Positions 1 through 64,000 of a stretch of 64,000 bases of DNA are shown piece by piece (positions within the stretch are counted from its first letter, which is position 1; each line of letters begins with the position of its first letter). Below the pieces are notes generated by a model. That model saw nothing but the letters and a program-made list of their open reading frames with translations, searched no databases and was not told the DNA's origin. Made by a program: the position numbers and the translations under genes. Source of the DNA: Armatimonadota bacterium (GTDB taxonomy: Bacteria; Armatimonadota; SYMT01); contig JAWLHY010000004.1 of the NCBI GenBank assembly GCA_041690135.1, positions 1-64,000 on the forward strand, given 5' to 3'.

Positions 1-260
1 GGCCACCGAGGGCACGTCATTGGCCCGGTAGCTTGCGTGGTGACTGCGATGCCACCTACGGAAAACTGACCTCCACTTGCCGGATGCACCACTAAGGGGT
101 GCGTGGGAGAAACTAGGCAGTTTGAGAACCCATAACGGGTGCGGTTGCCCGCCACGGAATGGAATTCCCCAACACCCACTCCGTGGGCACCCGGCACATG
201 TGCCCGCCTTACCGCAATAGCTGTACCCTCACGGTTGCCGTGAGGCGGCAATCGCCCGAT

Positions 261-1001
261 TCAAGCGGGTTTCTCCGCCGCAAGCAGCAAAAACATGGGC
301 CGGCGGCATTCATCCCGGAGTTCAGGTCGCTCAACGAGCATCTCCCGCGACGGCTCCGGCTCCAGGACCCGCACGATCCGGAAACCGGCGTCCAGCAGCG
401 AATTCACGTAGGTAGCCAGGGTACGATGGTACTTGACCACGTCTTCCGCCAGCCAATGTGTGTGCCGGATGCCCTCATTCTGGTAGTCATCTACGGGCCA
501 GTGCAGGGGCTCACCGTTGGGTCCCCGACACCAGTCCTGCGCGGCCACCGCGGTAAAGATCGGGTGCTCCACAGAGAATACGAAGCAGCCACCCGGAGCA
601 AGGAAGTGATGGACGCTGCGGCACACCCGGTCGAGGCGCTCCACGTAGTGCAAGGCTAGCGAGCTGAGCACCACGTCAAAGTCGCCGGCTGGGAACTCGA
701 CATCTTCAATCGCTGCCAGCCGGTAATCGATTCCGGGATCCCGGGTGATTTCCCGGGCACGCTCGAGCATTCTCTCGGATAGATCGACCCCCACCACACG
801 TCCGGCATGTTGCTCGCGCGCATAGCGACAATGCCACCCGAAGCCGCAGCCGAGGTCGAGCACGCGCCGGTCGCGGAGGTCCGGGAGCAGCGACCGAAAC
901 GCGTGCCACTCCCCAGCCGCATCGAGCCCGCCCACGGAACGCGGCATCCTGCTGTAGCTGGAAAAGAACTCGGGATCATCGTATTTGTTCTGCTTCATCA
1001 T
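261..1001 (-). CDS. Class I SAM-dependent methyltransferase
   Basis: VLDLGCGFG motif I, FDVVLSSLALHY, GGCFVFSVEHP; start trimmed to MMKQNKYD. Confidence 0.85.
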   Translation of the reverse strand: MMKQNKYDDPEFFSSYSRMPRSVGGLDAAGEWHAFRSLLPDLRDRRVLDLGCGFGWHCRYAREQHAGRVVGVDLSERMLERAREITRDPGIDYRLAAIEDVEFPAGDFDVVLSSLALHYVERLDRVCRSVHHFLAPGGCFVFSVEHPIFTAVAAQDWCRGPNGEPLHWPVDDYQNEGIRHTHWLAEDVVKYHRTLATYVNSLLDAGFRIVRVLEPEPSREMLVERPELRDECRRPMFLLLAAEKPA

Positions 1002-1135
1002 TTCACCTACCGTCCAAACGGCGGCGGGACTTCTACCGAAGGCCGCTTGGCGGTTTTGACCGCGCAAGGAATGATAGCCTCACGTGCATGCGCTCGGCGG
1101 GAGGCGGTGCTATACTCTGGGTGTAGGCTGGAAGA

Positions 1136-2455
1136 GTGTGTCTTGCGGAAGGAACGGCGATGGTCGGCCGTAGTGTGTCCCCCCTCCTCGGCATCGTAGT
1201 GCTGGCTTCGTGCCTGGCGGCGCCCGCAGCCGCGCACCAGCCGATGCCGCGCTCCGCCCCCAAACGGGCCGAGAGCAAACCCCCGCTCCCTGTCGGGGTG
1301 CCGACCACACCGGACAACGTCCACCTCCCCACCGAGGGGGAAGTCAAGTTGGGACGGGAGACGGTGGTCGAGGTCGAGAAGCACTACAAGGTCATCGACT
1401 CGGGCCCCTACCACGACCGGCTGCAGCGCATCTCCCGCGAAATCGTGACAGCCATCCAGCGCGACGACATCATCCAGGAGTACAAGCGGGTGTACAACCT
1501 GCCGAAGCGCGGCGACAAGGCCCGGCGGGTACCGTTCGAATACTCCTTCAAAGTGGTGGACGAGACCAAAGAGGTCAACGCTTTCTCCCTCGCGGGCGGT
1601 CCCATTTACGTGACCAAGGGCCTGATGGATGAGGCGGTTACCGATGATGAACTGGCGGCGGTGCTGGCCCACGAGTGCGCTCACGTAGCGTTCCATCACG
1701 TGGAGCAGCTCATCAAGCGCCAGAAAAAGGCGAACGCCAAGCAGATCTGGGGGCTCCTGGCAGCGGTGTTAGCCGGCGTTGCGGGAGGGGGCCCGGCGGC
1801 CCAGGCAGCCGGTAACATCCTGGCGGGCGCACAACTGGTGTCTATCGCCACGATGACCGGCTACGGCCGGGAACTGGAACACGAGGCGGACCGGATGGGA
1901 GTCCGCGCCCTGGCAGGCACCCGCTACCACCCCGCCGCGATGCTCACGTTCATGCAGAAGCTAGCGTACGACGACCGGCTGCGCGGCAACCGGAACCTGG
2001 GCATTTTCCAGAGCCACCCCTACCCCAACGAACGGATCGTCGCCATCCGCAAGCAGGTGGAGGAACTGGGTTACCGGGCGGATGCCGGCATCCAGCGGAA
2101 GCTGAACGGATCGTTCCTGGTGACTGTGGTTCCCCAGAAGATCAACGGCCGGGACGTGGCGGAGATCCGGCTGAACGACCGCGTGATGTTCATCGTGGGC
2201 GATCCGGATGACGCCGGCACCCCGCTGGCCCGTGCCCGCCGTATCGCGGAAGAGATGGAGCAGCTCTTCCAGTCCAACTTCACCTTCAACGATGTCCACC
2301 AGAGCGAGGACCGCCAGATCCTCTTCCTCAAGGGGATTCCGGTGATCCGCGTCTTCTCCCTCGACGCGGCCACCGGCGAGATCAGCCAGAACACGGACCG
2401 GGCGCTCAAGGAGATTAACGGGGCGCTCTGGAGTGAGAAGCTGAAGCAGAACTAA
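1136..2455 (+). CDS. M48-family zinc metallopeptidase, secreted
   Basis: Signal-like N-terminus, NAFSLAGG, HECAH (HExxH), ELEHEAD, SHP motif; true start may be 1160. Confidence 0.85.
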   Translation: MCLAEGTAMVGRSVSPLLGIVVLASCLAAPAAAHQPMPRSAPKRAESKPPLPVGVPTTPDNVHLPTEGEVKLGRETVVEVEKHYKVIDSGPYHDRLQRISREIVTAIQRDDIIQEYKRVYNLPKRGDKARRVPFEYSFKVVDETKEVNAFSLAGGPIYVTKGLMDEAVTDDELAAVLAHECAHVAFHHVEQLIKRQKKANAKQIWGLLAAVLAGVAGGGPAAQAAGNILAGAQLVSIATMTGYGRELEHEADRMGVRALAGTRYHPAAMLTFMQKLAYDDRLRGNRNLGIFQSHPYPNERIVAIRKQVEELGYRADAGIQRKLNGSFLVTVVPQKINGRDVAEIRLNDRVMFIVGDPDDAGTPLARARRIAEEMEQLFQSNFTFNDVHQSEDRQILFLKGIPVIRVFSLDAATGEISQNTDRALKEINGALWSEKLKQN

Positions 2456-2458
2456 TCG

Positions 2459-3466
2459 TTAGCCGCGCTTCACTTGCATGCCTGTCCGGCTGATGCGGTA
2501 GGGGATGACCTGGGCGCCGTGGGCGGTGAGGGCGGCCTTGACTTGCTCCTGGGTGCCGTCTTCCACGAAGGTGATCATGCAGCCGCCGCCGCCGGCGCCG
2601 CAGAGCTTGCTGGCGATGGCGCCCGCCTCTCGGCCCGCCGCCATCATCGCGTCGATACCGGGCGTGCTCACCCCTTCCGCCAGGCTGCGGCGGTTCTGCC
2701 ATTCGCGGTCCAGCACGCGGGCAAAGCCGGCAAAGTCCGCCGCCTGCAGCACCTCCGCCATCTCATGCGCGGTCTCACCGATCACCCGCAAGGAGTCGCG
2801 GGTGTCGCCGGTGTTCTCGATGTAGTTCCGCATCATGTCCCAGTTCGTCGCCCCGGAGAAGTGAGACAGTCCGGTGAAGGAGAGGACCAGACGACGCTCC
2901 AGCGTGCTCAGGCATTCCTCGGAGACAACAAGCGGTCGCACCCGGTTCTCTCGGATGCCCCAGTGGATGGCGTTCACGCCGCCGTAGAACGCACCATAGT
3001 AATCCTGCTTGCCGGTGGGAATGCGGATATTCTGCGCCTCGATGTCGGCGCCGTAGCGAATGATCGTCTCGCCGTCCAATCCCGCCTGGTTCAACTCGTT
3101 CAGCGCGCCGCTCATGGCGATCAACAGCGAAGAGGAAGCACCGAGGCCGCTCCCCTTCGGCGCGCGGCTCTCGATGTCCACATCGACACCGGTCGCGGGC
3201 GGATAGAAGCGCAGCAGCCGTGCGAAGAGGTCCAGTGGTCCCCCCAACTCCAGCTCGTGGACGCTACCCGCCGCCTGGTAGAGGCCGGTATCCACGGACC
3301 GGATGTGCACCTCGCGATCCGCGCGGGGCGTCAACCGGACGCGGCCGAAGACATCGATCCCCATGTTAACGGTGATCCCGCCCTCTTCGAACAGGTAGAG
3401 GGGATAGATGTCCAGCGTGCCGCCGGCCAGGTCGATACGCGTCGGTGCGATGGCTTCTACGTACAT
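2459..3466 (-). CDS. GHMP-family sugar kinase (HddA-like)
   Basis: APTRIDLAGGTLD, PKGSGLGASS, GKQD, GAGGGG motifs. Confidence 0.85.
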   Translation of the reverse strand: MYVEAIAPTRIDLAGGTLDIYPLYLFEEGGITVNMGIDVFGRVRLTPRADREVHIRSVDTGLYQAAGSVHELELGGPLDLFARLLRFYPPATGVDVDIESRAPKGSGLGASSSLLIAMSGALNELNQAGLDGETIIRYGADIEAQNIRIPTGKQDYYGAFYGGVNAIHWGIRENRVRPLVVSEECLSTLERRLVLSFTGLSHFSGATNWDMMRNYIENTGDTRDSLRVIGETAHEMAEVLQAADFAGFARVLDREWQNRRSLAEGVSTPGIDAMMAAGREAGAIASKLCGAGGGGCMITFVEDGTQEQVKAALTAHGAQVIPYRISRTGMQVKRG

Positions 3467-3591
3467 TGAAGTCTCCAGAGTGGCGGTTATTTCCGCCCTA
3501 TCAATCTTCGGACAACCGGGGCGGGAAGGACAGTATCCGTGGGGGGTGTTGGACGATAAGGATAAGGAATTAGGATGGTGAGACGCAGGGA

Positions 3592-4887
3592 TCAGGGGGA
3601 GTATGAGGCGGCGCGTTCGCGGAGCCATTCTACCGCATCGGCGGGGGTGCGGAGAAGTCCGTCCGCCCGGGCTTCTTCCACCGCTTCCAGTGCCCGGCCG
3701 ATCTGCGGTCCCGGCTTGAGGTCGAGGATCTGCATGGCCTCGATCCCGGTGATCAGGGGCGGCTCCGGCCAGAAGTGGCGACGCAGCGCTTCATCCAGCA
3801 ATTCGGCGTATGCCGGGCTCCAGCCCGAGCGGCAGGCGGCAAGCAACACTGCTTCCGGGCCGGCCCCGCCCGCCTGGCGGAAGAAGCGATATCGCAGCCG
3901 ACCCGGAATGGGCCAGGCTTCCGCCAGTTCTCGAGCCCGAGCGGCGGCGGACAGACCTTTCGTGATCAACTGGCGCTCGTCGTTGCTCAGCGCCAGATAG
4001 CGAGACATCTTCCCAGGGTCTCCCCCGATCTCCGCGGCGGCCTGGAGGGCGCCGGCCCAAAGCAGGACTTCCCGACGGCGGCGGGGCGGCGTGACCTCCT
4101 GGTCAAGCAGGCGCACCAGGTCGAGGGGAGCGGCGGAGATCCGCTCCAGCAGCCATTTCACCCGCGCCGCGGGCGCCGGCATTCCGTTCTCACGCGGCCA
4201 CTCTCGATCCAGCCCCGTCAACCAGCGACCGAACCCGAAGTCGAGCGCTTCCGCGAGGGCCTCGGCGGCAACGGGCATGGCCAGCAACTGGAACAATTCG
4301 TCCCGGACGCGCTCCACGGAAACCCGCTTCAAGAGTGGGGTGCACTCGCGGATGCGGGCCACGGTCTCTTCCGGCAGCCGGCAGTCCAGCTTCCACCGGA
4401 AGCGGAGGGCCCGCAGCGTACGCAGCGGATCGCTTTCGGGAGCCGAGGGGCGGACGAACCGCACGGTGCGCTCCGCCAGGTCCCGCAGGCCGCCGGAGGG
4501 GTCGATGATTTCCGCACCGCGAACCAGACCGGCCCCGGCCGGGATCGCCATTGCGTTGAACGTCAGGTCCCGCGAGAAGAGGTCCTCTTTCAGGGTTCCG
4601 CGCAAGGGGTTCAGGTCGAGCTGGGCACGGACACCGCCCTCCATCGTGGCATCGGTCGCGGGAAAGACGACGCGGACCACCCCTTCCTCCTCGTGGAGCC
4701 AGAAGACGTGCCCCCCGAATGTTCGCGCGAGCTGCCGCCCCACGGCGTAGGTATCGCCTCCGAGCGCCAGATCGACGTCTTTGATGGGATGGCCGAGGAC
4801 CAGATCGCGGACACACCCACCCACAAAGTAGGCCTCGGGGCAGAGCTCAACGATGCGGCTGCCGATATCCTGGATGAATTCTTTCAC
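3592..4887 (-). CDS. tRNA nucleotidyltransferase / poly(A) polymerase family (probably CC-adding type)
   Basis: VGGCVRD..KDVD, EDLFSRDLTFNAMA, DPLRTLRALRF, SVERVRDEL, C-terminal PGPQIG. Confidence 0.85.
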   Translation of the reverse strand: MKEFIQDIGSRIVELCPEAYFVGGCVRDLVLGHPIKDVDLALGGDTYAVGRQLARTFGGHVFWLHEEEGVVRVVFPATDATMEGGVRAQLDLNPLRGTLKEDLFSRDLTFNAMAIPAGAGLVRGAEIIDPSGGLRDLAERTVRFVRPSAPESDPLRTLRALRFRWKLDCRLPEETVARIRECTPLLKRVSVERVRDELFQLLAMPVAAEALAEALDFGFGRWLTGLDREWPRENGMPAPAARVKWLLERISAAPLDLVRLLDQEVTPPRRRREVLLWAGALQAAAEIGGDPGKMSRYLALSNDERQLITKGLSAAARARELAEAWPIPGRLRYRFFRQAGGAGPEAVLLAACRSGWSPAYAELLDEALRRHFWPEPPLITGIEAMQILDLKPGPQIGRALEAVEEARADGLLRTPADAVEWLRERAASYSP

Positions 4888-5846
4888 AATAGACTCGAAC
4901 GGACCTGCTCCAGGGCGGGGCGCCCGCCCACAGCTTCGGCGGCGAGCAGCAGCGCACCTTCCAGCGGTGTAAAGCGTGGATTCACCACCCGCAAAGAACT
5001 TCCGCCTCGGCGCAGCGCCGCTTCGACCTGCAGCCCCGAAGCGGCTGTGAGGAACCCGCCCTGATAAGCCAGGGGAAGGCCAGAGATGGCGAGGCTGCGT
5101 TCGACGGCCCGGGCCATCTCGGCCAGATCTTCACCGGCCTGGGTTAGAATCCCGGCCGCCACCCCATCGCCCTCCTGGGCGGCGGCGACGACCTCTTCCG
5201 ACAGCCGGGCGATGGCCTCCCGACCCCACCTATGCCTATAGATACCCCGCAGCCAGCTTCGCATACCCTCCCGTGAGGTGTCCGCTGTTTCAGGGTGAGG
5301 CCAGCGAGCCATCACCCGTTCGGCCAGGCAGGTAGCCGGGCCGATGCCGTCTACCTGGTCGGCCAGGGCACGGAGGCAGGCAATCCCCACGGCATAGCCG
5401 CTGCCCTGGTCGTTGAACAACGGTCCCCACCCTCCCGCACGCGCCTCCCGGCCATCCGGAAGGCGGCCGTAGCAGATGCTGCCGGTCCCCCCGATGAGGA
5501 CCACTCCGGCCTCGCCGCCATGGGCGCCGGCCCACGCCCCTACCACATCGGTGGTCGCCAACCGCGCCTGCGCGCCGGGCCAGGCAGCGGTCATCCACGC
5601 TGCCACCGCCGCGCCATGGTCGGGTGGGTAGTAGCCGGCCATACAGATCGACAACCCGTCCGGACTCGCCTCCTCAGGTAGGGCGTCCCGCACGGCCTGT
5701 CCAATCCGCTCGCGACAGAGGTCGGGACCGTGGACCGTCCAGTTCGCGCCTTCGGCCGAACCAGTCCGTATCGTACCGGCTTCCTCACTCCAGGCGGCGG
5801 CACGGGTGTGCGTGCCGCCGGCATCGACGCCTACAATCCAGGGCAT
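4884..5846 (-). CDS. BadF/BadG/BcrA/BcrD ATPase, N-acetylglucosamine kinase-like
   Basis: GVDAGGTHT, IGGTGSICYG, RAGGWGPLFNDQGSG; start trimmed to MPWIVG. Confidence 0.85.
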   Translation of the reverse strand: MPWIVGVDAGGTHTRAAAWSEEAGTIRTGSAEGANWTVHGPDLCRERIGQAVRDALPEEASPDGLSICMAGYYPPDHGAAVAAWMTAAWPGAQARLATTDVVGAWAGAHGGEAGVVLIGGTGSICYGRLPDGREARAGGWGPLFNDQGSGYAVGIACLRALADQVDGIGPATCLAERVMARWPHPETADTSREGMRSWLRGIYRHRWGREAIARLSEEVVAAAQEGDGVAAGILTQAGEDLAEMARAVERSLAISGLPLAYQGGFLTAASGLQVEAALRRGGSSLRVVNPRFTPLEGALLLAAEAVGGRPALEQVRSSLL

Positions 5847-5857
5847 AGTTGGAATAA

Positions 5858-7042
5858 CTAAGGATAGAGGGTTATTTTGTCCAGGCGGCGGCGGTAGGTT
5901 TCGTAGCCGTCGGTCCAGCCGGCCATGATCTTCTTCCAACTGGCGCCGGCATCGATTGCCCGGCGCACGGCGGAAGTACCGGCAAGCCGGTCCACCGAGT
6001 AGCGGCCCCGGCTTTCCCGCCAGGCAAACTGCGGATACTCGGAGCGGAGGGCGCTCAGGACGGCCACCCCGGTTGCCACCGGCAAGAAGGCGGCCCGGTC
6101 CGTGACGTGGACGTGGCAGCCGCCGCAGGGCTCGCCCTGGTGCTTGGACAGCGAAGGACGGAAGCGCACCGGGCGGAAACGGACGCCGGGCAACTTCTCC
6201 GCATTCAGCCGTTCCGCCAGCTCCTCCGGCCGGACCCACGGCGCGCCGAACCAGAGAAACGGGCAGGCCGTGCCGCGCGCCTCGGAGACGTTCGTTCCCT
6301 CGATGAGACACAGGCCCGGATAGACCAGGGCAGTCTCCGTGGTCGGCATGTTCGGCGAAGGCGGCACCCAGGAAAGCCCCGTCTCCGACCAGAGCATCCG
6401 CCGGTCGAGCCCTTCGCAGCGGACCACGAGCGGGTCCGGCCCCGCCCCGAAACCGGACCAGAGACGTCCGAGCTCACCCAGCGTTGCGCCATGCCGGATC
6501 GGGATCGGGTGCATGCCGATGAGCGAGGCGTGAACCGGCTCCAGAAGCGGTCCCTCGACCGCGAGTCCACCCAGCGGATTGGGGCGGTCGAGCACGATTA
6601 CCGGTACCCGGGAGGCCGCGCACCCAGCCATGACGTGGGACAGGCTCCCGGAGAAGGTGTAGAAGCGAGAGCCGACGTCCTGAAAGTCGTAAAGGACCGC
6701 GTCAAGACCAGCCAGCATCTCCGGCGTCGGCCGGTACTGCTCGCCATAGAGGCTCCAAACCGGCAGCCCCGTCCGCTCGTCTTTGCCGTGACCGATCCGG
6801 ACTCCATCCGCGATATCGCCACGGACCCCGTGTTCGACTCCGAACAGCGAGACGACGCGAGCCCCCGCCGCCAACAGCGCATCCGGGGCCGCTTTCAGGT
6901 CGCTCGTCGCCGCGCTGGGGTTCGTGACCAGGCCGAGGCGACCCTTGCGGATCAGGTCCGCCGCCGTACGCTGGGCTGGCGGGACCGCTTCGCCCCGCAG
7001 CCATCCCAACGCGACATCGAGGCCGGTTCGCACGTGATTCAT
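5858..7042 (-). CDS. namZ: Exo-beta-N-acetylmuramidase NamZ (DUF1343) family
   Basis: LFGVEHGVRG, DFQDVGSRFYTF, LDRPNPLGG, WVPPSPNMPT, EGTNVSEARGT. Confidence 0.85.
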   Translation of the reverse strand: MNHVRTGLDVALGWLRGEAVPPAQRTAADLIRKGRLGLVTNPSAATSDLKAAPDALLAAGARVVSLFGVEHGVRGDIADGVRIGHGKDERTGLPVWSLYGEQYRPTPEMLAGLDAVLYDFQDVGSRFYTFSGSLSHVMAGCAASRVPVIVLDRPNPLGGLAVEGPLLEPVHASLIGMHPIPIRHGATLGELGRLWSGFGAGPDPLVVRCEGLDRRMLWSETGLSWVPPSPNMPTTETALVYPGLCLIEGTNVSEARGTACPFLWFGAPWVRPEELAERLNAEKLPGVRFRPVRFRPSLSKHQGEPCGGCHVHVTDRAAFLPVATGVAVLSALRSEYPQFAWRESRGRYSVDRLAGTSAVRRAIDAGASWKKIMAGWTDGYETYRRRLDKITLYP

Positions 7043-7995
7043 GGATTGAGCGCTTTCAGTCGTTGGACCGCCGCTGTGGCCGTCGCTCGAGCCTTATCCG
7101 CCGCCAGACTGGCTCGTGCGGCTCGGCCCGCGGCAAGATGCATCCGGGCGTCCCCGAGGGATGATTGTGCGACACTTGCCTCGGCCCGGATCTCCGGTGG
7201 GGTGGAAGCATTCATCAACGTCGTGAGGGAAGCATAGGCCGCCACGGCTTGCTGGATGCGGTCACGCGCCTGCATCCCAGGCCCAATGTCCCGGGCCAGC
7301 CGCTGCACCGCCCAGAAGAAGGTATCCCGGAACTCCGGCCGGTCGTTCTGCGGGCGGAGCAGGTTCGCCGCGACGTAGAGCACGTTTCCGCGGAGGAACA
7401 CGGCACCCGGCCGGCTGCCGTTCTCGCCGGTCCAGCGCCCGATCACCACGGTGCCGGGAAGCGCTTCCAACTGTACCGCCGGAGTGGCCGGGAGGTTCAC
7501 CTCGCGACCCGCGGCAGGCAGGAGTGCCGGACCGGTGCTGAAGATCGTGAGCGGCTGCGGCGGGGCGGCCATCCACCCGATCGGCTTCACCCCCAGCGTG
7601 GGAACGAGATGATAAGTGGGAGACTGCTTCATCTCCGCGGAGGTAAGCGTGCCCCAGTACACGGCCAGGAGTTTACCGCCTTTTCCGACATAGTCCTGGA
7701 CGTTCTTGGCCGCCCCCGGTCCCCCCACCGATTCCAACGGGAGGATGAGGAGCTTCGTTTTTGTGATCGGCGCCGCACCCAGCCCCTGGGCCGTCCGGCG
7801 ACCGAAGGAGATCCCGTCCTGGGTGAACCACTTCTCCACCAGCGGGCTGTTGACCACGGTGACGGCGGAGCTCTCCGCACCCCCGGGGGATTGGGCCGGG
7901 ACGGGCGTACCTCCGGCGAGACAAACTACCCCGGAGAGAAGGAGTGCGAAAGCAGCGGTACGATACGGAAACGGCGATTTGTTCACGATCTTCAC
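7039..7995 (-). CDS. Secreted hypothetical protein (possible class I GATase-like fold)
   Basis: Signal peptide, YVGKGGKL motif, translationally coupled to both neighbours. Confidence 0.6.
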   Translation of the reverse strand: MKIVNKSPFPYRTAAFALLLSGVVCLAGGTPVPAQSPGGAESSAVTVVNSPLVEKWFTQDGISFGRRTAQGLGAAPITKTKLLILPLESVGGPGAAKNVQDYVGKGGKLLAVYWGTLTSAEMKQSPTYHLVPTLGVKPIGWMAAPPQPLTIFSTGPALLPAAGREVNLPATPAVQLEALPGTVVIGRWTGENGSRPGAVFLRGNVLYVAANLLRPQNDRPEFRDTFFWAVQRLARDIGPGMQARDRIQQAVAAYASLTTLMNASTPPEIRAEASVAQSSLGDARMHLAAGRAARASLAADKARATATAAVQRLKALNP

Positions 7996-8915
7996 CCGGC
8001 GATCCGCGCCCAGTGCCCGGGAGCGACCTCGCGCAGTTCCGGGTCGGCCTGCCCCGGCTCCGCCTGCTCCTCGTCGCCGGCGGACGTGGAGCGGTCCCGG
8101 CGGCGATGCGGATCGGGCTGTGGAATAGCGGCGATCAGCCGCTGAGTGTAGGGGTGCAGCGGGTTCTGAAACAGGGTTTCCGTCTCCGCCAGCTCCACGA
8201 TCTTTCCGCGGCGCATCACCGCCACCCGGCGGCAGACGTGACGCACCAGCGTGAGGTCGTGCGCGATGAACAGATAAGCGAGACCGAACTGCTTCTGCAG
8301 GTCGGCCATCAGATTGATGACCTGCGCGCGAATCGAAAGGTCAAGCGCCGATACCGGCTCGTCGGCTACCACCAGGCGCGGCGAAAGGGCGAGCGCGCGG
8401 GCAATTCCCACCCGCTGCCGCTGGCCACCACTGAACTCATGGGGGTACTTCTGGAGCGCCGACTCCGGCAGGCCGACCAGGTCGATCAGTTCCCGAACCC
8501 GTTTCTCTCGCTCCGCGCGGGTGCCGATCCGATGGATCTCGAGCGGCTCCAGCAGGGTCGTCCGGATGGTCATCCGGGGATCGAGCGAGGAGTACGGGTC
8601 CTGGAAGATGATCTGCAGCTCCCGCCGCACGGTTCGTAGCCGGTCGGACTTCATCGCCAGCAGATCTTCGCCCTGGAAACGAATCCGGCCCGCGGTCGGC
8701 GGGATCAGCCGGAGGATGCAGCGCGCGGCCGTCGACTTGCCGCAGCCGCTCTCGCCCACCAGCCCAAAGGTCTCCCCGGCATGCACCTGGAAGGTGACGT
8801 CGTCCACTGCCCGCACGACGTGCTCGCGCGAAGCCCGCCAGCCCGAGCGGCTAACGTAATGCTTCTGCAGGTTCTGAACGTCCAGGAGCGGACTGCCGTT
8901 GGGGATCGCACTCAT
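7992..8915 (-). CDS. Oligopeptide/dipeptide ABC transporter ATP-binding subunit (OppF/DppF-like)
   Basis: GESGCGKS, FSGGQRQR, ADEPVSALD, HPYT. Confidence 0.9.
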   Translation of the reverse strand: MSAIPNGSPLLDVQNLQKHYVSRSGWRASREHVVRAVDDVTFQVHAGETFGLVGESGCGKSTAARCILRLIPPTAGRIRFQGEDLLAMKSDRLRTVRRELQIIFQDPYSSLDPRMTIRTTLLEPLEIHRIGTRAEREKRVRELIDLVGLPESALQKYPHEFSGGQRQRVGIARALALSPRLVVADEPVSALDLSIRAQVINLMADLQKQFGLAYLFIAHDLTLVRHVCRRVAVMRRGKIVELAETETLFQNPLHPYTQRLIAAIPQPDPHRRRDRSTSAGDEEQAEPGQADPELREVAPGHWARIAG

Positions 8916-9790
8916 GAGCTGCTCGGGGAATCGGTGGGTGGGACCAACTCGTCTCGCGCTTGTTTTCCGGCCGAGAAGGCGGTGAGCAATGCTTCCGGAT
9001 CGCCGGCTTCGAGCGCGGACCGGAAACCGCCCAATGCCCCTTCAAAATCTGCCAGCGCAGCCAGGATAGCCTCGCGGTTCGTCAGGCAAATGTCTCGCCA
9101 CATCTCCGGAGGGCTCGACGCGATGCGCGTGGTGCTCTTGAAGCCACCGGCCACCAGCAGGCGGAGCAGATCGCTCGACAGGCCTTCCACGGGCGTGGCC
9201 GCAGCCAGGGCCGCAGCCGCTACGTGAGGCAAGTGACTGATCCGTGCGACCGCGGCGTCGTGCAGGTCGGGGTCCATCTCCACCGCCCGAGCACCCAGCC
9301 GCTCGACCAGGACCCGCAAGCGCTCCACGTTTTCCGGCCGGGTGCGCTCCGCCCGCGTCAGCACCCAGATCGCCCGCTCGAAAAGGTCCGCCCGCCCTGC
9401 CAGCACTCCACCCCGCTCCGAACCGGCCATCGGGTGCCCGCCGACCAGATCCGCATGGGACGGGAGGAGGGGGCGCAGGCGCTGCATCAAGGCGCTTTTC
9501 GTGCTGCCCACGTCCGTCACCACCGCTCCGGACCGGAGATATGGCGCCATTGCCTCCACCAGGGGGGGAATGGTCAACACCGGGGGCGCCAGCACCACCA
9601 GTTCCGCTTCCGCCACCTGCGCCAGATCGAGGGTCCCCTCATCGATGGCCCCCACCGAAAGGGCTTCGGCAATCGTCTCAGCCCGCCGGGGAATCCCCAG
9701 TACGCGGCGGGCCAGGCCGCGCTCCCGGAGCGCCATGCCCAGAGATCCGCCGATCAGGCCGACTCCGACGATGGCGACGGTGTCGAACAT
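8912..9790 (-). CDS. tyrA: Prephenate/arogenate dehydrogenase
   Basis: GVGLIGGS, DVGSTK, GGHPMAGSE, SHLPH, RIASSPPEMW. Confidence 0.9.
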   Translation of the reverse strand: MFDTVAIVGVGLIGGSLGMALRERGLARRVLGIPRRAETIAEALSVGAIDEGTLDLAQVAEAELVVLAPPVLTIPPLVEAMAPYLRSGAVVTDVGSTKSALMQRLRPLLPSHADLVGGHPMAGSERGGVLAGRADLFERAIWVLTRAERTRPENVERLRVLVERLGARAVEMDPDLHDAAVARISHLPHVAAAALAAATPVEGLSSDLLRLLVAGGFKSTTRIASSPPEMWRDICLTNREAILAALADFEGALGGFRSALEAGDPEALLTAFSAGKQARDELVPPTDSPSSS

Positions 9791-9795
9791 GCGGT

Positions 9796-10899
9796 TCAGG
9801 CTGCCGGCGCGGCAAGCACCGCTTCCAACTCACGGATGAAGCGCTCGTTCTCGTGCGGTCGACCAATGGTCACGCGGAGGAAAGACGGGAGCCCAAGTTG
9901 ATGGCCGCTCCGGACGATGACTCCCCGCCGCAGGAGCGCTTCGGTCACTTCCGCACTGGGACGCCGGACATCGACGATGACGAAATTGGCCTGCGTCGGG
10001 ACACACTCCAGCCCGAGACGGCCAAACTCCCCGTAGAGGTAGTCGCGCCCCGCGGCGTTGGCCCGACGGCTCTTTTCCACCTGCTCCGCGTCTTGCAGGC
10101 TCGCCAGGGCGGCCGCCTGCGCCACCGTGTTCACATTGAACGGCTCGCGGACCTGGTGCAGGGCCCGGATGATCTCGGGACGCCCGATCCCGTAGCCCAC
10201 CCGCAACGCGGCGAGCGCGTGGATCTTGGAGAAGGTGCGGAGGACGACGACGTTGCGCCCCTGGCGGACATAGTCGAGGCTGTGCGGGTAGTCGGGGTCG
10301 TCCACGTACTCGTAGTAGGCCTCGTCCATGACGACGATGGTCTGCTCGGGGCACCGATCGAGGAACCGCTCCAACTCGGCTCGCCCGAGCATGGTGCCGG
10401 TGGGGTTATTCGGATTGGCGATGAAGACGAGGCGAGTGCGCTCCGAGAGCCGCTCCGCCATCGCTTCCAGGTCGTAACCGTGGTTTCGGGTGGGAACGGC
10501 CACGTACTCCGCCTGGTTCAGGTACGCCGCCTTGGCGTACTGGACAAACGTCGGCTCCGCGCTGAGGACTTCCACCCCAGGAGCCATGAACACCAGTCCG
10601 AGATAGTGGATGATCTCGTCCGACCCGTTCCCCACGATCAGTTGTTCCGGGGAAACCTCACAGTGACGCGCCAGGGCCTGAACGAGCGTATGGCACGCGC
10701 CGTCCGGATAAAGCGCCAGGCCCGAGAGCGCCGACTGGATCGCTTCCAGCGCCCGGGGCGAGGGACCCAGGGGGTTCTCGTTGCTGGCGAGCTTGATCAC
10801 GTCCGCGAGGCCGTACTCCCGCTGGACTTCCTCGATCGGCTTTCCGGGCACGTACGGGCGGAGGGCCTGAATGTGGGGCGGTACTTCGGGGGGTCGCAA
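9796..10899 (-). CDS. hisC: Histidinol-phosphate aminotransferase
   Basis: KLASNENPLG, GNGSDE, NPNNPTG, DEAYYEY, RTFSK. Confidence 0.92.
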   Translation of the reverse strand: MRPPEVPPHIQALRPYVPGKPIEEVQREYGLADVIKLASNENPLGPSPRALEAIQSALSGLALYPDGACHTLVQALARHCEVSPEQLIVGNGSDEIIHYLGLVFMAPGVEVLSAEPTFVQYAKAAYLNQAEYVAVPTRNHGYDLEAMAERLSERTRLVFIANPNNPTGTMLGRAELERFLDRCPEQTIVVMDEAYYEYVDDPDYPHSLDYVRQGRNVVVLRTFSKIHALAALRVGYGIGRPEIIRALHQVREPFNVNTVAQAAALASLQDAEQVEKSRRANAAGRDYLYGEFGRLGLECVPTQANFVIVDVRRPSAEVTEALLRRGVIVRSGHQLGLPSFLRVTIGRPHENERFIRELEAVLAAPAA

Positions 10900-10922
10900 C
10901 AGTCTGTCTCCGGAGGCGGGGT

Positions 10923-11321
10923 CTACTGGATCGGTGCGCCCGGTTGTTGGGTGAAGCGCCGGACCAGGGAAAGGAGGTCATCCACTTCGAACGGCTTGGT
11001 GACATAGCCGTCGGCCCCATTATACGTAGCGACCGTGATTTCCGCCAGACCGTCGAGCGCGGTGAGCATCACCACCGGGATCTCGCGGGTGCGGGTGCTG
11101 CCTTTCAGGGCTCGCAGCGCGTCCATCCCATCGATCCCCGGCATCATCCAGTCCAGGAGGATCAGGTCGGGGTTCTCCTGGCGCGCGAGGGAAATACAGC
11201 TGGGTGCGTTCTCCGCCTCGACAATCTCGAACCCCTCGTTGCCCAGGACGACCCGGCACAGTTCGCGAATGTTGGGGTCATCGTCTGCGATGAGAATCTT
11301 GCTCACGACGGTTCCTTTCAT
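10923..11321 (-). CDS. Single-domain response regulator (receiver)
   Basis: IADDD, LLDWMMPG, MLTA, KPF. Confidence 0.9.
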   Translation of the reverse strand: MKGTVVSKILIADDDPNIRELCRVVLGNEGFEIVEAENAPSCISLARQENPDLILLDWMMPGIDGMDALRALKGSTRTREIPVVMLTALDGLAEITVATYNGADGYVTKPFEVDDLLSLVRRFTQQPGAPIQ

Positions 11322-11713
11322 GCCCGCGCGATCTCGCCGGAACGGCGGGAAAGCGTCTCTTCGATCGTATGGATGAGGTCCGCGGGCTCAAAGGGCTTGG
11401 TCACATACCCTTCCACCCCCAACTGCACAGCCCGTTCGACATCGGAACGCTGGGCCAGAGCCGTTAGCATCACCACGGGAATCCGGCTCCAACGCCCGTC
11501 CTGGCGTAACCGTTCGAAGACCTGCCAGCCATTGAGGCCCGGCATCATCACGTCGAGGAGAATGATGTCGGGCAGCGCCTCCCGGCCCAGCAGATCGAAC
11601 GCGGAGGGTCCGTCTTCGGCCTCCAGCACCTCGTATCCCTCGGTGCGGAGCATCAAGCCAATGAAGAGGCGGTTCTCGGGTTCATCCTCCACCACCAGGA
11701 TCCGGTGCGACAT
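11318..11713 (-). CDS. Single-domain response regulator (receiver)
   Basis: VVEDE, LLDVMMPG, MLTA, KPF. Confidence 0.9.
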   Translation of the reverse strand: MSHRILVVEDEPENRLFIGLMLRTEGYEVLEAEDGPSAFDLLGREALPDIILLDVMMPGLNGWQVFERLRQDGRWSRIPVVMLTALAQRSDVERAVQLGVEGYVTKPFEPADLIHTIEETLSRRSGEIARA

Positions 11714-11791
11714 CGTAACTCCTGAATTCCGATCCCTCTTGGGGCCGGACCTGCGAGGCGTATAACGCGGGGGTCTTGAATATGAAGCTCG

Positions 11792-14700
11792 TCAGTTCGA
11801 AGCAGGGAGCGTAAACGACACCTGGGTGCCTTTCCCCAGCTCGCTTTCGATCCAGATCTGCCCGCCGTGAGCCTCGACGATGTTCTTGACGATGGCCAGC
11901 CCCAGACCGGTACCTCCGGACTTCCGCGTAACCACCTTCTCTACCTGATAAAATCGGTCGAACACGCGGTCGAGTTCATCCGGAGGGATGCCACACCCGG
12001 TATCCTTCACCCGGCAAAGCACGCTGCCGTTCTCGCGGGAGAGCAGCACGTCGATGGCCCCTTCCCGCTCCGTGAACTTGAGCGCATTCCCCACCAGGTT
12101 GGTCAAGACCTGCGCGATCCGCTGCTCGTCTCCCAGGGCCACCAGGGGCAGATTCGTTTCGGAGCGCGCGTCGACCCGGATGCACTTCTCGTTCGCCTGC
12201 GGGCGGAGATCTTCCATCACGCGACCGGCGATCTGCAGCACCGGGACCGGCTCCTTCTTCATCTCAATCTTGCCACTTTCGATGCGCGAGACGTCGAGGA
12301 AGTCGGAAATAATCGCGGAAAGCCGCTTGGCCTGGCGATGGATCGACTCGAGGGCCATCTTCTGCGCCTCGACCACCGTTCCCATCTTGCCGGTGAGCAT
12401 GTAGGACGAAAAGCCCAGGATCGAGGTGAGCGGGGTCCGCAGTTCGTGGGAGACGAGCGAGATGAAGTCGCTCTTCATCTCGTCGATCACGCGCTCGCGG
12501 GTGATGTCGTGCAGGTGGAGGAGACGCCCCTGCCAGCGACCACTGGCGGAACGGACCGGGACCTCTCGAATCTGGAGCACCAGGCGCTGTGGCTCGGTCA
12601 CTTCGAAGATCTGGACCCCGCTCGTTCCCTGCACCTGCTCCAGACAGGCCCGCAGGCGGGTGGCGGCGGTCTCCGGCAGATCGGCCACCGTAAAGGTCCC
12701 GGATGGCACCTGATCGGCCTTGACCCCGAGGAAGCCGATCGCCGTCTGGTTGATCAGACTGACCTCTTCGCCGGCCTCCAGCATTACCAGGCCATCGGGG
12801 CTGGCATCGATGATCGCTTCGATCCGCGCCTTCTCCCGCGCCAGGCTGTCGTGGCTCTGCTGGAGTTCCGCCTGGCCGAGTGAGATGGCGGAGGCCATAT
12901 CGTTGAACGCCACCGCCAGGCGGGCCAGTTCGTCATCCCCCTGGACTTTGATCCGCTGGTTATACTCTCCGGCCGCCAGAAGCTGCGTGCCTTTCACCAG
13001 GCGGTCGATCGGACGCACCAGCGAGCGACTGGTCAAAGTAGCCAGGAAGAGCGCCAGCACAAGGAAGAGCGGGATGAGCCAGGCGGAGTTGAGCAGCATT
13101 TGTTTGGCTGCCTGCCGGGCGATCGTACCAGCCGTTTCGTCGATCTCAACCTTGGCTTTCTCCACGGAAATGGAAGCCTGGAAATCCACACTCTTGATCG
13201 CCGCGGACGCAAGCTCACGAGCCTTTTCCCCCATGTCCTTGCCGGCGTTATCGCGCAGCTCCTTAACCTTCTTTTCCAGGTCCTTCTCCAACCGCTCGAT
13301 CACGACGGCCTGCGACCGGTTCAGGCCCTGCGCCACTTCCGCCTTCTGCTGCTCCTCCACCTGGTGCATCCGCTTGGATGCGGCCCGGCGCGTCTCCTCG
13401 CGGTTGCGTCGCGCAGTTTCCACCTGTTCGGAGATGAAGGAGGCGTTCACGTCCTTCACGTTCTCGAGCGCCTGGTTCCAAGCCTTCTGGATCCCTTCTT
13501 TCAACTCCGTGGCCGGCTGTTTCACTTCCGCATCAGGTTGGACGACCACCACCCAGGCCCGGTCGGTCGCCCAGTAGTGAGCGACTCCCTGCATTCGGAC
13601 GTTGTCGGGGCCAGCGGTGTAGGTAAACCAGCGAGTCTTGTCGCGCGAGTATTCCAGGGCTTCCTCACCCTTGGGCAAGTTGTCCAGAAGTCGTTGCGCG
13701 GGGAAGTTGATCTTCGAGCGATCGATCGCGCTGATCACCAGACCGGAATCGGCGTGGATCACGTAGATCTGCATCCCGTTCGCGGGAGTGCCTCCCGTCG
13801 CCTCGATCACCAGGTTGTCGTAGGAGTAATCCACAACCAGGAACGGCACAGGCTGCGGTGGGATGTCCTTCTCTGCCATCGCCATGGCGGCGTCGCTGGG
13901 GATGACGCCTTTCGAGAGCTGCTCCACCGGGATCTTGTGGGCCATCCGCCGGATCCACTTCTTGGTGCGTTCATCGAGACGCAGCGGCTCGGTGATGAAA
14001 GTGGCGCTGGCGGCATCCGCGGACTGGATCAGCTTGAGGGTCTCGGTCTCTGCCCAATCCTCCTCTTTTTCCGTTTCGGGTATGCGAGTAACTTCCGTGC
14101 CCGTGGGAGACACCAGCACCACCCGGACAATATCCGGCATGTTCCGGCGCACGTACTTTTCCAGAAACTGACCGGCTTCCGGCTGAAGGCGCACCACCTG
14201 CTGTACCTGCACGGGGATCTGCAAGCGGAAAAAGACCTGGGAGACGGCTCGCTCGGCAAAGTCCCGCACAGCATACACACGGCGGTCGGCGGTCGGCCGC
14301 CAGGCGTTCAACAGCGTTTCTTCCAGCTTCTGGGGTACGGGAGACGACTCTTCCTGAAGCGCCACGCTCATCCGGTCCGAGAAGTTCTTGGCGAGGAGGT
14401 TGAGCGCCTGCTGGTTGAGGGTGTCGAGATCGTTCAGCGACTGATCGAGAGCATGGTCCGCCACCTTGACCATCTCCTGTGTCGCCTTCTCAACGGCGGC
14501 CCGTCCTTGCTGCTTCATCAGGCCCGTATTGGACTTGAAGGCTTCCTTCCCAGCATCCAGGGTCTGGCCAGAGGTCTCCTTAAGCCGGTCACGCCCTTCG
14601 TCGGCGACTTTTTCAGCTGCGGTCGTCAGACGATCCTCTGCAACTTCTTTGAAGCTATCCGCAGTACGCTGCACCACGCCCGCGCCGGACTTGGCAATCT

Positions 14701-14842
14701 CGCTCTGGCTCTGATAGAGGCTGTTCCAGCCCGCCATGCTCAGGACGATGCCGCTGATGACCAGCGGCACGGTTACCAGTAGCCCGAACAACAGGCTCAT
14801 ACGGGCAAACAGGGATGTTCGGATCCTGCCCTTTTTTTCCAT
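11792..14842 (-). CDS. Membrane sensor histidine kinase (large extracytoplasmic region, HAMP, PAS, HisKA, HATPase)
   Basis: Two TM segments, HAMP (DDELARLAVAFN), SHELRTPL, NALKF, DTGCGI, GTGLGL; start trimmed to MEKKG. Confidence 0.9.
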   Translation of the reverse strand: MEKKGRIRTSLFARMSLLFGLLVTVPLVISGIVLSMAGWNSLYQSQSEIAKSGAGVVQRTADSFKEVAEDRLTTAAEKVADEGRDRLKETSGQTLDAGKEAFKSNTGLMKQQGRAAVEKATQEMVKVADHALDQSLNDLDTLNQQALNLLAKNFSDRMSVALQEESSPVPQKLEETLLNAWRPTADRRVYAVRDFAERAVSQVFFRLQIPVQVQQVVRLQPEAGQFLEKYVRRNMPDIVRVVLVSPTGTEVTRIPETEKEEDWAETETLKLIQSADAASATFITEPLRLDERTKKWIRRMAHKIPVEQLSKGVIPSDAAMAMAEKDIPPQPVPFLVVDYSYDNLVIEATGGTPANGMQIYVIHADSGLVISAIDRSKINFPAQRLLDNLPKGEEALEYSRDKTRWFTYTAGPDNVRMQGVAHYWATDRAWVVVVQPDAEVKQPATELKEGIQKAWNQALENVKDVNASFISEQVETARRNREETRRAASKRMHQVEEQQKAEVAQGLNRSQAVVIERLEKDLEKKVKELRDNAGKDMGEKARELASAAIKSVDFQASISVEKAKVEIDETAGTIARQAAKQMLLNSAWLIPLFLVLALFLATLTSRSLVRPIDRLVKGTQLLAAGEYNQRIKVQGDDELARLAVAFNDMASAISLGQAELQQSHDSLAREKARIEAIIDASPDGLVMLEAGEEVSLINQTAIGFLGVKADQVPSGTFTVADLPETAATRLRACLEQVQGTSGVQIFEVTEPQRLVLQIREVPVRSASGRWQGRLLHLHDITRERVIDEMKSDFISLVSHELRTPLTSILGFSSYMLTGKMGTVVEAQKMALESIHRQAKRLSAIISDFLDVSRIESGKIEMKKEPVPVLQIAGRVMEDLRPQANEKCIRVDARSETNLPLVALGDEQRIAQVLTNLVGNALKFTEREGAIDVLLSRENGSVLCRVKDTGCGIPPDELDRVFDRFYQVEKVVTRKSGGTGLGLAIVKNIVEAHGGQIWIESELGKGTQVSFTLPASN

Positions 14843-15014
14843 CCCGCGACCCTCCCCGTCCTGAATACGCAACAAACCGCCGACGCGTCTCCTTCTAATC
14901 CTTAGACGCACCCAGCGGCCGCCCGGCCCAGAAAAAACAAGAGAAGGCCCTTCACCGGGTGGGGCCTACCCGATGCCGGCCTTCCGGCGTCTCTTTCGCG
15001 ATGAAATTGGCAAC

Positions 15015-15971
15015 CTAGCGGTTCAAGGCGGCCTGACCGGAGTTCCGAACTTCCACCTGATAATCGCTCACGACGAGCTGTGGCTGCCCTTTGTCCGGCG
15101 TCACTTCCGCAACCAGGTGGTATATCCCATTCGGGACGCTGGAGGTGTCCCAGCGGAAATCCTTACGGCTGCCGTCCAACCACCGGCTCTCCCACGGGTC
15201 CACATAAATGTCCGAGTAGTCGGCCTGCGGGAGGAGGGAGAGGAACCCGCCGCGCAACAGCGCCTGCCCGGGTCGCGAGTGGACCACGCAGCTATTGATC
15301 ACGCGCTGTCGCTTCTCGTCATAGACGCGGACGCGGGTCTCCACCTCCTGCTTGAACGTGCGCACGCCCACCTCCATCCAGTACCATTGGCGCGGCCCGA
15401 TGTCGGACTGCCACTGGCGGAGAACGCGCCCCCCGGAGGCGAGCTGGAGCTGGTGCCGCTCGTTCAGCGCCTCCAGGCAGTTACCGTTCGGCTGCATCCG
15501 GAGGCGGACGCCGAAGGTGTTGGTGATCCCCATCGGCCGCACCAGGGCCGACATCACGAAGTCGCCGGAGTAAGGCTCGCTGGAAACCGCTTCGCCGCCT
15601 CCACGTGGAGCCCGGAGAAACCAGCGGTCCCCATCGTTATCGACGCGCCAGCCGAACTGGAACGGACCCTGCACCTGCCACTGACCCAGGAAGCCCCGCT
15701 TGAAATCGTACTTCGTTTGGGTCACCATCCGCTGCCGGTCGGTCCCATCCGGCTTGGTGGCGTAGTACCAGGTAATCGAGGTAAGACCCTGGTCCAGGAG
15801 AATTCCGGGAGAATCCCAGCGGACACGATAGGAACCGGCGAGGGCCAAACGGCTATCCGGGGGAAGAAACCGGAAGCCGAGACTCTGCGCTTCCACAGGG
15901 GGCAAAGGGGGCAAGACGAGAGCAGCGACCAGCATCGTCAGGAGGAACGCAGCCAAATGTCGCGCACGCAT
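15015..15971 (-). CDS. Secreted beta-rich hypothetical protein (lectin/Ig-like)
   Basis: Signal peptide, aromatic beta-strand pattern, C-terminal WDTSSVPNGIYHL. Confidence 0.6.
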   Translation of the reverse strand: MRARHLAAFLLTMLVAALVLPPLPPVEAQSLGFRFLPPDSRLALAGSYRVRWDSPGILLDQGLTSITWYYATKPDGTDRQRMVTQTKYDFKRGFLGQWQVQGPFQFGWRVDNDGDRWFLRAPRGGGEAVSSEPYSGDFVMSALVRPMGITNTFGVRLRMQPNGNCLEALNERHQLQLASGGRVLRQWQSDIGPRQWYWMEVGVRTFKQEVETRVRVYDEKRQRVINSCVVHSRPGQALLRGGFLSLLPQADYSDIYVDPWESRWLDGSRKDFRWDTSSVPNGIYHLVAEVTPDKGQPQLVVSDYQVEVRNSGQAALNR

Positions 15972-16156
15972 CTCGATTTACCCGACCTCGACGTTGAAGT
16001 GAGAGGGGACCGGCGGGACAGTTCCAGGGAGTTGTTGTCCCGCCGGCTGTTATCCTGTATGTTAGCTCAACTCCGATCCCACCGCCGTTGTCGGTCGCTT
16101 GTGATCTCGTTGGAATCCTGCGACACGCCAGCACACGGCGAAGATCGGCGGTTCTG

Positions 16157-16852
16157 TTACTGCGTCGCCATTTTATAGCCGACGCCGTGGACCGTCTGAA
16201 TGCGAAGCGGCTCGTCCGGATTGTCTTCGATCTTGGCGCGGAGACGGCGGATGTGGGCATCGATCCCACGGAGGTCGATGGCCTCGTTCTCTCCCCACAC
16301 CAGGCGGAGGATGTCGTCGCGGGTGAGGACCTTGCCGGCCCGCTGCGCGAGGCAGTAGAGCAGGTTGAACTCCAGGCGGGTCAGTCCCACCTGCTTGCCG
16401 CGCAGCCACACCTCGTGGCTGGCGGGCTCCAGGCGTAGATCCCCTACCTGAATCGGACGGTCGCGCTGCAGACCGTCGCCGACCATGGCCGCACGGCGCA
16501 GGTGGGCGCGCAGGCGCGCCAGCAGCTCTTCCGGCTCGAACGGCTTCGCGAGGTAATCGTCGGCCCCCGTATCCAGCCCCGCCACCCGGTCGTGAGCGGC
16601 GGACTTGGCGGTGAGCATGACGATGGGTACGCTGCTGAACTCGCGCGCCCGACGGCAAACTTCCAGGCCGTCCATCCCCGGCAGCATCCAGTCCAGGATC
16701 ACCAGGTCCGGCCCCATCTTGCGCAGGAGCTCCAGGCCCAGAGGGCCATTCCCGGCGGAGAGAACATCATAACCCTCCGACTGGAGGATCATCCTGAGCA
16801 TCTGCTCCGTATCGGGATCGTCTTCAACCACTAACACACGCTGTGCTGCCAT
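16157..16852 (-). CDS. OmpR/PhoB-family response regulator
   Basis: Receiver plus winged helix (LTRLEFNLL, HIRRLRAKIE, TVHGVGY). Confidence 0.92.
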   Translation of the reverse strand: MAAQRVLVVEDDPDTEQMLRMILQSEGYDVLSAGNGPLGLELLRKMGPDLVILDWMLPGMDGLEVCRRAREFSSVPIVMLTAKSAAHDRVAGLDTGADDYLAKPFEPEELLARLRAHLRRAAMVGDGLQRDRPIQVGDLRLEPASHEVWLRGKQVGLTRLEFNLLYCLAQRAGKVLTRDDILRLVWGENEAIDLRGIDAHIRRLRAKIEDNPDEPLRIQTVHGVGYKMATQ

Positions 16853-16957
16853 AGTAGTGTCACCTCTGGGATTATTCTAGCACCCAGCGCCGCAAAGTAC
16901 TGCGAAAGTGATCAACATATGTATTTAGCGTTTCAGCAGAGACATCCCGACAACGCG

Positions 16958-17704
16958 TTAACCAGCGGACTGTTTCCGCTCCAGCTTCTCCAGAATGCGT
17001 CCCGCTTCCGCCGCCTTTGGCCCGCCTTCCGGCTTCCGTTCCTGACGCACCTGGAATCGTTGGAGTTCCACTTTGACGTAGGCGAGTGCTTCTTGCGGGG
17101 TATCCACGCAGTGGATCCAATCGAAGTCGCGTGGTGAGATGAACTTACGGCCCAGAAGCTCTTCGCGCATCCAGTCCAGCAGTCCGGTCCAGAGTTGACG
17201 GTCGAGGAGCACCACGGCGCGCTCTTCCACCATGCCGACCTGGATCAACTGCCAGACGTACATGAGCTCCAGCATGGTGCCGATGCCGCCCGGGGCCACG
17301 ATAACGGCGTGAGACAGGCGCATGAACTCGTCCAGGCGGCTAGAGAAACGCTTGTGCTCGCTCTTAATGTCGAGGTGCTTGTTCGCCAGCTCCTGCGACC
17401 GCGGGAGAAAGATCGGCAGGCCGATGGATTGACTGGTCCCGTTCGCGGCATCGCGGACGGCCCGGTTGGCCGCTTCCATCAGGCCCGGCCCACCGCCGGT
17501 CACGATGTCGATATCCAGCTCGGCGAGCATTCGGGACATTTCGTAAACGGTCCGGTAGGTAGGGTCCTCCGGACGAATACGGGCGGAACCGAAGATGCAA
17601 ACGCGAAACCGGTCTTTCTCTAACTGCTGCAGTTCCGCTTCGAGGGAAAAATACTGATCCAGCGTGCGCTGGATTTGCTCCCGGACTTCATCGATGGTAG
17701 GCAT
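16958..17704 (-). CDS. LOG-family (Rossmann) nucleotide phosphoribohydrolase
   Basis: FGSAR, TGGGPGLMEAAN, PGGIGTMLE. Confidence 0.85.
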   Translation of the reverse strand: MPTIDEVREQIQRTLDQYFSLEAELQQLEKDRFRVCIFGSARIRPEDPTYRTVYEMSRMLAELDIDIVTGGGPGLMEAANRAVRDAANGTSQSIGLPIFLPRSQELANKHLDIKSEHKRFSSRLDEFMRLSHAVIVAPGGIGTMLELMYVWQLIQVGMVEERAVVLLDRQLWTGLLDWMREELLGRKFISPRDFDWIHCVDTPQEALAYVKVELQRFQVRQERKPEGGPKAAEAGRILEKLERKQSAG

Positions 17705-17716
17705 ATCAGGCAATCG

Positions 17717-20608
17717 TCAGCGATCAGGTGCCAGCAGGGCCAGGAGCAGCCGTCGCTCCAGGTCGCTTATCTCCGTAGTTCCGGAGCCGGGTGTCGAACC
17801 GTACAGGAATACCCGCCCCCTTCCAACTTTACCCGCCACCAGCACGGGCGCGCCGCCATTGCCGACCTCGCGCGCCAGTATTTCCGCCCCTTCCGCAGCA
17901 CGCAGGCGAAGGTAACGGCGTGCGCTGGGAGCGAAGGTTGCCCTCATTGGGACCCCGCCGATGGCCTGGTCGAGCGAGAATTCGGCGGCTCCCCCCGCCT
18001 CCGTGCCGACGCCGACCTCCGGAAACATGCGCGGGTGCCAGCGCGCCCCAACGGATTCCCCGGCGAGCAGCAGGATTCCGCCTCCGGCGACCCATTCCCG
18101 CACGGCTTTCTCGGCCTCCGGGGTCAACTCGGCAACATCCCGGACTTCCGAAACGACCAGCACTTCGGCGGCGGCGAGATGATCCGGGCGCAGGTGATGG
18201 AGGGGGAAGGCGCGAAAATCCGCAACCGGCTTGAACAGGTCGAGCCAGCCCAGCGCGTTCTCGCTGCCGGCATAGACGGCAATCTTACGCCCGGTCCCGG
18301 CGGGTGCGGGAACCGCCTCGCGAGCTTTGAGCGCGGCGAACTCCTCGGTCGGCAGGCCCTCGCACAGAGGGCCACGCACGACAAAAGGACGCACCTTCCC
18401 GTCCACATAGGCCAGCGTACCCCGCACGACCGGGCGGAAGCGTCCGGCGGGGGCCTCGAACCGCACCCGGCGGACATTGAAGTTGCTCAGAGTGCCCAGG
18501 GGAAGTAGCAGCCGTCCATAAGCGTCTTCCAGCCGCAGTTCGGCCTGTCCGGAGCGAATCTGGGACCGCTCGGGGGACACGTTGAGCAGCTTGACCGCCA
18601 ACTGGGTGCGGTCCCCCAGGAGAAGCCCGAGCGGCGCGTCTCCCTGCGTGATCGCCTGCGACAGCTCCCATTCCACCCGGGGCGCCAGGTAACCCGGCCA
18701 GGTGCCTTCGGCCGTGGCGCCCGCGCGAAGGGCGGAGAGGTGCGCGGGCAGCGTAGGGACCTCCGAGTTCACGAGGACGAAACCGTCTGCTCCCAGTTCA
18801 CGTGACAACTCCACCTGCCGGAGCAGCGTTAGGGACTCTCCCTCGCGGGGAAGCTCGAGGCCGGCGGCCACCGGAATCCGGCCCCCGACGAGGCCGACCT
18901 GGGCTTCCAGCAGCGGGGCAAACCGGTCCGGTGCCGCCGCATCTACCCGCGGGACGACGAAGTCCAACCAGCCGCGCTCGAGCCAGAGCCCCCAGTCTTC
19001 CTTGGCGGCGGCCCTCCGCCGGCGGGGATCGCCTTCCACCGCAGCCGAGACCTGGACGTGCGGCCTGGTCTTCTTGACCTCCTGGTAAACCCGCTGGAGA
19101 AGACGGTTGAGGTTCTCCCGCTCCCAGTCCTCGTACTCGCGCTTGCGGGGACCGGAGAGCACCTCTTCCGGCCATTGCTGGACCGCCTTGCCGGTCGCCA
19201 TTTCGAACTCACGGCGCGACACCAGTCCGTAATCCCACGCGTCGTGCGGGGTATCGGGGTAGCCCAGGCCTTCCAGGTGCACGCCGTCCAGGTCGTATTT
19301 GCGGACCAATTCCAGAATCGCCCGGAACTCCTGCTCCTGGTTACGGGGGTCGGCCGGGTTGAGCGCTTCCCCCTGGCGTCCGGCCGCATTGCGCACCAAC
19401 CGGTCTTCCGCGGCCAGCTTCTGTGTGGTTTCCGGTGGCGTCCCCGCCAGGCGGAAGCTCGGCCGGCACGCATGGAACGTAAGGTGATACTTGCGTGCGG
19501 TCTCAATCGCGAGCTTCAGCTCATCGGAGCCCACTGCCGTTCCGGCTTCCCGGACGAGGACCTCGCTGGGATAAATCGCGCTGCCGCCGCTCCCGACCCG
19601 CACGAATACCGAGTTGAGGCCGGCGTCGCGGGCCATTCGCATCAGGGCTTCCCAATCGGTTTTCCCCGCGGCTGCGAACCGGATTCCGCGCAGCTCTCCT
19701 TTTCGGGACGGCGTCATCTCGTAGGAGAGCCGTTGCAGTTCCGCCACGATCTGGAGGGCAGCGGTAACCCGCTCCGCCGCAATCCGGCAGTTGGCCACGA
19801 TCTCCAGCGTCCCCAGGCGGTCGGAAGGCAACCGCTCCCACTGCTCCCGCAGGGCGCGGTCGATCCGAGCTCGCTGGGTGCCGGTCAGGTCCGGCTGCTG
19901 GCGGGCATGGGACCAGCGGAGGCTCGCCCGGTCGAGCGCTTCCTCCGCCCGCATCCGCAGCCGGGGAAGCATCTCTCCCCACAACCGGGGCTCGAGGTCG
20001 GCCAACATTCCCGCCAGCAGTTCCGCCTGTCCGGGTGCATGCGCCGGCGGCAGGTTCACGTAGTACCCGTACGGCCCCCGCACGAGCGCCGAGGGGCCGG
20101 CGCCGGAGCCTTCCCACTCCCCGGCCTCGTAGCCGGGGTCGGCCGCTTGGATCGACAGCGGAACCAGAGCTGGCGGCGTCCAAAGCACCCGCGCCGGCAT
20201 GCCCGGCCGCGGGGTCGGCGCCAGACCGCGCGGGGCAAAGCCGGCCGCTACCACGGTCGGCTGTACCCCCAGGAGCGCCAGCAAGGCCGGTTCACCCGAG
20301 ACCTGATAGGCCACCCAGCGCCCGCCGCGGGCAATGAAAGTGCGTAGGACCTCCACCGGCAGTCTGCGGTTTTGCGGCAAGACGATCAGGTCGAACGGTC
20401 GCAGCGTCCGCTCGGACAGGGTGCTTTCATCAATGCGGCGGTAGGCCAACCCATACTGTTCGAGCGCGGTTTCCAGGACGCGGACGGCCGCTGCCCCTTC
20501 GCCCGGATCGGCCGGCGCCACAACGGCGACCTCGGCCAGGGCCGCGGCGGGGGCCCAGAGTAAGTACAGGGCCACCAGCAGGTGAACGTATCCGGAAAGG
20601 CCTCTCAC
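17717..20608 (-). CDS. Glycoside hydrolase-like family 10 (DUF187) multidomain secreted protein
   Basis: GLNSVFVRV, LNPADP, YDLDGVHL, WGLWLERGWLDFVVP; flanking GATase-like domains. Confidence 0.7.
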   Translation of the reverse strand: MRGLSGYVHLLVALYLLWAPAAALAEVAVVAPADPGEGAAAVRVLETALEQYGLAYRRIDESTLSERTLRPFDLIVLPQNRRLPVEVLRTFIARGGRWVAYQVSGEPALLALLGVQPTVVAAGFAPRGLAPTPRPGMPARVLWTPPALVPLSIQAADPGYEAGEWEGSGAGPSALVRGPYGYYVNLPPAHAPGQAELLAGMLADLEPRLWGEMLPRLRMRAEEALDRASLRWSHARQQPDLTGTQRARIDRALREQWERLPSDRLGTLEIVANCRIAAERVTAALQIVAELQRLSYEMTPSRKGELRGIRFAAAGKTDWEALMRMARDAGLNSVFVRVGSGGSAIYPSEVLVREAGTAVGSDELKLAIETARKYHLTFHACRPSFRLAGTPPETTQKLAAEDRLVRNAAGRQGEALNPADPRNQEQEFRAILELVRKYDLDGVHLEGLGYPDTPHDAWDYGLVSRREFEMATGKAVQQWPEEVLSGPRKREYEDWERENLNRLLQRVYQEVKKTRPHVQVSAAVEGDPRRRRAAAKEDWGLWLERGWLDFVVPRVDAAAPDRFAPLLEAQVGLVGGRIPVAAGLELPREGESLTLLRQVELSRELGADGFVLVNSEVPTLPAHLSALRAGATAEGTWPGYLAPRVEWELSQAITQGDAPLGLLLGDRTQLAVKLLNVSPERSQIRSGQAELRLEDAYGRLLLPLGTLSNFNVRRVRFEAPAGRFRPVVRGTLAYVDGKVRPFVVRGPLCEGLPTEEFAALKAREAVPAPAGTGRKIAVYAGSENALGWLDLFKPVADFRAFPLHHLRPDHLAAAEVLVVSEVRDVAELTPEAEKAVREWVAGGGILLLAGESVGARWHPRMFPEVGVGTEAGGAAEFSLDQAIGGVPMRATFAPSARRYLRLRAAEGAEILAREVGNGGAPVLVAGKVGRGRVFLYGSTPGSGTTEISDLERRLLLALLAPDR

Positions 20609-20619
20609 CAGAAATCTCG

Positions 20620-21579
20620 TTACAAGTACCGGCGCGGAATTTCAGCCCCGGCCACATAGTTCAGCTTACCGAGCCGGCACATCTGGTAGACGTTGATCCG
20701 GAAGTCCGGGCAGGTACTCACCAGGCAGTAGGCGTCCGTCGGCGTGTAGCCGTAGTCCGAAATGAGCCAGTCCATCAGGTTGACCGTAGCCGTTTCGACC
20801 GCCACCTCCAGCGGCCGGAAGGCATAAACGGAAACGATGGAGTCCGGCTTTTCGATCCGCATCCAAGGCACTCGCTTTCCCTTGATCAGGTCCAGCTTCA
20901 CCCGCACCGTCGCCTGCGTCTCGGCGGCGGTGCCGGTGAACTCCGTGTCGCCCTGGCTGGCGTGGACATCCCCCAGGTAGAAAAGGGCGCCCGGATGGAA
21001 CACCGGGAGCAAGATCCGATGGCCCGGCCGCGCGTCGCGGATGTCGAGATTCCCGCCCCACTCCCCCTGTCCGTCGATGCTGGTCGTGACTTCCCGGTCC
21101 GGCGCCACCCCGAGGGTGCCGATGAACGGCGTGATCGGCCAGGAGATCCGCTCATTGAAATGGAGCGTGCCGTCCCGAGTGGTCCCACTCGGGCCCGGTG
21201 TGTGACGGAAGATGCGGGTGGTGTAGTCCGAGGAAAGCTCGGGCCAGCGGGTCGACTCCCCCAGGGGTCCCCGGCGCGGGCCGATGGCGATCCACGAATA
21301 GTCTCTCACCTCGATCTCTTCGATCGTTACCGCCAGCGTGTCGCCGGGTTCCGCACCTTCCAGGTACACGGGCCCGCCGATGGGGTTGGCCAGCGGCGGG
21401 TAACGGTCGAAGCCGGGACGGCGGGCCGGGATCGCACGGTCGTCCTCGGACCGGAAGTAACCGGTGCTGGCATCATACGTCTCGATCTCGAAACTCTCGC
21501 CGCATGCCACGCGCAGCAACGGCTCGTCCCGCCAGTCGAAGGCGTACTTGCGGGCCTCTTCACGGTGGATCTTCTTCAC
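20620..21579 (-). CDS. Acetamidase/formamidase family protein
   Basis: GPVYLEGAEPGD, PFIGTLGVAP, GGNLD, GDVHASQGD. Confidence 0.88.
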   Translation of the reverse strand: MKKIHREEARKYAFDWRDEPLLRVACGESFEIETYDASTGYFRSEDDRAIPARRPGFDRYPPLANPIGGPVYLEGAEPGDTLAVTIEEIEVRDYSWIAIGPRRGPLGESTRWPELSSDYTTRIFRHTPGPSGTTRDGTLHFNERISWPITPFIGTLGVAPDREVTTSIDGQGEWGGNLDIRDARPGHRILLPVFHPGALFYLGDVHASQGDTEFTGTAAETQATVRVKLDLIKGKRVPWMRIEKPDSIVSVYAFRPLEVAVETATVNLMDWLISDYGYTPTDAYCLVSTCPDFRINVYQMCRLGKLNYVAGAEIPRRYL

Positions 21580-21875
21580 GGGGCGCTCCTGGATGGGGTG
21601 TTCGGGTGGTCAGGTGGTCAGGTATTCGGGTGTTGGTGTTCGGGTTGGGGATGCATTTGGGAGCGTGGCGGTGGAATGCACCGGACATTTGGCCGCGCCT
21701 TGTGGATCATGATGCATTGGGGAGCAACGGGATGCCGCGCGGAGGTGCGGGAGATCACCCTCCGCTTGCGGAGACCGGCTAGGTACCCCGTGGTTCCGCT
21801 ACCTTTCCAGAGGTTTCCCCGTTAGCAAACGCGGTTCCTGTATCGAGAGTGAGAATCGGGGTAGGATTTCCGTTT

Positions 21876-22943
21876 ATGGCTGATAAGATCTATGGTTTCG
21901 GCATTCTCGGCGCCGGAGTCATCGCGCCGACCCACTGCAAAGCGATCCGCGCGCTCCCGAACGCCCGTCTCGTGGCATGCTGCGACACGGACGGCGTGAA
22001 GGCGGAGAAGCTCGCCGCTGACTACGAGATTCCCCACGTCTACACCGATCTCCACCAGATGCTGGAACGGGAAGATGTGGACGTGGTGCAGATCGTCACC
22101 TGGAGCGGGGTGCACGCCGAGCAGGGGCTGGCGGCCGCGCGGGCGGGAAAGCACGTCATCGTGACAAAGCCGATCGACGTGCGCCTGGACCAGATCGATG
22201 CCCTCATCCGGGCCTGCCGCGAGGCCGGAGTGAAACTGGGCGCCATCCACCAGTTCCGGTCATACCCCGCCTATCGACGCCTGAAGTCCGCGATTGATGA
22301 AGGAAAGCTCGGGCGGCTCTACCTGGGGAACGGCTTCGTCAAATGGTGGCGCAGCCAGGACTATTACGATAGCGCCACCTGGCGCGGCACCTGGAACCTG
22401 GATGGCGGTGGAGCGCTGATGAACCAGGCCATCCACTACGTGGATATGCTCACCTGGCTGATGGGCCGCCCCGCCAGTCTCCGAGGGTACCTGGCGACGC
22501 AGTGCCACGACATCGAGGTGGAAGACTGCGCGACGGCGGCCATCCACTGGGAGAACGGCGCGATGGGGACCTTCCAGGGCACGACCTGCACCTACCAGGG
22601 CCTACCGGCCCGGATCGAGGTCCACGGCGAGCGGGGCAACGTGGTGATCGAGGGCGACCAGATCGTCCTCTGGAACGTGGAAGGCGATCCGCTGGAGAAG
22701 GGTGAGGCCGGCGCGGGCAGTGTCGCCCATCCCACCCAGCACCTGGGCCTGGGGGTAGAGGCGCACGTGGAACAGATTGCCGACGTGCTCTCCGCCATCG
22801 AGAAGGGCGGGGAGCCGGCCCTCAACGGCGAGGAAGCCCGCCGCGCCGTGGAGCTGGTGCTGGCCGTTTACCACTCCGCCTGGACCGGGGAGACGATCCA
22901 CTTCCCCCTGAAGCACGACCCGCTTCCTCCGGCGATGCTGTAG
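21876..22943 (+). CDS. Gfo/Idh/MocA-family oxidoreductase
   Basis: GILGAGVI, GKHVIVTKP, WRGTWNLDGGGALMNQAIH. Confidence 0.9.
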   Translation: MADKIYGFGILGAGVIAPTHCKAIRALPNARLVACCDTDGVKAEKLAADYEIPHVYTDLHQMLEREDVDVVQIVTWSGVHAEQGLAAARAGKHVIVTKPIDVRLDQIDALIRACREAGVKLGAIHQFRSYPAYRRLKSAIDEGKLGRLYLGNGFVKWWRSQDYYDSATWRGTWNLDGGGALMNQAIHYVDMLTWLMGRPASLRGYLATQCHDIEVEDCATAAIHWENGAMGTFQGTTCTYQGLPARIEVHGERGNVVIEGDQIVLWNVEGDPLEKGEAGAGSVAHPTQHLGLGVEAHVEQIADVLSAIEKGGEPALNGEEARRAVELVLAVYHSAWTGETIHFPLKHDPLPPAML

Positions 22944-22960
22944 GGAGTGATCGGTGGAGA

Positions 22961-23360
22961 GGAGCGCGGGCGTCTCGCCCGCCGGTGGGGGTTATCCGCG
23001 AATTGGGCGAATGATGCGAATGGACCCCCCGGGGAGTTGCGGAAGGGAAGGTCGTGTTCGTACACCCGGCGCAGTACGGGGCATATGGCCGCCCCCGACC
23101 AGGATCATTCCGCCGCACCCGGAATGCATTCCCGTAGACGACGCCGGTGGGGCGTGCGTCTCGCCCGCCAGGGTTCGATCACGATCAAGATTACGATCAC
23201 GATCACGATCACGAGAGCGGCGGCGAAAGTGGGGCGGGCGTCCCGCCCGCCAAAGTTGGGGACAAGGGATGGTGCGATTACCTCGAGCGCCACGATCGGG
23301 GCCCAACAGCCGTGAAGTTGTTGGCGCTTGCGGGATCCGAGATCGAGATCGCAAGCCCCC
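22961..23360. repeat. Cluster of REP-like palindromes and GATCAC microrepeats
   Basis: GCGGGCGTCTCGCCCGC (~22966), GGCGGGCGTCCCGCCCGCC (~23233), (GATCAC)n at ~23177-23213; the same palindrome recurs at 57.9-58.4 kb. Confidence 0.65.
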
Positions 23361-23740
23361 GACTGCTCGTCGGGACTCCCCTCTCCCCCATCACGGTTTG
23401 AAAGTAACCCAGGTAGGATCAAAGTCGAGGAGCAGGGTGCGGTTCGGGTTCGCGAGGGCGGACCGTGGTGCCGGACGGGTGCGAGGGCATAGTCCTGGTC
23501 GGCGACGGCCCTATGCTCCGCCGGGTGTACGGGCCGACCCTACCCGCTCATGGTCGCGTGGTGAAAGGGCCTGGCGGTAATCACGCGGCAGGTCCTTACC
23601 CACAACCGCACCCGTTAACTAACCACGCAGCCGGCCTGGCAAAGGTAAGGGAACGGTTTACTGAAAGAACGGGGGCGACGCCTGCCCCACTTTGCGACTA
23701 CTGTCCAACCCTTTTCCTTATCGTTATCTTTATCTTTATA

Positions 23741-24031
23741 TCAGTCCGCCCCAGCGGGGAGCTCGCCCTGCCAGTGGTCGAGGAGCAGCAGGGCGTCCGT
23801 GAGGGCGGCGTGAAGGCGACGCGCTTCCGCCGGAGGTCGCTCGTAGAGGCCCGAGCCCTCCGGTTCCAGGACGAAGCGGGTACCGTGGCCGGCGGTGTGG
23901 AGGACCAGCATCTCCCAGCCGCTCTCTTCCTCATCCGGATCGGTCCACACGAGCGAAGCGGTGGCGGTACTCCCGTCGCGGGTGAGCCGCCAGCCGCGTT
24001 GTTCAAGCTCGAGAAGCTGCTGCTCCGTCAT
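23741..24031 (-). CDS. Small hypothetical protein (96 aa, MTEQQLLELEQRGW...)
   Basis: ATG overlaps the uppP stop (ATGA coupling). Confidence 0.55.
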   Translation of the reverse strand: MTEQQLLELEQRGWRLTRDGSTATASLVWTDPDEEESGWEMLVLHTAGHGTRFVLEPEGSGLYERPPAEARRLHAALTDALLLLDHWQGELPAGAD

Positions 24032-24879
24032 TTCTGCATGAAGTACATGCCGATGCAGAACGCCCCCACCAGGAGGCGGTAACCGATGAAGAAGGAGAGG
24101 GTGCGGGTGCGGAGCCAGCGCAGGAGGAAAGCGATAGCCATGTACCCGGTAATACCTGCGATCACAGCGGCCAGGATCATGCTCTCCAGTTCCCCCGGTT
24201 GGAGCGGGTTGGCCCCTTTCAACAACTTCAGCGTCTTGTAGCCCGTCGCCGCCAGCATGATGGGGGTCATCAACAGAAAGCTGAAGCGCGCCGCAGCCTC
24301 CCGGGTGAGGCCGACCAACAGCCCCGCCGTGATGGTCGAGCCGGAGCGGGAGACTCCCGGAAACAGCGCGCAGGCCTGTGCGAAGCCGACGAACCAGGCA
24401 TCGGGCGTGCGGAGGTGTTCCAGGTCGCGCATCTTGCGGCCGATCGCCTCCGCCCACCCCATCAAGAGGCCGACGAAGATAAGTGCCAGGCCGATCGCCA
24501 GGTAGGCCCCCCGGAACTTATCCGGCTGCGCCAGCAGTTCGATCTTATCTTCCAGGAGCAGGCCGATGACGCCGGCCGGAATGCTCCCGAGGAGCAGGTA
24601 TTTGACGAGCCGCTCATCCAGGTCGTCGCTCACCTGCCGCTTCTGTACGATGCGCCCCGCCGCCTGCAGCATCCGCATCCAGTCGGCGCGGAAGTAGATC
24701 AGCACCGGCACGACCGTCCCGATCTGGATGATCGTGTCGTAGGTGTGCGCGATCACATCGCGGGGGGCATTGATGGGGAAGACCTGCGGTGCCAGAATCA
24801 GGTGCGCGGTGCTACTCACCGGCAGGAACTCAGTGAGCCCCTGAGTGACTCCTAACACCAGCGACTGCGGTATGTCCAA
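24028..24879 (-). CDS. uppP: Undecaprenyl-diphosphate phosphatase
   Basis: QGLTEFLPVSSTAH, PGVSRSGSTI, AARFSFLL. Confidence 0.93.
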   Translation of the reverse strand: MDIPQSLVLGVTQGLTEFLPVSSTAHLILAPQVFPINAPRDVIAHTYDTIIQIGTVVPVLIYFRADWMRMLQAAGRIVQKRQVSDDLDERLVKYLLLGSIPAGVIGLLLEDKIELLAQPDKFRGAYLAIGLALIFVGLLMGWAEAIGRKMRDLEHLRTPDAWFVGFAQACALFPGVSRSGSTITAGLLVGLTREAAARFSFLLMTPIMLAATGYKTLKLLKGANPLQPGELESMILAAVIAGITGYMAIAFLLRWLRTRTLSFFIGYRLLVGAFCIGMYFMQK

Positions 24880-26083
24880 CTTCGGTTACCTCGGGATTGA
24901 TACGGGGACGGGGCTTCCGGGGCCCGGACCATCGCACACGCCGGTGCGGCCGCACGTAGAAGTAGTAAAGCAGCAGCTTGATGATTGCCGCCACGGGCGC
25001 GGCGAGAAACATCCCCCACATCCCGAAGAACTGCGCGCCGATCAGCAGGACCACGATGACCACTGCCGGGTGCAGGTGGATCCGGTAGCCGATGATCTTC
25101 GGCATGATCACCTTGCTCTCGATCAGGTGCATCAGGCTGAACGCCACGAGCACCGCCACGCCCTTGTCCAGGCCCTGCAGGGTACTGACCAGGACGATGG
25201 GGATGCCGCCGATCACGGGCCCGATGACCGGAATCACGCGGGTGATCGCCGCCACGACGGCCATCGCGAGCGCGTAACGGATGCCCAACGCCGTCATCAG
25301 GATCCACACCACGCCGCCGGCAATGAGCGCCAGGATCAACTGGCCCACCGCGTAGCTTTGGAGGATGATGCCGGTCTGCTTCAGCAGGTAGAGGCCGTCC
25401 TTCAGGCGCCTTCGGGGCAGCAACGCGGTGAACTCCCGCTTGAGAGGCCGGCCTTCCGTGAGGAAGGAGAACGCCAACACCGGGATCAGGATCAACTCGA
25501 CGATCAGCATTCCCGACTCGAGTGTTTGCGCCAGGAGGTGCTCTACCTGCGGTCCGATGCGGGCGCCCAGGTCGGCGAATCCGTGCTGTTCGATCGTCTC
25601 GCGGATGTTCGGCGGCAACTGCTGGTAACGAATCTGCAGCCACTCGACCTTGGTCATCCACACCTTTTGGTAGGCCGACCAGTTTTCGATGAGCGACGAG
25701 ACTTCGGTAACCAGCGGCTTGATCATCAAGAAGCCGACGCCCACGAGCGCGGCGGCCAGCACGATGAACACCAGGCTAGCCGCCGTCCCCCGGCGATAGC
25801 CGCTCGGGAGGGGCCGCAGGAGAGAAGAGCGCCGCAGCCAGTCGACGGCCGGAGCCGTGGCCAGCGCCAGCATCGCCGACATCAAGATGACGACGATGAT
25901 GAAGCCCACCTGGTGCAGGAAGTACAGCAGAGCCACCACCAGCCCGATGCGCAGGAGCAGCATCGAAGCCGAGGCCAGCCAGCTATCCGCCCGGGTCCGG
26001 CGGACCTCCGGGTTGGGGGTAAGGTCAGGCGCGTCCAAAGTAGTCCAGGAGGATCGAACAGATGCGTGACGCGGCCAGTCCAT
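24830..26083 (-). CDS. AI-2E family transporter
   Basis: Multiple TMs, IPVIGP, LHPAVVIVVLLIG..FGMWGMFLAAP; start uncertain. Confidence 0.85.
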   Translation of the reverse strand: MDWPRHASVRSSWTTLDAPDLTPNPEVRRTRADSWLASASMLLLRIGLVVALLYFLHQVGFIIVVILMSAMLALATAPAVDWLRRSSLLRPLPSGYRRGTAASLVFIVLAAALVGVGFLMIKPLVTEVSSLIENWSAYQKVWMTKVEWLQIRYQQLPPNIRETIEQHGFADLGARIGPQVEHLLAQTLESGMLIVELILIPVLAFSFLTEGRPLKREFTALLPRRRLKDGLYLLKQTGIILQSYAVGQLILALIAGGVVWILMTALGIRYALAMAVVAAITRVIPVIGPVIGGIPIVLVSTLQGLDKGVAVLVAFSLMHLIESKVIMPKIIGYRIHLHPAVVIVVLLIGAQFFGMWGMFLAAPVAAIIKLLLYYFYVRPHRRVRWSGPRKPRPRINPEVTEVGHTAVAGVRSHSGAH

Positions 26084-27176
26084 CCCCGTAAGGATTGACG
26101 GCCCGCGACATGGTCTCGTACGCCTCAGTATCGGTGAGAAGGCGGCTCGCCTCCATGATGATCTTATCCGGATCGGTGCCCACGAGAAGCGCGGTACCGG
26201 CGGTTACCCCTTCGGGTCGTTCCGTCGTTTCGCGCATCACCAGCAACGGCTTACCCAACGCCGGCGCTTCCTCCTGGATTCCGCCGCTGTCGGTCAGGAT
26301 CAGGGTCGACCGCTTCAACAGGTTGATCCAGGGAATATATTCCTGCGGCTCGATCAGGGCCACCCGGTCCTCGCTGCCGAGTTCCGCGCGGATCACGTCG
26401 CGGACGGCCGGGTTCTTGTGCATCTGAAAAACGCACTGCACGTCGGGAAACTTGCGGACCAGGCCGCGCACCGCGGCGCAGATCCGGTGAAGCGGCTCGC
26501 CGAGGTTCTCCCGGCGGTGAGCCGTCACCGCCACCACGCGGCGCGGACCGGAGGTCAGGCGGTCCAGCTCCTCGTCTGCGAACCGGTAGGGGCGCGCGGC
26601 CACCTCCAGAAGGGCATCGATCACGGTGTTGCCGACCTGAAAGACCCGTTCGGCGGGAATCCCTTCCCGGAGCAGGTTCTCCACCGCCTGGCGCGTGGGG
26701 GCAAAATGAAGCTCGGCGAGAGCGCCCGTCAGCCGCCGGTTGATCTCTTCCGGAAACGGATCGTAGCGGTTGTCCGTGCGGAGCCCCGCCTCGATATGCC
26801 CGACCGGGATCTGGTGGTAGAAAGCCGCCAGGCTGGCCACGAACGTGGTGGAGGTATCGCCCTGAGCCAGGAGAATGGAAGGCCGGACCTCCGCCAGCAG
26901 CGGGTCCAGGCCGTTCAGCACGCGCGAGGTGATCTGCGCCAGGCTCTGGCCCGGCAGCATCACGTCGAGATTGTGGTCCGGAGTGATCCGGAACACGTCC
27001 AACACCTGCTGCAGCATCTCTCGATGCTGCCCCGTCGAAATGACCACCTGGCGCACCCGCTCGGGATACCTGGCGAGCTCCAGAATCACCGGGGCCATCT
27101 TCAGGGCGTCCGGCCGCGTGCCCACGATGGAGGCGACCGTGATCGGTTCTTTCAAGTTGTCCTTCATCGGCTCCAT
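26025..27176 (-). CDS. wecB: UDP-N-acetylglucosamine 2-epimerase (non-hydrolysing)
   Basis: GTRPDALKMAP, TGQHREML, HIEAGLRT, TDSGGIQEEAP, NPYGDG. Confidence 0.93.
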   Translation of the reverse strand: MEPMKDNLKEPITVASIVGTRPDALKMAPVILELARYPERVRQVVISTGQHREMLQQVLDVFRITPDHNLDVMLPGQSLAQITSRVLNGLDPLLAEVRPSILLAQGDTSTTFVASLAAFYHQIPVGHIEAGLRTDNRYDPFPEEINRRLTGALAELHFAPTRQAVENLLREGIPAERVFQVGNTVIDALLEVAARPYRFADEELDRLTSGPRRVVAVTAHRRENLGEPLHRICAAVRGLVRKFPDVQCVFQMHKNPAVRDVIRAELGSEDRVALIEPQEYIPWINLLKRSTLILTDSGGIQEEAPALGKPLLVMRETTERPEGVTAGTALLVGTDPDKIIMEASRLLTDTEAYETMSRAVNPYGDGLAASRICSILLDYFGRA

Positions 27177-27183
27177 CACGAGA

Positions 27184-28176
27184 TCAGGAACGGACGGAAA
27201 GCGCCAGCGCCACCAGGCAGAGACTGAGACTGATTCCGTACAGGATCAGGACGGTCTGACGCTGGCTGTACCCGCGCGCCAGCAGGCGATGGTGAAGGTG
27301 GCTCTGGTCCGCCTGGTAAATGGGACGACCGGACCGCCACCGTTTGAAAATGACCGCGGCCGTATCGAACAGGGGCAGCGCCAGGATCAAGATCGGCACG
27401 GCGACCGCGGCCGCCACAGGTGCTTTGAAGGCGCCGACCGCCGAGATGCTGGCGAGGATGAACCCCACCACCTGCGCTCCCCCACCCATAAAGATCCGGG
27501 CCGGGTTGAAGTTGTACGGTAGGAAGCCGAGCAGGCTCCCGAAGAGGGCCGCCGCCAGGATCGTCAGCGCCGGCTGCTTGCTCCAGGCCGCCATCAGGGC
27601 CAGGGTGAATGCGCCGATCCCACTTACGCCGGCCGCCAGCCCGTCGATGCCGTCGATCCAGTTCACCGCGTTGGCCACCCCAACCAGCCACAACACCGTA
27701 ATCGGATAGGCGAGCCATTCCAGGTGGATCATGCCGCCGCCGAACGGGTTACTGATAAAGGCGATCTCCACCCCGAACGGGATCACCAGCACGGCGCAGA
27801 GGAGTTGGATGATCAGCTGTTTCCCGGCGGAAAGCTCCCACCGATCGTCGATGGCGCCCACCACGGTGAGGATGAACCCGGCCAGGACCACGCCAATACC
27901 GGCTCGCACGGCGCGCGGCGCGACCGGGCGGTCGAAACCGAAGTGGACGATCAACGCTCCCACCACCAGCGTCAGCGCGAACGCAGCGAAGATGGCCAGG
28001 CCGCCCCAGCGCGGAATGGGCTCACGGTGGACATCCCGCGACCGCGGCGCATGCGCGGCCCCACACCGGAACGCCAACTTGCGCACCAGGGGGGTCGCCA
28101 TCGCGGAGAGGGCCGCCGCAATACCGGCGCTAAGCGCCGCCACACCGAGATAAAACAGTGGATCGCTCATCAACAT
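27184..28176 (-). CDS. WecA/TagO-type undecaprenyl-phosphate GlcNAc-1-P transferase (GT4/MraY family)
   Basis: PIPRWGG, GAIDD, NAVNWIDGIDGL, NFNPARIFMG, HLHHRLL. Confidence 0.9.
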   Translation of the reverse strand: MLMSDPLFYLGVAALSAGIAAALSAMATPLVRKLAFRCGAAHAPRSRDVHREPIPRWGGLAIFAAFALTLVVGALIVHFGFDRPVAPRAVRAGIGVVLAGFILTVVGAIDDRWELSAGKQLIIQLLCAVLVIPFGVEIAFISNPFGGGMIHLEWLAYPITVLWLVGVANAVNWIDGIDGLAAGVSGIGAFTLALMAAWSKQPALTILAAALFGSLLGFLPYNFNPARIFMGGGAQVVGFILASISAVGAFKAPVAAAVAVPILILALPLFDTAAVIFKRWRSGRPIYQADQSHLHHRLLARGYSQRQTVLILYGISLSLCLVALALSVRS

Positions 28177-28345
28177 CCCTATTTGCGCCGGTAGTCTTCG
28201 CAGATCCGGGCATGGGGACGGGTCCGTTGCCGGCAGTCACGCGGGTTGTTGTACTTGCAGGAGTGGCACAGAACCGGTTCAATCCCCAACCGGCGCCGCA
28301 GCTTACGCCACCATTCCCGCAAGTGGTAAGGGAGTGTCATCAGGG

Positions 28346-29437
28346 TTATACGGAGAAGCGGATGTTCATGCAGTCACCATCCTGCACTACATACGACTTC
28401 TGCTCCAGCCGGTACAGTCCCTGCTCTTTCGCCTGCTTGGCGCCCCCGGCCTGAACGAGCGCCTCATACGGAATCACCTCGGCGCGAATGAACCCGCGCG
28501 CGAGGTCGCTGTGGATCTTCCCGGCCGCGGTTACGGCGTTGTCCCCTTTATGGATCGTCCAGGCGCGCACTTCATCCTCGCCCACGGTAAAGAAGCTGAT
28601 CAGCCCCAACAACTGGTACACCGTGCGGATCAAGCGGTCGCGCCCACTCTCACTGACCCCCATGGCTTCCAGGAACCCCGCCTCTTCTTCAGGGCTCAAC
28701 TGGGCGACTTCCATCTCCACCGCGCCGCAGATCTCGATGACCGGCGTACCGGAACGCTCGGCCCAGGCTTGTAGATCCGCCATCTTCGGGGAGCCCCCGG
28801 ACTGCAGATCGTCCTCGCCAATGTTCGCCACGATCACCACCGGCTTCCGGGAAACGAAGTCGAGGTGCCGAATCGCCTCGTCCTCCGACGCGGACAGTGT
28901 GAAGGAAGAGAGCGGTATCTCCTTCTCCAGGTGCTCCCGGATGCGATACAGCACTTCCTTCTCCGGCCCCGTTTGCTGTCCCTTGGGCTTGGCGCGGTCC
29001 TGCTTCTCCATGCGCTCCAGCCGCTTCTCCACCAGGTCCAGGTCCGCCAGGATCAGCTCTGCCTCAAGGTTGCGGTAGTCCCGCACCGGGTCGATCCCGC
29101 CTTCCGGATCCGGGACCGCGGGGTTCTGAAAGGCCCGCACCACCACGACCAGCGCATCCGACTGGCGAATCTCCTGCAGGAACTGCGGTCCGAACACGTT
29201 CCCCTTGCCCGTGGACATATTGCCGGCGCCGTCCACGAACTCCACGGAAGCCCGCGTCTCCTTCCGGGGACGGAACATCTCCACCATGGCGTCCACGCGA
29301 CGATCCGGCACCTCCACCACGGCTACCTGGTTATCGCCACCGAAGCCGCCGGTCCCTACCTTAACGGGTTGGCGGGTCAGGGCTCCGAAGAGCGTGGTTT
29401 TGCCGACCTGCGGCAGTCCGACGATTGCTACCTTCAT
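28346..29437 (-). CDS. ychF: Ribosome-binding ATPase YchF
   Basis: VGLPQVGKTTLF, FFTVGEDEVRAW, AGKIHSDLARGFIRAE, YVVQDGD. Confidence 0.92.
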   Translation of the reverse strand: MKVAIVGLPQVGKTTLFGALTRQPVKVGTGGFGGDNQVAVVEVPDRRVDAMVEMFRPRKETRASVEFVDGAGNMSTGKGNVFGPQFLQEIRQSDALVVVVRAFQNPAVPDPEGGIDPVRDYRNLEAELILADLDLVEKRLERMEKQDRAKPKGQQTGPEKEVLYRIREHLEKEIPLSSFTLSASEDEAIRHLDFVSRKPVVIVANIGEDDLQSGGSPKMADLQAWAERSGTPVIEICGAVEMEVAQLSPEEEAGFLEAMGVSESGRDRLIRTVYQLLGLISFFTVGEDEVRAWTIHKGDNAVTAAGKIHSDLARGFIRAEVIPYEALVQAGGAKQAKEQGLYRLEQKSYVVQDGDCMNIRFSV

Positions 29438-29568
29438 ATTCCCGCCTCTACTGTGCCGTTCCGGGCCGCCGGAGTTCGCAGCCGCTCTCACTCACAAAAA
29501 CAGTCCCGGACACTGGGTCCGGGACGGTTCAAGCATACCATACGGAATCTCATCTGCGAAGGGTGCCG

Positions 29569-30108
29569 CTAGTGCACCTCGGTCGACAGATCAAGGCCCG
29601 GCATAGTGGGTAGGTAGATCCTCCACACCTCGTTCTTCTGCCCCTGCACGTACTTCGCCAGGCTGATGTAAGGGACGAAGCGCGGCCGGCGCGGCTCCTT
29701 GCGCAGCTTCATCCCGGAATGCTGCAGAAGCTTGTCTCCCTTCTTGGAGTTGCACTTCCGGCAGCAAGTCACCAGGTTCTCCCATGAGGCACGTCCGCCG
29801 AGGCGCTTGGGGATCACGTGGTCGATGGTCAACTCGCGCCCTGTCGTACCGCAGTACTGGCACTGATAGTCGTCACGCGCGAACACGCTGCGCCGGGAGA
29901 GCCGGAGCTCCGGCAGCGGACGGCGGACATGATGCCGCAGCTTCAGGACGGAAGGAGACGGAAACTCGCCGGCATAGGTCCGGATGTTCCGATCGCTGCA
30001 ATGCAGCACCTCGGCCTTACCCAGGTGGATGAGGCTGATGGCGCGGCGCACGTTGCAAACGTTGAGCGGCTCGTAGTCGCTATTAAGAACAAGTACCTCT
30101 CCGTCCAT
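29569..30108 (-). CDS. HNH endonuclease
   Basis: VLVLNSDYEPL, RDDYQCQYCG, TIDHVIP, WENLVTCCRKCNSKK. Confidence 0.92.
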   Translation of the reverse strand: MDGEVLVLNSDYEPLNVCNVRRAISLIHLGKAEVLHCSDRNIRTYAGEFPSPSVLKLRHHVRRPLPELRLSRRSVFARDDYQCQYCGTTGRELTIDHVIPKRLGGRASWENLVTCCRKCNSKKGDKLLQHSGMKLRKEPRRPRFVPYISLAKYVQGQKNEVWRIYLPTMPGLDLSTEVH

Positions 30109-30133
30109 GGCTGTAGCCCTCTTCTCTTTTATT

Positions 30134-30242
30134 AAAGAAAAACCCGTCTGGCCGATACGACCAAACGGGCTTTGACTACGTAACTAACGCAAAACAAGCG
30201 TCTGTATGCTTAAGCTGTCGTCAAGCAACCGTAGTAAGCCCG
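30134..30242 (-). promoter_or_regulatory. Attenuator (terminator hairpin plus antiterminator) upstream of the HNH gene
   Basis: Hairpin 30143-30169 with U-tract 30134-30142; minus-strand CGGGCUUACUACG (30242-30230) can pair with CGUAGUCAAAGCCCG (30180-30166), 13 bp with a 2-nt bulge. Confidence 0.65.
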
Positions 30243-30342
30243 CAAAGCGACCCGGCAGCAACCGGCCCCGCGTATCCACGCGGTTCCAGCCTTTGCTGCG
30301 AAGTCTACTTGCTTCAGTTGTGTACCCGTGTACAAAAACCAT
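30184..30342 (-). CDS. Putative leader peptide (52 aa, MVFVHGYTTE...IQTLVLR)
   Basis: AGGA RBS, lies between a sigma70 promoter and the terminator, overlaps the antiterminator. Confidence 0.45.
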   Translation of the reverse strand: MVFVHGYTTEASRLRSKGWNRVDTRGRLLPGRFAGLLRLLDDSLSIQTLVLR

Positions 30343-30395
30343 GTTAGTCCTGCTGCCTGCCCGCCCGAGTGGCAGGTACAAATGCAGCCATTGCA

Positions 30396-30424
30396 AGTGT
30401 AGCAAAGCGACCGAACGGCGTCAA
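30396..30424 (-). promoter_or_regulatory. Sigma70-type promoter
   Basis: TTGACG-17 nt-TACACT on the minus strand. Confidence 0.6.
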
Positions 30425-30600
30425 CCCATTCCTGCTTTTGGGCTTGCGAGTACCCGCGAGAAACGGGCGCGAGTTTACGCGACGCCTTCTCCGGAAAAAA
30501 GCCGATGCGGGTATCGCCCGCGCTCCAGCCCGGTGCGGCGCGCGGCGTACCGGACGACGGGATGGACTGGGGGAGCCACAGCGAGCCGTGGCGGGAGGAG

Positions 30601-31437
30601 ATGATGTCGGACCAGGTTGAGGCGCAAAAGTTTGAGGTTGCCCAGATTATGGGCGGGCTTTACGGAGACGGCATCATCGGCCTCAAGGGCGCGTTCGACC
30701 GGGGCTGGGTTGAACAACTCCGGGAAGACATCGAGATCCTGTTCCGGGAAGCCCTGGAACGCCCCGGGGGTGCGGTGGGCCGCGGACCTTACCGGTACTA
30801 CGTGGAAATCCACCCGGAACGGATTCGCGGCTTCGTCGATCTCGCGACCCATCCCTGGGTGGTCGCGGTGAGCGAGGCGGTGTTGGGGCCGGATTATAAG
30901 ATCGTGGAGATCGGCTTCGACGTGCCCGGCCCCGGTGCCATGTATCAGCCGTGGCACCGCGACTTTCCGGCGCCCGAGGACACGCTGGTGGGCCGCCGGT
31001 TAAACTCGCTGGCGTTCAATATCACGGCGGTCGATGTGGTGGAGGAGATGGGACCCTTCGAGATTGCCCCGGGGACTCAGTGGGACCATCCGGAGGGCTT
31101 CGAGCACGGGATGTTCCCTCCGCCAGCGCTCTACCCCCGCTACGAACAGCGAGTCCAGCAAAAATTGCCGCAGATGGGGGATATTTCAGCCCGTTCCGCG
31201 CTGACGATTCATCGTGGCACCCCCAACCGCTCCAACCAGTCTCGGCCCGTGCTGGTGTTGGGAGTCGATGCGCCGGGCGCCATCAATGCGGAGCGTCACG
31301 ACCTGCAATTCACGCAGGGATACTACGAAAGGTTGCCCGAGCAGGTGCGACGCCATGTCACCTGCCGGGTAGTCGACGCCCTGGAGCCGATCTATCAGGC
31401 TCACACCATCGAAGGGCTTGTCATGGGAGCGGCCTGA
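30601..31437 (+). CDS. Phytanoyl-CoA dioxygenase family (2OG-Fe(II)) protein
   Basis: QPWHRDF (HxD), GPFEIAPGTQ, IHRGTPNRS; GGAGGAG RBS. Confidence 0.85.
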   Translation: MMSDQVEAQKFEVAQIMGGLYGDGIIGLKGAFDRGWVEQLREDIEILFREALERPGGAVGRGPYRYYVEIHPERIRGFVDLATHPWVVAVSEAVLGPDYKIVEIGFDVPGPGAMYQPWHRDFPAPEDTLVGRRLNSLAFNITAVDVVEEMGPFEIAPGTQWDHPEGFEHGMFPPPALYPRYEQRVQQKLPQMGDISARSALTIHRGTPNRSNQSRPVLVLGVDAPGAINAERHDLQFTQGYYERLPEQVRRHVTCRVVDALEPIYQAHTIEGLVMGAA

Positions 31438-31686
31438 TGCCGCTCCCTTCTTCCTTCCCTCCCCGCCTCCCTTCCCCGCCTCCCTCGTCGCCTCGTCCCC
31501 TCTTTTCCCCGCCTTCCCCTTGTGTGTGGCTCGACCCGAGCTTCCGCGGAAGTGCCGCTGTTCCATCGGCCGAAGCGTCAGGGCACTCCCCTCCGGGCGA
31601 AACCCACGGATTCGTCTTGACGCTTGGTCCGTTACCGGTTACACTTGCCGTACAACTTTGCGCTACAAAGTGCCCCGAGGGCAAGC

Positions 31687-32280
31687 ATGTCGGGTAAAGA
31701 GGCTGAGCAAACACTCTCGGTGATCCGGACCTTGATGGAACGGAGCACCTGCTATACGAACCTCTCCGGTCACGCCGGGATTGCAGCCGGGCTGCTCACG
31801 CTCGTGGGCTGTGGCTTGCGTATCTGGCTCCGCACTCCCTTTCTCACCACCTGGATGGGGGTGCTGATCACCACGGTCGGAGCCGTTATCTTCTTCACGG
31901 CCCGGCTCGCCCAGGCAAACGGAGAACCCCTCTGGACACGGCAGGCGCGGACAGTGGTGATGGCGCTGCTGCCGGCATTCGGAGCCGCGCTGCTCCTCAC
32001 CCTCGTGCTCTTCCGCGTGGGGCAGCAGGCGCTGCTGCCCGGCCTCTGGATGTTGCTATGGGGCGTGGGCGCTTTGGCGATGAGCTTCTTCACCCCCCGG
32101 GTGATCTCCATGCTGGGCGCCACGTTCCTGGCCGCCGGCACGCTCGTACTGCTGGCGCCCCCGGTTCACGACGCGCTGTCGATGGGTCTCACTTTCGGCG
32201 CTATTCACCTGGCCTACGGAATCGTGCTGACCTGCGCCCGCCAGGCGACTTGTGCCGCTCACCCTGCCCTACCACTCTGA
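31687..32280 (+). CDS. Conserved membrane protein
   Basis: IRTLMERS N-terminus, 6 TMs, FGAIHLAYG; coupled to the downstream HTH gene. Confidence 0.75.
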   Translation: MSGKEAEQTLSVIRTLMERSTCYTNLSGHAGIAAGLLTLVGCGLRIWLRTPFLTTWMGVLITTVGAVIFFTARLAQANGEPLWTRQARTVVMALLPAFGAALLLTLVLFRVGQQALLPGLWMLLWGVGALAMSFFTPRVISMLGATFLAAGTLVLLAPPVHDALSMGLTFGAIHLAYGIVLTCARQATCAAHPALPL

Positions 32281-32660
32281 TGTTAGACGTAACGCCGTTC
32301 GAAAAGCTGGACAAGGTCATCCACGAGCGCGGTCGCCTCGCGATCATGTCGCTCCTGGCTGCGACCGACTCGCTGACCTTCAAGGAATTGAAGGAGCACC
32401 TCGGCATGACCGACGGGAATCTCAGTGTCCACATGCGGACCCTGGAAGAAGGGGGCTACGTGCTGGTGACGAAGAGTTTCGTCAACCGGAAGCCACGCAC
32501 CGAGTATTCCCTCACCCCCGACGGCCGACAGGCCTTTCAGGAGTACATCCAGACCCTGGAGGAGATCGTAAAACAGTCGCAACAGGCGGAAGCGCATTTC
32601 CGGCCGGCGGGCCGAGAACGGGCCACCCTCCTGCCCCCCAGCCTGGTCCCGGCCAAGTAG
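32280..32660 (+). CDS. Winged-helix transcriptional regulator (ArsR/MarR-like)
   Basis: LDKVIHERGRLAIMSLL, TDGNLSVHMRTLEEGGY, KPRTEYSLT. Confidence 0.88.
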   Translation: MLDVTPFEKLDKVIHERGRLAIMSLLAATDSLTFKELKEHLGMTDGNLSVHMRTLEEGGYVLVTKSFVNRKPRTEYSLTPDGRQAFQEYIQTLEEIVKQSQQAEAHFRPAGRERATLLPPSLVPAK

Positions 32661-32774
32661 TGAAATAAATCTCGGAGGCGCGGCCGAACGCCGCGCTTCT
32701 TTCGGGCCATCTATCTTTATGAAACAAAGTTCTTTGACCGAGGCGAGCGCCCGGTTGGTATAGGAGATCTATCG

Positions 32775-33647
32775 ATGCGGGTCGTTCTGGCGGAAAGTTA
32801 TGGAATGTGCTTCGGGGTGCGGGATGCGATCGCGCTGGCGCTCAATTCGCCCCAGCGGGAACAGCTCACCGTCCTGGGAGAACTGGTCCACAATCAAGAA
32901 GTCCTGCATACCCTGCGGAACGCCGGAGTGCGCAGTCTCCCTTCCATCGAGGCCGCACTCGCAGGAGAAGTGGAAACCTCCCGCGTCCTGATCACCGCCC
33001 ATGGCGCCTCGGGACGCGCCGTAGCGGCCCTCCGGGAGCGCGGACTGGAGGTGCTCGAAGCCACCTGTCCCCTCGTGCGGCACGCGCACCGCTCACTCCA
33101 GAAGCTAGTCCGGCAGGGCTACTTCCCCGTGGTCATCGGCAAGCCGGACCATGTGGAAGTACGCGGGCTCGTGGGCGACCTCGACGCTTATCGAGTGATC
33201 CAGTCCGTGGAGGAGATCCCGCTCCTGGCGGGCCACACCCGGCTGGGCGTAGCGAGCCAGACCACGCAGCCGCTCGACTTCGTGCTGAAGATGGTCGATG
33301 CGATCCGCGCGGCCTTTCCGGAAACGGAAGTGCGGTTCCTGGATACCGTATGCCAACCGACCAAGGAACGACAGGCTGCGGTCCGCCGGTTGGCCAGCGG
33401 GTGCGAAGTAGTGATCGTAGTCGGTGGGCGCACCAGCAACAACACCCGGCAACTGGTAGAGACCTGCGAGCGGGAGGGCGCGCGTGCCTATCAGGTGGAG
33501 TCCGCCGCAGACCTTTGCCCAGAGTGGCTGGCCGGAGCGGATACCGTGGGTCTCACCGCCGGCACTTCCACCCCCGATCGCGTCATCCGTGAAGTCCACA
33601 ATGCCCTGCTGGCCATGGCAGAGCCCCACCTGCGAGAAGCCGCATGA
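32775..33647 (+). CDS. ispH: 4-hydroxy-3-methylbut-2-enyl diphosphate reductase
   Basis: GMCFGV, ITAHG, ATCPLV, DTVC, SNNT, TAGTSTP. Confidence 0.92.
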   Translation: MRVVLAESYGMCFGVRDAIALALNSPQREQLTVLGELVHNQEVLHTLRNAGVRSLPSIEAALAGEVETSRVLITAHGASGRAVAALRERGLEVLEATCPLVRHAHRSLQKLVRQGYFPVVIGKPDHVEVRGLVGDLDAYRVIQSVEEIPLLAGHTRLGVASQTTQPLDFVLKMVDAIRAAFPETEVRFLDTVCQPTKERQAAVRRLASGCEVVIVVGGRTSNNTRQLVETCEREGARAYQVESAADLCPEWLAGADTVGLTAGTSTPDRVIREVHNALLAMAEPHLREAA

Positions 33648-34342
33648 AACACTGGGCCCGCTGGACCGCGGTCGTACTCTTCGCCACGGCGATGGCCTGG
33701 ATGGAAGCGGCGACCGTGGTTTACCTGCGGACGTTGGTCGGCCGCCTCGAACCGTACCAGGCGAATCCGCTGCCGATCGACCCCCACCTGTCGTGGGTGG
33801 AGGTGGTCCGCGAGGCGGCGACGCTGCTGATGCTCGGGACGGCAGGCTGGCTCGCCGGGCGGAACGGCCGGAGCCGCTTCGCCTACTTCCTGCTCGCCTT
33901 CGGGGTGTGGGACATCCTGTACTACGTGTTCCTGGCGGTGATCGGGCCGTGGCCCCGCACCGTCGTGGACTGGGACATCCTGTTCCTGATTCCGCTCCCG
34001 TGGTGGGGACCGCTGATCGCGCCGGCCAGCATCGCCGCCCTGATGGTACTCGGCGCCACGTGCGTCGTCCTGGGCGAGGAACAGGGGCGGAAGACCTGGC
34101 CTAGCCGGCGCGCCTGGACCCTCAATCTCACCGGCGCCGCACTGGCACTGGGGGTGTTCATGCAGGACGCGGTCCTGGCCCTCGCCACCGGTTCCTCGCG
34201 CCTGGAAGCCGTCCTCCCCACAACCTTCAACTGGCCGGTGTTCCTTCCCGCCCTGGCGATGATGGCCGTGCCGGTGGTGGAGCTGGCACGGCAATTGCTC
34301 CTGGGGCCAACACAAACGGGGGAAACAGGCATCGCCGCTTGA
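33644..34342 (+). CDS. Conserved membrane protein
   Basis: EAATVVYLR, REAATLLML, WDILYY, WDILFLIPLPWWGP. Confidence 0.75.
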   Translation: MKHWARWTAVVLFATAMAWMEAATVVYLRTLVGRLEPYQANPLPIDPHLSWVEVVREAATLLMLGTAGWLAGRNGRSRFAYFLLAFGVWDILYYVFLAVIGPWPRTVVDWDILFLIPLPWWGPLIAPASIAALMVLGATCVVLGEEQGRKTWPSRRAWTLNLTGAALALGVFMQDAVLALATGSSRLEAVLPTTFNWPVFLPALAMMAVPVVELARQLLLGPTQTGETGIAA

Positions 34343-34412
34343 TGCGACACCCATTCCCCCCTGCATCACGAACTCGCAGTCGCCCCACTAGATCGGGGCG
34401 GAACCGCAAGAA

Positions 34413-35204
34413 TTACGGGCCGTTGTCGTAGAGGCAGTCCACCGAGCCGCGGGCCGGGTTGACGAGGGCCTGCGTCTTATACCACTTGACGTGGCCGTCG
34501 GCGAAGGTCACGTTGGTGCCGCCCGCGTGGACCGGCGCCGGCCGCCAGGGGCTGCTGTTGTAGATGTCGACGTAGTTTCCGCCGCCATTCATCTGGCCGT
34601 TGGGGTCCTGCGGGAAGCGCACGTAACCCGAGTAGTTCCAGCTTCCCAGTTGCAGTTGCCACAGCGTGGGATCTTCGTTGTGGACCGGGCGCACCGTGGG
34701 GTTGTTCACCCAGGCAGTGTCGCAGAACCAGATGGTCTCCGCGGGCCGCTTCAACTGGGACGTGCTGATCGTCCCAAACCAGAGGGTCGGCGCGTCATCG
34801 ATGTTGGGCGTCGTCCGGAACTGGGTCATGCGGTAATTCAAACCGTAGGTCGCCGCGAAATCGGGGTAGGGCGCTTCCGTCACGGTCATGCTGGGGCAGG
34901 CTAGGATCTTCTCATTCTTCACATACGGCTGAATGAGGTGATGCCAGACCCCCGAACGCATCGCAGGGTAGGTGTCGTTGCCGACCCCGCCCGTTCCCCA
35001 AACGCGCACCGGACAGAGGTGCTCGTCGTAATCCGACTGGTACATCTGCAGGCCCTTGGCGACCTGAGCCATGTTGCTGGAGCAACTTGCGGTCTTTGCC
35101 TTCTCGCGGGCCTGCGCGAAGACGGGGAACAGGATCGCTGCGAGGATGGCAATGATCGCCACCACCACCAACAGCTCAATGAGAGTAAAGCCACGTCTCT
35201 TCAT
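34413..35204 (-). CDS. Prepilin-type N-terminal cleavage/methylation protein, DUF1559 with H-X9-DG motif
   Basis: GFTLIELLVVVAIIAILAAILFPVFAQAREKA; HAGGTNVTFADGHVK. Confidence 0.92.
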   Translation of the reverse strand: MKRRGFTLIELLVVVAIIAILAAILFPVFAQAREKAKTASCSSNMAQVAKGLQMYQSDYDEHLCPVRVWGTGGVGNDTYPAMRSGVWHHLIQPYVKNEKILACPSMTVTEAPYPDFAATYGLNYRMTQFRTTPNIDDAPTLWFGTISTSQLKRPAETIWFCDTAWVNNPTVRPVHNEDPTLWQLQLGSWNYSGYVRFPQDPNGQMNGGGNYVDIYNSSPWRPAPVHAGGTNVTFADGHVKWYKTQALVNPARGSVDCLYDNGP

Positions 35205-35421
35205 GGAAGAATCCGCTCCGGGCCGATCCGTGGATCGACCAGTGGTGAGAATAAAAGTAGCGGCAGTAGCCGCGCAAGCAGCTCGCAAAGGAGCTCGGTA
35301 GGATAGTTCACTTGCCAGTTCGCCTCCAGGGCGAGAGTTTCCCTGCCCGTCGGGCATAAAGTTTTCTGTTACGGGCGCCAGCACCCAGGAATGTCCGCGC
35401 GGGTGTCTAACTAGTAGAGCG

Positions 35422-36924
35422 ATGACCGACCCGCTCACCGTTTACGCCGGCCTGGAGCCGCGCGAGTTGTGGCGCCACTTCGCGGCGCTGAATGCCATAC
35501 CCCGGCCTTCCGGGGAGGAAGCGGCCGCACGAGACTATGTGCGACGCACCGCCACCGCCGCCGGCGCCCGCTGGGAGGGAGACGCAGCCGGCAACACCGT
35601 GATCTACGTACCGGCCACACCGGGTCGGGAACAGGCGCCCGCCACGCTTATCCAGGCGCACCTCGACATGGTGAGCGAGAAGCGACCGGAGGTGACACAC
35701 GACTTCAGCCGCGATCCGATCCGCCCGCGCGTCGTCGAGGGATGGGTCTACGCCAGCGGCACCACCCTGGGAGCGGACAACGGAATCGGCGCCGCCTGCA
35801 CGCTGGCCCTGCTCACGCAGCCCGGTCTCGCACACGGCCCGCTGGAACTCCTGTTCACGGTGGAAGAGGAGACCGGTCTCGGCGGCGCGACCGACCTGGA
35901 CCCGTCGTTGATCTCCGCGCGTTCCATGATCAACCTGGATAGCGAGGACCCGCGAGAGCTCACCATCGGCTGTGCCGGCGGGGCTGGGGCGGCCCTTGAG
36001 GTGGACCTGGAGACCGAGGCCCCGCCCGCCGGTTGGATCGGACAGGAGATCCGCATCTCCGGTCTCAAGGGCGGGCACAGTGGTGTCCAGATCCACGAGC
36101 CGCTGGCAAACGCGATCAAGCTCCTCACCGGCGCGCTGTTGGCACTGCGAACGGCGGGAATCCCCTATCGCCTCTGCCGGCTCGACGGAGGAAATGCCCG
36201 GAACGCCATTCCTCGGGATGCGGCGGCCATCGCGGTCCTACCGGCCGCCTCCATCGACGCCCTACAGCAAGTACTCGCCCGCTACCGACAGGAACTGTGG
36301 GAGACCTGGTCGGCGGACGAACCCAACCTCGCCCTGCAGGTCACCGGCGCTCCCGTCGCCCCGGCGGTAAGTCTCAGTACGACCGAGCAAATCACGGGTA
36401 TCCTGGAGAAACTACCGCACGGCGTCCTGGCGATGAGCGACCAATTTCCGGGGAAAGTGGAGACCTCCGCCAACCTGGCCACGGTCCGAACCGAGCCAGG
36501 ATCCGCGGGCAAGGGCAAATGGGTCATCGTCTCCAGCGTTCGAGGTTTCGTACAGGCGGAATTGGGGAAATTGTTGGCGCAGATCACCTCCCTCGCCCAC
36601 GAGGCAGGTGCGCGAGCTATCCTGCACGAAGGTTATCCGGGCTGGGAACCCGATCCGCACTCCCGGCTGCTTCTGACCGCGGAGACTGTCTATAATGAGC
36701 TGTTTGGCCGGGCTCCCGAGGTCCAGGTAATCCACGCCGGCCTCGAGTGTGGGATCATCGCCGCCAAGGCGCCAGGAATGGAGGCCGTCTCCTTTGGCCC
36801 CCGCATCGAAGGCGCACACACCCCCGAAGAGAGAGTGCTCATTTCTAGCGTGGACGGCACATGGCAATTGCTCCTGCGGTTACTGGACGCTCTCTCGCGG
36901 TCCCCGGCAGAGGCGCAATCATAA
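35422..36924 (+). CDS. pepD: Aminoacyl-histidine (beta-Ala-His) dipeptidase, M20 family
   Basis: QAHLDMV, TTLGADNGIG, EEETGL, NLDSED, GGHSG, HAGLECG, HTPEE. Confidence 0.9.
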   Translation: MTDPLTVYAGLEPRELWRHFAALNAIPRPSGEEAAARDYVRRTATAAGARWEGDAAGNTVIYVPATPGREQAPATLIQAHLDMVSEKRPEVTHDFSRDPIRPRVVEGWVYASGTTLGADNGIGAACTLALLTQPGLAHGPLELLFTVEEETGLGGATDLDPSLISARSMINLDSEDPRELTIGCAGGAGAALEVDLETEAPPAGWIGQEIRISGLKGGHSGVQIHEPLANAIKLLTGALLALRTAGIPYRLCRLDGGNARNAIPRDAAAIAVLPAASIDALQQVLARYRQELWETWSADEPNLALQVTGAPVAPAVSLSTTEQITGILEKLPHGVLAMSDQFPGKVETSANLATVRTEPGSAGKGKWVIVSSVRGFVQAELGKLLAQITSLAHEAGARAILHEGYPGWEPDPHSRLLLTAETVYNELFGRAPEVQVIHAGLECGIIAAKAPGMEAVSFGPRIEGAHTPEERVLISSVDGTWQLLLRLLDALSRSPAEAQS

Positions 36925-37041
36925 ACGGAATTCGAGAACTCACCTTCCGTTCATAAGCGACGTTTAATAAACGAATTACTACAAGCAATTGGGAACGATC
37001 CAGACCCTATGGTAATATGCGCGCGGAAAGGATGACGCAGC

Positions 37042-37908
37042 ATGCGAAGCCGGTACTCTTCGGACGAGACCCCCTCGACTCCCGCCCCGCCGGAGCCTGA
37101 CCACCACTCCCAAAACGGGATCCCCCCCTGGCAGTATAAGGCTGACGGCCCCCTCCTCACCGTTACCGAAGAGATCGAGCTCACGGAACGGATCCGCAGA
37201 GGCGATGAGCGCGCCCGCGAGCGAATGATCGAGGCCAATCTCCGCCTCGTGGTCAGCATCGCGCGCCACTATAATTGCCGCGGGATGACCTTCGAAGACG
37301 TGGTGCAGGAAGGTATCCTCGGGTTGATGTCCGCCATCAACAAGTTTGACCCCACCAAAGGGTTCCGCTTCTCCACTTACGCCACTTACTGGATCCGCCA
37401 GGCTATCGTGCGCGCCATTGAGAAGCAAAGCCGGATGATCCGCCTCCCCACGTATGCCTACCACGCCGTAGGCAAGCTGGAGCGGAGCAGCATGCAGCTC
37501 TCCGACAAGCTCGGCCGCCAGCCGACTTCCGAAGAACTGGCGGTGGAGACCACCCTTTCCGTCAGCACGGTGAACGCCCTCCTCCAGAGCATCCAAGAGC
37601 CGGTGTCGCTCGACGTGTTGCTCGGTGAGGCGGAAGATTACACCCTGGGCGACCTCCAACTCGATGCCGAGGCGCAGGACCCCGAGGACTACGCGCTGCA
37701 AACCGCCGACCGGGAGAACCTGACCCGCATTCTGGGAGTGCTGAAGCCGAAGGAGCGCACGGTCATCGAGAATCGCTACGGCCTGCGCGACGGCCGGGTA
37801 CGCAGCCTGAAGGAACTGGCCCAGGAACTGAACATGTCCCGGGAAGGCATCCGGCACATCGAAACGCGGGCGCTGCGCAAGCTGCGCCACGCGGTGGGTG
37901 TGAACTAG
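37042..37908 (+). CDS. RNA polymerase sigma factor, RpoD/RpoS-like
   Basis: ANLRLVVSIA, KGFRFSTYATYWIRQAI, region 4 SREGIRHIETRALRKL. Confidence 0.9.
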   Translation: MRSRYSSDETPSTPAPPEPDHHSQNGIPPWQYKADGPLLTVTEEIELTERIRRGDERARERMIEANLRLVVSIARHYNCRGMTFEDVVQEGILGLMSAINKFDPTKGFRFSTYATYWIRQAIVRAIEKQSRMIRLPTYAYHAVGKLERSSMQLSDKLGRQPTSEELAVETTLSVSTVNALLQSIQEPVSLDVLLGEAEDYTLGDLQLDAEAQDPEDYALQTADRENLTRILGVLKPKERTVIENRYGLRDGRVRSLKELAQELNMSREGIRHIETRALRKLRHAVGVN

Positions 37909-37940
37909 ATCCGACGCGCCGACCGCAGCGAACGGATTTT

Positions 37941-37985
37941 AAACCACCAGGGGCCCGTCCGAAGGACGGGCCCCTGGTGGTTTTT
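37941..37985. terminator. Bidirectional intrinsic terminator between convergent sigma genes
   Basis: Perfect stem AAACCACCAGGGGCCCGTCC-GAA-GGACGGGCCCCTGGTGGTTT. Confidence 0.85.
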
Positions 37986-38854
37986 CAACCGACCATCACC
38001 TTCTTGAGCTCGCGGAGCGCTTCTCGTTCGAGCCGGCTCACGTGCATCTGCGAGATACCCATGGCCCGGCCCACCTCGCTCTGGCTCCACTCGTCGAAGT
38101 AGCGGCGACGCAGGATCCACTGCTTGCGTGGCTCGAGATTGTCCATCGCGACCCGGAGCGGTTCATTGGTGACCACGCTGTCTAACCGCTGATCGCGACG
38201 CCCCAGCACCTCGTTCAGCCGCTCGTGACTATCGGCATCGTCCGCGCCAAGGTGGGCATCGAGCGAGTAGGGACTGTAAACTACGTCCAGTTCCATCGCT
38301 TCCACGATGGTCTCTTCGGGCAGGTCGAGGTGCTTGGCCAACTCCGGAATTGTCGGCGCTCGACCGCGCGTCCGCGACAACTCCTCGTTGGTGCGGTGGA
38401 CCGTACAGGCTACCTCCTGGAGCTGGCGGGGCACCTTCACCACCCAGGTGTAATCTCGGAAGTAGTGCTTGATCTCCCCGACGATGGTGTTCACGGCATA
38501 GGTCGTGAACTTCACCCCTCGCTCCGGATCGAAACGGTCGAGGGCCATGATGAGGCCGATGGTGCCGACCTGCACGAGATCCTCGATCGGGGCGCCGCGG
38601 CGGGCCATCTTGGCGGAGAGAATCTCCACCAGGTTGCGAAACTCCAGGATCGTCAACTCTCGAAGACGGGGGTTTCGTGTGCGGGCGTAACGGGCCGCCA
38701 GCTCCTCTCCGCCTGCGCGGCCCGCCGCCCGGGTCGTGGGCGGCGGAGCACCGCCGGGCGGACCCGATGACGCGGGTGGGGTGGCCGGTAGAGGTCCGGG
38801 AGGTGAGTTACGCTGCGGGACTGCTGGTTCCGGGGCAATTGAGATCATCGTCAT
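37985..38854 (-). CDS. SigB/SigF/SigG-family sigma factor
   Basis: EDLVQVGTIGL, FDPERGVKFTTYA, GEIKHYFRD, ISQMHVSRL. Confidence 0.9.
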   Translation of the reverse strand: MTMISIAPEPAVPQRNSPPGPLPATPPASSGPPGGAPPPTTRAAGRAGGEELAARYARTRNPRLRELTILEFRNLVEILSAKMARRGAPIEDLVQVGTIGLIMALDRFDPERGVKFTTYAVNTIVGEIKHYFRDYTWVVKVPRQLQEVACTVHRTNEELSRTRGRAPTIPELAKHLDLPEETIVEAMELDVVYSPYSLDAHLGADDADSHERLNEVLGRRDQRLDSVVTNEPLRVAMDNLEPRKQWILRRRYFDEWSQSEVGRAMGISQMHVSRLEREALRELKKVMVG

Positions 38855-39024
38855 TGAGACTGCCAGACGAAACTTCTGCTTGGCCTGCTACTGCCAGGAC
38901 CGTGCGCTATCGTGCAAGAGAATGCCTCAATGAGCAGGCCTTGTGTCGAGATCAGGTGACAGAATGATTACGGCCACCCAGTCCCACCCCGAGATTGGCC
39001 CTCGAAGTTGGGTATAGGAATACC

Positions 39025-39999
39025 GTGAAACTGCTCAACTGTCGCCGCCATCCGGAAAGCGCGGAGAGCACCCTGTGCGTTCTCGTCCGCGACCATGTCG
39101 TCCCCCTATCGCTGGGCGCGTCGCTCTGGCGCGACTGTCCCGGAAACCTCGCCAGCGTCGATGAGTTACTTCCCCACCTGGTGGATGGGAACTGGCCGGA
39201 AGGGGAGCGCTGCTATCGCCGTATGCAGGAGCTAACGGACGCGCAACTTCGATCCGCGGCCCGGTCCCTCGACAGCCAGGACCTGTTGCCGCCGCTGCTC
39301 CATCCGCCCAGTTTCCGCGACTTTTACGCCTTCGAAGCGCATGTGGCGAATGCGAGGCGGGCACGAGGCCTGGAGATGCTCCCGGAGTGGTACGAGGCGC
39401 CGGTCTTCTACTTCTCGAACACCGCGGCCCTTCTGGGGCCGAACGCCCCGGTGCGAAAACCGCGGAACACCGCGAAGCTGGACTTCGAGCTGGAGTTGGC
39501 GGCGGTGATCGGCAAGGAAGGGCGCGACATCCGCGTGGAGGAGGCGGATGGGTACATAGCCGGCTTCACCATCCTCAACGACTGGAGCGCGCGGGATATC
39601 CAGCGCCGGGAGATGAAGGTGGGCCTGGGTCCGGCCAAGGGGAAGGATTTTGCCTCCAGCCTGGGACCCTACCTGCTGACTCCCGACGAACTGGAGGATC
39701 GCGTGCTTCCCGACCGCAGCCGCGGCAAGCGGTACGACCTTCCGATGATCGCGCGCGTCAACGGCCGGGAGTATTCCCGCGGCAACGCGCAGGAGATGCA
39801 CTGGACCTTCGCGGAGTTGATCGCGAAAGCGTCCGAGAACACGGTAGTGCTGCCCGGAGACCTCATCGGCTCCGGTACGGTGGGAACGGGCTGCATCGTG
39901 GAATTCCCGGAAGGGACCTACCCGTGGCTGCAGGCGGGCGACGTAGTGGAATTGGAGATCGAGCGCCTGGGCGTCCTACGGAACCGGATTGTGGAGTGA
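39025..39999 (+). CDS. Fumarylacetoacetate hydrolase family protein
   Basis: RDFYAFEAH, LDFELE, NDWSARD, KGKDF, GSGTVG. Confidence 0.9.
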   Translation: MKLLNCRRHPESAESTLCVLVRDHVVPLSLGASLWRDCPGNLASVDELLPHLVDGNWPEGERCYRRMQELTDAQLRSAARSLDSQDLLPPLLHPPSFRDFYAFEAHVANARRARGLEMLPEWYEAPVFYFSNTAALLGPNAPVRKPRNTAKLDFELELAAVIGKEGRDIRVEEADGYIAGFTILNDWSARDIQRREMKVGLGPAKGKDFASSLGPYLLTPDELEDRVLPDRSRGKRYDLPMIARVNGREYSRGNAQEMHWTFAELIAKASENTVVLPGDLIGSGTVGTGCIVEFPEGTYPWLQAGDVVELEIERLGVLRNRIVE

Positions 40000-40002
40000 C
40001 AG

Positions 40003-41172
40003 ATGCCGAGATACGTCAAGCTAGGAGAGGTGCCGAAGAAACGGCACGTACAGTTCCGCAAGCCGGATGGATCGCTTTATTCCGAGCAGGTGTTCGGCAC
40101 CCGCGGCTTCTCCGGGATCGCCTCGATCCTCTACCACCTGCATCCGCCAACCCAGGTTGCCGACTTCGCGCCGGTGCTCCGGCAGGAGGAGCCGCAAACA
40201 GCACCTGAGATCGTGTCTGAAGAGACGTTACGGCACCGCCACCTGCGCACCCGCGAACTGGCCGCGGCAGGCGACCCGATCTCCGGACGCACTCCCCTGC
40301 TGTTGAATGAGGATGTGTGCCTGGGATATTGCCGGCCCGCCGAACCGATGGATTACTTCTACAAGAATGCCGACGGCGATGACCTGCTGTTCATCCATCG
40401 CGGCCAGGGACGGCTGGAGACGATGTTCGGCACCCTTCCCTACGGGCCCGGAGATTACCTGGTGATCCCTCGTGGAATCATCTACCGGGTCGTGGCGGAG
40501 TCGGCGGAGACAGCAATGCTCGTGATCGAGTCCGCCAGCGCCATCGAGGTGCCGCGCCGCTACCGGAACGAGTACGGCCAGATGCTGGAGCACGCTCCGT
40601 TCTGCGAGCGGGACCTCCGCGTCCCGGAGGTCCTGGAAACCCATGATGAAGAAGGGCAGTTCGAGGTCCGCATCAAGGCTCGCGGTCGCACCACCGCCTA
40701 TCATTACCCGTTCCACCCGCTGGACGTGGTGGGGTGGGACGGCTTTCTCTATCCCTGGGCGTTCAACATCTCCGACTTCGAACCGATCACCGGCAGTCTG
40801 CACCAGCCGCCGCCGGTCCACCAGACCTTCGAGGCGCGCAACTTCGTTGTCTGCTCCTTCGTCCCCCGGATGCTCGATTACCATCCGGGCGCCATCCCGG
40901 TCCCGTATAACCACAGCAACCTGGAGAGCGACGAGGTTCTCTACTACGTGAACGGAAACTTCGGCAGCCGGCGGGGCATCGAGGAAGGCTCGATTACCCT
41001 CCACCCATCAGGCCTCCCACACGGACCGCAGCCGGGGGTGGTCGAAGCAAGCCTCGGGCAGAAGCGAACGGAAGAGATGGCCGTGATGCTCGACACCTTC
41101 CGGCCCCTCCGCCGCACGCGGACCGCCGCAAATATCGAGGATGACCAGTATGCCTTTAGCTGGCGAGGGTAG
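40003..41172 (+). CDS. hmgA: Homogentisate 1,2-dioxygenase
   Basis: NADGDDL, HPLDVVGWDG, HQPPPVH, PYNHSN, HPSGLPHGP. Confidence 0.9.
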   Translation: MPRYVKLGEVPKKRHVQFRKPDGSLYSEQVFGTRGFSGIASILYHLHPPTQVADFAPVLRQEEPQTAPEIVSEETLRHRHLRTRELAAAGDPISGRTPLLLNEDVCLGYCRPAEPMDYFYKNADGDDLLFIHRGQGRLETMFGTLPYGPGDYLVIPRGIIYRVVAESAETAMLVIESASAIEVPRRYRNEYGQMLEHAPFCERDLRVPEVLETHDEEGQFEVRIKARGRTTAYHYPFHPLDVVGWDGFLYPWAFNISDFEPITGSLHQPPPVHQTFEARNFVVCSFVPRMLDYHPGAIPVPYNHSNLESDEVLYYVNGNFGSRRGIEEGSITLHPSGLPHGPQPGVVEASLGQKRTEEMAVMLDTFRPLRRTRTAANIEDDQYAFSWRG

Positions 41173-41866
41173 TGACCCGGAGTGGGTCGGCTTCGAGATG
41201 GAGCAGCTCAGCCGGCCGGACGCTCACCGGCTGCTGCTGCACTGCGTGGCGCCGCGCCCCATCGCACTGACCTCCACCCTTTCTCCGGAGGGGATCCCCA
41301 ACCTCGCTCCGTTCAGCTACTTCATGGCGGGAGGCGCCAACCCACCCTCCGTGGTGATCTCTCCCCTGACGGACCGCACCGGCCAGCCGAAGGATACCCT
41401 CCGTAACATCACTGCGACGGGCGAATACGTCATCAATGTGGCGACCTACGCCCACCGGGAACCGCTGAACCAGGCTTCCGCCGAGTACCCCTACGGGGTG
41501 AGCGAGTGGGAGCAGAGTGGCTTCACCCCCGTGCCATCCATCCATGTGGCCCCTCCGCGGGTGCGGGAGAGCCCCCTTGCCCTGGAATGCCGCCTGTTTC
41601 AGGTGGTCCCGCACGGCAGTGGTCCCCTCGCCGGGAACTACATCATCGGCGAGGTCGTGTATGTACACGTTGCCCGATCGCTGCTGCTGCCGGAAGGCGA
41701 GCCCGGCCGGATCGACGCCCGGAAGGTGGATTACATCGCGCGCATGGGGGCGGACTGGTACGCCCGCGTGCAGAGCGAGTGCATGTTCGAGCTTCCCCGC
41801 CCTCCCCGCATCGAGAAGTATCCCCCGGATCCCCAAGATCCCCCCAGGACCTCCAGCCGGCAGTAG
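41141..41866 (+). CDS. Flavin reductase-like FMN-binding protein
   Basis: VAPRPIA, NLAPFSYF, KDTLRNI, ESPLALEC; start uncertain (41141 or 41198). Confidence 0.85.
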   Translation: MTSMPLAGEGSDPEWVGFEMEQLSRPDAHRLLLHCVAPRPIALTSTLSPEGIPNLAPFSYFMAGGANPPSVVISPLTDRTGQPKDTLRNITATGEYVINVATYAHREPLNQASAEYPYGVSEWEQSGFTPVPSIHVAPPRVRESPLALECRLFQVVPHGSGPLAGNYIIGEVVYVHVARSLLLPEGEPGRIDARKVDYIARMGADWYARVQSECMFELPRPPRIEKYPPDPQDPPRTSSRQ

Positions 41867-42026
41867 GAGAATCCGCGGTCCGGGCCGAACCATGTCTGGT
41901 TGTCTCGTCAGCCCGAACCAGGGATGGCCCTGCCGGTGCTCCGCCCCTCCCACCGGCCGCGTTCTCATTTAGAAACAATAACGCCGCACCCTCGGGGCTC
42001 GCGGCGGAAATGAAGGAGTTCTTTGT

Positions 42027-43286
42027 ATGAGCGCAAGCTCCCACGGACAGGCCCCCAGTGCCATCGGCACCCGCCTGTCCATCATGATGTTCCTCCAGTT
42101 TTTCGTCTGGGGGGCCTGGTACGTCTCCGTTGGCCCCTTCATGACGGCCAACGGGATGGAAAGCCAGATTGCGAATATGTACTCGGTGGGGCCGATCGCC
42201 GCCATTGTCTCCCCGTTCTTCCTCGGGATGATTGCGGACCGCTTCTTCGCCACGGAGCGGGTTCTCGGGCTCCTGCACCTGCTCGGCGGCGGCATCCTCC
42301 TCGCGGCTCCCAGCATGGCGCCCCAGGGCGGCAGCATTTTCGTCGGCCTCTTCCTGGGCTACATGCTCTGTTACATGCCGACTCTGGGCCTGACGAACAC
42401 CCTGGCCTTCCACAACATGACGGACCAGGAAAAGCAGTTCCCCTTGATCCGTGTCTTCGGCACCATCGGCTGGATCGTGGCCAACCTGGTCGTCAGCAAC
42501 GTGCTCAAGGCGGATACCACGGCGGTGCAGTTCTACGTCGCCGGCGCCGCCAGCATCGCGCTGGGCCTGTACAGCTTCTCACTGCCGCACACCCCGCCGC
42601 CGATGGCCGGGAAGCAGGCGACGGCGCGCGACATCCTCGGCCTTGATGCGCTGGGCCTGATGCGGTCGCCCTCCTTCGCGATGTTCGTCATCTGCTCCTT
42701 CCTCGTCTGCATTCCGCTGGCGGCTTACTATGCCTTCGCGGGTGTGTACGTCGGAGCCTCGGGGATCGAGAACGTCGCCGGGACCATGTCCTACGGCCAG
42801 ATGTCCGAGATCTTCTTCATGCTCATCATGCCGCTCTGCTTCGCCCGCCTGGGCGTGAAGTGGATGCTGCTGGTCGGCATGCTGGCCTGGGTGGCGCGCT
42901 ACGGACTCTTCGCGGCGGCAGCCAGCAGCCAGACGATGTGGATGATCCTGGGCGGTATCGTCCTGCATGGAATCTGCTACGACTTCTTCTTCGTCACCGG
43001 CCAGATCTACGTCGACAAGAAGGCGCCCGCCGCCATCCGCGGCCAGGCCCAGGGCTTCCTGGTATTGGTAACCCAGGGCCTGGGAGCGCTGATCGGCGCC
43101 CAGATCATGGGGAAGGTCGTCGCCCATTTCACTCAGGGCGAAGTGGTGAACTGGCAGCAGATCTGGACCATTCCGTGCGTGATGGCCGCCGTGGTGGCAG
43201 TGATCTTCTTCCTGGCCTTCCGGGACGACGCCAAGTCGATGCCGGCGGATGAGGAGGGTGCGCTTGGACTGGGCGCCGCCCACTAG
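42027..43286 (+). CDS. MFS nucleoside permease (NupG-like)
   Basis: MMFLQFFVWGAW, IRVFGTIGW, GQMSEIFFM, HGICYDFFFVTGQIY. Confidence 0.9.
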   Translation: MSASSHGQAPSAIGTRLSIMMFLQFFVWGAWYVSVGPFMTANGMESQIANMYSVGPIAAIVSPFFLGMIADRFFATERVLGLLHLLGGGILLAAPSMAPQGGSIFVGLFLGYMLCYMPTLGLTNTLAFHNMTDQEKQFPLIRVFGTIGWIVANLVVSNVLKADTTAVQFYVAGAASIALGLYSFSLPHTPPPMAGKQATARDILGLDALGLMRSPSFAMFVICSFLVCIPLAAYYAFAGVYVGASGIENVAGTMSYGQMSEIFFMLIMPLCFARLGVKWMLLVGMLAWVARYGLFAAAASSQTMWMILGGIVLHGICYDFFFVTGQIYVDKKAPAAIRGQAQGFLVLVTQGLGALIGAQIMGKVVAHFTQGEVVNWQQIWTIPCVMAAVVAVIFFLAFRDDAKSMPADEEGALGLGAAH

Positions 43287-44094
43287 GGACGAACGCAGGA
43301 ATGATAAAGGGAGAAGGGGAGAGAGGCCAACCACGGGCTTTGGACCTTCTCTTCCTTCTCCGGTTCGAAAGAGGGCTGCTCGAATGGGCAGCCCTCTTTC
43401 TGGTGGTCCTCGCAGGCACCGGCTGAAGGCCGGAAGGATGCAGTTGGTGAATTCGATCGCGGGCAGGCATACGCCCGTACGGGTTGCACTGCGGACGCTA
43501 GTGGTCTCGCAGCGTCGTGGATCACCCCGATCACCAATGCCGCCTCCAGGTCGGGAGCGGCGCAGTGCAACTGCGCGCGAAGTATTCGGCTGCAGTCCAA
43601 CTGCAGCCGATCTTGTTGAAGTGATCGTAATCGTGCTCGACCGCGGGCGGGCAAGATACCCGCGCTATGCAGTACGAGTGCGGATGCAAGGTCGGGGCAG
43701 GAGCAGTCGGAATTCACTTCGGGTGCCCTGACCCGGGGTCTGCCGATCCGTGTAAGGGCAAGTTCCCTGACCAGGGGGCTGGCCACGCCTGCCCGGCGGA
43801 GTTAGGGTCGCTTACGGGTTCTGATACGTGTGGCCGACTGCTTCGGCGAGAGGCTCATCTGGTTCGAGGAAGTTGCTTCTAGTCGATCGCTCCTCGCCAT
43901 GACTACCGTTTTCAATGGATGATCTGTCCGGATGCCTGAACGTTTACCCCCTGTGGGGGACCCGAACGTCTGACCACCCGAACACCCTTCCCATTCGCCT
44001 CATTCGCCCAGTTCGCGGATCGCCATTCACCCCTTGGCCCCGGTGTCAACTTTGCCCGGACGGGGGAGTATCTGGGTGGAAGGGAGGGACAGTT

Positions 44095-44793
44095 ATGGCC
44101 GATCGAGGTCCTAACCAGGATTTTATGGGGGTGGGAAAGAGACCGGAGGCGATCGATCCGACCTACCGGGACGCATCCTACCTGGGCACCGACATTGAGG
44201 ACGACGAAGAGGTCCACGACCTGGGCTTCATCGTCGACGACCACGACGACCGCCGCGGCACGCTGACGGAGGGATTCCAGCACCTGGACGACCTCGACAG
44301 CAATGAGCCGCTGGAGACGAACCGGAACGGGAAGGTGCCTCATGCTACCTCGCTGGTGGCACGGGGCGCGCCGCGCGAATGGTTCGCCACCGATTACCAC
44401 GTCGACCATGCGGACGCCGAACAGCAGGAGGAGGACTTCGTCAACACCTCCATGCTCGAAACGGACCCGGACATGAACGACGGCACGGTCGACTTCACCG
44501 ACGAAACCTTTGCGAACCAGGATGGAAGCCCTGGAGCGACGGACCTGGTGGGCCACGTGCCCGGCGTGACGTACGGATTCGGGACGAGCGTGCCGCAGGA
44601 CCTGGGTAGCGGTGGCTTCCGCGTCCAGGACAATCCCCTGATGCAGCCGCAGAACCGGCCGGTGTCCGGCGACAACGTGAGTGACGAGGCCATCGGTTAC
44701 CGGGATGTCGATGACATGGGTAATGATGACGACCTGGATCGTCTGGCCAACCGTTATGCCCAGGACGTGGACCTGAAAGGGAAGAAGCCGTGA
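44095..44793 (+). CDS. Highly acidic hypothetical protein
   Basis: GGGAGGG RBS, GC3-rich codons, D/E-rich. Confidence 0.7.
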   Translation: MADRGPNQDFMGVGKRPEAIDPTYRDASYLGTDIEDDEEVHDLGFIVDDHDDRRGTLTEGFQHLDDLDSNEPLETNRNGKVPHATSLVARGAPREWFATDYHVDHADAEQQEEDFVNTSMLETDPDMNDGTVDFTDETFANQDGSPGATDLVGHVPGVTYGFGTSVPQDLGSGGFRVQDNPLMQPQNRPVSGDNVSDEAIGYRDVDDMGNDDDLDRLANRYAQDVDLKGKKP

Positions 44794-45026
44794 GACCGGA
44801 GCGTCCGCTTAACCCGCCCCACATCGAGGACCCGGATGCCGACCCGGCCCTGGAGCGGATCCGGCGCGACCGCCGTCCGGGTGAGGTGGAAACGGGGATG
44901 ATGACGGGATCGGATGATGCGGAGATCAGCGCCACCGATCGGTTCGAGGGCGAATTGACCGAAGAAGAAGCCCTGGAAGTACTCGACCCCGGGCACACCC
45001 GGTCGTCCGCGGCGATCCGCGAATAA
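44790..45026 (+). CDS. Small acidic hypothetical protein
   Basis: GTGA overlap with the upstream stop. Confidence 0.55.
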   Translation: MRPERPLNPPHIEDPDADPALERIRRDRRPGEVETGMMTGSDDAEISATDRFEGELTEEEALEVLDPGHTRSSAAIRE

Positions 45027-45257
45027 CGCGAATGGGACGAATGAGGCGGTCGAAGACCGCTGAATGATAGCCTCACGAGGATACCCGCATTTGAAGTGCG
45101 GGTATCCTCGCGCTTATATTGGACCCGGTCCCCATTCGCTCCATTCGTCTAATTCGCGGATAGGAACGTCCGGTGGGTATCCAGAACCTAGCAGTGGTAG
45201 CATTCCCTTGACAGGCCGCCTTGCCTGTCCTGCTCTCCTCTCCACGAGGTCCACGCC

Positions 45258-46376
45258 ATGAAGATCCGGCAGATCACCACCTACATGATCGACGTCCCCA
45301 TCAAGAAGGAACTGATGATCACCAGTTCTCTCGGCACCCACTCCGCCACGCGGCTGGTGGTCCTCCGCCTGGACACGGACGACGGGATCTCCGGGATTGG
45401 GGAGGCCACGGTGACTCCGAAGTGGAGTGGCGAGACGGCCTGGGGCTGCAAGGCAATGATCGACCAGTACCTGGCCCCCGCCGTGATCGGGCTTGCGGTA
45501 GACGACATCGAGGGCGCTCTGGCCGCCATGGATAAGGAGGCCTTCGCGAACCCGTTTGCCAAGTCCGCAATCGAGATGGCCATGCTGGATGTGCGCGGGA
45601 AGGCGGAGGGTAAGCCGATCTTTGAGCTTTTGGGTGGGGCCGCACACGATCTGGCGATCCCGATCCGCTTCTCGCTGGCGGCGCTTTCACCGGAGCAGAC
45701 CGCCACCAACGCCCGCAAGCGGGTGGAATGGGGTCACAAGACCGTCAAGGTAAAGGTGGGCCTCGATCCGCAGGCGGATGTGAAGCGACTCTTCGCCGTA
45801 CGCGAAGCGATCGGTCCGGACGTCCGACTCACGTGCGACGCCAACGGCGGCTGGAGTGTCGAGGACGCCATCTGGGCGCTGAACGAGATGCGCCCACTCA
45901 ATCTCACCCTGGCCGAACAGCCGGTACGGCGCGAGGACCTGGATGGCATGGCGGAGGTCCGCCGCCGGGTGGAAGTCCCAATCATGGCGGACGAAGGCGT
46001 CTTCACCATCTGGGACGCGGAGCAGGCACTGAAAAAGGAGGCCTGCGACATCATCGCCGTATACCCCGGCAAGAACGGCGGGATCACCGTCAGCAAGCGC
46101 ATCGCCGAGATGGCCGCGGAGCACGGCGTGGCCTGTGCCGTCGGCAGCAACCTGGAACTGGATCCCGGCACCGCCTCCATGTGCCACCTCACCGTGGCTA
46201 CGGCAAACATCGCCGCCGACCGATATCACGGCGACATCCTGGGTACCCTCTACCACGAGTTCCCCATCGTTAAGAACCCGGTCCGCCTGGAAGCGGGTAT
46301 CGCCCACTGCCCCACCGGCCCCGGCCTGGGAGTGGAAATGGACTGGGAAGCCGTTGAGCGCCTGGCAATCCAGTAA
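45258..46376 (+). CDS. Enolase-superfamily muconate cycloisomerase / dipeptide epimerase-like protein
   Basis: KVKVG, DANGGW, EQP, MADE metal ligands. Confidence 0.88.
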   Translation: MKIRQITTYMIDVPIKKELMITSSLGTHSATRLVVLRLDTDDGISGIGEATVTPKWSGETAWGCKAMIDQYLAPAVIGLAVDDIEGALAAMDKEAFANPFAKSAIEMAMLDVRGKAEGKPIFELLGGAAHDLAIPIRFSLAALSPEQTATNARKRVEWGHKTVKVKVGLDPQADVKRLFAVREAIGPDVRLTCDANGGWSVEDAIWALNEMRPLNLTLAEQPVRREDLDGMAEVRRRVEVPIMADEGVFTIWDAEQALKKEACDIIAVYPGKNGGITVSKRIAEMAAEHGVACAVGSNLELDPGTASMCHLTVATANIAADRYHGDILGTLYHEFPIVKNPVRLEAGIAHCPTGPGLGVEMDWEAVERLAIQ

Positions 46377-46728
46377 ACGCTCATGGGGACAACGCTACGG
46401 TAGACCTAACACGCTATGGGCTCGCGGAGTGTAGGGCCGGATCTCCGTCCCGGCCGGGTGAAGTTTGCGGTACGTGTCCCGCCGGTTGGGGCAACCCGTG
46501 GACACGCGGACACCCCAGAGTCCTGCTCCCTCGGAGCCAACGGGTTTCTACAGCAGTTCGCACGGGGTGTCGCGCCTGGCACGCCGAGAGGAAGTCCAGA
46601 AGCAGGCAGGCATCGGAGAGCCTGCCCTACTACTTCAGTACGTCCCCAGAAATACTGTGTGTGCCCCAGGTGGATTGCGACGAGTTCATTCCGTACGCTC
46701 CACCTGGGCTTTGCGTCGGGAGCGTCCC

Positions 46729-47364
46729 TCAATACGGACGCACGCTGAAGTCTCCGAGCGTCAGCGTCCAGCTGTCCCGCTGGTTTTCTGCCAGGAAACG
46801 CAGGACCGTTTCGCCTGCCAGGGCCGTGGCCATCAGGACCAGGTTGCGAGCCAGCGGGTAGTCGCAGACGTCGCCTGCGGCATCCGAGGGGACCCGGTAC
46901 TTTTCGTTCCAGATGACTTCAGCGTAGTCCGCGTTCAGGCCAACGTGCAGGCATGGCAGGCCCTCGCGCTCGCAGTGGTCGGCCACCAGACGACGGGAGA
47001 CGCTGTTGTCGAACCCGTCGACCACCAGGTCGGCGCCGGTCAGGAGTTTCCGGACGTTCTTCTCCGTAAGCTCCTTCGCTACCGCCTCGATCTCCACGCC
47101 AACCGCCCGAAACAGCAGGTGCTGGAGCGTCTCCGCCTTGAAGCCGCCCACGTCGTCGAGTGTCCACACCTGGGTGCTGACGTTATGCTCCTCGACGCGA
47201 TCGCGGTCGATGACGCACAGGTTTCCGGCGCCCTGCCGCGCCAGGTTCTCCGCCAGGTTCGACCCTACGGCCCCGGCACCGCATACAATGATTCGAGCTT
47301 CCGTCAGGCGAGCCATCACCTCCGGCCCGCGATAGATCTGTTCGTGGTGGAATTTCGTAGCCAT
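46729..47364 (-). CDS. ThiF/MoeB/E1-like adenylyltransferase
   Basis: CGAGAVGS, DRDRVEEHN, VDGFDN, DVCDYPLARN; no CxxC zinc pairs; start trimmed to MATKFHHEQ. Confidence 0.88.
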   Translation of the reverse strand: MATKFHHEQIYRGPEVMARLTEARIIVCGAGAVGSNLAENLARQGAGNLCVIDRDRVEEHNVSTQVWTLDDVGGFKAETLQHLLFRAVGVEIEAVAKELTEKNVRKLLTGADLVVDGFDNSVSRRLVADHCEREGLPCLHVGLNADYAEVIWNEKYRVPSDAAGDVCDYPLARNLVLMATALAGETVLRFLAENQRDSWTLTLGDFSVRPY

Positions 47365-47403
47365 ACTCAGTACCCCCGGTTCCGTACGCCCGGTTCCGAA
47401 TTG

Positions 47404-47628
47404 AACCGCCAAGACGCCAAGAACGCCAAGAGGGAAGAAGGGAAGTGCCAAGAAGAGAATGTAGGTAGCTCCGGATAGAGCGCCTGTTGTGCTCCGCCTA
47501 CACTAACTACCTGACGTATGCCCGTAGCTGCGTGCTGATTTGTCACCGCCAAGCACCAACTAAAAGCCATCCCATCCTCTTCTTCCACTCTCCTTTCCGA
47601 ACTTGGCGCTCTTGGCGTCTTGGCGGTA
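47404..47628. repeat. Inverted-repeat-bounded element (REP/MITE-like) inside the operon
   Basis: ACCGCCAAGACGCCAAGAACGCCAAG at ~47405 and CTTGGCGCTCTTGGCGTCTTGGCGGT at ~47602. Confidence 0.6.
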
Positions 47629-47639
47629 AAGAGAGCACC

Positions 47640-48548
47640 CTAGCGGCGGCGCCGCCGCCGGCCTCCCGGCGGGTGGATCTCCCGGTAGACTTCCTCCGGC
47701 AAGCCGTGGTCGCCGCCGACGCGGGTCAGGTAACCCCGCTGCCCCTCGCGGATCACGCCGACCAGGCTGGTAAGGTCGAACTTCTCATCCTCGCCGGAGA
47801 GGCAGATCCCCGCCAGCATCACCGACAGGTCGTTCTTACGGACCGTCGCGGTGTGGGTCTCCCCGTCCACCGTAAAGGTCACGGCGTAAACGTCCTTCCG
47901 CTCGACGAAGCCGCGAAACTTCCCGTTCGCGTGATTTACCGCGGCCTTGAGGCGCTCCTCGGTGCTGTCACGCTGTTCCTGCTCGCGCAGCAGAAGCTGC
48001 CACTCGTAGGCCAGCCGCTCCTGTGGGGTCAGCGACGCCTTCCGGAGGTCATCCGGCTTGCGCCCTTCCTGGAGCGACTCCCGGAGGTAAGCCGCTATGG
48101 ACGGGCTCCGGCGGGGGTTGCGGCCCTCGACAAAGAACCGCGAGCCATCCCAACGCGCTCGCACCGTGTCGAAGACCTGGACCTCTCCCGGCAACAGGAC
48201 CGGCACCAGCCCGTCGAGCCGGAAGCGGGTGTCCGAGCCTTCGGCAGCCAATGCCCACCAGCCGTCCGCACGCTTCTCCGTAAGCACCAGCGACACCGCG
48301 GGAAACAGCCGGAGATACTCCCGGATCTGGCGCAGGCGCGCGGCCCCCACCACCCGCGCGGTGTGGGAGTCCTCCGGCTTCAGGAGCGCCCAGCCCTCGA
48401 AGTCGCGGGGCGCGACCTGAAACTTCCAGACGATGCCGGCAACCCGTACCTGAACCCCGGCCCCTTTCAACACCGGAGCCACGAAGGTGCTCTCCAGGAA
48501 ACTCTGCTCTTCCTGAGTCATTCGCCGCAGCAACTCCCGCACATCCAT
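47640..48548 (-). CDS. Hypothetical protein with C-terminal AGICLSGED motif
   Basis: 302-aa ORF with genome-typical codon use, co-oriented in the operon; no recognised family. Confidence 0.75.
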   Translation of the reverse strand: MDVRELLRRMTQEEQSFLESTFVAPVLKGAGVQVRVAGIVWKFQVAPRDFEGWALLKPEDSHTARVVGAARLRQIREYLRLFPAVSLVLTEKRADGWWALAAEGSDTRFRLDGLVPVLLPGEVQVFDTVRARWDGSRFFVEGRNPRRSPSIAAYLRESLQEGRKPDDLRKASLTPQERLAYEWQLLLREQEQRDSTEERLKAAVNHANGKFRGFVERKDVYAVTFTVDGETHTATVRKNDLSVMLAGICLSGEDEKFDLTSLVGVIREGQRGYLTRVGGDHGLPEEVYREIHPPGGRRRRRR

Positions 48549-48559
48549 CGGAAATTCCT

Positions 48560-49318
48560 CTACTCCACGGGCTTCTGCCCCGTGATCACAAGACGGCGGC
48601 TCTCCAGGGTGAGCCGGCTGCCGTCGAGCCCACCGTAGACGACCACCCCCGCCAGGCCGGCGGAACGGAACATCGCCGTCAACTCGGCGGCGGTATACAG
48701 GCGCAGCGAATGACTGAAGCCCGAGCGGCGCCCATCCGGATAGATCAGCGTTCCCTTCACCTCCTGGCGACTGGTCGGGAGATCAAACGACCGCTCTTCC
48801 AGGACCAGGGTGCCGTCTTCCAGGCGCTGCACGCCGCTCTCCGCGAACCGGCGCAGGAGGCTGTCGCGATGGATGATCTCCATCAAGAACACGCCACCGG
48901 GTTTGAGGGCACGCACCACTCCCTGGAGAACCTTCTGATCTTCCGCCTCGTCTTCCAGGTAGCCGAAGGCGGTAAAGAGGTTGACCACGGCATCGAAACA
49001 GCCCTCGAAGGGGATCCGGCGCATGTCACTCCGCACCCACTGCACCTCCACGCCTTCCTCCGCAGCGTTCGCCTGCGCGTGGCGGAGGAAGCATTCACTC
49101 AGGTCGAGCCCGGTCATCCGGTAGCCTCGCCGGGCCAGTGGAACGGTATGCCGGCCGTGACCGCAGCAGAGATCGAGGAGGCGGCTTCCCGGCGACAGCG
49201 CCAGCAGTTCGCACACCCCCTCGACCTCCGCGGTGGTCCGCTCCGGAGTCAGCATGGGCGAGTAGCGCTGGAGGTACTCCTCATTGAAGATCTGCTCGTA
49301 CCAGGGGGTTTTCTCCAT
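48560..49318 (-). CDS. Class I SAM-dependent methyltransferase
   Basis: LLDLCCGHGRH, DMRRIPF, FDAVVNLFTAFGY, LKPGG. Confidence 0.88.
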   Translation of the reverse strand: MEKTPWYEQIFNEEYLQRYSPMLTPERTTAEVEGVCELLALSPGSRLLDLCCGHGRHTVPLARRGYRMTGLDLSECFLRHAQANAAEEGVEVQWVRSDMRRIPFEGCFDAVVNLFTAFGYLEDEAEDQKVLQGVVRALKPGGVFLMEIIHRDSLLRRFAESGVQRLEDGTLVLEERSFDLPTSRQEVKGTLIYPDGRRSGFSHSLRLYTAAELTAMFRSAGLAGVVVYGGLDGSRLTLESRRLVITGQKPVE

Positions 49319-49356
49319 CGCTTGCATCTCCGCTCGCTCCACACCTTTATCGGAGG

Positions 49357-49386
49357 GGTGTGGGGGTGTGGGGGTGTGGGGGTGTG
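49357..49386. repeat. Short tandem octamer repeat (GGGGTGTG)n
   Basis: About 3.5 copies seen directly. Confidence 0.7.
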
Positions 49387-49470
49387 GAAGAATGGGAGAG
49401 TTGTTGCCCAAGTGGGGCTCCCTATCTCCCATTCGTCCCCCACCCATTCGTACCGAGTTTTCGCACCAGA

Positions 49471-50433
49471 TCAGGCGGCCGCCTCTTCCAGCAGCATCGC
49501 CCGGTAGACGCGACCAAGGGTCTTGCTGATCGCACTTCGGATGAGCTTGTCGTCGAACCCTTGCTCATGGAGCGCCTGCCACTCGGGCTCGCACTCCTTA
49601 CGAAGGTCATCGATCATCGCCGGCACCAGGCGCGGCATATCGGTCATGTCGCCGGCCACGGTCACGCCGGTATCCCGCAGGCGCCCGAGAGCGTTGATGA
49701 CACGCCCCCGCACGACGAAGGTTCGTGCGAACGTCTCGACCGGAGTCAGGTCGGGACGCTGCTCCCGGATCGACTGGCGGGAAACCTCCGCAAAGCGCTC
49801 GCACTTGTGCTTGACGATCAGCCATTCGCCGAACACGTTCCGCAGGAGCGGGTTGGAGCGGAGGACCACCCCTTCCATCAGGTTGGTCTCGCCGGCCACC
49901 CCTTGCGCCAACCCTTCCGGAGAGACGCGCTCCAGAAGGGCGTTGAACGCCTCCAGACTCGGCTCGCCGCGCCAGATTTCCGCCACCCGCGGCAGACCCG
50001 CCGCGTCGCACAACTCCACGAAGAGCTCATAGGTAACGAACGCCTCGCCGATGCGGATGTCGAAAGCCCGGAACAAGATGCGGTCGTCGGAGACGTAGCG
50101 CACGCCCTTCTGGATGCCGGCTCCGCAGATCTCGCCGTAAACCACCACGCTGCCGTAGCCGCGCTCGCGGAACAGGGACCCCAGCTTTTGGAGAAGTTCC
50201 GGACGCTCCTTGAACCAGCGCACCGGGCGCCCCGCGTAGAACTCATCGCCGCCGGAGGTTCCGAACTCCTCGTTGCGGCCTCCGTATTGGACCTCGTCAA
50301 TGGAGGTCATCCCGGCGGGAAAGTAGACCCGGAAGTTCGTGCCATGCAGTTTCTCCGTGGCGATGACTTCCTTCACCGCCAGCAGTTCCCGCCGTTTCTC
50401 CAGGCCCACGATTTCCGGGTACTTGTAGAACAT
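49471..50433 (-). CDS. ATP-dependent RNA ligase, Rnl2-like
   Basis: Motif I EKLHGTN, III YGEICG, IIIa FRAFDI, IV EGVVLR, V VKHK. Confidence 0.85.
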   Translation of the reverse strand: MFYKYPEIVGLEKRRELLAVKEVIATEKLHGTNFRVYFPAGMTSIDEVQYGGRNEEFGTSGGDEFYAGRPVRWFKERPELLQKLGSLFRERGYGSVVVYGEICGAGIQKGVRYVSDDRILFRAFDIRIGEAFVTYELFVELCDAAGLPRVAEIWRGEPSLEAFNALLERVSPEGLAQGVAGETNLMEGVVLRSNPLLRNVFGEWLIVKHKCERFAEVSRQSIREQRPDLTPVETFARTFVVRGRVINALGRLRDTGVTVAGDMTDMPRLVPAMIDDLRKECEPEWQALHEQGFDDKLIRSAISKTLGRVYRAMLLEEAAA

Positions 50434-50463
50434 CTCTCCCTCCGGTTGAAGATGATTGAATGG

Positions 50464-50607
50464 GGAGCCCGCGCGAGTTCCGAAAGCTGAGGTGTGTCTC
50501 TATCGATCTACAGTCGATTGCCTTTGACCGCTCGGCCACATCCTTACGGATGGTGGGATTCGAACCCACGGAGTGTGTGTAAGCTTCCGGGATGGGGCGC
50601 GGGCCCC
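50464..50607 (-). ncRNA. Y-RNA-like ncRNA A: tRNA-Tyr(GUA) cloverleaf permuted at the variable arm
   Basis: Terminal stem GGGGCCCGCGC/GCGCGGGCUCC, CCGGAAGCU/AGCUUUCGG; internal order T arm GUGGG-UUCGAAU-CCCAC, closed acceptor CAUCC-GUAA-GGAUG, D arm GCC-GAGCGGUCAAA-GGC, anticodon arm AUCGA-CUGUAGA-UCGAU. Confidence 0.8.
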
Positions 50608-50618
50608 TTAAACTGAAG

Positions 50619-50670
50619 TGAGGGCAATTTGCAATTTCAAATCTGCAATTTCAAATCTCAAATTGCCCTC
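50619..50670. repeat. AT-rich hairpin with internal 14-mer repeats
   Basis: GAGGGCAATTTG...CAAATTGCCCTC enclosing TGCAATTTCAAATC x2. Confidence 0.6.
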
Positions 50671-50689
50671 TGATGCGCTGTCGGAGCCC

Positions 50690-52318
50690 TCAGGAGGACC
50701 GCCGTACCGGCAGCGGGTACTCCATGATCTCCATCAGCATCTCGGTCCGCGAGGACTGCGAGAGCATCGGGATCAGGTTCGGCAGCGCGTAGTAATCGCC
50801 GCTGAACTGGAAAGCATCGGCCGCGAGACCGGCTGCCTTCATCTGCGTTTCAAGCATCTGCGAGGCCCCCCGCGTCTTCACGAAGCAGACATTCGGGTCC
50901 GCGTTGAGCTCCTCGCGATACTTCTGCAGCGACTGCGTGAAGCATGGCGGCGTGTTCTCCCCCTCGTCGGTGACCAGGATGATCTGCTCCACATACTGCC
51001 GCTTCTGCCGCAGGCGCTCGATACCCACGCCACAGGACGTCCCACCGCCGGCTTTCACCCCCGCCAGCGCCTTCTCCCAGGAGACCAGGTCCTGGCCCGC
51101 CGGTTCGATCTTGATGGCGATAGTGTCGAAGGCATAGACGTAGAGTTCGCTCTCACAGACGGTGCTGAGCATCGCCCCGATGCGCTTCCCCACCTCGATC
51201 GCCTCCTGCATCGACCCGGACTTGTCGATCAGCAGCGCGGTCGGCCGGGTGATCCGTCCCCGCAGCTTCACCTGGGCGTCGGTAACCTGGTCCAGCTTCT
51301 TCTCCAGGTCCGGATCGACGCCGGCCGCCTTCGCGGCTTCCTTCGCCTTGTAGGCAGAGACGCGCCGGTCGGTCTGCGCCCGCTCCAGCTTCTTCTCGAT
51401 GAGCGCCTTCAGGTCCGGGTTGTCCAGCGCCCCGCGCCGCTTCAGCGAACCGAGGTTGTTGATCAACTCCTGCGGCGTCATCGCTTCCACCAGCGCGACC
51501 AGCACCGTCGGCGTCATCTGGCGCACCGCCGACGACGCGATCCGGTACGGGATTCGGTGCTCCAGGATCGCCGCGGCCTGCTCCGCCGGCGTCGCCGCCC
51601 GCGCCAGGGCCTTCACCTGGAACAGCTTGCTGTCCGGAGGCGGGCTCTCCTCGAAGAGGATCGCCTGGGCTCGGTCGGACGGCGCGATGTGTGCCAGGGC
51701 ATAGAGTCGCTTCATCTGGCGGCGAGCCAGGGTCGCGCACTCATCGAACCAGGCCGGGTTCGCTTCCCGCTCTCGCAGGTAACGGCGCAGCTCCGTCTTC
51801 AGCGAGCGCGGCAGGTTCCGGAAGAGGCCCTGCTTGTCGAGCTTTTCCTGGACCACCGTCTCCACGGCCGCTCCCGGGGTTTCCGCCCCTACCCTCTGGA
51901 CAGCCTGTCCCTTGCGGCCCTTCTTCCCGCTGCGCTTCCGGCCCACCAGCGCGCGCAGCTCTTCGCGACGCTGCGTGGCATCCGGACGGACGCGCACCTT
52001 CCGGCGCTGGACCTTGCCGTGGATGAAATCCACCACCCGGCCGACCTGGTACGGCGGCATCCCCCGGAGCAGGGCCAGGCCGACATCCCGATGCCCTTCG
52101 AAGTCGCTCAAGACCAGGGTCGCCGCGAACATCTCCTTGTGGTCGCGCACCGCGCCGGTATCGGCATACCAAGCGGCCAGGTGCACGTAGAACCGCGGGT
52201 CCTGCTCGATCATGTCGGCATGCACGCAGTAGACCGACTCCAGGTCGCGGTGCGGGCACGCGAGCAGCGTGTTCAGGATCTGCAAACGGTTGTCCTGCTC
52301 GTTCATGGTCTGTTCCAT
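50690..52318 (-). CDS. Divergent TROVE/Ro60-like protein with C-terminal vWA domain
   Basis: Helical N-terminal region (TPQELINNLGSLKRRG, TROVE-like), MIDAS LLIDKSGSM, GGGTSC, ILVTDEGEN; AGGAGG RBS; flanked by Y-like RNAs. The vWA call is firm; the TROVE call rests on motif resemblance and context. Confidence 0.78.
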   Translation of the reverse strand: MEQTMNEQDNRLQILNTLLACPHRDLESVYCVHADMIEQDPRFYVHLAAWYADTGAVRDHKEMFAATLVLSDFEGHRDVGLALLRGMPPYQVGRVVDFIHGKVQRRKVRVRPDATQRREELRALVGRKRSGKKGRKGQAVQRVGAETPGAAVETVVQEKLDKQGLFRNLPRSLKTELRRYLREREANPAWFDECATLARRQMKRLYALAHIAPSDRAQAILFEESPPPDSKLFQVKALARAATPAEQAAAILEHRIPYRIASSAVRQMTPTVLVALVEAMTPQELINNLGSLKRRGALDNPDLKALIEKKLERAQTDRRVSAYKAKEAAKAAGVDPDLEKKLDQVTDAQVKLRGRITRPTALLIDKSGSMQEAIEVGKRIGAMLSTVCESELYVYAFDTIAIKIEPAGQDLVSWEKALAGVKAGGGTSCGVGIERLRQKRQYVEQIILVTDEGENTPPCFTQSLQKYREELNADPNVCFVKTRGASQMLETQMKAAGLAADAFQFSGDYYALPNLIPMLSQSSRTEMLMEIMEYPLPVRRSS

Positions 52319-52341
52319 CGGGGACCTCCTCGTCCACATCA

Positions 52342-52490
52342 GGCCCGTACAAGTCGCTGGAGCGATTTAGACGTACAGGTGCTCTTCCACTGAGCTACGC
52401 CGGCAAGCAACGCCGGCGGCAGGACTCGAACCTGCGACCCCCCGGTCCGCAACCGAGACGTTTGTAAGCTCCCACCATAGGGTACGGGCC
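52342..52490 (-). ncRNA. Y-RNA-like ncRNA B: tRNA(GCG) cloverleaf permuted between D and anticodon arms
   Basis: Stem GGCCCGUAC/GUACGGGCC, GGAGC/GCUCC; order anticodon arm CUCGG-UUGCGGA-CCGGG, V GGGUC, T arm GCAGG-UUCGAGU-CCUGC, closed acceptor CGCCGGC..GCCGGCG, D arm GCUC-AGUGGAA-GAGC. Confidence 0.8.
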
Positions 52491-52492
52491 AA

Positions 52493-52564
52493 TCGGGGTG
52501 GGAGGAATCGAACCTCCGACATCGTGTACCCAAGACACGTGTTCTACCACTGAACTACACCCCG
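52493..52564 (-). tRNA. tRNA-Pro(UGG), no encoded CCA
   Basis: CGGGGUG/CACCCCG-A, anticodon arm CGUGU-CUUGGGU-ACACG, T loop UUCGAUU. Confidence 0.9.
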
Positions 52565-52583
52565 TCCGCTCTCCTCACATTGA

Positions 52584-52794
52584 GGCTCGTGCAAGTCGCC
52601 GCAGCACTGCGTTTTTCGTTCCATGGACAGTCCGCCGGTGAGCTCTTACGCACTCTTTAAAGGGTGGCTGCTCTTGAGCCGACCTCCCGGGTTCTCTCCA
52701 TCCACTTCCCTTAGCGCCCGCCGGACTGCCTCTCGCCCAGCGGCCCATTTCCTCTCGTACTCGGTTTGTATGCTGCGCCCGTAGGGCACGAGCC
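52584..52794 (-). ncRNA. Y-RNA-like ncRNA C carrying a 23S rRNA L11-binding-domain (H43/H44) mimic
   Basis: Stem GGCUCGUGC/GCACGAGCC, GCAGCA/UGCUGC, UACAAA and GCGACUU motifs; payload 52635-52690 CCGGGAGGUCGGCUCAAGAGCAGCCACCCUUUAAAGAGUGCGUAAGAGCUCACCGG. Confidence 0.78.
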
Positions 52795-52816
52795 GCGGCG
52801 ACCCTGGCCGCCGGAA

Positions 52817-52890
52817 TGCCGATGATAGGATTCGAACCTACAACCAACAGGCTCTCGACCTGCCTCCTCTACCGATTGGGATACACCGGC
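52817..52890 (-). tRNA. tRNA-Leu(GAG)-like, short variable loop, C33
   Basis: GCCGGUG/CAUCGGC-A, anticodon arm GCAGG-UCGAGAG-CCUGU. Confidence 0.75.
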
Positions 52891-52928
52891 ATCGCCCCAA
52901 TTCGGCCCCGCAACTGCGCGGCGACCGA

Positions 52929-53002
52929 TGCCCGCGGAGGGATTCGAACCCCCAACCTCCTGGTTCTAAGCCAGGCGCCTCTGCCAGTTGGGCTACGCGG
53001 GC
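52929..53002 (-). tRNA. tRNA-Leu(UAG), short variable loop
   Basis: GCCCGCG/CGCGGGC-A, anticodon arm CCUGG-CUUAGAA-CCAGG. Confidence 0.85.
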
Positions 53003-53014
53003 CTGAAAAATCCA

Positions 53015-53088
53015 GGCGAGTGGTGGGCCTCGAACCCACAACCTTCGGCATATGAGGCCGCTGCGCTCGCCAATTGCGCCACACTCAC
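53015..53088 (-). tRNA. tRNA with CAU anticodon (Met or Ile2), atypical
   Basis: GUGAGUG/CACUCGC-C, anticodon arm GCGGC-CUCAUAU-GCCGA, T loop UUCGAGG. Confidence 0.72.
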
Positions 53089-53109
53089 TCAAAAAGAAAC
53101 GGGGCCAAG

Positions 53110-53180
53110 GGTGTCGGGAGGGAATCGAACCCTCATCGGCAGGGCCACAACCTGCTCGCTTCCCATTAGCGTACCGACAC
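53110..53180 (-). tRNA. tRNA-His(GUG), C73 but no encoded G-1
   Basis: GUGUCGG/CCGACAC-C, anticodon arm GCAGG-UUGUGGC-CCUGC. Confidence 0.85.
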
Positions 53181-53181
53181 A

Positions 53182-53254
53182 CGGGGCTGGCGGGACTCGA
53201 ACCCGCGGTCTTCACCTCGACAGGGTGCTATGTTGACCACTACACCACAACCCC
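53182..53254 (-). tRNA. tRNA-Asp(GUC)
   Basis: GGGGUUG/CAGCCCC-G, anticodon loop CUGUCGA. Confidence 0.85.
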
Positions 53255-53296
53255 AAGTGCTGCCCCCGGCATGGGGCAGCGAAGAAACTTGCATTC

Positions 53297-53312
53297 CAGA
53301 TTGTCAAAGAAC
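53297..53312 (-). promoter_or_regulatory. boxA-like antitermination site
   Basis: GTTCTTTGACAATCTG on the minus strand, resembling rrn-operon boxA, preceded by a hairpin. Confidence 0.55.
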
Positions 53313-53350
53313 GGTGCCGTAAACGCTCGCGCGTTCGCGGATCCCGGTTA

Positions 53351-53422
53351 CTCCGGCGGCAGGATTCGAACCTGCAGCCCGCGCCTTAACAGGGCGCCGC
53401 TCTACCGTTGAGCTACACCGGA
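53351..53422 (-). tRNA. tRNA-Asn(GUU)
   Basis: UCCGGUG/CGCCGGA-G, anticodon arm GCGCC-CUGUUAA-GGCGC. Confidence 0.9.
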
Positions 53423-53435
53423 CCAGTTTTCAAGT

Positions 53436-53509
53436 TGCCTCCGGTGGGATTCGAACCCGCACTGAACCGCTCTTAAGGCGGTTGGCTCTGCCAATTGGCC
53501 TACGGAGGC
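53436..53509 (-). tRNA. tRNA-Leu(UAA), short variable loop
   Basis: GCCUCCG/CGGAGGC-A, anticodon arm ACCGC-CUUAAGA-GCGGU. Confidence 0.83.
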
Positions 53510-53525
53510 GCTATTCAATTTCCAA

Positions 53526-53599
53526 CAGGGAAGAGAGGATTCGAACCTCCGACCTCCGGGTCCGCAACCCGGTGCTCTATCCAGCTAAGCTACTCCCCC
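53526..53599 (-). tRNA. tRNA-Arg(GCG)
   Basis: GGGGGAG/CUUCCCU-G, anticodon arm CCGGG-UUGCGGA-CCCGG, D loop AGCUGGAUA. Confidence 0.85.
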
Positions 53600-53606
53600 A
53601 AATTTA

Positions 53607-53738
53607 GCGGCGCGCAAGTTCAAGAAGCTGAAGTTCCGGATTTGAACCGGCACCTCCTGAGTAAGGATCAGGTGCTCTACCTTTGAGCTATTCGCTTGTG
53701 AAGCGAAGTTTGTAAGCTTCTCCGTTTGGGCGCGCCGC
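53607..53738 (-). ncRNA. Y-RNA-like ncRNA D: tRNA cloverleaf permuted between T arm and acceptor stem
   Basis: Stem GCGGCGCGC/GCGCGCCGC, AGAAGCU/AGCUUCU; order closed acceptor UUCGCUU-CAC-AAGCGAA, D arm GCUC-AAAGGUA-GAGC, anticodon arm CCUGA-UCCUUAC-UCAGG, V, T arm CCGG-UUCAAAU-CCGG. Confidence 0.8.
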
Positions 53739-53747
53739 CAGCCAAAT

Positions 53748-53981
53748 CTATCCGAACACGGCCTCGGGCCTTACGGTCCAATTTCCGCTTTCGTGATGCT
53801 CGACCACGTACTCTTCCAGTTCGCGGCTGGGCAGATCCAGATAACGAGCCAGCGCTACACGGACGTGGTAATCGCTCATCGGCTCGCCCACCCGCAACTC
53901 ACGCAGCGGAATATCGAAACTACGCCCCCGATAGCGAACGTGCAGCACTGCTTCCTGACGATTTCGCACTTGCTGAGCCAT
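53748..53981 (-). CDS. Small protein ending ...RPEAVFG; candidate ubiquitin-like modifier / sulfur carrier
   Basis: 77 aa, AGGAG RBS, beta-beta-alpha-beta-beta pattern, terminal Gly, first gene of an operon containing ThiF/E1. Confidence 0.7.
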   Translation of the reverse strand: MAQQVRNRQEAVLHVRYRGRSFDIPLRELRVGEPMSDYHVRVALARYLDLPSRELEEYVVEHHESGNWTVRPEAVFG

Positions 53982-54001
53982 TTCTTTCTCCTATCCAGTC
54001 C

Positions 54002-54044
54002 AAAAATACCGAAGCCCCGAGGTCCGGATGGACCTCGGGGCTTC
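54002..54044 (-). terminator. Attenuator terminator 1
   Basis: 15-bp stem GAAGCCCCGAGGTCC/GGACCTCGGGGCTTC followed by GGTATTTTT on the minus strand. Confidence 0.75.
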
Positions 54045-54071
54045 TACGCAAAGCCACTGCAGCCAAAATAG

Positions 54072-54230
54072 CTACACCGGAGGTCCTATCTGAATATTGC
54101 GATCACTTCGCCGCGGGAGATGTCCGGGGTTGACGGCATTACCCAGCAGCACAGCCAGATTCAGCAAGGAGCTAATCATCCCTGTCTGAACGTTCTTCTT
54201 ATTGATCTGCGTGTAATCCATCCAGCCCAT
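54072..54230 (-). CDS. Putative leader peptide 1 (52 aa, MGWMDY...RNIQIGPPV)
   Basis: GGAAGAG upstream; the GGA-CCT-CCG codons form the antiterminator strand complementary to the terminator 5' arm. Confidence 0.6.
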   Translation of the reverse strand: MGWMDYTQINKKNVQTGMISSLLNLAVLLGNAVNPGHLPRRSDRNIQIGPPV

Positions 54231-54270
54231 CTTCGCTCTTCCGATCTCATCAACCCCGTCTCTGCATCGC

Positions 54271-54298
54271 ATTATAGATGCATTCTCCGAAGAGTCAA
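54271..54298 (-). promoter_or_regulatory. Sigma70-type promoter (proximal)
   Basis: TTGACT-16 nt-TATAAT. Confidence 0.7.
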
Positions 54299-54569
54299 TA
54301 CCTAATTTCAAGTATCTTCTAACTCGATTTCATCAATTGATTCGGATAGCTATTTGCTTTTATTCCGCAGATCCTTCAAGGGTTCTGCGACGCGTGAATG
54401 CGATTCCCCATCCCCCATAAGAGATGCGGTTCTATTCCACGAGCGAATGCAAAACGCCGGACCGCAGAGACACGGACGCTTTACGTTTACGCCAATCCAG
54501 TTCTTCTGATTTTCCGGATGGCCGGGTTTCGGGTCACTGTCCATCGATCATCTTCGGGCTCCGATCACG

Positions 54570-54604
54570 AAAAAGCCCCGAGGCCGGTGGGACCTCGGGG
54601 CTTT
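54570..54604 (-). terminator. Attenuator terminator 2
   Basis: AAAGCCCCGAGG..CCTCGGGGCTTT stem plus U-tract; nearly identical to terminator 1. Confidence 0.75.
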
Positions 54605-54630
54605 GCAGAACGGGCAAATACTACAACTGT

Positions 54631-54789
54631 CTAGCCGGGAGGTCCGCTGATACGCGTGTGGCGCAGGTGCTCGAAGCCGAGATTCCATCCGCTAAGCGCG
54701 ACACGCGGCGCCATGGAGTCAGTGCGTCGATCACAGGCCGGATCTGTGGTTAATCTGCGCTGGATCGAAATCACGACTCTTACTCGCAT
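54631..54789 (-). CDS. Putative leader peptide 2 (52 aa, MRVRVV...HTRISGPPG)
   Basis: Hand-translated (below the ORF-track cutoff); ends GGA-CCT-CCC-GGC-TAG, complementary to the terminator 5' arm; RBS weak. Confidence 0.55.
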   Translation of the reverse strand: MRVRVVISIQRRLTTDPACDRRTDSMAPRVALSGWNLGFEHLRHTRISGPPG

Positions 54790-54831
54790 GGAAAACGGTG
54801 GCCCCGCGAGGGGGTACTCCCTTGGTAACCG

Positions 54832-54860
54832 ATTATTGTCAGCACTTCCGGAGAAGTCAA
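54832..54860 (-). promoter_or_regulatory. Sigma70-type promoter (distal)
   Basis: TTGACT-17 nt-AATAAT; spacer resembles that of the proximal promoter. Confidence 0.62.
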
Positions 54861-55068
54861 GGACTTTTTTGGCCCCGGTGCGACGGCGACTCTCTTCGAG
54901 CCGGACGCGGCTGTACTGCAGAGGGTCTACCTACCTCCGGCCCGGTTCAAACATGTTCTCGCCGGGCGCGCCGACGGACACTCGCCTCACCACTCCCGAT
55001 CTTATCGTCTCCATACCGCCGATCCGCTTCAGTTCGCCGCCTCGCCGGCAAAGTCATCCGGACAAACG

Positions 55069-55087
55069 CAAACACTTGTTCTATAAT
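55069..55087 (+). promoter_or_regulatory. -10 element with abutting LexA(Cheo)-like box
   Basis: CAAAC-ACTT-GTTC immediately followed by TATAAT, upstream of the helicase. Confidence 0.45.
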
Positions 55088-55131
55088 TCATCCGTGGCAA
55101 CTGACCTGGATACAAGGGACTTTGGGAGAGG

Positions 55132-56490
55132 ATGAAGATGGGCAGAGCATCAGCGATTGCGGACATGCAGGAACCGGTGGAAGCGAGCGATGCACTGGAA
55201 CTGCTGTGGGACGAAGAAACGGATCCCGGTCTTCCCGAAATGGATGACTTGCCGGCAGAGGGAGCCGATCCGCGGAGCCCCACCGCATCGGAATTGCCGG
55301 TCCGGATTGCAGCCCTGGTCCGCCGCTGCGCGCCGTTGGAGCCAAAACCGCTGCTAAAGCCGACGCCGCGCTCCTATCAGGACGAGGCTCTGGCGGCCTG
55401 GCTGGAAGAAGGGGGCCGTGGCGTGGTGGTCCTCCCCACCGGAGCGGGCAAGTCGATCCTGGCAATGATGGCGGTAGTACGCCTGGGGGTGCGTCCGCTG
55501 GTCGTCGTCCCCACGCTGGAACTCCTCAAGCAGTGGGCCGAAGGTCTTTCCACTCATCTGGGGCTGCCCGCGGAGAGTGTCGGCGTCGTGGGCGGCGGTG
55601 CGCGCCGCATCGGCCCGGCCACGGTCATCACCTACGACTCCGCCTGGCGCCGGCCACGCGACCTGCGGTCGTTCGGGTTACTGGTCTTCGACGAAGTCCA
55701 TCACCTCCCCGCGGCTTCTTACCGCCGCATCGCGGATGCTTCGGAAGCACCGTTTCGCCTCGGCCTTACAGCCACCCCCGAGCGGGGTGACTTCCGCCAC
55801 AGCGACCTGGATGAACTGGTGGGACCGGTAGTCTTCCGTCGCTCGCCCGCGGAACTCTCACGGAGCCGGCACATCGCGCGCTTCCGCCAGGAGCGGCTCT
55901 TCATCGAGCTCACGGAAGAGGAAGAGTTCGAGTACCACCAGCTTATGGCGCAATTCAAGTGGTACATGGCGCAGAAACGGCTGTGGGGCCAGGGCTTTCA
56001 GCGACTCGTCTTCCGTGCTGCCTCCGATCCCGGGGCGCGGGAGGCGCTGCGGTGCCACCAGCGAGCCCGGCAGGTCGCCCTCAATGCTTCCCGGAAAGCG
56101 ACCGAGGTGCTGAATCTCCTCCAGCGTCACACCGACGACCGGGTGCTCATCTTCTGCGAGTTCACCTCCGTGGTGGATAGCTTGAGTCGCCAGCTACTGC
56201 TTCCCTCCGTCACCTACCGCACCCCGCCCGCGGAGCGACGCCTGACCCTGCAGCGCTTCCGCAGCGGCGTTTACACGAAGCTGGTGACCGGACGGGTGTT
56301 GAACGAAGGGGTCGACGTGCCGGACGCCAATGTCGCCATTGTGGTCAGCGGCAGCTCCACGCCCCGCGAGCAGATCCAGCGTCTCGGGCGAGTACTGCGC
56401 CCCAAAGAGGAGGAAGCAGTCCTCTACGAGTTGGTCGCGCGGGGAACCGTGGAAGAGCGCGCTGCCCGCGCCCGCAAGGTCCGGGACTGA
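55132..56490 (+). CDS. SF2 DEAH helicase, XPB/Rad25-like
   Basis: RSYQDEAL, LPTGAGKS, DEVHH, GLTATPER, NEGVDVPDA, QRLGRVLRP. Confidence 0.9.
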   Translation: MKMGRASAIADMQEPVEASDALELLWDEETDPGLPEMDDLPAEGADPRSPTASELPVRIAALVRRCAPLEPKPLLKPTPRSYQDEALAAWLEEGGRGVVVLPTGAGKSILAMMAVVRLGVRPLVVVPTLELLKQWAEGLSTHLGLPAESVGVVGGGARRIGPATVITYDSAWRRPRDLRSFGLLVFDEVHHLPAASYRRIADASEAPFRLGLTATPERGDFRHSDLDELVGPVVFRRSPAELSRSRHIARFRQERLFIELTEEEEFEYHQLMAQFKWYMAQKRLWGQGFQRLVFRAASDPGAREALRCHQRARQVALNASRKATEVLNLLQRHTDDRVLIFCEFTSVVDSLSRQLLLPSVTYRTPPAERRLTLQRFRSGVYTKLVTGRVLNEGVDVPDANVAIVVSGSSTPREQIQRLGRVLRPKEEEAVLYELVARGTVEERAARARKVRD

Positions 56491-56558
56491 GCTGGGGAAG
56501 GGAGCTGGTGAGGGGTGAGTGGTGAGTGGTGAGTGGAATTTGGAGAGGCGAAGCGGAG

Positions 56559-57920
56559 ATGAGTTTTCGATTGGTGGATTTGAAGAAGACGGTACGCAAG
56601 GGGAAGGACGGCTACCAGGTAACTCCCGCGCGCCTGGAAGGGCGCCAGGAGCAGTACCGGATTGAGTTCCTGCTGGGGCAGTTCGAGCAACACCTGGGAC
56701 AGCCCCGGAAGAACCTGGACCCCGCGGTCTTGCTGGATTTCGTGGGAGACGCTCGGATCGGGCGGGGTCTCCTGGCCACCCTTTCGCAGTGGTACCGCAT
56801 GCGGCCGCGCACGTTCACGGAAGTCCTCACAGCACCAGGGCCGGAGAAAAGGGCACGGGGTCGCGGAGATATAGCGGGCGATAAGAGCAGCGATGAACGT
56901 CTTCGACACCTGGCGGAGCTGGGCATAGAGGGACCCGCCGACCTGCGGGCCTGGTTGTATGCCGCCGTGAACCGGGGAGGCGGCGGGTTTCTGGCCCCGG
57001 CCGACGAAACACTCTTTTGGAAGATCCAGGCCCGCGCGCTGGGAATCGGCCGGGAAGAGTTGGAGCTGATGATGCTTCTCGATCGTACCGAAGAAGCGGT
57101 CCTGGTGCGCACCGGTCCGCGCCCCACGGCGGCGGATGTGATCGCGGCCTATAACGCCCGCGCCCACACAACTCTACTCCGCTCCTGCGCGGAACTCACC
57201 CTCCGGTGCGATGGCCGGCGCGAAGCCCTCGCAACGGCCCTGGAGAGTTGGGCCGCTCCGCTGGGTGTAGAGGGGCGGGTGGATGGCTCCTGCGTCACGC
57301 TCCTTGGCCAGGCGGACGTCCTGGGCTGCTGGACGCGTCACGGTCGCAAGCTGGAACGAGTGGCTCTCGAACTCCTGGGCCTACCGGAGCTCCAGGTGCG
57401 AGAGGCGCGTGGTCTCCTGGGTATCGGAGAACGGGAGTGCGGCTTCGCCTGGAAAGGAGAGACCCTCGCCCTCCTGACCGCCGGAAGCGAATGTCCGCTC
57501 CGCCATGAGCCGCTGGAAAGGATCGAGGCGCTTGCGACCGGCCTCCGGCGTCTGCGAACGGAAACGGATGGAGGCATTTCCTGGGGCGTACGGCGGCCGG
57601 GTCAGCTCCTCGGCGTAGCCGGCGGCGCCTGCCTTCCCCATCTGGAGCTCCGCTACAACGATCTCGCCCTCTACCTCCGGTTGACAGAGGCTGGAGAGGG
57701 TGCGCAGTGGCCTCGGACCTTCGCCGGCAAGACCCCGATCGGATTGATCGAGGGAAAGTCGGGAGACACCGCCACGCGCGTCCACCTCGCCGGGGCCGAG
57801 CCGCGATCATGCGAACTGGGGGACCTGGGAGCTCTCCTTCGCGAACATTGCTCACGGCTGGCCCCTGAACTCTACCCACAGCCCCGCGCGACCGGCCGGC
57901 AACTCCCGCAAGCCGCGTGA
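56559..57920 (+). CDS. DUF790/Bax1-like partner of the XPB helicase
   Basis: Directly downstream of the XPB-like gene; VIAAYN...TLLR and GRKL segments resemble DUF790. Confidence 0.55.
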   Translation: MSFRLVDLKKTVRKGKDGYQVTPARLEGRQEQYRIEFLLGQFEQHLGQPRKNLDPAVLLDFVGDARIGRGLLATLSQWYRMRPRTFTEVLTAPGPEKRARGRGDIAGDKSSDERLRHLAELGIEGPADLRAWLYAAVNRGGGGFLAPADETLFWKIQARALGIGREELELMMLLDRTEEAVLVRTGPRPTAADVIAAYNARAHTTLLRSCAELTLRCDGRREALATALESWAAPLGVEGRVDGSCVTLLGQADVLGCWTRHGRKLERVALELLGLPELQVREARGLLGIGERECGFAWKGETLALLTAGSECPLRHEPLERIEALATGLRRLRTETDGGISWGVRRPGQLLGVAGGACLPHLELRYNDLALYLRLTEAGEGAQWPRTFAGKTPIGLIEGKSGDTATRVHLAGAEPRSCELGDLGALLREHCSRLAPELYPQPRATGRQLPQAA

Positions 57921-57940
57921 GTTTTCGGTTTCTCTTCCCG

Positions 57941-58410
57941 GGGGCGGGCGAGTCGCCCGCCCCACTGGACGGCTACCGGTTTGCAGTCCGGGTACCAGGA
58001 CATGATCCTGGTCGGGGACAGCCCTAACTCCGCCGGGTGTACGCCCCGACCCTACAGAACGGCTACCGGCTCCCAATCCGAGTGCGAAGGCAAGAGACAC
58101 ATCCGCCGGCGGGCGAGACGCCCGCCCCACACCCGCCATCTTTCGTCATCGCAATCGCAATCCTGAGCGAACTCTGGCGGGCGAGACGCCCGCCCCACTT
58201 TCCGCTCCCCAAGCTCCCGCTCCTACACCGCCTGTTCACCACCCCCTACCTTCTGCCCCCCTGCCCCCTACCTTCTGCCCCCCTGCCCCCTACCTTCTGC
58301 CCCCCTGCCCCCTGCCTTCTGCCTTCTGCCTTCTGCCTTCTGCCTTCTGCCCCATGCCCACCCTCGTGATCGTGATCGGATTCTGGCGGGCGGGACGCCC
58401 GCGCTCCTCC
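57941..58410. repeat. REP-like palindromes plus heptamer tandem repeat
   Basis: GGCGGGCGAGACGCCCGC-type palindromes at ~57943, 58108, 58176, 58385; (CCTTCTG/CCCCCTG)n at ~58245-58355. Confidence 0.7.
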
Positions 58411-58616
58411 TACTCACCACTTACATCTGTTGAGTGTTTCCAGTCCCAAGGGAAGAGGGGGTGTCTAAGGTGAATTGCAGAGATAGTCCCGATTCCCCGC
58501 GCCGGCAATGATTGCCCCCCTGGGTGGGGCACCCTGGGGGTGGTGGGACGCGGCAGATCCGCGCGGGTCCGGGCGAATTTGGGCGGGACAGAAGCATCGG
58601 AACAAGGAGTGTGGAG

Positions 58617-60725
58617 ATGGCCGAAGCCCATCCCCCAATCGTGGCCCTGGTACGACTCGCCGTTGAGCACGTAGCCGCAGACCCGGTTGACGAGCAGCGT
58701 TACCTCGAGCTGAATTTTGCCGTTGATCGGGCCGTCGAGCAGAACCTGCGCTACCGTGAACTGCTCCAGGTATTCGAAACCGGTGCGGAATCGGCGCCTC
58801 CCGATGCGGCCTGGGCCTGGCGGCTCGCGGCCGGCCTCAGCGCCAACCTCATGGGCGACACCCAGGCCGCCGTCCGGCTCCTGGAGGAAGGCCGTTTCGG
58901 CCTGGAAATGGTGGGGAAGGACCACACCGCCATTGCATCCTTCCTGCTGGGGGAACTCGCTCGCGCCTGTTACCATCAAGCCGACCATCGCGCCGGAGTG
59001 GAGGCCGCCACGCAGGCTCTCCAGATCGCGCGGGCCGTCAACTCCCCGCTCGCGGAGGCCTACGCCCACCATTACCTCGGCCTCATCAGTATCCGACGCC
59101 GCGACTTCGCCTATGCCCGCCGGCACGTCACGCGGGCACGCGACCTTTTCGAGCGGATGAACCAGCGCCTCGGCCGGGCGCGGGTGCTGGATTCCCTTGC
59201 TTCCCTCGAAATGGAAGAGGGCCGCAACGATACGGCGCAGGCCATGCTGGAGGAGTGCCTGGCGGTTAAGGAGGAACTGCACGATCTGCGGGGCCAGGCG
59301 CTCACGTGCGGGAACCTGGCGCGGCTCTACGCCGTGCTGGGCGATTATCCACTGGCGATGCACTACCTGGATCGCGAGCAGGCACTCACGACCCGGGTAG
59401 GCGACGAGCGCAACGCCAATCTGGTCAGGATCCAGCTAGGCGAGCTCCATCTCCGGCACGGCGAGCCCGACCTGGCGTGCCAGGAGTTGACGGCCGCCCG
59501 CGACCTGGCCCGGCAGCGCCAGGACCTCCGCGCCGAAGCGCACGCCTGCTTCGCTCTCGCCCAGGTGGAACATCAACTCGGACGCCGCCAGGAGGCTTTG
59601 CAAGCGGTCGAACGCGCTTGCGAGTACTTTTCCGACAGCGAGGATGACGTGATGCGCGACCGGGCGTTGATCCGGCTTGCGCTCCTGCAGGGGTTCGGGC
59701 TGGACGCCCCCGACATCCACGAGCCCCTGGACCGACTGCGAGCCGCGCACGCTTCCGGTCCCCTCGCGGAGACGCTGTATGAAGTGGCTACCTGGGCGCA
59801 CGCGCGCGGGCAAACCGGAGAAGCGACCGCCCTCTACACCGAAGCGCTCGACGTAGCGGATCCGCCGCTGGCCGCGCAGCTGGCCGCCGCTATGCGGCAG
59901 CGGGCGGAGAGCGGAGAGAGCCGAGCCTGGGTGGACGCGATGCTGACTGTGCAGGATCAAAAGGATCGGTTGGAACAGGCCTATGCCGAGCTGCGCCGTG
60001 CCGAGAGCCTGCGCGAATCCCTCACTCAGATGATCGTCCACGATCTCAAGAACCCCCTCACCGCCATTACCCCGTGGCTCGAAACCATCCAGATGGGGGG
60101 CCTCACCCAGGATGAAAGTTCCGAGTATCTGCAAACGGTCATCGATGAGTGCGGCTATTTGCTTCGGATGATCGAGGACTTGAACGACGTTGGAAAGATG
60201 CAGTACGAAGGCCGCATCGATCTCGTGTGCGAACCGCTGGACCTGCCGCCGTTGTTGCGCGAAGTCGGCGAGCGGCTGCAGGGCCGCGCCCGTGACAACG
60301 GCATGCGCGTGAGGGTGGCCGAGTTGCCGGCGTTACCCAACGTCTCCGGTGATCGGAACAAACTCCGCCGGGTGCTGGAGAACCTGGTGGCCAACGCGAT
60401 CAAGTACGGACGGCCCCCGGAAGAGAGCGGCCGGCCCCCGGAAGTGGTACTGGCGTCTGCCCTAGAACCGGCCCACCCGGAAGGCGAAGGTCCATCGGTG
60501 AGGGTAGAAGTCCGCGATTTCGGCGAGGGGATTCCCCTCCTGGAGGCGGAGCGTGTCTTCGAGCCCTACTACCAGGCCGAGGCCGGCCGGCGGCGGAAGG
60601 CCGGAGTCGGCCTCGGGCTTGCGTTCTGCCGCATGGTGGTGGAAGCCCATGGCGGGACAATCTGGACCGAGCCGAATCCAGGAGGCGGCACCGTTTTCGC
60701 GTTCCGGCTGCCCGTGGCACTCTAG
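58617..60725 (+). CDS. TPR-repeat cytoplasmic histidine kinase
   Basis: TPR-like helices, HDLKNPL, NAIKY, DFGEGI, GVGLGL. Confidence 0.9.
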   Translation: MAEAHPPIVALVRLAVEHVAADPVDEQRYLELNFAVDRAVEQNLRYRELLQVFETGAESAPPDAAWAWRLAAGLSANLMGDTQAAVRLLEEGRFGLEMVGKDHTAIASFLLGELARACYHQADHRAGVEAATQALQIARAVNSPLAEAYAHHYLGLISIRRRDFAYARRHVTRARDLFERMNQRLGRARVLDSLASLEMEEGRNDTAQAMLEECLAVKEELHDLRGQALTCGNLARLYAVLGDYPLAMHYLDREQALTTRVGDERNANLVRIQLGELHLRHGEPDLACQELTAARDLARQRQDLRAEAHACFALAQVEHQLGRRQEALQAVERACEYFSDSEDDVMRDRALIRLALLQGFGLDAPDIHEPLDRLRAAHASGPLAETLYEVATWAHARGQTGEATALYTEALDVADPPLAAQLAAAMRQRAESGESRAWVDAMLTVQDQKDRLEQAYAELRRAESLRESLTQMIVHDLKNPLTAITPWLETIQMGGLTQDESSEYLQTVIDECGYLLRMIEDLNDVGKMQYEGRIDLVCEPLDLPPLLREVGERLQGRARDNGMRVRVAELPALPNVSGDRNKLRRVLENLVANAIKYGRPPEESGRPPEVVLASALEPAHPEGEGPSVRVEVRDFGEGIPLLEAERVFEPYYQAEAGRRRKAGVGLGLAFCRMVVEAHGGTIWTEPNPGGGTVFAFRLPVAL

Positions 60726-61002
60726 ATTTTCTTTCGAAATCAATCCACACCACGTTATTTGGCACCATTCTTGCTACGACCAAAGGTTGATAAGCGACCG
60801 TGCATCGACCGATGGAATGCTTGGTGCCCGAACGGTGGAGAAAGTCAGATCTATCTCGGTAGCTCTGTAGGAATCTGTTGCGGCATGCAGCGAACTGGGT
60901 GAGCAAGCGTCTGCAGGTAGGAATGCAGGCGAACACCAGGAGCGGTCGACGGCACACCCCGATACACCCGCCTTCGGGGGCCGCCAAAGAAAGGAACGCT
61001 CA

Positions 61003-63180
61003 ATGCCGAAACGGTACCTGTGGCTCGGGGGCCTGATGGTGGGCCTGACCGGGCTTGCGGGTGCGAGCCAACCCAGCATGCCGGGCCTGCAGAACTTCGC
61101 GGAATGGAAGGCGCTTCCACCTGCGGCCCTGGAAAAACTCGCCCCCAATCTACGGACTCATCCGGTGTCCTCCCCGCAGGACGAGTCCCGCTCGTATATC
61201 GTCCAGTTCCAGAGGGAGGCAGATCGCCCGGCCATCCTTCGCGGTGCGGGCGTCACAACGGTCCGAAACTACGCCCACCTCCCCATGGCCGCCGTCGAGG
61301 CGGACGACCGCGGGCTGCGACACCTCGCTTTGAACGCCGGTGTCAGGCGCATCAGCCTCGACGCAACGGTCAAGCGATCGATGGACACGGCCATTCCCAC
61401 CGTCGGCGCCGACCTGGCACACCAGAAGGGCTGGGACGGGCAGGGGGTCGGAATCGCGGTCATCGACAGCGGTATCGCGCGTCATTCGGACCTCGGGCAG
61501 GATGGCGTCCTCCTCGGCCGGTTGCGACAACGGTCGGTCGCCGGTTACGACTTCATCCAGAACTGCGCTGACCGCAACGGTAACGACGCCTGCGGACACG
61601 GAACGATGATCGCGGGCATCGCGGCCGGAAACGCCACCGCCAGCACGAACTTTTGGAGCCCACTGCTCAAGAACACCAAGAGCTTCTATGGAGTGGCGCC
61701 GCAGGCGAACATCCTGAACCTGCGCATCCTCGACCGGCATGGAGTCGGCACCGTACATAACGCCATTGCTGCCATCGACTGGTGCATACAGAACCGCAGC
61801 ACTTACAACATCCGGGTGATGAACCTGTCGCTCGGCCACCCGCCCTACGAGAGCTACCGCACGGACCCCCTCTGCCAGGCGGTGGAAGCCGCATGGAAGG
61901 CCGGGATCGTGGTGGTCTGCGCTGCGGGCAACCGCGGGCGGGCGGTGGCGGACAGCCAGAACGGCGGCACGGCGTACGGTACGATCAACAGCCCCGGCAA
62001 CGATCCCTACGTGATCACTGTCGGTGCGCTGAACGACCAGAACACGCGCTCGCGAGACGATGACTGGATCGCCAGCTTCAGCAGCCGGGGACCTACGGTC
62101 ATCGATCACATCGTCAAGCCGGACCTGGTGGCGCCCGGAAATATGGTGATCAGCCTGCGGCATCCGGGCAGCGAGTTGGAACGGGTGGCCGGCGGCACCA
62201 ACCTGGTATCGCTCAGCTACTATTGGAACCGGAACCTGAGCTTCAACTCGCCGCAGTATTTCCACCTCTCCGGCACCAGTATGGCGGCCGCGGTGGTTAC
62301 CGGGGCCGTGGCACTCATGCTGGAGCGCGACCCCACCGCCACGCCGGACACCGTCAAAGCGCGGTTGATGATCACGGCGCGCAAGCGGTGGCGGGCCGAC
62401 GGGAAGCACCCGGACGTCTTCAGCCGGGGCTCCGGCCTGTTGAACGTACCCCTCGCTTTGCGCGCGAACTTCCACGTCACGGCCCCGGCGCTCTCGCCTT
62501 GGGCCGAGCGCGTGCCCCGGGGCATTCGCCTCCATATGGCGCTGAGCCGCACGGGGGAGACCACCTGGTGGGCCGGGTCCGGGGTTGGCGCCTCACAGGC
62601 GCTCTGGACGGACGACCCTTACTACGACTACCCGCCGCCCCCGCCGGACGACTACGCACCGCCGGGCGAGTATCCCTATCCCTACGATCCCTACATGCCG
62701 CCGCCCCCGGCGGAGCCGGACCCGACGGAGTATCCGGACTATTACCCGCCGCCGCCAGACGACTACTACCCGCCGCCGCCGGACGATTACTACCCGCCCC
62801 CGGGTGAGGAACCGCCACCGCCGGGGGACTATCCGCCGCCGCCGGCTGACGACCCCTACTACTATGAGGACCCATATATTCCGCCGCCCAGCGACGGGAC
62901 TTCCGGGGGACCAGTAGCAGAGTGGCCCGACGATCCCTACAACAACCCGGACGACGGGCAGGCGCTCTGGACGGACAACACCCTCTGGGGTGATTATGCG
63001 GGCTCAGAGCAGCAGGCCCAGTCCGTGTGGAGCAATCAGGCGGTCTGGTCCGACCAACTCGTGGTCGGTGCGGGCGGCATCGTACCGAATCACGCCATCT
63101 GGGCGGACCAGCCGGGAGTGCTCCCCGGATTCAGCATCTGGGCGGACATTTTCCGCCTCTGCATCACCGGTGACCGTTAA
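61003..63180 (+). CDS. S8 subtilisin-family serine protease with Pro/Tyr/Asp-rich linker
   Basis: Signal peptide, VIDSG, GHGT, AAGN, SGTSMA; DDYYPPPP repeats; C-terminal (I/V/L)WxD repeats. Confidence 0.92.
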   Translation: MPKRYLWLGGLMVGLTGLAGASQPSMPGLQNFAEWKALPPAALEKLAPNLRTHPVSSPQDESRSYIVQFQREADRPAILRGAGVTTVRNYAHLPMAAVEADDRGLRHLALNAGVRRISLDATVKRSMDTAIPTVGADLAHQKGWDGQGVGIAVIDSGIARHSDLGQDGVLLGRLRQRSVAGYDFIQNCADRNGNDACGHGTMIAGIAAGNATASTNFWSPLLKNTKSFYGVAPQANILNLRILDRHGVGTVHNAIAAIDWCIQNRSTYNIRVMNLSLGHPPYESYRTDPLCQAVEAAWKAGIVVVCAAGNRGRAVADSQNGGTAYGTINSPGNDPYVITVGALNDQNTRSRDDDWIASFSSRGPTVIDHIVKPDLVAPGNMVISLRHPGSELERVAGGTNLVSLSYYWNRNLSFNSPQYFHLSGTSMAAAVVTGAVALMLERDPTATPDTVKARLMITARKRWRADGKHPDVFSRGSGLLNVPLALRANFHVTAPALSPWAERVPRGIRLHMALSRTGETTWWAGSGVGASQALWTDDPYYDYPPPPPDDYAPPGEYPYPYDPYMPPPPAEPDPTEYPDYYPPPPDDYYPPPPDDYYPPPGEEPPPPGDYPPPPADDPYYYEDPYIPPPSDGTSGGPVAEWPDDPYNNPDDGQALWTDNTLWGDYAGSEQQAQSVWSNQAVWSDQLVVGAGGIVPNHAIWADQPGVLPGFSIWADIFRLCITGDR

Positions 63181-63352
63181 GCGGCCAGGAGAAGTGAATG
63201 AACAGAACTGAAAAGGGGTCGTTCCGAGCTGCGGCCCGTGGTGAGGTCGTCATCCGGCCTTTATCCTTTCCCCGGCCGCGGCCGAGCCAGATCCTCTGGA
63301 GTGACTGACGCGCCGGGTCCGCCGGTATCCATCCGGTGACCAAGAAAGCGAC

Positions 63353-63390
63353 AAACGGGGGCTCGTCGATGACGGGCCCCCGCTTTGTTT
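63353..63390. terminator. Intrinsic terminator
   Basis: CGGGGGCTCGTC-GAT-GACGGGCCCCCG followed by CTTTGTTT. Confidence 0.65.
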
Positions 63391-63593
63391 GGAGGTGTCT
63401 GGCGTCCGGCGCCGGCGCTACGGACGGTCCTCAACAGTCGCCGTTGGGGCCTGACCGTGTATTCCGGGGTGGGTACGGGCCTGAATCCCGGCCATGAAAG
63501 GGAGCCTCTTCAACCGAACCCCGTACCTGCCGATAATCTCCCAGAAGCCATTTCCGCAATCCCTCTCCACCGGTACACCTTCGCAGGAGAACC

Positions 63594-64000
63594 ATGCACA
63601 TTCGCCAGCGCGCCCTCCAATTCTGCCTCGCATTGGCTGTGGGGCTCGGAACGATCCCCGGCAGCCTGGCGGCTCCCTCCAACAACACGGGTAGAGCCAC
63701 GGCGCCGGCCAGGTCCGGCACCACCCGTGCCCCGAAACCAACCGTCCCCGGCAAAACTCCGCTCCGCCGCCTCGCCCGTCCGGATTCCGCTGCGTTCGGA
63801 GCGCTACCGTCCGGCCGTTCTTCCGGGATTGCCGGCCTCCTGGCCGGTAATTCGGCGGATCTGCTCGTATTCGAACGGCTCATGGAGAGACGGGTAACCA
63901 CTACCGTGCGGGGAATCCGTTTTGTGACCGGCGAACTCGCCGGGGAACCGGTCGTTGCGGCGGCATGTGCGGGTGGAAAGCTGAATGCGGCCCTGGTGAC
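63594..64000 (+). CDS. Partial: secreted MTA/SAH nucleosidase (PNP_UDP phosphorylase)-like protein
   Basis: AGGAG RBS, signal peptide, open to window end; FVTGELAGEPVVAAACAGGKLNAALV resembles the MtnN GxGKVNAA motif. Confidence 0.6.
   Translation, partial: MHIRQRALQFCLALAVGLGTIPGSLAAPSNNTGRATAPARSGTTRAPKPTVPGKTPLRRLARPDSAAFGALPSGRSSGIAGLLAGNSADLLVFERLMERRVTTTVRGIRFVTGELAGEPVVAAACAGGKLNAALV

What the first reader, a model, noticed from the sequence alone, without database searches (positions are those of the whole stretch)
52584..52794. Y-like RNA whose payload mimics the 23S rRNA GTPase-associated centre (L11-binding H43/H44)
Seen: inside the same scaffold as the three tRNA mimics sits a 56-nt segment (52635-52690), itself enclosed by a GCAGUCCG/CGGACUGU helix. 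Aligned by hand to E. coli 23S 1052-1107 as recalled from memory, it matches without gaps at about 44 of 56 positions. It keeps the A1067 and A1095 equivalents and shows compensatory changes (1054/1105 A-U to G-C; 1058/1080 U-A to G-C). Established: this domain binds uL11, contacts EF-G, EF-Tu and RelA, and is the thiostrepton site. Known bacterial Y RNAs mimic tRNA, not rRNA. Inference: a Ro-tethered rRNA decoy or adaptor that binds L11 or the stalk, titrates thiopeptides or rRNA-targeting enzymes, or templates repair.
Basis: partly seen in the sequence, partly recalled or inferred. Interest (0 to 1): 0.95.

Follow-up and report, generated by a model that had tools for sequence, protein, structure and literature searches.

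The report
Ro-linked RNA copying ribosome's factor-binding site
A conserved ~210-nt bacterial non-coding RNA, tied to a Ro60-like protein and RNA-repair genes, carries faithful copies of the two 23S rRNA elements where translation GTPases dock (and which ribosome toxins attack); no such RNA turned up in the papers searched.

Summary
On the minus strand, 52794-52584 is a stem-closed RNA. Its 3' half matches Rfam's bacterial LSU model at H42-H44, the GTPase-associated centre (54.3 bits, cut-off 50).

The same architecture recurs in 5 of 80 loci found through the adjacent Ro60-like protein, in 79 of 94 metagenome stretches and in 23 of 401 sampled cyanobacterial genomes. Covariation is strong: 89.7% of cells are paired and 36 of 53 pairs show double changes. 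The GAC base triple covaries.

In the cyanobacterial sample the RNA is found only in genomes that encode the Ro60-like protein (23 of 23, against 0 of 355 without it). Same-strand neighbours are RNA-repair and de-ADP-ribosylation genes: NADAR, PARG, Tpt1, RNA ligases, and a ThiF gene paired with an unknown partner gene.

Function is inferred. Most likely this is a Ro-docked target mimic (bait or decoy) of the ribosomal factor-binding site, acting in an RNA-damage response. A tether for GAC/SRL-binding proteins is the main rival. I found no prior report.

The parts
52584..52794 (-). Whole rRNA-mimic Y-like RNA (~211 nt): closing stem, SRL copy, hairpin P3, helix P4, H42-H44 copy
   Evidence: Sequence. 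nhmmer with the family profile covers 52791-52585 (E 3e-49). Family alignment A3 and pair counts.
52786..52794 (-). P1, 5' strand of the closing stem (GGCUCGUGC)
   Evidence: Pairs with 52584-52592. Family helix, columns 9-18 with 327-336: 9 of 10 pairs show double changes.
52584..52592 (-). P1, 3' strand (GCACGAGCC), preceded by the conserved ACUUG motif (52593-52597)
   Evidence: The same motif ends the neighbouring tRNA-like RNA (52351-52355).
52772..52785 (-). Internal-loop motif CCUAC (52785-52781) and the 5' strand of P2 (52777-52772, pairing with 52600-52605): presumed docking site for the Ro60-like protein
   Evidence: Shared with the YrlA-like neighbour. Family consensus is GYGCCCUAAC...AACUUGCRC. 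P2 pairs covary. Protein binding is inferred, not shown.
52745..52764 (-). Sarcin-ricin-loop (H95) copy. The exact 12-mer AGUACGAGAGGA is at 52761->52750, flanked by CCG/UGG.
   Evidence: The 12-mer is present in 23 of 23 cyanobacterial copies retrieved without using it. The flanking stem is in SRL register in the family (columns 40-44 with 60-63, 96% paired). The window's flank is a shifted 3-bp variant.
52720..52744 (-). Variable hairpin P3 between the two rRNA copies
   Evidence: Family columns 65-70 with 89-94: 6 of 6 pairs show double changes.
52623..52705 (-). Copy of 23S H42 (part), H43 and H44, the GTPase-associated centre. It is closed by P4 (52717-52715 with 52611-52609).
   Evidence: Rfam RF02541, 54.3 bits, alignment. 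Helices covary. Base-triple equivalents C52670 with C52650-G52643.
52342..52490 (-). Second Y RNA with a tRNA-like module (YrlA-type) on the same scaffold
   Evidence: Rfam YrlA partial match 52442-52378, 36.6 bits, below the cut-off of 69. ARAGORN reads it as 'tRNA-Arg'. Stem GGCCCGUAC/GUACGGGCC.
52493..52564 (-). tRNA-Pro(UGG) between the two Y RNAs
52816..53693 (-). Array of nine tRNA genes or tRNA-like elements directly upstream, same strand
50690..52318 (-). Ro60-like protein (TROVE-like ring plus vWA). The ORF is open back to 52339; the start at 52318 follows an AGGAGG.
   Evidence: No Pfam TROVE hit. Relatives carry PF25045 vWA_Ro60. AF2 pLDDT 82. The top Foldseek hits are all Ro60/Rsr/phage Ro60, E 1.7e-11 to 1e-8.
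49471..50433 (-). Rnl2-like ATP-dependent RNA ligase
   Evidence: PF09414, E 1.9e-19. TIGR02307, E 1.7e-20, below its cut-off.
48560..49447 (-). SAM-dependent methyltransferase
47640..48548 (-). Conserved unknown protein ('unk276') that accompanies the RNA in 20 other loci
   Evidence: blastp to cluster 1. No Pfam or NCBIfam family. Only weak tandem OB/S1-like fold matches, E >= 2.5e-3.
46729..47451 (-). ThiF/E1-like adenylyltransferase, paired with unk276
   Evidence: PF00899, E 1.7e-30. Same cluster as the ThiF genes in 15 RNA-bearing loci.

Best explanation
The element is a modular, trans-acting Y-type RNA of a divergent Ro60-like protein.

Anatomy. Its closing stem (P1, a CCUA(A)C/ACUUG internal loop, P2) is the protein-docking scaffold, and it shares this scaffold with tRNA-like Y RNAs of the same loci. 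Its payload displays, off the ribosome and in native-like fold, the two 23S rRNA elements that together form the docking site of translational GTPases. These are the sarcin-ricin loop (H95) and the GTPase-associated centre (H42-H44).

Proposed function. It works by molecular mimicry inside an RNA-damage or translation-stress island. It acts as bait (decoy or sentinel) for enzymes that recognise and damage that rRNA site, namely ribotoxic nucleases or RNA ADP-ribosyltransferases. The Ro-like ring and the co-encoded enzymes (PARG, NADAR, Tpt1, RNA ligases, RNase T) can then absorb, sense or reverse the attack.

Shown: the sequence and structure copy, its conservation, the genomic coupling to the Ro-like gene, and the repair-gene neighbourhood. 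Inferred: Ro binding, a discrete transcript, and the bait function.

My odds: about 0.9 that it is a conserved, Ro-linked SRL+GAC mimic, and about 0.4 that bait or decoy is its actual role.
For: 1. rRNA copy. LSU model hit of 54.3 bits; 48 of 56 core positions equal the Rfam consensus; exact SRL 12-mer.
2. A family, not an accident. The same architecture is in 5 of 80 loci fetched through the Ro-like protein, in 79 of 94 metagenome stretches, in 23 of 401 cyanobacterial genomes and in 4 of 401 genomes of the window's phylum.
3. Structure is selected. On 75 distinct copies 89.7% of cells pair, against 31-51% when slid. 36 of 53 pairs have double changes, and 0 of 500 shuffles reach this.
4. Tertiary fold is kept. 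The three columns equivalent to the GAC base triple read U.U-A in 70, C.C-G in 3 and C.U-A in 2 of 75 copies. The three further copies from the window's phylum show the C-G pair member.
5. Not a copy of the host's rRNA. In two cyanobacteria the host's true 23S has the C-type triple while its mimic has the U-type, with 62-63 of 94 positions identical.
6. The SRL is invariant in 23 of 23 copies that were retrieved with a GAC-only pattern.
7. Coupling to the Ro-like protein. All 23 RNA-bearing genomes of the 401 sampled cyanobacteria encode it. None of the 355 genomes without it has the RNA (Fisher p 5e-25; kin are not independent).
8. The protein's model matches Ro60/Rsr structures.
9. Context. 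Among 85 RNA-bearing loci the same-strand neighbours are NADAR in 20, unk276 in 20, Ro-like in 17, ThiF in 15, AAA in 13, microbial PARG in 9, Tpt1 in 8 and RNase T in 7. PARG and NADAR occur in the same locus in 8. 58 of 73 loci with at least 1 kb of flank hold one or more of these families.
10. Published enzymology. NADARs reverse guanosine ADP-ribosylation of RNA. [quoted passage not shown]
11. Close relatives at about 93% identity in soil metagenome contigs change both sides of H42-like pairs together: 52624 with 52704, and 52627 with 52701.
Against: - There is no direct evidence of a discrete transcript, of binding by the Ro-like protein, or of any toxin that targets this site in these phyla.
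- The canonical Ro-binding motif (GNCGAAN0-1G / GGUCCGA; PMC4201824) is absent, and the RNA is about twice the usual Y RNA length.
- The RNA is often far from the Ro-like gene. In the 23 cyanobacterial genomes they lie within 12 kb on one contig in 11, 57 kb apart in 1, and on different contigs in 11. Only 14 of 94 metagenome stretches show the gene within 4 kb.
- In many loci the RNA sits about 160 nt upstream of NADAR or other genes, which would also fit a cis-acting leader.
- The window's SRL flanking stem deviates from the family register.
- No enzymatic attack on the GAC is known to me. A decoy would need to be abundant relative to ribosomes.
- The neighbouring enzymes fit break repair (ligase, then Tpt1, then ADPr by-product processing; PMC9503650 passages) as well as they fit reversal of ADP-ribosylation.
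- All metagenome copies were fished with an SRL-containing pattern, so SRL invariance in that set is by construction.
Confidence: 0.4

Rival explanations
1. Tether or adaptor, the canonical Y RNA role. The SRL+GAC module is a docking platform for cellular proteins that recognise these rRNA folds. Candidates are uL11, uL10-L7/L12 or an L12-CTD paralog, a translational GTPase, or a co-encoded repair enzyme such as unk276, AAA or NADAR. The RNA would couple that protein to the Ro-like ring, as Y RNA couples Rsr to PNPase.
For: - Known Y RNAs tether Ro60 to effectors (PMC4201824 passages; PMC8058203 passage).
- The GAC tertiary triple and the H42 internal loop are preserved, as a protein that recognises the fold would require.
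- Three RNA-bearing loci encode a paralog holding only the L7/L12 C-terminal domain (PF00542, E 1.8e-16; TIGR00855 47.5 bits, below its cut-off of 84.4).
- unk276 gives weak OB/S1-like fold matches.
- Isolated SRL RNA binds EF-G and IF2 in vitro (PMC3496166, listing and start of abstract only).
Against: No partner has been identified. The L12-like gene is in only 3 of 85 loci. The unk276 fold assignment is weak (E >= 2.5e-3). This reading does not by itself explain the PARG/NADAR/Tpt1 neighbourhood or the patchy, island-like distribution.
Confidence: 0.3
2. Cis-acting rRNA-mimic leader. The structure regulates the downstream genes (NADAR, AAA, Tpt1, unk276-ThiF) by binding a ribosomal protein or factor that is free when ribosomes are damaged, as ribosomal-protein leaders do.
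For: The first downstream ORF is on the same strand in 54 of 66 loci that have one, most often NADAR (16), unk276 (11), AAA (8) or Tpt1 (6). Median distance to NADAR is 164 nt. rRNA mimicry in leaders is an established principle (a review by Meyer 2018 is cited in PMC8058203; I did not read the review).
Against: - The 5' and 3' ends pair into the same scaffold as the tRNA-like Y RNAs.
- In L069, L080 and L060 the RNA lies just downstream of the Ro-like gene (L060 after an intervening unknown ORF). In L069 a hairpin with a T-run follows it.
- In the window it is followed by a tRNA and another Y RNA, not by an ORF.
- The downstream gene differs from locus to locus.
- The strict genome-level co-occurrence with the Ro-like gene is not expected of a leader.
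Confidence: 0.1
3. RNA antitoxin or inhibitor. The mimic holds in check a self-encoded enzyme that attacks the SRL or GAC (for example a PIN-type nuclease or an ART-fold enzyme) until infection or stress releases it.
For: PIN-domain ORFs follow the RNA in L161 and L152. Tpt1, an ART-fold enzyme, follows it in 8 loci. PIN toxins that cleave the SRL exist in mycobacteria (recalled, not looked up).
Against: PIN is in only 2 of 85 loci. No conserved toxin partner was found. Tpt1 has an ordinary repair role.
Confidence: 0.07
4. Decaying fragment of an rRNA gene, or an assembly artefact, with no function of its own.
For: The assembly lacks a true 23S, so a stray rRNA piece had to be considered.
Against: - SRL and GAC lie in the wrong order and about 60 nt apart instead of about 1600.
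- They are embedded in a covarying non-rRNA scaffold.
- The element is conserved across at least four phyla.
- Where both can be compared, it differs from the host's own 23S by coordinated changes.
Confidence: 0.01

Closest known systems
Bacterial Y RNAs (YrlA/Yrn1, Rfam RF02553) bound by Rsr/Ro60
   Same: Encoded beside or near a Ro60-type gene on the same strand. The 5' and 3' ends form a long stem with an internal loop. The design is modular, with a 'payload' that imitates a cellular RNA. A YrlA-type tRNA-like RNA on the same scaffold lies 94 nt downstream.
   Different: The payload imitates 23S rRNA (SRL plus H42-H44), not tRNA. Length is about 205-215 nt against 80-130 nt. The stem motif is GYGCCCUAAC/AACUUGCRC, not GNCGAAN0-1G. 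The partner protein is a divergent Ro60-like family without a Pfam TROVE hit. There is no Rfam Y RNA match for this RNA.
rRNA-mimicking leaders of ribosomal-protein operons (for example the L10 and L1/L11 leaders)
   Same: A non-ribosomal RNA reproduces a protein-binding piece of rRNA.
   Different: Those leaders are cis-acting mRNA 5' regions of r-protein operons and mimic one binding site loosely. This RNA is stem-closed, is not beside r-protein genes, copies two distant rRNA elements almost to the letter, and is tied to a Ro-like protein and repair genes.
Synthetic 'ribosome-in-pieces' oligoribonucleotides (SRL and thiostrepton-domain fragments used in vitro)
   Same: The same two rRNA elements taken out of the ribosome. 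Isolated SRL RNA is bound by EF-G and IF2 (PMC3496166, listing and start of abstract only). The classic 1997 work is recalled, not seen.
   Different: Those are laboratory constructs on separate molecules. Here evolution has joined both on one RNA.
rsr-yrlBA-rtcBA RNA repair operon, and long tRNA arrays (L-arrays) induced by translational stress
   Same: A Ro-type protein, Y RNAs and an RNA ligase together (PMC7790460 passages). tRNA arrays that spread horizontally, neighbour RNA-processing genes and HNH endonucleases, and respond to translational stress (PMC8421152 passages). The window has a tRNA array, Y RNAs, a Ro-like gene and an Rnl2-like ligase on one strand.
   Different: There is no RtcB, RtcA or RtcR here. 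The ligase is Rnl2-like, and the accessory genes are NADAR, PARG, Tpt1 and ThiF. The passages I read in those papers do not describe any rRNA-like RNA. The terms Ro60, TROVE and 'Y RNA' do not occur in PMC8421152.

Membership tests
Y RNA (Ro60-associated ncRNA) | Physically bound by a Ro60/Rsr protein | not testable with these tools
   Needs immunoprecipitation. The indirect evidence is genomic co-occurrence, 23 of 23 against 0 of 355.
Y RNA (Ro60-associated ncRNA) | Encoded near the Ro60 gene, same strand | tested here: met
   In the window the RNA ends 245 nt upstream of the ORF. Elsewhere this holds only partly: 14 of 94 metagenome stretches have the gene within 4 kb, and 11 of 23 cyanobacterial genomes within 12 kb.
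Y RNA (Ro60-associated ncRNA) | 5' and 3' ends form a long stem with an internal loop or bulge | tested here: met
   P1 and P2 are 89-92% paired, and 13 of 17 pairs show double changes.
Y RNA (Ro60-associated ncRNA) | Canonical Ro-binding motif (GGUCCGA, or GNCGAAN0-1G in bacteria) | tested here: not met
   The family motif is GYGCCCUAAC. The canonical motif is as quoted in PMC4201824.
Y RNA (Ro60-associated ncRNA) | Match to the Rfam Y_RNA or YrlA models; size 80-130 nt | tested here: not met
   No such match for 52584-52794 at E <= 1. Length is 211 nt.
23S rRNA GTPase-associated centre (H42-H44) | Scores above the curated LSU cut-off with the H43/H44 secondary structure | tested here: met
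   54.3 bits against 50. The helices covary or are invariant.
23S rRNA GTPase-associated centre (H42-H44) | Tertiary base triple (1072 with 1092-1099; numbering and isostericity recalled) | tested here: met
   U.U-A in 70, C.C-G in 3 and C.U-A in 2 of 75 copies. The window has C.C-G.
23S rRNA GTPase-associated centre (H42-H44) | Part of a complete 23S rRNA gene | tested here: not met
   It is an isolated 83-nt match and the only LSU match in the 9.1-Mb assembly.
Sarcin-ricin loop (H95) | Universal 12-nt sequence with the GAGA tetraloop and bulged-G motif | tested here: met
   Exact in the window and in 23 of 23 independently retrieved copies. That the 12-mer is universal is recalled, and agrees with the true 23S of three genomes.
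Sarcin-ricin loop (H95) | Flanking Watson-Crick stem in register | tested here: inconclusive
   In the family, columns 40-42 with 61-63 are 96-100% paired, but the 5' side was fixed by my search pattern. The window pairs only in a shifted 3-bp register.
Ro60/TROVE protein (for the neighbouring gene) | Pfam TROVE domain (PF05731) | tested here: not met
   No hit at E <= 0.01. A profile search against PDB sequences gives only E 0.94.
Ro60/TROVE protein (for the neighbouring gene) | Ro60 ring plus vWA fold | tested here: met
   The best-ranked Foldseek hits are all Ro60/Rsr/phage Ro60, E 1.7e-11 to 1e-8, TM 0.5-0.65. Relatives carry PF25045 vWA_Ro60.
Ribosomal-protein leader (cis rRNA mimic) | Lies in the 5' UTR of a ribosomal-protein operon | tested here: not met
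   The neighbours are repair and ADP-ribose genes. The only r-protein relative is an L12-CTD paralog, in 3 of 85 loci.

The most novel reading that the evidence does not exclude
Bacteria keep a free-standing ribonucleoprotein replica of the ribosome's GTPase-associated centre. It is one RNA carrying SRL and GAC, docked on a Ro60-like ring, and probably loaded with uL11 and stalk proteins or an L12-CTD paralog. It serves as an innate 'ribosome decoy': it lures toxins or phage factors that attack the factor-binding site. Its damage (cleavage or ADP-ribosylation) is then reversed, or sensed, by the co-encoded PARG, NADAR, Tpt1 and ligase set. Together with the tRNA-like Y RNAs and spare tRNA arrays, this would be a general target-mimic arm of RNA-damage immunity.
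Probability: 0.3. Interest if true: 0.95.

Novelty: new variant of a known kind. Interest (0 to 1): 0.88.

Why it matters
Y RNAs and Ro60 are conserved from bacteria to humans, yet what the variable 'payload' of a Y RNA is for remains largely open. In bacteria only tRNA-like payloads are described in the papers I could see.

A payload that copies the sarcin-ricin loop and the L11/thiostrepton domain on one RNA, down to a covarying base triple, says that the Ro system is aimed at the translation-factor site of the ribosome. It gives a concrete, testable ligand set: uL11, L10-L12, EF-G/EF-Tu, ribotoxins and RNA ADP-ribosyltransferases.

It also links the Ro system to the newly described reversal of RNA ADP-ribosylation by PARG and NADAR. 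It suggests what those widespread 'orphan' hydrolases protect. It provides a natural minimal model of the GTPase-associated centre for structural work. It also supplies a defined family (about 100 sequences, and an alignment with a supported structure) that is absent from Rfam 15.

Tried and rejected
- **Host 23S comparison.** The window's assembly has no 23S, and among the 12 relatives only one, of the same phylum, has a 23S at all, a partial one lacking the GAC. I therefore made the comparison in three other carriers. The GAC comparison worked in two of them; in G588 my motif did not find the true GAC.
- **Expression.** No RNA holder is listed. One run labelled metatranscriptomic (flagged 'probably DNA') has low-depth 151-nt contigs over 52689-52839 and 52445-52568. 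This is too weak to count for or against expression.
- **Viral contigs.** 0 matches for the SRL-based and GAC-based patterns.
- **Other rRNA pieces in other Ro-like loci.** An Rfam gathering scan of 13 of the 80 loci gave 55 tRNA hits, all on the gene's strand, and no rRNA hit. nhmmer over all 80 loci found the full RNA in only 5.
- **unk276.** No Pfam or NCBIfam family. The Atlas gave no usable hit. Foldseek gave only weak OB/S1/Mpa-like matches.
- **RNAalifold on the 75-sequence alignment** mis-paired part of H44 with the 3' strand of P4. I replaced this with a manual structure, which was then tested.
- **A single-sequence fold of the window RNA** is not more stable than shuffles (z -0.93). 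Thermodynamics alone would not have flagged it.
- **Earlier findings of this scan.** Nothing by place, sequence or words.
- **Literature.** Seven searches returned no paper describing an rRNA-like Y RNA, or an ncRNA that joins SRL and GAC. Burroughs & Aravind 2016, which could bear on the Ro/repair neighbourhoods, is not held. Supplements were not consulted.
- **A covariance model** was not built. I expected calibration of a ~215-position model to exceed the time limit.
Full report
**1. What is at the coordinates**

The feature lies on the minus strand. Read 5'->3' from 52794 to 52584, the ends pair: GGCUCGUGC (52794-52786) with GCACGAGCC (52592-52584).

Rfam's bacterial LSU model matches 52705->52623 to model positions 1077-1160 at 54.3 bits (gathering score 50, E 2e-13). 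The alignment shows part of H42, then H43 and H44. So the reported resemblance is real.

Two things differ from the report.

- The 'enclosing' helix GCAGUCCG/CGGACUGU is not conserved. On 75 homologues it is paired in 49.7% of cells, no better than shuffled or slid controls. The comparative structure uses those bases for a hairpin (P3) and for an H42-like helix.
- About 55 nt upstream of the GAC copy, the same RNA contains an exact AGUACGAGAGGA (52761->52750). This is the 12-nt core of the sarcin-ricin loop. That it is universal is recalled; it is identical in the true 23S of three genomes read.

**2. Surroundings in the window (all on the minus strand)**

- An array of tRNA genes or tRNA-like elements, 53693-52816.
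- This RNA.
- tRNA-Pro.
- A second stem-closed RNA, 52490-52342. Its stem and internal-loop motifs are near-identical to those of this RNA. Its interior gives a partial YrlA match (36.6 bits, below the cut-off of 69).
- A 542-aa ORF, 52318-50690.
- An Rnl2-like RNA ligase, a methyltransferase, an unknown protein and a ThiF-like protein.

The 542-aa protein has no Pfam TROVE hit, but some relatives carry the Ro60 vWA domain PF25045. Its AF2 model (pLDDT 82) matches Ro60, D. radiodurans Rsr and a phage Ro60 over its full length (Foldseek E 1.7e-11 to 1e-8). I treat it as a divergent Ro60-like protein.

The window's assembly has no true 23S rRNA; the mimic is its only LSU match.

**3. It is a family**

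- Searching genome contigs with a profile of the Ro-like protein gave 80 loci. The exact SRL 12-mer occurs on the gene's strand in 5 of them. Each of these has the whole architecture. nhmmer finds full-length copies in these 5 and the window only.
- It also gives more than 100 weak same-strand hits to the stem halves. So most of these loci hold arrays of RNAs on the same scaffold.
- A metagenome scan with an SRL-plus-5'-context pattern gave 94 stretches, of which 79 hold full or near-full copies.
- A GAC-only pattern, independent of the SRL, hit 23 of 401 sampled cyanobacterial genomes, once each. All 23 have the full architecture and the exact SRL 12-mer.
- In the window's own phylum the SRL-based pattern hits 4 of 401 genomes including the window's, and none of the 6 same-family genomes. 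The three others have the full RNA.
- Two genomes hold two copies.
- No match was found in the viral contig collection.

**4. Structure**

The test used 75 distinct copies (alignment A3) and a structure of 53 pairs: P1, P2, the SRL stem, P3, P4, H42-like outer and inner, H43 and H44.

- 89.7% of cells pair, against 31-51% when the partners are slid.
- 36 pairs have double changes (363 cells). None of 500 shuffles reaches any of the five measures.
- Some positions are conserved non-pairs, for example columns 211/275.
- The three columns that I equate with the GAC base triple read U.U-A in 70, C.C-G in 3 and C.U-A in 2 of 75. This coordinated three-way change argues that the native tertiary fold is kept. 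The numbering (1072 with 1092-1099) and the isostericity are recalled.
- In two cyanobacteria that hold both a true 23S and a mimic, the true GAC has the C-type triple and the mimic the U-type, with 62-63 of 94 positions identical. The mimic is therefore not a recent copy of the host's gene.
- Contigs of ~93%-identical relatives in soil metagenomes change both partners of two H42-like pairs together.
- The loop adenines equivalent to A1067 and A1095 are A in 62 and 64 of 75 copies.

Caveat: the metagenome copies were fished with the SRL sequence, so their SRL invariance is by construction. The 23 cyanobacterial copies are the unbiased sample.

**5. Coupling to the Ro-like protein**

In the same 401 cyanobacterial genomes the Ro-like gene is present in 46.

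- All 23 RNA-bearing genomes are among these 46.
- None of the 355 genomes without the gene has the RNA (Fisher p 5e-25; related genomes are not independent).
- The two are often not adjacent. They lie within 12 kb on one contig in 11 genomes, 57 kb apart in 1, and on different contigs in 11. In a complete genome of the window's phylum they are about 253 kb apart.

**6. Neighbours**

ORFs around 85 RNA-bearing loci were clustered and named with Pfam. Eleven of these loci have under 300 nt of flank, and some are duplicates. Same-strand families and the number of loci holding them:

| Family | Loci |
|---|---|
| NADAR | 20 |
| unk276, usually followed by ThiF | 20 |
| Ro-like | 17 |
| ThiF | 15 |
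| AAA ATPase | 13 |
| Microbial PARG | 9 |
| Tpt1/KptA | 8 |
| RNase T-like | 7 |
| RNA ligase with a tRNA-binding domain | 4 |
| NUDIX | 3 |
| Protein with only the L7/L12 C-terminal domain | 3 |

- PARG and NADAR occur in the same locus in 8.
- 58 of 73 loci with at least 1 kb of flank hold one or more of these families.
- The window's unknown ORF and its ThiF belong to the same clusters.

Published work shows the following. NADARs remove ADP-ribose from guanosine in RNA. Bacterial PARGs remove it from RNA 2'-OH and protect cells from an RNA-targeting toxin (PMC11833690, abstract and passages). Tpt1 with ligases, and possibly NADAR, clean up RNA breaks (PMC9503650, passages). Long tRNA arrays spread horizontally, sit among RNA-processing genes and respond to translational stress (PMC8421152, passages).

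**7. How it most likely works**

Shown:
- A conserved RNA that joins native-like copies of SRL and GAC in a Y-type scaffold.
- Strict genomic coupling to a Ro60-fold protein.
- Residence in RNA-repair and de-ADP-ribosylation islands, next to tRNA arrays and tRNA-like Y RNAs.

Inferred:
- The Ro-like ring binds the scaffold.
- The payload engages proteins that normally recognise the ribosomal factor-binding site.

I commit to target mimicry as bait (decoy or sentinel) for enzymes that damage that site, at about 0.4. The co-encoded enzymes would reverse or process the damage. Bait explains four things: why both elements are kept together and faithful; why the partners are repair or reversal enzymes; why tRNA mimics share the scaffold; and why the distribution is patchy.

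The main rival, at about 0.3, is the canonical tether role: docking of uL11, stalk proteins, a GTPase or a repair protein onto the Ro-like ring. A cis-regulatory leader (about 0.1) and an RNA antitoxin (about 0.07) remain open. An rRNA relic is excluded.

**8. Novelty**

- Rfam 15 has no family for the RNA.
- Seven full-text searches found no description of it.
- The key bacterial Y RNA paper describes tRNA-like modules and simple hairpins only (PMC4201824, passages).
- One potentially relevant comparative-genomics paper could not be read.

I class it as a new variant of a known kind: a Y-type RNA with an unprecedented rRNA payload and a divergent Ro partner. It is of high interest.

Noticed in passing
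L111, L126, L129, L146, L167 (identical) and L109, L115; e.g. L126:3955-4100: An 'SRL-only' relative in a high-GC organism. It has the same Y-type closing stem and an SRL copy in perfect register (GGCC-12-mer-ACGCC), followed by an unrelated hairpin and no GAC copy. The two rRNA modules can therefore occur separately.
   Followed up: partly
L096:7268-7735 (also L134 and L150): A 156-aa protein holding only the C-terminal, factor-binding domain of ribosomal protein L7/L12 (PF00542, E 1.8e-16; below the NCBIfam L12 cut-off). It is encoded on the RNA's strand in three loci that also have the Ro-like gene and unk276; two of them also show ThiF.
   Followed up: partly
window 52816-52891, 52929-53002, 53436-53509 (minus): Three tRNAs of the array carry Leu anticodons (GAG, UAG, UAA) but are only 74-76 nt long. 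They lack the long variable arm expected of bacterial tRNA-Leu (expectation recalled). They may be non-canonical or decoy tRNAs.
   Followed up: no
L072, L075, L068, L057, L064, L081, L077, L074, L066, L020, L014, L038, L017: In 13 other loci of the Ro-like gene, Rfam finds 55 tRNA or tRNA-like hits, all on the gene's strand (up to 22 in L017). Many cover only model positions 4-67, that is, tRNA-like modules without acceptor ends inside Y scaffolds. tRNA arrays next to this Ro-like family look like a general rule.
   Followed up: partly
window 54003-54298 (minus): A small separate unit. It has a near-consensus promoter (TTGACT, 16 nt, TATAAT; 11 of 12 matches), an ORF of about 49 codons for a hydrophobic peptide, and a 15-bp GC-rich terminator hairpin with a T-run (54044-54003). 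It is followed by a 77-codon ORF (53981-53748) just upstream of the tRNA array.
   Followed up: no
window 55132-57920 (plus): A divergently oriented pair: an XPB/ERCC3-like helicase (ResIII, Helicase_C, ERCC3_RAD25_C) and a DUF790 protein, the arrangement known as XPB-Bax1 (name recalled).
   Followed up: no
L137:3768-4055 and L096:3967-4254: Two copies of the RNA carry a ~66-nt insertion inside the 5' strand of the H42-like helix. L058 and L092 carry a ~20-nt extra hairpin after P3. The scaffold tolerates insertions at defined points.
   Followed up: no
G017 (L058 and L180); G097 (L207/L215 and L218): Two genomes each hold two full-length copies of the rRNA-mimic RNA on different contigs.
   Followed up: no
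window 52636-52707, run depths: Metagenome contigs pile up (depth 270-3770) only on the H43-H44 core, because true 23S rRNA of other organisms aligns there at 85% or more. This is a reminder that read-mapping to this RNA will be contaminated by rRNA.
   Followed up: no
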